20,000 bases of DNA from IMG/VR virus record IMGVR_UViG_3300042975_000037; one strand, given 5' to 3'. Below, one piece after another: positions 1 to 20,000 of this stretch. The stretch comes from an uncultured virus (IMG/VR IMGVR_UViG_3300042975_000037). Lineage: Duplodnaviria > Heunggongvirae > Uroviricota > Caudoviricetes. A model generated the notes under the pieces. The model saw only the letters and a list, made by a program, of their open reading frames with translations, was not told the DNA's origin and searched no databases. How positions within the stretch are numbered: position 1 is the first letter of the stretch; each line of letters opens with the position of its first letter. The translations under genes were made by a program, and so were the position numbers.

Positions 1-2
1 AT

Positions 3-968
3 AACTTGCCTATTCTGACTGATGAGATCAAGCGGACACGTGAGATGAATGCTGCAATGAAGGCAGCCGGCAAGGAGCCTGTACCTGTATGGAAACAGCT
101 TACAAAATCTTTGTTTAGCTGGCAGACAGTGATGATGGTGGGAATTACCTTGCTAACAATGTACGGGAAGGATATTGTAAACTGGGTAAAGAACCTTCGT
201 AAGGGTAACGAGGCACTGGAAGATGCTACGGCAGCAGCCAAGGCCCATGCAGCAGCTGTGAAGAAGATGCATCAGGAGTGGACTGATAGCGTGGCGGAAT
301 CCGCCAGTAAGCAGATTTCTGAATATATGAAACTGCAAAGAGAATGGAATGCCCTTGGAAACGACATGAGGAAAAAGGAGTTCTTTATCCGTGCTAACCA
401 GAGTGCATTCAATGACCTTGGCTTTTCCGTTAATAATGTAACCCAGGCGGAGAGTGTCATGGTCAAGAATACGTCTCTTGTGGTACAGGCTATCATGGCT
501 CGTGCAGAGGCAGCAGCATATGAGGATGAGATGACGAAATCCCTTAAAAGAAGGATTGAACAGACAGAAAATAACAAAAGGACTGTAAAGGGTGGCGGAT
601 ATTACCATCGTGTTAATAAGGGCAAAAAATATAATATCGGGGATGATAATCTAAAAGGACTTAAAGAGGGCGTGGACTATGTAAACAGTGAGAGTGCATT
701 TGCATATAATCCAAATCATACCCTTACCTACACCCTTACTTCATCAGGAGCAGCAAAAATAAATAGGAAAAGAAATCGTGAATCTTTTACGAAACTGAAG
801 CGTAACAATAAGCGTGCGTATGATGAGTATAATAGCGACATGAAGGATCTGACTTCCGACCTTACTAATACTGTTAAGAGGCAGAATAAACTTATCACTC
901 GGATAGGTGTTCCCAAATACAATAAGAATGACTACCAGCAGGAGCAGAAGCTGATACCCGTGCGGTAG
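3..968 (+). CDS. Tail tape measure protein, upstream part (5'-truncated by window edge, ends at frame break)
   Basis: Frame is open from the window edge (AAC TTG CCT ATT; NLPILTDEI, a motif I recognise from Bacteroidales TMPs). Hydrophobic SLFSWQTVMMVGITLLTMYG segment followed by Ala/Lys-rich helical sequence. Confidence 0.8.
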   Translation, partial: NLPILTDEIKRTREMNAAMKAAGKEPVPVWKQLTKSLFSWQTVMMVGITLLTMYGKDIVNWVKNLRKGNEALEDATAAAKAHAAAVKKMHQEWTDSVAESASKQISEYMKLQREWNALGNDMRKKEFFIRANQSAFNDLGFSVNNVTQAESVMVKNTSLVVQAIMARAEAAAYEDEMTKSLKRRIEQTENNKRTVKGGGYYHRVNKGKKYNIGDDNLKGLKEGVDYVNSESAFAYNPNHTLTYTLTSSGAAKINRKRNRESFTKLKRNNKRAYDEYNSDMKDLTSDLTNTVKRQNKLITRIGVPKYNKNDYQQEQKLIPVR

Positions 969-991
969 AAGCAACGGCGGAGAGGAAACAT

Positions 992-3631
992 TTGGCAGCA
1001 GAGCGTCGTGCAGAGCATCGTGAGGAAGCAGATAGGAAGAGAAAGGAAGCCAATGCACAGAAAGAAGCTGCCTCGGAAGAGAGGGTGTCTGAAATCAAGA
1101 CGAAAGCCCAGCTTGACAGTGAGAGGAAAGACCGTGATTTGTCTTATGATACCACACAGGCTGAAATTGACGCAATGCGTGATGGATCTGAGAAGAAGTT
1201 ACGGCAACTTGACCTCGATAAGACGAAGGAACTTGATAAGGTTAATCGTGACTATGAGGATCTGCGCCAGGCTCGTATAGACAATGCCAAGAAATTGTGG
1301 GGTGCATCAAGAAAGAAGGGGAATTTCTATAAAAGTTCCGCCTATACCTATGCAGCCAGTGATGACCGTTATACTGATGCGCAGAAAGGAAACAGGAAAG
1401 CTCATATCTCTGCCGTATATGCCACTTACAACAAGGGCGTGTATGACGAATCATCCGCTTTAGAGAAATCCATGAACGATTATCTGAAAGCCTTTGGAAG
1501 TGTACAGCAGCAGAGAGCTGCAATAGCTGCCGAATATGACCAGAAGATTGCCGAGACGGCTGATGTATGGGCAAAGCGGACACTGGAGCAGCAGAAGGAA
1601 ACTGCCGTTTCCATATTTGACTTTAGCCAGTTCAAGAAGTCAATCAACTGGGAGGAAGTGTTCGGCAATCTATCCGATTTATCTTTAAAGACCTTGCGTG
1701 ATCTGAAGGTAAAGATGCAAAAGGAACTTTCGCAGGATATGAATCCTACCGACTACAAAACAATTGTTGACAGTATTAATCAGATTGACGATCAGATAAG
1801 TAAGAAAGGGCACAAATTATCTACTTTCTTAGGTATCAATGTTCCCGAGCTTGATCGGATTAAGCGTGCACAGGAAGATGTAATTACTTATCAGAAGCAG
1901 CTTAATGACCTGTTGATACAACAACATAATATCGAGACCGGAATAGCCGTTGACCAGCAGGCAGCCACGAATATTCTTGCCAATGGAGGGGTGGAGGTCA
2001 ATCCGTCTGAAATTACCGAGAAGAACAGGCAGAAAATTCTATCCTATGCATCTTCTCCCGACAAGAAGGCACAGATTCAGAAGATATTTGATGATATTAT
2101 AAAAGATCAAAAGGATTTAGCGGACAATAAGCAAAATCAGCAGTCAACGGCCAGCAGAAAGACACTTGCGGAGTCTGTTGCTAATACCAAGGGATTTGAC
2201 AGGATTAAGGCAGGTTCAGAGTGGATTTCCCAACAGTATGATAAAGGTATAGGGCAGAATATCCAAAGTCTGCCTATGGCCTTGAAAAACTTAGGGGTAA
2301 AGGAAAATTCTGGACTTTACAAAGGAATGGAACAGTTTGCTCAAGCGTCCAACGATGTATCTAATGCTTTTAAATCACTTGTGAGCGGTGATGTTGTCGG
2401 TACAATAGGTAATATAGCAGGCGCTTTCAAATCTTTGGGAAATTCTGTCGTCACATGGTTCGGCCTTGACGGTAATAATGCAAAGCGGATCAAGAGATGG
2501 CAGAACACTGTGGAGAAATACCAGCAACTTGATAAGGTATGGGATTCCCTTATCCAAAAGAAGAAAGAGTATCTCAATATGTCGTGGGGTAGTGAAGCCG
2601 ATAAGACAGAGAAGGAGATACAGAAACTTATGAAGGCTGAAAACGAAGGGACAAAGGCGGAAGCTGAATCATGGCTGAACACCAAAGCTAAGCACCATGC
2701 AGCATCTCACACCCAGTGGACTTGGATGAGCAGACATTGGGGAGGACAGCAGGGATTTGACAATGTCGTATCAGATTTGAATGCAAAAGGGTTTACAAAG
2801 GATGCTAATGGCGATAAGATAAGCATTAGCAGTGTAATGGATTTCTTTAAACTGACTGAGGATGAGTTGTATCAGGTAAAAGAAGATTTCCATGACATTT
2901 GGGCTACTCAGGATACAACCTTTTCTGGTTATCTTGATAATTATATCAAGGGGTTGTCTAATATGACGGACGCTTCACAAAATGCAGTAGACAAAGTAGT
3001 GGGTTCTGTATCAGACCTCTCCTCTTCAATGGAGAATCTTGCTAAATCCTCAAAGACTACGGTCGCAGACGTTTCAAATTCATTTAATGATCTGTACAAC
3101 AATGAAGTGTGGCAGGGACTGACTCAAGAAGGCACAGATTATTATACCAAGATGGTCCAATTCCAAAAAGATTTCAAGAAATCAGAAGATAATAAAACTC
3201 TTGAAAAGGATGCGTCAGCACTCAAAAAGGAATATCTTGATGCTTATAAAGAAGCAAAAGATAAGTATGATTCTATCACTTCAGCAGCAGGAACAGATAC
3301 TTCCGAGCAGAGTGCTACTGCAAATGGTATCTCTTCTATCTCATACGAACAGGCAAGCGATATTGAAGGTATTGCCACGGCTATAAATGTGGAAGTCAGC
3401 CAGATGAATGCAAAGGGTGATACGCATGTATCTATAATTAACGCTACATTAGAGGATATGGCAGCGCAAGGATCAGTATTGAATCAAATAGCAGATAATA
3501 CACGAGACCTTATTGCGAAAGGATATACTGAGTTGAAGGGTATACATAATGATACTTCTTCGATAGATAAAAGAATCGAGGATATGGCTTCGGATGTATC
3601 TGATATAAAGAAGAATGTAAAGAATATGTAA
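992..3631 (+). CDS. Tail tape measure protein, downstream part (frame open from 932)
   Basis: 879-aa coiled-coil-like protein with INWEEVFGNL and a C-terminal SISYEQASDIEGIATA...IKKNVKNM end typical of Bacteroidales TMPs. Directly upstream of the Dit-like gene. Confidence 0.85.
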   Translation: MAAERRAEHREEADRKRKEANAQKEAASEERVSEIKTKAQLDSERKDRDLSYDTTQAEIDAMRDGSEKKLRQLDLDKTKELDKVNRDYEDLRQARIDNAKKLWGASRKKGNFYKSSAYTYAASDDRYTDAQKGNRKAHISAVYATYNKGVYDESSALEKSMNDYLKAFGSVQQQRAAIAAEYDQKIAETADVWAKRTLEQQKETAVSIFDFSQFKKSINWEEVFGNLSDLSLKTLRDLKVKMQKELSQDMNPTDYKTIVDSINQIDDQISKKGHKLSTFLGINVPELDRIKRAQEDVITYQKQLNDLLIQQHNIETGIAVDQQAATNILANGGVEVNPSEITEKNRQKILSYASSPDKKAQIQKIFDDIIKDQKDLADNKQNQQSTASRKTLAESVANTKGFDRIKAGSEWISQQYDKGIGQNIQSLPMALKNLGVKENSGLYKGMEQFAQASNDVSNAFKSLVSGDVVGTIGNIAGAFKSLGNSVVTWFGLDGNNAKRIKRWQNTVEKYQQLDKVWDSLIQKKKEYLNMSWGSEADKTEKEIQKLMKAENEGTKAEAESWLNTKAKHHAASHTQWTWMSRHWGGQQGFDNVVSDLNAKGFTKDANGDKISISSVMDFFKLTEDELYQVKEDFHDIWATQDTTFSGYLDNYIKGLSNMTDASQNAVDKVVGSVSDLSSSMENLAKSSKTTVADVSNSFNDLYNNEVWQGLTQEGTDYYTKMVQFQKDFKKSEDNKTLEKDASALKKEYLDAYKEAKDKYDSITSAAGTDTSEQSATANGISSISYEQASDIEGIATAINVEVSQMNAKGDTHVSIINATLEDMAAQGSVLNQIADNTRDLIAKGYTELKGIHNDTSSIDKRIEDMASDVSDIKKNVKNM

Positions 3632-3633
3632 TT

Positions 3634-4050
3634 ATGGCAGATTTATTGATTAACGGCAAGGATGCTTATGCAATATACGGTGTGAGAATGGGTGACGACT
3701 TTCTGGACGCATTAGGGGCGTCGGCTCCTCTCAAAGGCTATGTGACTAATGACAATCGTCTTGAGAACGGAGTTAGATATTCAAATTCCACCCCGAAAAT
3801 TGACGAACGGTCAGTAACACTTATCTTCACTATTGAGGGTAGCGATCACACAGATTTCTTAGCAAAGAAGAAAGCATTTAACAATGTCCTGTATGCTGGG
3901 GGAGTGGATATTTGCGTTCCTTCTGACAGCTCAGATGTCTATCACTTGAAATATACGGGCACATCAGTGACTTATGCGCAAAATTTAGAGCGTACCTTTG
4001 CCAAGATAAGTGCTTCATTCAAGGAGCCCGATCCGACGAACAGACAATAA
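3634..4050 (+). CDS. Distal tail (Dit)-like protein
   Basis: 138 aa starting 2 bp after the TMP stop. LLINGKDAY...N.NRLENG...ERSVTL.F...EPDPTNR pattern of Bacteroidales post-TMP tail genes. Function assigned mainly from position. Confidence 0.7.
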   Translation: MADLLINGKDAYAIYGVRMGDDFLDALGASAPLKGYVTNDNRLENGVRYSNSTPKIDERSVTLIFTIEGSDHTDFLAKKKAFNNVLYAGGVDICVPSDSSDVYHLKYTGTSVTYAQNLERTFAKISASFKEPDPTNRQ

Positions 4051-4083
4051 AGCTATTGTAAGTAATAAATTGTATTTTTCATA

Positions 4084-4113
4084 AAAGGGGTGTAACTTTG
4101 AAGTCACCCCTTT
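4084..4113. terminator. Likely bidirectional intrinsic terminator between convergent genes
   Basis: AAAGGGGTG (4084-4092) / CACCCCTTT (4105-4113) stem with an inner ACTT/AAGT pair. A-run before and T-rich run after. Confidence 0.8.
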
Positions 4114-4127
4114 CTATTTCTATAATA

Positions 4128-5138
4128 TTATTTACCTAATATCATATTGGACAACATTTGAACCTTACTTCTAAATTCTGAAATAATATTTTCTTCTTTA
4201 TAAGTTATTCCCTGTATATTTTCTCCACATTTGCTACAATATTTGTTATTAATATCATTCTTATGCCCATTTGGACAAATATAAACATCTTGTTCCTTCC
4301 CGAACATCCCAAGTTTTGCGTTGGTGATTTGGCCTTTATTTGGTAAATCATCTAATTTGGCAAGTAGAATCTGCATATCTTTCAGATCTTCACAAGTATA
4401 AAACTCTTTTTCTGTCTCAAGTAATTTAATAGCATAATGTAGATCATCATCTATTAATTTTGTTACAGATTTAGCATCAAATAACTTGCAACTCTTTATT
4501 ACAAGAACTAATGTATCCTTATATTTGGGGAAAAGATTATATAAATAAGGGATAGAAAGAGACGGATCTATTTTTCTTATATATTCAATTACCCTTTTAG
4601 TATCTGTACCATCAGAATAATATAATTTCAGCATTTTTTCTACTAAAGATAATTGGGGATCTCTCATAATACTCTCCCATGTTGGTTGAGAAAGAAAATT
4701 TATGCCATTCTCTTTTACATATTCAACATTCTTTTTTGTTTCTAATTTATTGATCAAATCATCTGGATATACAATTTTCTCTTCTTTAATATCATTTTTA
4801 AATCTATTCTCTATTAAACATGCAGTTCCTGTGGCTGAAATCATCAGCATGCCTTTGCCTTTTCCGGAAATCTCGTCAAAGTCGATTCGAAAACCGACAA
4901 TAGCATTTGCTCCCAAGGCTTTTGCTTTTTTAGTTAAGCTGTCTTTAGCTGATTTATACATCAAATCCATTTTGTTCTGGTAAGTTCCAGAATTACCCCC
5001 AAATATATCAGTAAATGAAGCTGCTATATCTGAGAATAAATTTGTGCCTATTACAATATTAGAATTTACAACGCCCAAATAATCTTTTATAGGGCAACTT
5101 TCTATATTGCCTGTTGTAGTAATGATAAATCTTTCCAT
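4128..5138 (-). CDS. YbjQ/UPF0145-family domain protein with C-terminal zinc ribbon
   Basis: N-terminus IITTTGNIE...YLGVV...DIFGGNSGTYQ...KAKALGANAIVGFRIDFDEI...MLMISATGTA is the YbjQ signature. C-terminus has CPNGH...CSKC. Start is 5138 or 5147. Confidence 0.88.
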   Translation of the reverse strand: MERFIITTTGNIESCPIKDYLGVVNSNIVIGTNLFSDIAASFTDIFGGNSGTYQNKMDLMYKSAKDSLTKKAKALGANAIVGFRIDFDEISGKGKGMLMISATGTACLIENRFKNDIKEEKIVYPDDLINKLETKKNVEYVKENGINFLSQPTWESIMRDPQLSLVEKMLKLYYSDGTDTKRVIEYIRKIDPSLSIPYLYNLFPKYKDTLVLVIKSCKLFDAKSVTKLIDDDLHYAIKLLETEKEFYTCEDLKDMQILLAKLDDLPNKGQITNAKLGMFGKEQDVYICPNGHKNDINNKYCSKCGENIQGITYKEENIISEFRSKVQMLSNMILGK

Positions 5139-5159
5139 GAAAAACATTTATTTAAATAT

Positions 5160-5750
5160 CTATTTCTCTTTATAATCAGAAATATTCCATTCTGCATCAA
5201 CATATTCATCACCATTCGGATGTGAAGGTATTTTTACGGTAATTATAGAGTTTTTTGTAATCGTAAATTCTTTATAAACTACTGTTTCCAACGGATAATC
5301 ATCAGAAGTAATAACAATCATATATTTTCCGGATTTTAAAGTTCCGTCAGCATTTTTTACCGACAGATCATCATTAAAAAATACATTATAACTATATGGT
5401 TTATTACCACTTTTATGCAATTCTCCATCATGAATAGATGCATACTTTGATATAGGAAATATCGTACAATCCTCACCAAAAGAATTCTCATAATGATAAT
5501 ATGGTGGAGATACTGAACCATCCAACCACCAAGCAAGCAAAGGTTTCCCTTTTATAACAGTATCTCCGTCCTGTTTATAGAAAATATATACATTTCCTTC
5601 AGGTCTTACAACTGCATCGCTTGTAACATTAAACTCTAAAAATGAAAATGTATTTTTACTCGAATCATCTCCATCATCACCGCCCGAACATGCTGAAAAA
5701 GCAAACACAATGGCAAATGCCATCATCATAAAAAATAAAGTTTTCTTCAT
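5160..5750 (-). CDS. Lipoprotein of unknown function, probably surface-exposed
   Basis: MKK plus hydrophobic core plus FSA-C lipobox, followed by acidic SGGDDGDDS resembling the Bacteroidetes lipoprotein export signal. Confidence 0.82.
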   Translation of the reverse strand: MKKTLFFMMMAFAIVFAFSACSGGDDGDDSSKNTFSFLEFNVTSDAVVRPEGNVYIFYKQDGDTVIKGKPLLAWWLDGSVSPPYYHYENSFGEDCTIFPISKYASIHDGELHKSGNKPYSYNVFFNDDLSVKNADGTLKSGKYMIVITSDDYPLETVVYKEFTITKNSIITVKIPSHPNGDEYVDAEWNISDYKEK

Positions 5751-5770
5751 TATCCGTAAAATTAGTAGCG

Positions 5771-5802
5771 CAAATATAGCATTTTATCTGCTAATAACCA
5801 AA
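5771..5802 (-). promoter_or_regulatory. Bacteroidetes housekeeping promoter for the two-gene moron
   Basis: Minus strand reads TTTG (5802-5799) - 20 nt - TATATTTG (5778-5771), an exact match to TTTG-N19-21-TAnnTTTG, 20 bp upstream of the lipoprotein ATG. Confidence 0.8.
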
Positions 5803-6003
5803 AAGAAAAGATAAAATTATTAATAAAAAGGAAGACTATTTTTGAGGGTAAGCAGCCTTAAATAACTATTCTGTGGGCTTTGCCGTGTAATACCTCGTGC
5901 TGTTTGTCTCGCTGCATTACGATAAGAAAAAAGAGAATACTTACAATGAGCCAGTTGTAAGTAACTCTTCGCAAACTGACTTCAGATTATCCGTTCCATT
6001 ACG

Positions 6004-6011
6004 TAATTTTG
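6004..6011 (+). promoter_or_regulatory. -7 box restarting transcription of the tail/lysis genes after the moron
   Basis: TAATTTTG 17 bp before ATG 6029. No clear -33 TTTG. Confidence 0.55.
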
Positions 6012-6028
6012 TCCTAAAGCGCAATGAA

Positions 6029-9000
6029 ATGGACATTTACGGAATAGATGATAAGGTCATACTTTCGGCGATTTTGACAAAGGATGCCGAACATGAAGAG
6101 GAGATGATGAAATCCGACTTCGTGAAATTGTCGTGGAAATCAGCTAATAAGGTAAGACTTCCGGCCGGATCATACATCGTTCCTTTTTCTGACGGTCTCA
6201 AATATCGTCTTTTCAAGCCTTATGAGCCTGAGCAGACCGATTCCGCCACATGGAAGTATGAACCACAGTTCCAACACCCTAAAATGTGGCTTTCAAAGTT
6301 GCCGTTTACCTCAACTGTTCCCGATACGGATAATACAACACATGAGCAACTTGAATGGAGCTATACAGGCATTCTGACGACTCTTTTACAGAAAGTATGT
6401 GACTTTATCAATAATCTTTTTGGTCTTTCCGGTGATGATAAGTTTACTTATACCATAGTTGGAAATGCAGATACGACCGTATCATTATCATGTAGTAATG
6501 TTGATGTGCTTTCTGCGCTTTCTTCTATTGCATCAGCATGTAAGGATTATACGTGTGAGTGGCATTTAGACTGGAACAACAAGGCACTCTACTTCGGCCA
6601 GATTGCATATAACAACGGCGAGGGGACTACTCCGGTATTGAAGGTTGGCGACAACGTGGAGAAAACGTCTGTCAACAGGCCTTCGGAAGGGTATTATAAT
6701 GTCTTTCGTCCGCAAGGATCTACAAAGAATATGTCTAAAAGACTTGATACGGGAGAAAATGTATCAAGCAGTCTGAGACTGGAACTCAACAAGAAGGACT
6801 ATCCCGATGGCGTGATTGATATGCGCACGGATCCTAAAGAGCCCAAGATGGAGCTCGGCCTTATCTTCGATGATGATTATCCTCATGTTGATCTCTATGC
6901 CTACAATGTTCGTAAGAGGACGATGTACATTAAGGACACTTCCACCGGAAAGTACATGAAGGACAGTGCCGGGAACTATATCCTCAAGACAATATGGTAT
7001 ATGCGCCTTGCCTATCCGACTTATGACACAGACGGAAAAGTAACGGGCTGGACGGATTACGTGGTAGACAAAAAGCAGGTATTAGCAGGCTATACCCTTT
7101 GTGGGACATTCAAGGCAAATACTCATGATGGCGCACTTGCGTCAACGCTTGTTGGCCTTCCTTCCAATGCAGACGGATTTGAGATCAAATATCATGATGG
7201 TGCAGAAACCATTTATCCCAATACGACTTCGGGCGATTCAGGTATGGACGTGCTCCTCGGAGATTACGAGATAATGCCTGTTACCGCTGGAAATGATAGC
7301 ACCTTTGTCCCTTCCAACGAATCAGACGCCCTTATCCCACGTGGTGAAAGTACGCCTTCCCTGAAAGGAAATATAGTTGTCCTGTATAATATTGCTATGG
7401 GTGATGCAGAGATAGCATCCGCACAGGATGATTTGAAGAATGACGCCCTGAAAAAGATAGCACAGAAACGTGCAGACCAGAATAACTATACATTCAGCTC
7501 CGATCCGACAGTATTCGAGAAATCAAATCCCGGACTGTATATTGGCAGAACGGTAACTTATAATGACAATAACGGCTATACTCTTTCAACGAGAGTATTG
7601 AAGCTCGTAACGAAGTTGGACCATCCTTATGAGCAGGAGATTACGGTCGGAAATCAGCGGATCAATGGCCCTGTAACTCAACTAAAAGAGGATGTAAAGA
7701 CTGTTTTGTCTGGAGATTGGGAAGGAGCCGGTCTGAATCCCACACAAGTTAAGAATCTCATAAGCAATTATACTTCTATCCGCTATCTATCCAAGACCAC
7801 AGATGATACCGCAGCAGGCAACATAAAGTTCCTGAAGGGACTGCAAATTGGTGATACTTTCACGAGCGGTTCAGAAGGCGGAGTGTTCAGGAAAGATGCA
7901 GACGGAAAGACCTATATCGAAGTAGATAAGGCCTATATCCGCACGAAGGCCATCTTTGACACTCTGGAGATACGGAAGTTTGAGGGAGCATCCGGAAACA
8001 GGATCATGTCTGATGCAAAGATGAAGTGCACGAGGGTTGAGAATGTCACTGAAACAGACAACTCCGCTGCCTACAGATGTTATTTCAAAGGTTCTGACGG
8101 TGATGATACGATCAGTAATGATTTCGTTGTCGGTGACCTCGCCTTCTGCAAGAAACAGACGGCCGGAAGTACGCATTATTTCTGGCGCAAAGTAGTTGCG
8201 GTCGGAACAGCAGTCAATGCGAACAATGAACTGTACATAGACCTTTCTAATGTTTCCGGGGAATATGACACGGACAGTGACGCTCCTCTTGTTCAGGACG
8301 ACATCATTCAGTTGGGTAACGTAAGCGATTCCACGAGACAGGGCGCAATAATCGAGTATACTTCCGGAGAGGATTCGCCTTCTTATAAAATCTATCAGGG
8401 TATTAAGACATTCTCTCTTGCTGGTTGTGATATACTCTCTATGGGCTATAATTCTGCCACGGGCAAGGCTTGTATGAGGGTCTACGGAGAAGCCTACATA
8501 GGAGCAAAAGACAAGAAATCATATATCGAATTTGATGGAACGGCTGTAAAGATTGTCGGTGATGTGTCTATGAGCACCGTTGACGATTCAGGAGGTAATT
8601 CTACTCCTATAGCAACTGCCATCAATAATGCTCAGAAGAATGCCACGGATGCGAAGAAAGCAGCCGGGAACGCCGTGACAAATACCACCAGCGAGTATGC
8701 CCAAAGCGACAGTGCTACTACGGCACCCACAAGCGGATGGAGTACGACATCGCCGACATGGAAACAGGGGTATTATATCTGGGTACGGACAACTATAAAG
8801 TATGGTGACGGAACATCTAATACATTAGATCCGGTTGTCCTTACAGGTAATACTGGAGGTATCGGACCGGTTGGCCCTACTGGCCCGAAAGGAGACACAG
8901 GAGCAACAGGACCGCAAGGACCTAAAGGCAATACCGGTGCGCAGGGCATACAAGGTCTGCAAGGTTTGCAAGGAGATAAAGGCGATCAAGGTATAAAGGG

Positions 9001-11902
9001 CGAAAAAGGCGATACCGGAGCAACAGGTGCGTCGGGACAAACTTCTTACTTCCATATCAAGTACAGTAATTCCTCTGACGGCTCAAACATGAATGAAACC
9101 GGAGGCATGTACATCGGAACTTATGTTGACTTCACGCAAGCAGATTCAACAGATAAGACCAAATACACGTGGGTATTGGTTAAGGGTGCACAGGGCGTAC
9201 AAGGCAACCAAGGTATAGCAGGAGCGAATGGTTCGAATGGTCAGACATCGTATTTGCATATAGCTTACGCAGACAGCTCGGATGGCAAGACAAACTTCAA
9301 CCAGACATCGGGTACTTATATCGGCCAGTACGTTGATTTTACACAGGCGGATTCTACCGATTATACTAAGTATAATTGGACTTTAATAAAGGGAGAAAAG
9401 GGTAACACCGGAGCCACTGGTGCCACTGGTCCTACCGGTCCCAAGGGAGCCACTGGAGCGACAGGACCACAGGGACCAAAGGGAGATACGGGCAATGACG
9501 GTATAGCCGGCAAGGATGGGGTAGGCATCAAGTCTACAACCATCACCTATGCTGTATCGAACAGTGGAACGTCAGCGCCTACGAGTGGGTGGAGCCCGAG
9601 TGTACCTTCAGCCAGTCCCGGGCAGTATCTATGGACCAAGACCATTTGGGGGTATACTGACAATACGAATGAGACGGGTTATAGCGTAGCACGTTACGGC
9701 AGCAATGGTGCACAGGGCCCTAAGGGTAACACCGGAGCCACTGGTGCAACAGGTGCTACTGGCCCCAAGGGAGCCACTGGAGCGACAGGACCACAGGGAC
9801 CAAAGGGAGATACGGGCAATGACGGTATAGCCGGCAAGGATGGGGTAGGCATCAAGTCTACAACCATCACCTATGCTGTATCGAACAGTGGAACGTCAGC
9901 GCCTACGAGTGGGTGGAGCCCGAGTGTACCTTCAGCCAGTCCCGGGCAGTATCTATGGACCAAGACCATTTGGGGGTATACTGACAATACGAATGAGACG
10001 GGTTATAGCGTAGCACGTTACGGCAGCAATGGTGCACAGGGCCCTAAGGGTAACACCGGAGCCACTGGTGCAACAGGTGCTACTGGCCCCAAGGGAGCCA
10101 CTGGAGCGACAGGACCACAGGGACCAAAGGGAGATACGGGCAATGACGGTATAGCCGGCAAGGATGGGGTAGGCATCAAGTCTACAACCATCACCTATGC
10201 TGTATCGAACAGTGGAACGTCAGCGCCTACGAGTGGGTGGAGCCCGAGTGTACCTTCAGCCAGTCCCGGGCAGTATCTATGGACCAAGACCATTTGGGGG
10301 TATACTGACAATACGAATGAGACGGGTTATAGCGTAGCACGTTACGGCAGCAATGGTGCACAGGGCCCTAAGGGTAACACCGGAGCCACTGGTGCAACAG
10401 GTGCTACTGGCCCCAAGGGAGCCACTGGAGCGACAGGACCACAGGGACCAAAGGGAGATACGGGCAATGACGGTATAGCCGGCAAGGATGGGGTAGGCAT
10501 CAAGTCTACAACCATCACCTATGCTGTATCGAACAGTGGAACGTCAGCGCCTACGAGTGGGTGGAGCCCGAGTGTACCTTCAGCCAGTCCCGGGCAGTAT
10601 CTATGGACCAAGACCATTTGGGGGTATACTGACAATACGAATGAGACGGGTTATAGCGTAGCACGTTACGGCAGCAATGGTGCACAGGGCCCTAAGGGTA
10701 ACACCGGAGCCACTGGTGCAACAGGTGCTACTGGCCCCAAGGGAGCCACTGGAGCGACAGGACCACAGGGACCTACAGGCAATACTGGAGCTGCTGGACC
10801 GCAAGGACCACAGGGGCCACAGGGAACAGGTGTATCATCAGTTCGCAGATGGTACTACCTCGGCACTTCAGCACCGGGCAAACCTACAACTTCTACTCCT
10901 TCAAGTTCCTGGACTACTACTGAACCAGCATACGCAGCCGGGAAAGTACTTTATTATACTGACGAAGTTACTTATACTAATGGTAGTTTTGCTTACTCTA
11001 ATGTGGCCGTTTATTCCGCTTATACCGCAGCAACGACTGCGCAGGATAACCTTGCCAGAGGATTGGGCTATAGCAGCTACTCCGATATGTACTCGAAAGC
11101 TATAGCCAACGGCAATACTATCGTAAGCGGAGGATATGTCAGAACTTCTTTGTTAGATGTCAAGGCTATTGTCGCACAAGGATTACAGGCGCAGACCATA
11201 GATGCAAAGAATGCAACAATCAACAATCTCACTGTCAATAATGCCAATGTAACAGGAAAAGTAATGGCTACCAGTGGAAATATTGGTAAATGGAGCATAT
11301 CTGCAAAAGGCGGATTAGTTAATACTGATGGTAAAGCTTATCTATGTGCTCAGTATAAGGATTGTAGTTTGACAATATCTAATACTAGTGCACATCCTAT
11401 AATATATGGTGGTGATGCAATACAAATGCCTTCAAATACTGACTTTGTTTGTATAAAAAATGATGATCCGGCAGCTAATGCTTTACATGTAATAGGATCC
11501 AGTAGTTTTGACAACACTATGCGTATTGCCAAACCAGCATTTACTACGAAGTATATATCTAATTCTGATGGTGGTGGAAAGATTGGAACAGATGTAACTG
11601 CACAGCAAGATGGTACATCCGGAATATTTACATTCGGATTATGGCCTTCAGTTATAATTTGTAATAATGATAATACTGATATTGGATTATCACTTCCTGC
11701 AAATGTTGAAAACGGGCAGATGTGTATTATATATACTACTGGAAGGCAAATTTGGCTGTCCTCATGGGCTTCTGGAGGAATGAATTATTCTGATAGCTGG
11801 AAAAGATATAATGAATCAGTGCATGTAGCAAGTTATACATGCGTATTTTGTGTTTACTCTTCAGGAGCACAGAGGTGGACCTGCCGTGATACAAGGCAAT
11901 AA
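6029..11902 (+). CDS. Large tail tip / host-specificity protein with collagen-like repeats (~1957 aa)
   Basis: Baseplate-hub-like N-terminal region (by position), then a [19 protein letters not shown] motif and G-X-Y collagen runs alternating with Trp/Tyr/Thr-rich modules. Ends with a beta-spike-like [13 protein letters not shown]...ATSGNIG segment and an AT-rich C-terminal tip. ATG 6029 preferred over GTG 5897 because the -7 box lies between them. Confidence 0.88.
9398..10773 (+). repeat. In-frame tandem repeat, 324-bp (108-aa) unit, about 4.2 copies
   Basis: GGGAGATACG recurs at 9481, 9805, 10129 and 10453. Copies look identical from 9440 to 10773; only the first-copy leader (9424-9439) differs. 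Confidence 0.97.
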
Positions 11903-11924
11903 TAATTTAAATAATATAATAATT

Positions 11925-12248
11925 ATGACAATAGATTTTACAAAAGTCCCAGTAGAGGACATTGAGGGGAAAACAGTTTATTTGGATATTACTATTATTC
12001 CTCAAGAAACGGAATCAGATAGGAAAGAAAATAAGATTCCAAGAAGTATTCTGCAAAATTTCTCAAATCATATATATTTTACAGCAAGAGATCAGGGGGA
12101 ACAGAATGTGGCAAAAAAGATGTTTGCAAATCAAGTAGAAGAATATTCAGAGGAAGAAGTTAGAATAATGAGGAAATATGTAAATACCTTCTTTATTGCC
12201 TTATGGTTAAGAAAAGGTATTTATAAAATTTTAGATAAAAAGAAATAA
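11925..12248 (+). CDS. Small phage protein following the tail gene (possible fibre chaperone), 107 aa
   Basis: ATG 11925 after an AT-rich spacer. MTIDFTKVPVEDIEG...EYSEEEVRIMRKY resembles genes commonly found after Bacteroidales tail fibres. The chaperone role is positional inference. Confidence 0.65.
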   Translation: MTIDFTKVPVEDIEGKTVYLDITIIPQETESDRKENKIPRSILQNFSNHIYFTARDQGEQNVAKKMFANQVEEYSEEEVRIMRKYVNTFFIALWLRKGIYKILDKKK

Positions 12249-12250
12249 AG

Positions 12251-12724
12251 ATGCGTGTACCTAAATCAGTAGTAAACATAGCTTCGAGTCTGATCACTCC
12301 GGTGGCCATAGCTTTCTTGCAAAACAGTATTACAGTCATGATACCGTGGTTGATCACGATGTTGACAGTCGTACTGGCTGACCTTGTGGCTGGTGTCAGA
12401 AAGGCTATGAAGATGGGAGTGCACGTATCATTCTCACGGGCTATCAGAGACACGATGGGAAAGCTGGTGGTATATGTCGCCTTTGTCTTTATGGTCTCGA
12501 TGATCGACACGGCAAGTGGCAGAGAGTTCTCAATAGCAAAGTGGAGCTGCCTGTTGGTGTGCCTCATTGAGGGTTGTTCGGTCATCAGCAACATTCTCAA
12601 ACCCCACGGGATCGACATATCACTGAGGACAATACTGGAGTTGTTTGTACAGAAAGTTTTGCATGTGACAAAAAGTGATTCAGAAACAATAATTAAAAAA
12701 TCAGATAATGAAAAAGATGTTTAG
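12251..12724 (+). CDS. Phage holin
   Basis: About three hydrophobic segments and DLVAGVRKA...SRAIRDTMGK...IEGCSVISN, like the toxin secretion/phage lysis holin type. First gene of the lysis cassette. Confidence 0.85.
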   Translation: MRVPKSVVNIASSLITPVAIAFLQNSITVMIPWLITMLTVVLADLVAGVRKAMKMGVHVSFSRAIRDTMGKLVVYVAFVFMVSMIDTASGREFSIAKWSCLLVCLIEGCSVISNILKPHGIDISLRTILELFVQKVLHVTKSDSETIIKKSDNEKDV

Positions 12725-13172
12725 TTTAATCATGATCGTATTCTCGGTTATGATTCTATCCGGATGTCGGACAACGAAGTACATACCCGTAAAGGAGGAG
12801 CGTACCGATACGGTGTATAAAGCCAAAAAGGACAGCATACACTGGATTACGTACCACAATATTGTTGACAGCATAAGGTGGAGAGACAGTGTAGTAAATA
12901 CCGTTGACAATTCTGGCCATGTCAAAAAGAGCGAGATCTGGCACAGAGTAGATCACTATCATGCTACTAATGACAGTGTGGATTTTTATAAGAATCTCTT
13001 GAATAAGGAAAGAGAAAATAAGATTGATTCTATCCCGGCACCATATCCGGTGATCAAAGAAAAGAAATACGTTCCGAAAATTTATAAGGCCTCTATGTGG
13101 TTTTCTGTAATTATTATCCTGTTGGCCGGAGGATATTTCGGATTAAAGATTTATAAGGCAAAGAAAATATGA
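12708..13172 (+). CDS. Unimolecular spanin-like lipoprotein
   Basis: N-terminal lipobox LSG-C, beta-rich middle, C-terminal TM helix (WFSVIIILLAGGYFGL) and basic tail: the u-spanin topology. Lies between holin and endolysin. Confidence 0.78.
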   Translation: MKKMFSLIMIVFSVMILSGCRTTKYIPVKEERTDTVYKAKKDSIHWITYHNIVDSIRWRDSVVNTVDNSGHVKKSEIWHRVDHYHATNDSVDFYKNLLNKERENKIDSIPAPYPVIKEKKYVPKIYKASMWFSVIIILLAGGYFGLKIYKAKKI

Positions 13173-13348
13173 AAAAATTATTAATGATTTTTGCAGTATT
13201 GATGCTATGCAGTTGCGCATCAATCAAACGGGTGGATTGGAAGCCAGTCTACCAAAAAGAACTGAAAGAAGGGAAAATCACACGTAGTGATTACAACTAC
13301 CTAATGCAAGGACAGAAAGAACTGAATAAAATGAATAAGGATAGATAA
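13169..13348 (+). CDS. 59-aa lipoprotein not in the ORF track
   Basis: MKKLLMIFAVLMLCSCASIKRVDWKPVYQKELKEGKITRSDYNYLMQGQKELNKMNKDR. ATGA overlap with the spanin stop and TAATG overlap with the endolysin start. LCS-C lipobox. Confidence 0.85.
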   Translation: MKKLLMIFAVLMLCSCASIKRVDWKPVYQKELKEGKITRSDYNYLMQGQKELNKMNKDR

Positions 13349-13881
13349 TGACAGAAGAACAGCTTAGAAAGATAGCTCCTCATGTAAGTGAGGAGAACAT
13401 AAAGATTTACACCCCTTTACTGAATAAGTGGATGCCGTACTACAGCATTAACACGAAGTTGAGGCAGGCAGCGTTCATAGCCCAAATTTTACACGAAACT
13501 GACTGCTTTAGGTATACCGAAGAAATAGCCTCAGGGGCAGCATACGACACTGGAAGGCTTGCTATCAAGCTCGGTAACACCCCTCAAAAGGATGGCGATG
13601 GGGAAAAGTACAAGGGCAAAGGTTGTATCATGATAACGGGGAAAGATAACTATGAGGCCGTGTCAAAAGGATTAGGAGTTGATTTCGTTGCTCACCCGGA
13701 ACTACTTAAAGAGCCTTGTTATGCAGTACAATCTGCCTGCTGGTGGTGGACCACCCACGGACTCAATGCTCTGGCTGATAAAAAAGATTTTAAGGCAATC
13801 ACTCGAAAAATCAACGGCGGGTACAACGGTTACCTCGACAGGGTGATGTACTACAGGAGAGCACTGACAACATTATCTTAA
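13348..13881 (+). CDS. Glycoside hydrolase family 19 endolysin
   Basis: AAFIAQILHET...TEE...LGN...GDG.KYKGKG.I.ITGKDNY...SACWWW...ITRKINGGYNG..DR motifs. Confidence 0.93.
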   Translation: MTEEQLRKIAPHVSEENIKIYTPLLNKWMPYYSINTKLRQAAFIAQILHETDCFRYTEEIASGAAYDTGRLAIKLGNTPQKDGDGEKYKGKGCIMITGKDNYEAVSKGLGVDFVAHPELLKEPCYAVQSACWWWTTHGLNALADKKDFKAITRKINGGYNGYLDRVMYYRRALTTLS

Positions 13882-13907
13882 AAGAGGGGTATCCTGTAAA
13901 TACCCCT
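13880..13907 (-). terminator. Intrinsic terminator of the small minus-strand ORF; may also end the lysis mRNA
   Basis: AGGGGTAT (13885-13892) / ATACCCCT (13900-13907) with a 7-nt loop. Followed by CUUUU on the minus strand. Confidence 0.75.
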
Positions 13908-13917
13908 AAAAGTAGTA

Positions 13918-14049
13918 TTAGACCGCTTTTCTTTCATCGACCAGGAAAGAGAAATATTTCCCCTTCTTCGGATAAATCCGATGGCCGTTCCTAATGATAT
14001 AGGTACAAAAGATGCGGACTTTCCCATTTTCTTCTTGCGAATTGTTCAT
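13918..14049 (-). CDS. 43-aa basic/aromatic small protein not in the ORF track
   Basis: MNNSQEENGKVRIFCTYIIRNGHRIYPKKGKYFSFLVDERKAV. Preceded by AGAAAGGAGGT and followed after 10 bp by a terminator. Confidence 0.8.
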   Translation of the reverse strand: MNNSQEENGKVRIFCTYIIRNGHRIYPKKGKYFSFLVDERKAV

Positions 14050-14119
14050 ACTACGCACCTCCTTTCTTTTTGCGCATCAACCTGTAATTGAATACGCTTC
14101 TTGCACTTAGATAAGCGCA

Positions 14120-14228
14120 ACAAAAAGCCCACGGCTTACAGGACCATGGGCATTGTTTCTTTTTGTGGAAACACAAGAGTGAAGGATGTTTGTTCGTCGA
14201 AAGGAGTATGCTTTTTGAACAATTCGCA
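14120..14228 (-). ncRNA. Putative ~110-nt leader/antisense-acting RNA ending in an intrinsic terminator
   Basis: Begins just after a -7-like box and ends in GCCCAUGGU-CCUGUAA-GCCGUGGGC-UUUUUGUU. G-U pairs favour the minus strand. The 5' end is complementary to the downstream SD and start codon. Confidence 0.65.
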
Positions 14229-14231
14229 CTG

Positions 14232-14239
14232 CGAAGGTA
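14232..14239 (-). promoter_or_regulatory. -7-like promoter box for the leader RNA / small ORF
   Basis: TACCTTCG(CA), one mismatch to TAnnTTTG. Predicted start near 14227 coincides with the 5' end of the long-range pairing. Confidence 0.55.
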
Positions 14240-14283
14240 TACAATTTAGTATATTGTTTAGTAATTTTTTAAGTTAAAAATTG

Positions 14284-14334
14284 ACAAATGTATGCTATAC
14301 GTATGCTATGTATATGTTATACGTATACATTTGT
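14284..14334. repeat. 11-bp-period direct repeats nested in a 10-bp inverted repeat
   Basis: ACAAATGTAT (14284-14293) / ATACATTTGT (14325-14334). Units GTATGCTATAC, GTATGCTATGT, ATATGTTATAC and GTATAC start at 14290, 14301, 14312 and 14323. Confidence 0.75.
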
Positions 14335-14367
14335 AAATATATCATACATCATTTTTAAAAATATTCG

Positions 14368-14411
14368 TATCTTTGTGACGCGTTTTTATAGTGTTAGATT
14401 AAAAAAGGGCG
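14368..14411 (+). ncRNA. Promoter plus sRNA-like motif, copy 1 (lacks the right hairpin arm)
   Basis: TATCTTTG at 14368-14375, then GTTTTTATAGTGTTAGATTAAA (14382-14403; 21/22 identical to 18009-18030), then AGGGCG. Confidence 0.5.
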
Positions 14412-14452
14412 CAAAAATATAAGTTTTAAAATTCAAATGTTAGCTGATTAAA

Positions 14453-15445
14453 CTAAAATGGTACCTCATTCGTGTCATTTGTTTTAATATAATCTGGCTT
14501 TTTAACATCAAAATGCCTATCAAGGATAGCAGAGTCTCCAATTTTCATCACTTCTGCATCAAGATAATGATTAATGATATGGTTTGTTATTAAGTCTATT
14601 ACTATATTTTGCTTAAAAGGAAATAAATATTTGGAATAATTACTTTTTATCTCTCTTGATACAGCACAATGAATATCACTCTGAGAAATATAATATTCTA
14701 TGGAACTATATGTTGTTGTTTTCTTGATACTAATATTTCGTTCCATCCATCCAGGATCATTCAGTTTACTGATAAGGTCATTTATCTTTAATTTTTGGCA
14801 GCATTTGAAGATCCAATAGAGTAGTATAATAATTAATAGGACGATAAATATAATGCCGATAATATTGTTATTTATACCCAGAACACCGTTTAAAGATGTC
14901 CTGACTGTCTTAAAACACATCGAAATCATAGCAATTAAGGAAAATATACTAACGCCCTTTCCTAAAGGTTTAACCGCAAAGTGTTTACGTATTTCTTCTT
15001 TGCTTTTATCATCGTCTTTCCTTCTTTTTGTAGAAAGTCTTTCTTTTAGTGATTGATTTTCATCTTCCAATATTTTGACTTTGCCTTCTAAAAAAGTTAT
15101 ATGTGTAGCCAACCTATCTTTTTCATCATAGACCGCTTTCACCTCAATGAGGGAATCAATTTCGTCTTTTTTCTTGGCGATGATAGCCATTGTATCTTTA
15201 TTCTGATTTGCAGGAACAATATCAGTAATAGGGGGGTGAGCCGTCTGATGTTCCTCTTTAAATTTATCATAGAGTTTCTTAACTTTATCAAATGTTTCAC
15301 TGTTATGCTTAGCTTCAAGCTTACCTTCTGCGTGGTCAGGATGATACTTCCTAAGCGCATTTAATAGTGCAGACAAAATCTCCTCGTCAGTAGCATTCTC
15401 CGACAAGTTTAGCTGCTCTATAATATCTTTTCTATTCTCCGCCAT
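14453..15445 (-). CDS. J-domain (DnaJ-like) membrane protein
   Basis: N-terminal LNLSENATDEEI...LRKYHPD...FDKVKKLYDKF with intact HPD, then a coiled coil, two hydrophobic helices and an unknown C-terminal domain. Confidence 0.8.
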   Translation of the reverse strand: MAENRKDIIEQLNLSENATDEEILSALLNALRKYHPDHAEGKLEAKHNSETFDKVKKLYDKFKEEHQTAHPPITDIVPANQNKDTMAIIAKKKDEIDSLIEVKAVYDEKDRLATHITFLEGKVKILEDENQSLKERLSTKRRKDDDKSKEEIRKHFAVKPLGKGVSIFSLIAMISMCFKTVRTSLNGVLGINNNIIGIIFIVLLIIILLYWIFKCCQKLKINDLISKLNDPGWMERNISIKKTTTYSSIEYYISQSDIHCAVSREIKSNYSKYLFPFKQNIVIDLITNHIINHYLDAEVMKIGDSAILDRHFDVKKPDYIKTNDTNEVPF

Positions 15446-15486
15446 ATCTGTTTCTTGTTGTCTCTAATCTTCTGAAAATAAATTGA

Positions 15487-16550
15487 AATGATTATCCTCA
15501 ATTAGGTGATTAATAATTTTGAGGTTTTCTCGATATTCCTTATCTTTGCATCAATTATCAAAACCTCGTCAAGATGAAACTGATAGAATTTTCAAAACGT
15601 TTCCCCGATGAAGCTTCCTGCGAAGAGTATCTCAAGAATCATCGGGAAAAAGTTGGTGTTGTCTGTAAGCGCTGCGGTGGTCATCAACAAATCTGGGATA
15701 AGTATAATAAATGTTGGATTTGCAAGAAGTGCGGTCACAAGACGACGTTAACGGCTGATACCGTAATGCATAACAGTAAATTACCATTAATGTATTGGTT
15801 CACTGCCATACACCTGCTGACCTCCACGCGGAAAACGTTCTCGGCCCTTGAAATGCAGCGCCAGTTGGGTCATAAGCGTTATCAGCCAATTTGGGAGATG
15901 ATGCATAAACTACGGTCGGTAATGGGGCAGCGCGATACCACATATCAATTGTCCGAGAGTATTGAGCTTGACGAAGCCTTCTTTTCCACGGAAAATTCAG
16001 ACGAGACAAAGAAACAGGAAAAGCGGAAGGCAGGCGCAGGAAGTCAGCGCAAGTCAAAAGTTCTGGTAATGATAGAAAGTAAAGCAGTTCCTGAGAATAA
16101 ACAGAAGAAAGGAAAGAAAGATCGCAAGTCAGGTCATATAAAAATGAAGGTCGTTCCTGATGTACAGGCCTGTACCGTTACCGAAGTCTCAAAGGTCGCA
16201 GTTGCAGCGGATTCCAGAATAATCACGGATGACTCCAGATCTCATACGAAACTCAAAGGTTATTTTAAAGAGGTATATCCCATAAAGACCCTTCCTGAGC
16301 AGGCATCGAAAATACTGCCGTGGGTTCACACTGCCATATCGAATGCAAAGTCACTTTTGCTTGATATGTATCATGGCATCAAAGACGAGTTCCTTCAGAG
16401 TTATCTGGATGAATTCTGCTGGAAGTTCAACCGCAGATCATTTGGTGACAGACTTTTTGACAGGCTACTTGTTGCGGCTATGTCCTATAGGCCGATGTTT
16501 CAGCACAGAATCTATGATTGAAGAAAATCACTCAGTTGAGGATAATCATA
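15487..16550 (+). mobile_element. IS1595-family insertion sequence A (1064 bp)
   Basis: TIRs ATGATTATCCTCAATTAGGTGATT (15488-15511) and the reverse complement of 16526-16549 (ATGATTATCCTCAACTGAGTGATT). 8-bp direct repeat TAAATTGA at 15479-15486 and 16551-16558. Internal promoter TTTG-N19-TATCTTTG (15518-15548). Confidence 0.93.
15574..16521 (+). CDS. IS1595-family transposase
   Basis: FPDEASC, Zn ribbon CKRC...CKKC, FSALEMQRQLG HTH, IELDEAFF, ITDD, LPWVH and LQSYLDEFCWKFNRR. Confidence 0.96.
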   Translation: MKLIEFSKRFPDEASCEEYLKNHREKVGVVCKRCGGHQQIWDKYNKCWICKKCGHKTTLTADTVMHNSKLPLMYWFTAIHLLTSTRKTFSALEMQRQLGHKRYQPIWEMMHKLRSVMGQRDTTYQLSESIELDEAFFSTENSDETKKQEKRKAGAGSQRKSKVLVMIESKAVPENKQKKGKKDRKSGHIKMKVVPDVQACTVTEVSKVAVAADSRIITDDSRSHTKLKGYFKEVYPIKTLPEQASKILPWVHTAISNAKSLLLDMYHGIKDEFLQSYLDEFCWKFNRRSFGDRLFDRLLVAAMSYRPMFQHRIYD

Positions 16551-16710
16551 TAAATTGATTATCAGTAACTTGACATTATTGATATTTTAAACCTATTAGT
16601 GTATACTGTCTGAACTGCGATAGGCAGACTTATAAAGCAAAGGACAAAAACAAATATCTTCATGTTTGTTTCAGTTATCAAATTACATGATGGATTCAAC
16701 TAAATGTCTC

Positions 16711-16742
16711 CAAAGATAGCTGTTTATGTAATAGATTCCAAC
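16711..16742 (-). promoter_or_regulatory. Probable original promoter of the J-domain gene, now separated from it by IS A
   Basis: Minus strand GTTG (16742-16739) - 20 nt - TATCTTTG (16718-16711). Confidence 0.6.
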
Positions 16743-16747
16743 TTTTT

Positions 16748-17922
16748 TTCTGTGTAGTGATTGCGGTACTAATTTTTGTTAATTCAATATATATATCTTT
16801 GTAAATAGCTAAAATACAACTACTTTTATGGAAAAATACAGACCGATGTTGCTCAAAGACTTTTTCAGTAGATTTCCTGACGAGGATAGTTGTGTTGACT
16901 ATTTCAAGGATATTCGATTGTCCATAGGGATGAAGTGCCCCAAATGCGGTGGAACTATTTTCAAATGGTATGTTGGCAGCCGCAAGTTTCAATGCTCCTC
17001 TTGTGGATATAGATTTCCATTGACCAAGGGAACGGTGATGGAACAAAGCCATCTGTCATTATCTGATTGGTTCTTCACTGCCAACATGATGACCTCCATA
17101 AAGCAAGTCTTGTCTGCAAAAGAGATACAACATCAACTGGAGAAGAAATATTATCCACCTGTCTGGCTTATGATGATGAAGTATAGGGACATCATGGGCA
17201 AAAGAGATGCCACATACAAATTATCTGATGAAGTGGAGCTCGATATTTCTTTCTTCCCCACGTCGTCAATAGCTAATGTCGATGGGGAGGATGTAATAAA
17301 GACACAAAAGACTCCTGTTCTCGTTATAGCAGAAAGCAAGCCTGTTGACGGCATATTGGCTGAATATTTCTCAAAACTCACTTTCCCTGAGTATGTTAAC
17401 AAGGCATCAAGACTATTACAGAAAGAGGACAAAATGAATATAAAGAAGGCGGTAAAATATATAAAGATGTTCGCAATACCCAACCAACAGTATGATACTA
17501 TAAAACCATTCGTTGAGGAAGCCGTTGCAAAGGAATCAAGAACCATTACCGATGGTGGTCACAATCTCATAAAGTTGAAAGAACTTGTCAAAGAGCATAT
17601 TCCTTACCCGGAAACAGAAGAAGATGTTCACGAAGTCGTCAAGACCAAACTGCCGTGGGTACATATAATAACTGGAGAATGCCGTAGCGGAATAGAAGCG
17701 ATTCATAAAGATGTTGATAAGAGATTCCTTCAACTCTATCTTAACGAATACTGTTGGAAGTTCAATCGTCGATTCTTCAGAGACAGCAAGAAGGAGAAAT
17801 TCGATTTGTTTGACCACCTTATTAGAATATCAGCTCAATACACATCAGATATAAAATGGAGGGATTATGAGAAGATGGCCAACGCTATTAATATTTGTTA
17901 GTACCGCAATCACCACACAGAA
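16748..17922 (+). mobile_element. IS1595-family insertion sequence B (1175 bp)
   Basis: 25-bp TIRs TTCTGTGT(A/G)GTGATTGCGGTACTAA at 16748-16772 and 17898-17922, one mismatch. 8-bp direct repeat AACTTTTT at 16740-16747 and 17923-17930. Confidence 0.93.
16828..17901 (+). CDS. IS1595-family transposase (divergent)
   Basis: FPDEDSC, CPKC...CSSC, LSAKEIQHQL, VELDISFF, ITDGG, LPWVH and LQLYLNEYCWKFNRR. Stop codon lies inside the right TIR. Confidence 0.94.
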   Translation: MEKYRPMLLKDFFSRFPDEDSCVDYFKDIRLSIGMKCPKCGGTIFKWYVGSRKFQCSSCGYRFPLTKGTVMEQSHLSLSDWFFTANMMTSIKQVLSAKEIQHQLEKKYYPPVWLMMMKYRDIMGKRDATYKLSDEVELDISFFPTSSIANVDGEDVIKTQKTPVLVIAESKPVDGILAEYFSKLTFPEYVNKASRLLQKEDKMNIKKAVKYIKMFAIPNQQYDTIKPFVEEAVAKESRTITDGGHNLIKLKELVKEHIPYPETEEDVHEVVKTKLPWVHIITGECRSGIEAIHKDVDKRFLQLYLNEYCWKFNRRFFRDSKKEKFDLFDHLIRISAQYTSDIKWRDYEKMANAINIC

Positions 17923-17995
17923 AACTTTTTTAACATTTTAATACTTAATCGTGTTAATTCAAAACTGATGTGTAGGCTAACTGAGGTGAAAGTGC

Positions 17996-18068
17996 TATAT
18001 TTGCAACAGTTTTTATAGTATTAGATTAAAGAGGGCGGGAGTACGTGATGTATTCTCGCCCTTATTTT
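17996..18068 (+). ncRNA. Promoter plus ~60-nt sRNA-like unit with terminal hairpin, copy 2 (complete)
   Basis: TATATTTG at 17996-18003, core GTTTTTATAGTATTAGATTAAA, then a 13-bp stem AGGGCGGGAGTAC / GTATTCTCGCCCT with loop GTGAT, followed by TATTTT. Two G-U pairs favour the plus strand. Confidence 0.65.
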
Positions 18069-18676
18069 CGGATGTAGCATATAATAAAATTAGATATAAT
18101 ACCAAGTATTCCAATTACAATTGCAACCCCGATACCGATCCATGTCTGTAGATTATTGTGTTTGTATCTAATATCTTCACTCGTTTGAAAATTATTATTT
18201 ACGAAGTCTATCAAAGTCTGAGTCACATGATAGGTTGAGTTTGCATAATATTTAATAGATTTTCCAATACTGCTATTTTCTTGAACAGAAACTTGTTTAG
18301 TAAGTTTCAGTTCAATAGTTTTATTTCCAGATTCTTTTTCAAGAACAACTGGATCGTTATTAATTTCTTCAACTTGGTATTTAGAATGATTATATAAACG
18401 ATTTTCTTTTAAAATGTTAGCTGGGAAAATACCTATATATTTTTCTGATTCTAAATACTGTAATAAAACCAATAAATCAAAGATGTGCGGGCGTATTACT
18501 TCATCCCAGTTTATCTGTTCCGAATAAAACGTAGAAAAATTTTTATAATCCTCTGACCATTGTAACAAATAAAAATTACAAAACTGAGTGAATAACTTTC
18601 CTGTGAGCACTTCCTTCTTATTATGATCTACGATGTATCTCATAACTCCCCTTTCAAAATTACTAAATGTTCTCAT
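18062..18676 (-). CDS. Hypothetical protein with C-terminal transmembrane anchor (~204 aa)
   Basis: AT-rich ORF ending TWIGIGVAIVIGILGIISNFIICYIRK. ATG 18676 preferred over GTG 18790, but the start is uncertain. Confidence 0.7.
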   Translation of the reverse strand: MRTFSNFERGVMRYIVDHNKKEVLTGKLFTQFCNFYLLQWSEDYKNFSTFYSEQINWDEVIRPHIFDLLVLLQYLESEKYIGIFPANILKENRLYNHSKYQVEEINNDPVVLEKESGNKTIELKLTKQVSVQENSSIGKSIKYYANSTYHVTQTLIDFVNNNFQTSEDIRYKHNNLQTWIGIGVAIVIGILGIISNFIICYIRK

Positions 18677-18839
18677 GTAACTTGGAATTTTATTTTTATG
18701 TTTAAAAGCCTTAATTAAAAGACTAAGTTTAATTTTAATTTCCGTCAGTATCATGAAATGCCACTTCTTTAGAGTCGAAACTTTACTCACTTATTCTGTT
18801 TGGTCTCACGTTGAGGCCTTCTTTTCTAAATCATATTTG

Positions 18840-19493
18840 TCATACATTATTCTTATCTCTTTTTTCGATAGATTCCTTTGTACTGGAAGGGAGTTTCTTA
18901 AACATATCATTAATTTGTTTTGGCTCGCTTACCATATTTTGTGTTATAATATTCAAAAGTTTCATTAATTGAAGAGCTATATTTTCATCATCAACATCAA
19001 ATGCAATAGTACCTGGATGCACTGCTTTGTTACCTATAACACGGACTAAATCCAAAGCCTGTTGAACTTTCTGTGGCAGTCCTTTTTGTACGAGAGAGCC
19101 AATATTCTTATTAATATCTCGATCATTTTCACCCAATTCACGGCAGAACTTATCTATAGCTAAACGAAGTAATGCACATGCTGCCCTCGGTGATTTGTTA
19201 TAAATAGAACCGGCTTCATTGTATAATTGTTTGACAGATTCTGGCATATCGGAATTAGCTTCTTCGGGGAGGACCTCTGGATATATGTATTTCCCTTTAT
19301 CCCAAATAATATATTGTCCGCAGTTTAGACACTTTGCAATAATCACAGAATTATTAGTGTTATATATTCCATGTGTGCTTATCAATTTAGGATTTAAAGA
19401 TACCGAAATATATTCCATTTGTGCCAATGTTTGGCAATGAGGGCATGTAAAAGAGCCTTTATTAAAATCTGGTTTAGAGTATTTTTGTGCCAT
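18840..19493 (-). CDS. DUF4145 (HEPN-like) protein with N-terminal zinc ribbon
   Basis: CPHC...CLNC, then YNEA...SPRAACALLRLAIDK...I..LV..GL...ALDLVRVIGNKAVHPG. Confidence 0.88.
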   Translation of the reverse strand: MAQKYSKPDFNKGSFTCPHCQTLAQMEYISVSLNPKLISTHGIYNTNNSVIIAKCLNCGQYIIWDKGKYIYPEVLPEEANSDMPESVKQLYNEAGSIYNKSPRAACALLRLAIDKFCRELGENDRDINKNIGSLVQKGLPQKVQQALDLVRVIGNKAVHPGTIAFDVDDENIALQLMKLLNIITQNMVSEPKQINDMFKKLPSSTKESIEKRDKNNV

Positions 19494-19566
19494 AATAAAA
19501 GTATTTAAATTAAGTTCTTGTAATTAGTCAGGACTCGTTACCTATTTTATTATTTAGCCCATTCTT

Positions 19567-19962
19567 CTAGATTTGGTTGATTTTCCAGTAGCTTTCCACT
19601 CTCCGGTATACTGCATCAACCTGCGCCCCACAAAGGCTATCAATCTTTTTCGATAATTCCGGTATCGAAACATCGTATTTTGATGCTGTTTTATCGTAGG
19701 TTTCACTATCTTCACAGTGGGCGATAAGGGCGCCTTTGTTAACCCGGAACGTATCAGTGGTAAGTGCCCCGTTCAGAGAGTCGGCCAGGAATTTCCACTC
19801 AGCCGGCGTGAATACACCTTTTATTTCAATGTCGCTTTGCCTGCGAAGTAGGGTTAGATCATCCAATGCGCTTATGATTGCATTCGTGATTCCGTCTTTC
19901 GTATCAAGAGATTCCAATATCTTATTCGGAATCCTTAAACTGATTAATCTTGTATCTGTCAT
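19567..19962 (-). CDS. Hypothetical phage protein with possible ribbon-helix-helix N-terminus
   Basis: TRLISLRIPNKILESLD alternating beta-strand plus helix pattern. 131-aa ORF. Confidence 0.6.
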   Translation of the reverse strand: MTDTRLISLRIPNKILESLDTKDGITNAIISALDDLTLLRRQSDIEIKGVFTPAEWKFLADSLNGALTTDTFRVNKGALIAHCEDSETYDKTASKYDVSIPELSKKIDSLCGAQVDAVYRRVESYWKINQI

Positions 19963-20000
19963 AATATTTATAATTTTTCGTGTATTTCCTTGCGGATTTT

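Follow-up and report, generated by a model that had tools for sequence, protein, structure and literature searches.

What is the function of a short segment of phage DNA in which separate hairpins on one strand expose complementary loops around a 43-codon open reading frame (ORF)? The segment lies in a stretch of 20,000 nucleotides (hereafter, the window) of the IMG/VR record IMGVR_UViG_3300042975_000037, an uncultured virus of the class Caudoviricetes. A first-pass annotation had described three minus-strand hairpins (H1, H2 and H3), in which the H1 loop is the perfect complement of the H2 and H3 loops, and both the window sequence and its fold confirmed the three hairpins and this complementarity at the positions where they had been placed. 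From the analysis of this locus and its relatives, we consider it probable that the segment is a self-contained phage expression cassette, which produces a translationally closed mRNA with a terminator in its leader. Such a unit would comprise its own promoter, a structured leader, the small ORF and its own terminator.

The whole cassette occupies approximately positions 13864..14263 of the window, and all its features are on the minus strand. This extent is based on an alignment of 76 distinct modules (A6, from which the covariation figures below were obtained) and on a related phage contig (run X17) that departs from the window sequence after 13863. At the upstream end there is a candidate Bacteroidota -7 promoter box (TACCTTCG, 14232..14239) that has one mismatch to the TAnnTTTG motif, which is near-invariant in the family (in A6, T25, T29, T30 and G32 never vary, and A26 and T31 reach at least 90% conservation). 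TAnnTTTG is the -7 promoter consensus of Bacteroidota. A pattern scan found a perfect TAnnTTTG box approximately 55 nt further upstream (TACATTTG, 14285..14292), which is unconserved in the family alignment and, if used, would give the window RNA a longer 5' end. Because the aligned box is mismatched and the perfect box lies 55 nt upstream of it, the 5' end of the window RNA is uncertain. Next to the aligned box is the 5' strand of a long-range helix (UGCGAAUUGUUCA, 14216..14228), which pairs with codons 1 to 5 of the ORF in the minimum free energy (MFE) fold. This helix corresponds to a 13-nt perfect inverted repeat (I6) that joins the 5' end of the RNA and the start-codon region. It is followed by an anti-Shine-Dalgarno (anti-SD) segment (GCAUACUCCUUUC, 14199..14211) that pairs with the SD region in the same fold, and by a small hairpin, Hx (UGUUUC[CACAAAAA]GAAACA, 14154..14173), which occupies the site of a UCUC...GAGA hairpin of the family (family helix 6, 72.8% paired in A6).

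The remaining part of the leader contains the hairpins H1, H4 and H2. H1 (14122..14151) is the predicted leader intrinsic terminator, also recovered by a terminator scan, with a stem of 9 bp that includes two G-U pairs (14151-14127), the loop CCUGUAA (14142-14136) and the U-tract UUUUU (14126-14122). The fourth hairpin, H4 (14101..14120), has 8 bp, including one G-U, and the loop AUCU. H2 (14072..14097) is directly 5' of the SD; its 9-bp stem includes a bulged U and a single G-U pair, and its loop UUACAGG (14087-14081) complements that of H1. The extended SD (GAAAGGAGGUGC, 14055..14066) lies 8 nt before the AUG, and its AGGAGGT is invariant in 76/76 rows of A6. The 43-aa ORF (MNNSQEENGKVRIFCTYIIRNGHRIYPKKGKYFSFLVDERKAV, 13918..14049, stop codon included) is supported by family conservation and an AlphaFold model, and 3' of it is the terminator hairpin H3 (13877..13907), with a stem of 8 perfect bp (13907-13885), the loop UUACAGG (13899-13893) and a weak U-tail (CUUUUAAG). 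There is no further same-strand gene after H3. The RNA sizes of approximately 110 and 345 nt that the first-pass annotation had predicted fit this anatomy. Relatives contain an additional hairpin, H0, whose loop kisses that of H4; the window copy is without H0, its H4 loop lacks a partner, and it is a somewhat degenerate member of the conserved cassette.

Several analyses of the window argue against a chance arrangement. A strict scan for stems of at least 6 bp with loops of exactly 7 nt, which overlooks the bulged H2, returned 56 minus-strand hairpins in the 20 kb; the expectation of finding two such hairpins less than 400 nt apart with perfectly complementary loops is approximately 0.004 (about 60 nearby pairs x 4^-7). 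In the window there are 6 occurrences of TTACAGG, both strands counted, versus 2.44 expected, and three of the six are within 262 nt at the cassette. Folding of the 381-nt region is much more stable than that of its shuffled versions (z -6.49, 0/100), and in a typical relative the fold reaches z -8.99 with the closed structure as MFE. The mismatches in the stems are G-U pairs on the minus strand only and would be A-C on the plus strand, as had been pointed out. The description of the loops as exactly 7 nt long holds as one of two near-equal readings for H2 and H3, because these loops can shrink to an ACA triloop in the MFE fold, where their UU and GG can close as two U-G pairs. We also considered an antiterminator based on another inverted repeat, I7 (14217-14201 with 14137-14121), and discarded it since by eye it has no counterpart in the aligned relatives.

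The pairings are conserved and covary across the relatives. In A6, 89.6% of 5661 cells were paired when the whole structure was considered, compared with 36.8-46.1% when partners were slid. None of 500 shuffles matched the real structure on any of five measures. These controls, and those for H1:H3, are inflated because the tested structure came from one row of the same alignment, in which many members are closely related. The 5'-end helix (family helix 1) was paired in 99.1% of cells, with 9 of its 10 pairs changed on both sides, and the anti-SD:SD helix (family helix 3) in 97.7%. Both sides had changed in 9/9 pairs of the H2 stem and in 7/8 of the H3 stem, while the GCCC/GGGC stem of H1 and its U-tract of at least five U were invariant in 76/76 rows. 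The H0:H4 kiss of relatives was paired in 98.0% of cells, with 6/6 pairs changed on both sides and eight distinct codes. For H1:H3 the figure was 98.5% of 456 cells, the variable position being UA in 42 rows, CG in 22 and UG in 10, and for H1:H2 it was 87.7%; compensatory changes and G-U intermediates occur in both pairings. H1:H3 is nearly universal, whereas H1:H2 is missing in 11 of the 76 rows and thus cannot be essential. Single compensatory swaps separate close relatives (L010/L015 and L158/L167, 93% and 88% identical outside the loops, respectively), and H0 goes with H4 and H1 with H2 or H3. The loops of H0 (CUGUCA) and H1 (CCUGUA(A)) do not complement each other. Homologous loci thus carry complementary loops, and the proposal that the complementarity reflects selected RNA-RNA pairing is borne out by the 76 modules. 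The 5'-end/anti-SD helix, the H0:H4 kiss and the dispensability of H1:H2 go beyond what the first-pass annotation contained. An SD-mimic:anti-SD local hairpin, tried as an 'on' state, was paired in 75.9% of cells, which is not above controls, and was not retained.

The covariation bears directly on whether the loops are DNA sites. The three loops are one 7-mer in two orientations on DNA, and palindromes that might be operators are located just upstream of the promoter. TTACAGG/CCTGTAA could then be a site, present in three copies of which one is inverted, for a DNA-binding regulator or a recombinase, with the hairpins being incidental. We judge this highly improbable: each copy forms precisely the tip of a hairpin with a covarying stem, and the G-U pairs of the stems exist only on the minus strand. 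Moreover, in ten A6 rows CCUGUA pairs with UGCAGG through G-U, and these differ as DNA words, which argues that the loop pairing operates at the RNA level rather than being a shared DNA motif.

The 43-aa ORF is a real gene of a conserved small-protein family. Among 1.84 billion representatives, 41 proteins matched it at E <= 0.001, of which 39 are 39-75 aa long, and the family consensus is IFCRYIxKNGKRIYPKxxKxFxFxVD; the two long repetitive matches (P0002 and P0032) were excluded from the protein alignment (A3), and their Pfam rows contained no independently passing stretch. The AlphaFold model (pLDDT 82.3) predicts four beta strands, in line with the earlier assignment of the RNA module to a genuine small gene. 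The peptide is basic (net charge approximately +5 by our own count) and has conserved aromatic residues and no hydrophobic helix in the model. It had been described as uncalled, which is not wholly correct because an identical 43-aa protein is recorded once (word-index protein search, which found nothing else). Searches for its function were blank: the best Pfam match was DUF7443 at 14.1 bits versus a cut-off of 27, NCBIfam and PHROGs returned nothing for the window protein (7 of 40 family members weakly matched an unannotated phrog), 0/40 members matched PADLOC defence families, the ESM Atlas gave only unnamed clusters below 0.9, and the best match of the protein model in a PDB structure search (E 0.87, ribosomal eS21-like rows) is not meaningful. 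That the product is nucleic-acid-binding, or harmful and in need of a low level, is a guess.

A small, basic, beta-rich protein with conserved aromatic residues could itself be the ligand of the hairpins. The H2 and H3 loops, which are identical in most rows, would then bind an RNA-binding protein, possibly the 43-aa product, in autoregulation or antitermination, and H1 would mask these loops or compete with them. This seems unlikely to us, given that the loop letters differ between clades while the conserved core of the protein is constant, that the property preserved is complementarity to H1, G-U states included, and that the H2 loop is unrelated in 11/76 rows. The blank fold and family searches of the protein also count against it.

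The family is widespread among phages. A relative is encoded in 247 of 316 candidate viral stretches and further loci were found, giving at least 247 viral contigs, and the five whole contigs searched each contained one ORF and one H1 (5/5). In most relatives the cassette is antisense inside an operon, and read-through antisense transcripts are therefore possible. Beyond a single clade, only L088/L094 and L155 have the RNA architecture; the same leader was not seen with the distant protein-family members L084-L109 and L133. The host phylum is presumably Bacteroidota, to judge by the promoter motif and by remote similarity (23-26%) of the tape measure to that of Bacteroides phages. Both the module and the lysin are absent from the nearest virus record (G001); in GenBank phages, the modules of the window and of L010 had no DNA match, and tblastn with the 43-aa protein found nothing. 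A DnaJ-domain neighbour was rejected as a conserved partner, as its probe recovered only the same IMG/VR contig. The H1 DNA pattern had 17 matches in genome contigs, each of them an unrelated GC-rich terminator without the ORF motif in its vicinity. The module matches no Rfam family: cmscan with Rfam 15, which includes the C4, P4 CI-type and guanidine-IV/mepA models (window 13000-15000, E <= 10), returned chance-level rows only, the best inside the module being RsaE with 18 bits versus a gathering score of 79 (E 6.7), and four family members (L010, L063, L088 and L135) gave 0 matches at E <= 1. A literature search found no paper describing the cassette, and neither its RNA nor its protein is in any catalogue searched. 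Transcription of the cassette is weakly hinted at by RNA-library contigs that cover 13961-14195 (X18) and 13905-14093 (X19, oligo-dT RNA-seq), which carry no strand or end information and may derive from DNA carry-over. These contigs span only parts of the module, the uncovered parts being uninformative, and X17, X18 and X20 are probably DNA.

How would the cassette work? In the reading that we prefer, that of a closed mRNA acting in cis, the full-length RNA of approximately 350 nt would pair its 5' nucleotides with codons 2 to 5 and the anti-SD segment with the invariant extended SD. These two helices would close a multi-hairpin junction held by kissing contacts, H1:H2 beside the SD and, in relatives, H0:H4, and because the H1 loop also matches that of H3, the 3' end could be tied to the leader. 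The dominant repressive feature is predicted to be the long-range helix of the 5' end and anti-SD with the SD and first codons, and the closed fold would block ribosomes. H1 has the form of a canonical intrinsic terminator and its U-tract is invariant; some of the transcripts should therefore end there, at approximately 105 nt, and the mRNA would arise solely by read-through of H1. Expression of the 43-aa protein would thus be limited twice, by attenuation and by occlusion of the SD and start codon. The closed fold might be opened by processing, a trans factor or altered ribosomes.

In one molecule H1 is unable to kiss H2 and H3 simultaneously, which a purely cis picture leaves unexplained and which points to an alternative or additional role of the leader. 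The ~105-nt RNA ending at H1 could be a same-strand co-transcribed antisense RNA. Its targets would be mRNAs that arise by read-through or processing, either from its own cassette or from that of a relative infecting the same cell, and it would dock through the kissing contacts (H0:H4, H1:H2 and H1:H3) before covering the start codon and the SD. In this case, the variety of loop codes would provide immunity or incompatibility specificity, by analogy with P1/P7 c4 and plasmid copy-control RNAs. Such a short RNA would carry four antisense elements (the 5' anti-start, the anti-SD, the H0 loop and the H1 loop), and the invariant U-tract argues for selection of termination at H1. The loops are also the most changeable part, with eight unrelated H0:H4 codes versus an invariant H1 stem and SD, which resembles diversifying selection; however, compensatory drift in a cis structure also yields different codes. 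Furthermore, every pairing can equally form within one molecule, computation does not separate the two modes, the cis leader of a read-through mRNA should outcompete a trans copy, and with one cassette per phage contig (5/5) no sets of orthogonal copies were seen. We therefore regard action of the leader in trans as a tentative possibility, which may coexist with closure in cis.

The invariant SD raises a separate point. The ribosomes of Bacteroidia reportedly disregard SD sequences (PMC7797042, PMC9976891), and for this reason SD occlusion may not work as in E. coli. A further and more doubtful proposal combines both aspects: the ~105-nt leader would be a code-specific silencer in trans, with which a phage shuts off this gene in itself and in co-infecting kin that share the code, and the SD would limit translation to ribosomes with an exposed anti-SD (e.g., bS21-poor). 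In that event, the phages would tell self from non-self by a lock-and-key made of two or three loop codes, which would evolve like plasmid incompatibility groups, and the exposed-anti-SD ribosomes would represent a state that Bacteroidia normally avoid. A precedent for an SD-bearing gene in SD-blind Bacteroidia is the Flavobacteriales rpsU mRNA, encoding bS21, as outlined in PMC9976891 and PMC13000453. Like the cassette, it has an extended SD that is strongly conserved although the ribosomes of the lineage normally ignore such sequences; gene and organism are different, and a link of the cassette with bS21-free ribosomes is only a lead.

Two known systems resemble the cassette. The c4 RNA exposes a'/b' loops and is released by RNase P processing. 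It is the antisense RNA of the P1/P7 immI operon (Citron & Schuster 1990, via PMC8198154). Like the leader of the cassette, it is phage-borne and precedes its target in a shared transcript, with the same orientation. Two short stretches that it exposes are complementary to two places around the ribosome-binding site of a small ORF further downstream, and related phages carry different sets of matching letters. H0:H4 and H1:H2 of the cassette follow the same 5'-to-3' order, with H2 abutting the SD, although the window has only H1:H2. In contrast to c4, with which it has no sequence or Rfam relation, the cassette would free its upstream RNA by an intrinsic terminator instead of processing, it has one more match, located at the 3' terminator, and a helix that joins the 5' end directly to the SD, and its sole downstream product is the 43-aa protein, without an antirepressor gene and with only putative action in trans. 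The second likeness is to type I toxin mRNAs. In hok/sok, the mRNA is inhibited by folding back on itself. Another example is aapA1/IsoA1 of Helicobacter pylori, a type I toxin mRNA with a self-inhibiting fold (PMC5416894). Common features are a small ORF, a full-length fold that impedes translation through long-range pairing of the SD region (predicted for the cassette), kissing loops that start RNA-RNA recognition and location on mobile elements. No opposite-strand or divergent antitoxin gene is evident at the cassette, and a pattern scan found no plus-strand TAnnTTTG box within 13880-14260; antisense RNA might still arise by read-through in most relatives. Unlike type I toxins, the peptide is modelled as basic and beta-rich, not as a hydrophobic membrane peptide, and it has no family match. 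To call the locus TA-like, or a module for abortive infection or immunity, is still guesswork.

Riboregulation has been little explored in Bacteroidota and the phages that infect them, and the cassette represents a widespread RNA-plus-microprotein unit whose architecture, with one long-range helix and three loop-loop contacts, is unusually well backed by natural compensatory mutations. Its natural orthogonal kissing-loop codes are a ready set for comparing riboregulation in cis and in trans in Bacteroides. The presence of an invariant strong SD in a lineage reported to be SD-blind could make the question of SD use in Bacteroidia directly testable. Finally, the phages seem to take great care to keep the level of this conserved 43-aa protein low.

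The three hairpins with 7-nt loops that the first-pass annotation had placed on the minus strand were recovered there by sequence and folding. H1, the terminator hairpin of the leader (14151-14127), has 9 bp including 2 G-U pairs, a CCUGUAA loop (14142-14136), and UUUUU directly 3′, and was picked up by a terminator scan of the window. H2, located 5′ of the Shine-Dalgarno sequence (SD) of the 43-aa ORF (13918-14049, minus strand), has 9 bp with 1 bulge and 1 G-U pair (14097-14072; loop UUACAGG, 14087-14081), and H3, the terminator hairpin after the ORF, has 8 perfect bp (13907-13885; loop UUACAGG, 13899-13893). A fourth hairpin, H4 (14120-14101), has 1 G-U pair and, as previously observed, the wobble pairs of these hairpins form on the minus strand only. 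A strict scan of the 20 kb counted 56 hairpins with a 7-nt loop on the minus strand; by our own arithmetic, about 0.004 cases of 2 nearby 7-nt-loop hairpins with perfectly complementary loops are expected, with the caveat that in RNAfold the UU and GG of the H2 and H3 loops form U-G pairs, leaving ACA triloops. The loop 7-mer occurs 6 times versus 2.44 expected, 3 of the 6 lying inside 262 nt, and the fold of the 381-nt region has z = -6.49. A larger architecture had been overlooked. In the MFE fold, and as an inverted repeat (I6) in a repeat finder, a segment near the RNA 5′ end (14228-14216) is a 13-nt perfect complement of 14048-14036, which comprises the UG of the AUG and the following codons. 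Adjoining this complement, an anti-SD segment (GCAUACUCCUUUC, 14211-14199, minus strand) forms a helix with the extended SD (GAAAGGAGGUGC, 14066-14055), so that the leader shuts over the ribosome-binding site, and the junction enclosed by the long-range helices holds H1, H4, H2, and the small hairpin Hx (14154-14173).

Back-translated patterns identified 247 relatives among 316 candidate IMG/VR stretches, of which 80 were retained, and two more scans gave 26/127 and 101/121 relatives overlapping this first set. With a motif regex, the ORF was located in the window and in 173 of 186 related loci (L004-L189; the other 13 were excluded), 174 sequences in all, which correspond to 104 distinct modules. 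An H1-like terminator is present in 88 of these, and the other 16 are either truncated or members of distant sub-families. Covariation was analyzed in an alignment of 76 distinct modules (the window and 75 loci still distinct once trimmed), using a structure taken from one typical row, L004. The whole structure (75 pairs) was paired in 89.6% of 5661 cells, compared with 36.8-46.1% when partners were slid 1-3 columns, both sides changed in 51 of the 75 pairs, and 0 of 500 shuffles matched the observed values; these counts come from a structure derived from a row of the alignment itself and from modules that include many close kin, and the shuffle tool's own notes state that related sequences are able to beat every shuffle. 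Because of these caveats, the shuffle counts carry less weight than the independent codes, through their number, and the G-U intermediates, which together are the strongest evidence. The helix between the 5′ end and the first codons was 99.1% paired, with changes on both sides in 9/10 pairs. The anti-SD:SD helix was 97.7% paired, its variation being almost all on the anti-SD side while the SD letters are invariant (76/76 rows). Both sides changed in 9/9 pairs of the H2 stem and 7/8 of the H3 stem, and the H1 stem is largely invariant. A typical family member folds to the closed structure with z = -8.99.

The first-pass annotation had proposed that the H1 loop pairs with those of H2 and H3. This part of its interpretation stands, within an architecture wider than it had envisaged: across the 76 modules loop complementarity is largely kept while the letters change. 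The H1:H3 kiss was paired in 98.5% of 456 cells (19-55% when slid), with both-side changes in 3/6 pairs and a variable position that is UA in 42 modules, CG in 22, UG in 10, and other in 2. Its codes are CCUGUA(A):(U)UACAGG, CCUGCAA:UUGCAGG, CCUGCA:UGCAGG, CCUGCU(A):(U)AGCAGG, CCCGUG:CACGGG (L088), UCCUG:CAGGA (L094), and, with just 4 bp, CCAA:UUGG in the divergent L155. The H1:H2 kiss was 87.7% paired, with both-side changes in 3/6 pairs and an unrelated H2 loop in 11 rows (the L063 group, L061, L088, L094, L158, L159, and L167). Loop words that serve as a DNA site, or as protein-binding loops, fit these data poorly; in the L168 group CCUGUA pairs with UGCAGG via G-U, which fits RNA pairing and is not one common DNA word. 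A second kissing pair was found in relatives, where a hairpin that follows the anti-SD, H0, pairs with H4, which lies immediately downstream of the terminator (98.0% of cells paired; both-side changes in 6/6 pairs). It has eight codes: CUGUCA:UGACAG, CUGUAA:UUACAG, AUGGCUA:UAGCCA, CUUCCG:CGGAAG, AUCGCCA:UGGCGA, AUCACCA:UGGUGA, GCUACCAAA:UUUGGUAG, and AAGCC:GGCUU. Single compensatory swaps separate near relatives (L010 and L015, 93% identical elsewhere; L158 and L167, 88%). Because H0 is absent from the window copy and its H4 loop has no partner, this copy is a derived, simplified member.

From the anatomy and covariation, the best-supported reading is a small gene that would be doubly limited. 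The invariant intrinsic terminator in the leader would stop many transcripts at about 105 nt and, in the read-through mRNA, its own 5′ end and anti-SD would cover the SD and start, while the loop-loop contacts would hold the junction together and connect the leader with the 3′ terminator. A local SD-mimic hairpin acting as an on/off switch was unsupported. The short terminated RNA may also act in trans: it carries all four antisense elements, its two H1 targets are not usable together by one molecule, and the loops diversify next to frozen elements, but drift with compensation likewise yields codes, the leader in cis should win, and a single cassette per phage is seen (one ORF and one H1 in 5/5 contigs searched whole). 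Transcription of the gene is weakly indicated by RNA-library contigs that carry no strand or end information, from runs X18 (13961-14195, probably DNA) and X19 (13905-14093, oligo-dT RNA-seq). The anti-SD of the leader in relatives is ACACCUCC, which resembles the 16S rRNA 3′ end. Since the 11-nt extended SD (GAAAGGAGGUG, window 14055-14066, minus strand) is invariant in 76/76 modules while its leader partner varies, these alignments suggest that the SD is read by something besides the leader. Bacteroidia ribosomes are reported to be SD-blind through sequestration of the anti-SD by bS21, bS18, and bS6, with rpsU as the SD-bearing exception (PMC7797042, PMC9976891, PMC13000453).

The phages carrying these modules appear to infect Bacteroidota, because a TAnnTTTG box, the Bacteroidota promoter consensus, is near-invariant in the alignment and the tape-measure protein matches Bacteroides phages at 23-26% identity. 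The metagenomes holding the window DNA are from sludge, wastewater, and fermentation. The H1 pattern gave 17 matches in 185,579 representative genomes, all unrelated terminators and none with the ORF, and no match to the cassette was found among GenBank phages. Most contigs have the cassette in antisense orientation, flanked by opposite-strand genes; in the window its neighbors are a same-strand DnaJ-domain membrane protein gene and a convergent GH19 endolysin gene. One IMG/VR contig has a module identical to that of the window next to a divergent lysin gene, and a contig in run X17 departs from the window sequence after 13863, so the cassette moves as a whole. The final codons of the endolysin gene (13818-13881, plus strand) differ between the window phage and relatives, with break points at about 13818 in the related locus L001 and 13863 in the X17 contig, which suggests that cassette exchange alters the lysin C-terminus.

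The DnaJ-domain gene (14453-15445, minus strand), upstream of the module, encodes 330 aa in which a DnaJ (J) domain at the N-terminus is combined with a coiled-coil and a hydrophobic segment, and was found elsewhere in a single, near-identical IMG/VR contig. Between it and the module, a long imperfect palindrome (ATTGACAAATGTAT / ATACATTTGTAAAT) with TATGCTATACGTAT repeats (14280-14345, both strands) overlaps perfect TAnnTTTG boxes (14292-14285, minus strand; 14326-14333, plus strand) and may serve as an operator, as divergent promoters, or as a recombination joint. In L004-L083, a conserved small palindrome, ATTAAAAnnGTTAAT, lies just upstream of the cassette promoter, about 40-70 nt 5′ of its -7 box, and adjoins the start of a divergent gene (about 1215-1245 in L010); it is likely an operator at which a DNA-binding protein would regulate the cassette. 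Just past the module are two neighboring but distinct transposase genes of the IS1595 family (ISXO2-like; 15574-16521 and 16828-17901, plus strand), which makes this end of the phage genome a hotspot for insertions. The late region has a further insert on the opposite strand, made up of a gene antisense to structural genes (4128-5147, minus strand; 339 aa, N-terminal YbjQ-like domain) followed on the same strand by a 196-aa ORF. In a tail-fibre-like ORF (5897-11902, plus strand; 2001 aa), a collagen-like (G-x-y) segment followed by a conserved module of ~90 aa is repeated in tandem several times, nearly identically.

The 43-aa ORF is a genuine gene. The sole match in a word-index protein search was an identical protein, but when 1.84 billion representatives were scanned exhaustively with HMMER, 41 proteins reached E <= 0.001, 39 of them 39-75 aa long; the two long repetitive matches (P0002 and P0032) were excluded from the protein alignment. 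The conserved core is IFCRYIxKNGKRIYPKxxKxFxFxVD, with G22, Y26, and F33 invariant, and AlphaFold models a confident small beta-sheet (pLDDT 82.3). No meaningful match to the protein was obtained in Pfam, NCBIfam, PHROGs, PADLOC, a PDB fold search, or the ESM Atlas. Full-text literature searches found no description of the module, and comparison with Rfam, a check proposed in the first-pass annotation, gave no match. Like P1/P7 c4-icd-ant, the cassette has, upstream and on the same strand, an RNA that matches the ribosome-binding site of a small ORF at two short stretches, and related phages carry different letters (PMC8198154); unlike it, the cassette has no antirepressor operon. It also resembles self-inhibited type I toxin mRNAs with kissing loops (PMC5416894), but no separate antitoxin gene is evident and its peptide is not hydrophobic. 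Because of these differences and the lack of an Rfam match, the cassette belongs to neither class. Its RNA and its microprotein each constitute a new family, with known regulatory principles underneath.

Follow-up and report, generated by a model that had tools for sequence, protein, structure and literature searches.

A conserved RNA leader predicted to lock the start region of a small accessory gene in Bacteroidota phages and prophages

Fold-back-locked messages are known from type I toxin-antitoxin systems, such as hok with its fbi element, H. pylori aapA1, the 5' UTRs of tisB and zorO, and Fst RNA I with its 5' stem-loop. In the par (Fst) system, RNA I and RNA II pair by multi-site, loop-first recognition. 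In MS2, the 5' leader of the maturation-protein gene pairs over a long distance with the Shine-Dalgarno (SD) sequence, and translation takes place only before folding is complete. Riboswitches and ribosomal-protein leaders, in turn, usually employ a terminator together with SD sequestration as their output stage. A further point of comparison comes from Bacteroidia. In this lineage the anti-SD of the ribosome is hidden, and SD sequences reportedly go unrecognised (PMC9976891, PMC7797042). The SD-16S helices of rpsU span 9-13 bp with energies of -14 to -21 kcal/mol by free_scan (PMC9976891), and extended SDs are described as being read preferentially by ribosomes without bS21 (PMC9976891, PMC13000453, PMC7797042, PMC13000457).

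Here, we analyse a locus in a 20,000-nucleotide stretch of viral DNA, the whole of which is referred to as the window. Specifically, 14239-13880 (-) is read as a self-contained, default-off 'moron', an accessory gene carried by a phage or prophage of Bacteroidota and governed by a cis-acting translational lock and an attenuator, a reading to which we assign a probability of about 70%. In this model, a host-type promoter would give rise to an RNA whose first ~30 nt are antisense to its own initiation region, ~165 nt downstream. The 5' arm would first be held in a weak local hairpin, and an intrinsic terminator, conserved as a signal and of presumed efficiency, would end many transcripts as a ~107-nt leader. 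Read-through RNA would close into a domain whose 25-bp helix, named P1, hides three elements: the extended SD, the AUG and codons 2-5. Contacts of the internal terminator loop with the loops of hairpin P6 and of the 3' terminator would hold the fold together; relatives add a loop contact between P2 and P5. The gene would be off by default because the read-through RNA is locked by P1, and protein would be made only during a short co-transcriptional interval, or once the 5' arm is removed or displaced. Translation would probably also require ribosomes with a free 16S tail. We infer that control this tight would suit a harmful or dose-critical protein.

The pairing at the centre of this model is found in the window as a helix of 13+4+8 bp between minus-strand 14228-14199 and 14066-14036, covering the SD and the start of a 43-aa open reading frame (ORF; Table 1). 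An earlier note on this DNA had described the 5' end of the transcript as an antisense copy of this region, and each helix that it named is recovered. On the minus strand, 14228..14216 (UGCGAAUUGUUCA) and 14048..14036 (UGAACAAUUCGCA) match without a single mismatch as a 13-nt inverted repeat, 100% complementary in a repeat search, with its arms 167 nt apart. At the SD, CUCCUUUC (14206..14199) pairs with GAAAGGAG (14066..14059), and GCAU (14211..14208) bridges the two helices through four pairs with GUGC (14058..14055). When 14232..13880 is folded, the minimum-free-energy (MFE) structure includes precisely these 13+4+8 bp and reaches -125.8 kcal/mol (z = -6.82), with equally good folds in 0 of 100 shuffles. 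The pairing exceeds chance: each strand of the 20-kb window has one copy of the 13-mer, two in all, against a chance expectation of 0.02, and 0 of 200 shuffles gave two matches. The anti-SD arm has CUCCUUUC in common with the 3' tail of 16S rRNA.

The competing local pairing that had been suggested, UUGUUC (14222-14217) with GAACAA (14195-14190), also exists, and the 107-nt terminated leader adopts it in its MFE fold. On this modelling, the hairpin is a candidate for an early, metastable state. Relatives contain an analogous UUGGAG...CUCCAA hairpin with modest support (83.3% paired, versus 22.5-56.9% when slid).

Table 1. Positions of the features of the locus within the window
Feature	Position	Strand	Sequence and remarks
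-7 promoter box, Bacteroidota type	14232..14239	-	TACCTTCG; one mismatch to TAnnTTTG
P1a 5' arm	14216..14228	-	UGCGAAUUGUUCA; antisense to UG of AUG and codons 2-5; paired in MFE fold
P1a 3' arm	14036..14048	-	UG of AUG and codons 2-5; MFE fold, inverted repeat, covariation
P1b 5' arm (anti-SD)	14199..14211	-	GCAUACUCCUUUC; MFE fold
Competing local hairpin	14190..14222	-	UUGUUC/GAACAA; anti-SD inside it; MFE of 107-nt terminated leader
Small hairpin	14154..14173	-	UGUUUC-N8-GAAACA; MFE folds; aligns with P3 block of relatives
Internal intrinsic-terminator-like hairpin	14122..14151	-	GCCCAUGG-loop-CCGUGGGC (14151-14127) and U-run (14126-14122)
Hairpin P5	14101..14120	-	UUGCGCUU-AUCU-AAGUGCAA; MFE fold
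Hairpin P6	14072..14097	-	MFE fold; loop UUACAGG (14087-14081) complementary to internal terminator loop
Extended SD	14056..14067	-	AGAAAGGAGGUG; 14066-14055 doubles as P1b 3' arm
43-aa ORF	13918..14049	-	MNNSQEENGKVRIFCTYIIRNGHRIYPKKGKYFSFLVDERKAV; small basic protein, unnamed family; HMMER relatives
3' terminator hairpin	13880..13907	-	AGGGGUAU-UUACAGG-AUACCCCU (13907-13885), then CUUUU; read from sequence

Comparison of leaders shows that the pairing proposed for the P1 lock is supported by covariation across 41 distinct ones. The window leader is homologous in sequence to the leaders of this family, and a nhmmer profile of 40 relatives' leaders, from which the window was excluded, matches it at 14236-14021 (-) with an E-value of 3.6e-23 over profile positions 10-242 of 243. 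Structure was counted in a MAFFT alignment of the 41 distinct leaders, with no fitting to any structure. There, 92.2% of the 2965 proposed pair cells pair, compared with 35.5-40.8% when the partner is slid, and 39 of 74 pairs show changes on both sides. The observed values were reached in 0 of 500 shuffles, a count that overstates significance since the sequences are related, which makes the slid-partner control the fairer one. Specifically, the helix between the 5' arm and the codons carries compensatory changes in 9/9 pairs in relatives, with 97.3% of cells pairing. For the anti-SD/SD helix, the paired share is 98.2% of cells; its SD side is invariant and the only changes are C-to-U on the anti-SD side, at which position relatives carry (U)AACACCUCC. 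Compensatory changes are likewise seen in 6/9 pairs of the P5 stem in relatives and in 8/9 pairs of P6. When folded singly, 15/15 diverse leaders adopt the same closed architecture. Among more distant relatives, the initiation region pairs with an arm >80 nt upstream in 9/17, versus 40/204 shuffled controls (an approximate control), and an internal hairpin with a U-run recurs, judged by eye, in 6 of the 8 inspected.

The helices contain G-U wobbles, which places the structure in the RNA of the minus strand. These wobbles also bear on a reading of the arms as DNA inverted repeats around an invertible ~190-bp segment, as in a Bacteroides phase-variable promoter. Invertible DNA switches are numerous in Bacteroides, and an imperfect ~30-bp inverted repeat around ~130-170 bp of DNA would fit such an element. 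On DNA, however, the wobbles in the arms (for example UG:7 and UG:5 in helix 2) would be A-C mismatches. Moreover, the arms are the outer helix of nested covarying hairpins with loop contacts, one of them is coding sequence, the orientation relative to the ORF is the same in 41/41 distinct leaders, and no recombinase was found among 18 ORFs scanned. The assembled contigs of two sequencing runs contain no inversion joint for 14049-14215, a weak absence that covers contigs only. We consider inversion extremely improbable.

One of these runs, labelled RNA and probably DNA, yields a 237-nt assembled contig that covers 13961-14195 with 2 differences; in the other, from an oligo-dT RNA library, a 189-nt assembled contig covers 13905-14093 with 5 differences. 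What the two contigs show is near-identical sequence in libraries only, and not start, end, strand or level. The 5' end is predicted from the promoter motif. Bacteroidota promoters have a -7 box with the consensus TAnnTTTG at a characteristic spacing to +1, and transcription in the window is accordingly predicted to start at about 14228-14226. Across the aligned leaders, the box is exactly TAnnTTTG in 35/41, and it ends 4-5 nt before the first paired base of P1 in 41/41. The earlier note had the pairing begin at the predicted start, inside a palindrome. The palindrome, TTCGCA-N-TGCGAA at 14223-14235, is confirmed, and the start stands as a prediction from the promoter motif. As a conserved operator, the palindrome was rejected, being absent in relatives. 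A second promoter between the internal terminator and the SD was rejected as well, the consensus of the leaders having no TAnnTTTG box there.

Between the two arms, where a terminator had been proposed, a terminator scan indeed finds a terminator-like hairpin at 14151..14127 with 9 pairs (6 G-C), followed by UUUUU. It has a loop of 7 and continues into TTTTTGTTG, giving the G+C-rich hairpin and U-run of an intrinsic terminator, and neither its GCCC/GGGC stem nor its T-run varies in 41/41 leaders. The phrase 'locked twice', which had been applied to the ORF, is a fair description of the conserved design across the 41 leaders, because the start-region arms covary, the terminator is invariant and the spacing to the -7 box is fixed.

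Beyond what had been noted before, the comparative data indicate that kissing loops make the leader part of a more extensive tertiary fold. The internal terminator loop CCUGUAA (14142-14136) is a kissing-loop partner supported by loop covariation, and the loop UUACAGG of the 3' terminator (13899-13893) is, like that of P6, complementary to it. The contact with the P6 loop (columns 153-158/225-230) has 91.1% of its cells paired, one of its pairs reading UA:25 and CG:12; for that with the 3' terminator loop (columns 123-128/404-409 of alignment A5) the value is 98.4%, one pair reading UA:25 and CG:15. The kissing loops are paired in 92.2% versus 28.8-37.3% when slid, with compensatory changes in 7/12 pairs. 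Relatives have a further contact, K1, in which the P2 loop CUGUCA kisses the P5 loop UGACAG. K1 is not found in the window, where hairpin P2 is absent and P5 has the loop AUCU without the relatives' UGACAG motif. Because both K1 partners are missing together, the window copy is, judged by its sequence, a reduced variant of the family fold. A GACAUU/AAUGUC pairing, seen by eye in some relatives and considered as an antiterminator, was rejected since it is not conserved.

The same arrangement could also serve a single-promoter module akin to toxin-antitoxin systems of type I, where the ~107-119-nt terminated leader would silence mRNAs in trans, the antisense:mRNA ratio would be set by termination efficiency and the protein would inhibit growth. 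This explanation, which is compatible with the cis lock, is a tentative one that we hold to be rather unlikely. Three parts of the leader are complementary to the read-through mRNA: its 5' tail to the SD and the start region, its P2 loop to the P5 loop, and its terminator loop to the loops of P6 and of the 3' terminator. Each structured module 5' of the internal terminator has a downstream complement. There are, in addition, two ACAGG-type mRNA loops (P6 and 3' terminator) for a single CCUGU loop, which would leave one free for a second molecule, and multi-site, loop-first pairing would recall that of the par RNAs. The terminator is invariant, the anti-start arm is always enclosed by it, and the cassette lies amid prophage accessory and defence genes. 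Pairing in cis is, however, kinetically favoured over pairing in trans, so that a separate role is unnecessary. The 5' half of the leader is single-copy in each of 5 phage records searched, with no separate antisense gene, and a profile search of the window gives a single match and no second leader copy. The protein, moreover, is charged and predicted to be all-beta, whereas type I toxins are typically hydrophobic peptides.

The elaborate tertiary architecture, conserved past the needs of a simple lock, invites another explanation: the leader might be a sensor whose kissing-loop fold binds a ligand, a host or phage protein, its own small protein (autoregulation) or a ribosome with a free 16S tail; once bound, any of these would change termination, release P1, or both. 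The pairing of a terminator with a sequestered SD matches the usual output stage of riboswitches and ribosomal-protein leaders. In addition, 8-9 nt of the 16S tail are reproduced in the anti-SD arm, the SD is of rpsU strength, and the product resembles many RNA-binding autoregulators in its small size and basic charge. Yet helices and loop-loop pairs account for nearly all conserved nucleotides, with no conserved unpaired junction to act as a ligand pocket, and a search of the leader for a mutually exclusive antiterminator found none. There is no association with metabolic genes, and Rfam 15 returns no match at gathering score for the window or for 11 relatives: the 16 matches to 13700-14600 of the window are all weak and far below that score (best 22.2 bits versus 72), and the relatives give 0 families. 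A sensor thus defined appears improbable to us.

In the preferred reading of a cis lock with an attenuator, the nature of the SD deserves particular attention. The final 12 nt of 16S rRNA from Bacteroides pyogenes are complementary to the extended SD at every position, and its duplex with this tail is calculated at -20.6 kcal/mol for the window and at -23.3 kcal/mol for one relative (L024) with ViennaRNA duplexfold. With 12 consecutive pairs and -20.6 kcal/mol, it falls within the published rpsU range, the energies being from different methods (duplexfold here, free_scan there). AAGGAGGTG occurs a single time in the window, at the extended SD, and the 16 other ORF starts examined have A-rich upstream regions and no SD. 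Within the family, GGAGGTG is invariant in 41/41 leaders. Together, the hidden anti-SD of Bacteroidia ribosomes and an SD of 12-13 nt suggest that ribosomes with a free 16S tail are needed. Given that host ribosomes are SD-blind, repression may act via burial of the start codon rather than of the SD, and 'SD sequestration' may mean something else here, in a host lineage that normally ignores SDs.

These properties would also be compatible with a ribosome-state-gated switch of Bacteroidota phages, resembling a single-transcript toxin-antitoxin or abortive-infection system, although we regard this as doubtful. From one promoter, such a switch would produce an excess of terminated leader, acting as antisense with an arm that mimics the 16S tail, and a minority of read-through mRNA. 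The 12-13-nt SD would be readable only by ribosomes with a freed anti-SD, freed for example by loss or displacement of bS21 in stress or under attack by another phage, and the small basic protein would then act on the cell or on the translation machinery. If true, the cassette would hold the first accessory gene, rpsU aside, shown to make use of 'specialised' ribosomes that lack bS21, and would be a new layout for RNA-controlled toxin genes.

The protein itself belongs to a family of small relatives. A phmmer search with the 43-aa ORF against 1.84 billion representatives gives 41 matches at E<=1e-3, and identity to the 39 aligned small relatives is 37-60%. Alignment A2 leaves out P0002 (1971 aa) and P0032 (624 aa), long repetitive proteins in which a short stretch is matched many times, and the family consensus reads IFCRYIxKNGKRIYPKxxKxFxFxVD. 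In IMG/VR, a relative of the ORF is encoded in 247 of 316 candidate stretches. Divergence at third codon positions (0.395) is about three times that at first and second positions (0.141 and 0.124), a pattern that identifies the ORF as coding sequence. The product is basic, conserved at 43-44 aa across the family and predicted to be all-beta; the AF2 model of the 43-aa protein has four strands at a pLDDT of 82.3.

Searches with this protein point to no described function. Against Pfam, NCBIfam, PHROGs and PADLOC it gives no match and no toxin family, the sole row in the protein-family searches being DUF7443 at an E-value of 0.038, below its cut-off. Ribosomal_S21 in Pfam does not match the ORF at E<=0.01 or at E<=1, and a word-index protein search finds the query itself only. 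With the AF2 model, Foldseek returns nothing at E<=0.001, its top rows being eukaryotic ribosomal protein chains at E ~1 and TM ~0.4, values that are not meaningful, and VIA-align gives no match at Z>=2 among 48,161 chains. Cluster names and the ESM Atlas list the family as 'hypothetical protein' only.

The relatives include a Bacteroides pyogenes prophage and many IMG/VR viral contigs, and the hosts are Bacteroidota. In relatives, the cassette is antisense to its phage neighbours; in the window, a PD-T7-4 homologue is encoded at 18840-19493. In searches at the nucleotide level, blastn of 13880-14450 against 50,697 phage records gives no match, the exact 30-mer of the 5' arm has 0 matches in genome contigs, and the nearest virus record (G001) carries no copy. 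The leader and the small-protein family are absent from Rfam 15, Pfam, NCBIfam and PHROGs. A literature search that included the peptide motif likewise found no description of the element, with ~1.7 million PMC articles and the subscription journals lying outside its scope.

The findings define a structured RNA leader and a small-protein family that are widespread among phages and prophages of Bacteroidota, the same layout being retained in hundreds of these phages. They present a natural gene with an extended SD of rpsU strength in a reportedly SD-blind lineage, specifically in Bacteroidales, where rpsU lacks this feature, and with it a second, independent test case for the question whether there are dedicated clients of those ribosomes that have their 16S tail free. 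The helix from the 5' end to the start codon, the internal terminator and three mutually complementary loops offer a compact model of how phage accessory genes may be silenced, and the fold is possibly a new layout for RNA-controlled toxin genes. In practical terms, genes of 43-44 aa are often missed or annotated as 'hypothetical', and the leader provides a specific signature by which to find them.

Among known systems, the fold-back-locked type I messages share with this locus a primary transcript predicted to be inert, with a distant 5' (or 5'/3') element on the SD and start, possible metastable local hairpins during transcription, a 5' region that contacts the 3' terminal hairpin, and a small gene on a mobile element with its own promoter and terminator. 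In silico, and with covariation support, the mRNA folds into an untranslatable primary transcript, as is characteristic of type I systems. Unlike in those systems, no antisense RNA is transcribed from a gene of its own, the product is charged and predicted to be all-beta instead of a hydrophobic helix, an intrinsic terminator lies inside the leader, and the host lineage normally does without SDs. The MS2 maturation gene is similar in that the first gene has its SD paired to the RNA's 5' end, so that only nascent, unfolded RNA could be translated; the gene described here, however, is an accessory gene of a DNA phage transcribed by host polymerase, its leader has an internal terminator and kissing loops, and its arm extends over the start codon and four codons as well. 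With riboswitch and ribosomal-protein-leader platforms, the locus has in common a structured 5' leader with an intrinsic terminator and an anti-SD helix. It differs from such platforms in having no Rfam match, candidate ligand pocket or antiterminator, and in a closing helix that begins at the very 5' end and extends into coding sequence. As for rpsU, whose product bS21 is a helical protein, the gene in the window is not bS21, as it has no Pfam match and an all-beta model; it is also phage-borne, and a stretch copied in cis from the 16S tail masks its SD. The elements moreover occur in Bacteroides, whereas PMC9976891 reports no Bacteroidales that pass its criteria for rpsU autoregulation. What the locus shares with rpsU of Bacteroidia (PMC9976891) is a run of 12-13 consecutive SD-16S pairs at about -20 kcal/mol in a lineage with a hidden anti-SD.

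Comparative evidence indicates that the cassette carries a conserved RNA fold in which a small gene's Shine-Dalgarno (SD) sequence, start codon and first codons are buried under the 5' end of the transcript, and that a conserved terminator signal lies within this leader fold. We read the arrangement, with a probability of roughly 0.7, as a lock acting in cis combined with an attenuator. A repeat search of the sequence exactly confirmed the positions that the earlier note gives for the perfect inverted repeat of 13 nt, for the anti-SD/SD repeat of 8 nt and for the four pairs that bridge them, and the minimum free energy (MFE) fold of 14232..13880 contains the resulting helix (P1; 13+4+8 bp). 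This fold reaches -125.8 kcal/mol (z = -6.82), with 0/100 shuffles as stable; the 13-mer has two copies in 20 kb vs 0.02 expected, and two matches were seen in 0/200 shuffles. A consensus scan also picked up, as a terminator-like site, the terminator proposed between the two arms.

Layout of the cassette in the window
Feature	Position	Strand	Basis
Promoter-like box TACCTTCG	14239-14232	minus	read from sequence
5' segment UGCGAAUUGUUCA-AAAA-GCAUACUCCUUUC	14228-14199	minus	read from sequence
Hairpin then U-run (internal terminator-like site)	14151-14122	minus	consensus scan
Two more hairpins	between internal terminator-like site and SD	minus	
SD/start stretch AGAAAGGAGGUG-CGUAGU-AUG	directly before ORF	minus	
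43-codon ORF	14049-13918	minus	
3' terminator hairpin of mini-gene	13907-13880	minus	

A TAnnTTTG box, which we take to be the Bacteroides -7 element, placed a few nucleotides ahead of the transcription start, is exact in 35/41 leaders and ends 4-5 nt ahead of the first paired P1 base. This distance fits the claim that pairing begins at the transcript's first nucleotides, the start being a predicted one; the palindrome at 14223-14235 is specific to the window and absent from relatives. Just upstream of the promoter, a dense A+T-rich block of palindromes and direct repeats (14280-14349; arms 14280-14293 and 14325-14338, TATGCTATACGTAT at 14291 and 14313) looks like an operator, part of which is retained in two related contigs, L003 and L004, with other cargo behind the same promoter. 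There, the window's promoter region 14230-14314 recurs at 87.5% identity (L004 4264-4351), and a 61-aa ORF and a 297-aa SDH-type ClpP-like protease (PF01972) replace leader and mini-gene, the swap point lying exactly at the predicted transcription start.

Conservation extends across the whole leader. The motif (A/U)(G/A)AGGAGGUG precedes the ORF in 79/80 loci, the lone locus without it (L081) having a contig end that leaves 67 nt upstream, and 42/46 distinct leaders carry an anti-SD motif 141-166 nt upstream of the SD; the other four are one truncated sequence and three C-to-U variants (CAUCUCC in loci L029 and L056, CAUCUC in L066). Folded singly, 15/15 diverse leaders take up the same closed architecture. 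On A3, in which MAFFT aligned 41 distinct leaders without fitting to any structure, RNAalifold predicted 41 pairs, 23 of them compensatory. A fuller structure, drawn from one relative and then counted on A3, pairs in 92.2% of 2965 cells; because these sequences share ancestry and one of them supplied the structure, the more honest yardstick is a control in which each 3' partner is shifted by 1-3 columns, and there 35.5-40.8% of cells pair. Both sides have changed in 39/74 pairs on A3, and 0/500 shuffles matched the observed pairing values.

Specifically, 9/9 of the pairs that join the 5' arm to codons 2-5 are compensatory (one column reads AU:25, GC:10, UA:4). In the anti-SD/SD helix 98.2% of cells pair, the sole variation is C-to-U on the anti-SD side, GGAGGUG is invariant, and an AAA 5' of GGAGG is conserved though unpaired. 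Together with the G-U wobbles and the unpaired AAA, this asymmetry marks the structure as RNA of the minus strand, which makes DNA inversion at the repeats an extremely improbable alternative, and it points to an extra constraint on the SD side, most simply ribosome binding. A profile of the 40 relatives alone matches the window copy (E 3.6e-23), an Rfam search of the window and 11 relatives gave no matching family, and the 5' half of the leader is present in exactly one copy in each of five phage records.

Whether or not an SD is present, the double lock goes along with the protein family. Among distant genomic relatives, the initiation region pairs with an arm >80 nt upstream in 9/17 MFE folds, vs 40/204 shuffles, which are an approximate control; a G+C-rich hairpin and U-run sit, by eye, between arm and start in 6/8 of those displayed, four of these six having no SD at all. 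The family also has members in Omnitrophota (L094, L100) and Saccharibacteria (L095, L102, L103), of which L094 and L100 have their SD-like GGGAGGUGAGG start region paired at long range and show no obvious internal terminator.

Upstream of the 16 other ORF starts examined the sequence is A-rich and holds no SD, and AAGGAGGUG occurs once in 20 kb. Genome matches to the family (21 loci confirmed of 137 candidates) are mostly in Bacteroidota, namely Bacteroides pyogenes, Bacteroides sp., Rikenellaceae, Marinifilaceae, Paludibacter, Prolixibacteraceae and Saccharicrinis, with a few in Omnitrophota, Saccharibacteria, Elusimicrobiales and Abditibacteriales. Four reports describe Bacteroidia ribosomes as ignoring SDs, their anti-SD being hidden under bS21, bS18 and bS6 (PMC9976891, PMC7797042, PMC13000453, PMC13000457). 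One of them presents extended SDs of the kind typical of rpsU (9-13 bp, -14 to -21 kcal/mol) as the only ones read, preferentially by bS21-less ribosomes, and finds that no Bacteroidales satisfy its criteria for rpsU autoregulation (PMC9976891). The B. pyogenes 16S rRNA has the 3' end GGAACACCUCCUUUCU; the window's AGAAAGGAGGUG is its perfect 12-nt complement (-20.6 kcal/mol) and the SD of locus L024 reaches -23.3 kcal/mol, energies that compare only approximately with the published rpsU range, as different programs were used. In relatives, 9 nt of the 16S tail recur in the anti-SD arm, UAACACCUCC, which is in effect an imitation, in cis, of the ribosomal anti-SD. At -34.6 kcal/mol in the window and -40.0 in L024, P1 forms a stronger duplex than the SD does with the 16S tail.

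Divergence among relatives argues that the 43-aa ORF is a real gene: pairwise values of 0.141/0.124/0.395 at codon positions 1/2/3 (28 core codons, 41 sequences) form a coding signature. The ORF has no Pfam or PHROGs match, and a word-index protein search returned the query itself and nothing else. Exhaustive phmmer against 1.84 billion representatives found 41 proteins at E<=1e-3, three of them at E<=1e-10; 39/41 are 39-75 aa long and align over the core IFCRYIxKNGKRIYPKxxKxFxFxVD, and two long, repetitive matches (P0002, P0032) were left out of the family alignment. An IMG/VR scan with this alignment gave 316 candidate stretches, 247 with an encoded relative, from which 80 loci were retained, with ORFs of 44-51 aa starting at GUG, AUG or UUG 5-9 nt past the SD match. 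In source records the members' only name is 'hypothetical protein'. An AlphaFold model built with the alignment (pLDDT 82.3) shows four strands and a short helix, and structure searches returned no significant neighbour.

Covarying loops argue that the leader is a tertiary fold, more than a simple clamp. In relatives, the loop CUGUCA of leader hairpin P2 is complementary to the P5 loop UGACAG, the two having changed together in three sequences (CUGUAA with UUACAG), and the internal terminator loop CCUGUA is complementary to the P6 loop UACAGG, with co-variants CCUGCA/UGCAGG and CCUGCUA/UAGCAGG. The 12 loop-loop pairs alone are 92.2% paired vs 28.8-37.3% when slid, 7/12 are compensatory, and 0/500 shuffles are as good. 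The 3' terminator loop of the mini-gene is of the same ACAGG type as P6 and covaries with the internal terminator loop better than P6 does (98.4% paired; variable pair UA:25, CG:15), and loci L066 and L068 retain this match although their P6 is without the motif. In the window, CCUGUAA (14142-14136) is complementary to UUACAGG twice (14087-14081 and 13899-13893); hairpin P2 and the P5 loop motif are both missing from the window copy, which is thus a reduced member. All three modules of the terminated leader have targets and the mRNA carries a spare ACAGG loop, as would suit an added, toxin-antitoxin-like role of the terminated leader in trans; this role, compatible with the cis lock, is tentative and somewhat unlikely. 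That the leader acts as a sensor is doubtful.

The window spans tail and lysis genes of a phage (tape measure, fibre, holin, two lipoproteins, GH19 endolysin), and the cassette is convergent with the endolysin, which ends at 13881. Accessory genes, among them a PD-T7-4 defence homologue, come after the cassette. The homologue is a 217-aa DUF4145 protein (18840-19493, minus; PADLOC PD-T7-4 model, E 1.1e-74), which suggests that the stretch past the lysis genes is a defence/accessory island of the prophage. The gene immediately upstream of the cassette (14453-15445) is likewise on the minus strand; its 330-aa product has a DnaJ (J) domain at the N terminus as well as hydrophobic segments, and no defence-system match was found for it. 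Two IS1595-family transposase elements (15487-16549, ORF 15574-16521; 16749-17922, ORF 16828-17901) are insertions relative to the near-identical contig L002, in which the sequences flanking them join directly. Within the tail module, the fibre (5897-11902; 2001 aa) has long collagen triple-helix repeats and internal G+C up to 0.55, and two opposite-strand genes in a low-G+C (0.31) stretch at 4128-5750 (minus), for a 339-aa YbjQ-domain protein and a 196-aa protein, look like another accessory insertion. The 591 nt of 13870-14460 are 100% identical in near-identical phage contig L001/L002, vs 95.65% over the surrounding 2.2 kb, which could reflect recent exchange or strong constraint. In annotated relatives the element is antisense to its neighbours on both sides, the flanking genes being a MazG-like pyrophosphatase, NinG/Rap, an excisionase-like regulator, or endolysin and holin.

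Under the favored cis lock with attenuator, most transcripts would halt at the internal terminator, and read-through RNA would close into an untranslatable state. Translation would then require a kinetic window in which a local hairpin holds the 5' arm early on, removal of that arm, or invasion by a ribosome whose 16S tail is free. No description of the element was found in literature coverage that leaves out subscription journals and ~1.7 million PMC articles. The element would work in the manner of fold-back-locked type I toxin mRNAs and of the MS2 maturation gene. Two tested features set the cassette apart from type I systems: no separate antisense gene was found in five phage records, and the peptide is not hydrophobic. 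With rpsU it shares the extended SD, but the mini-gene does not encode bS21. Taken together, the mode of control would be of a known kind, and the RNA family and the protein family that carry it would be new.
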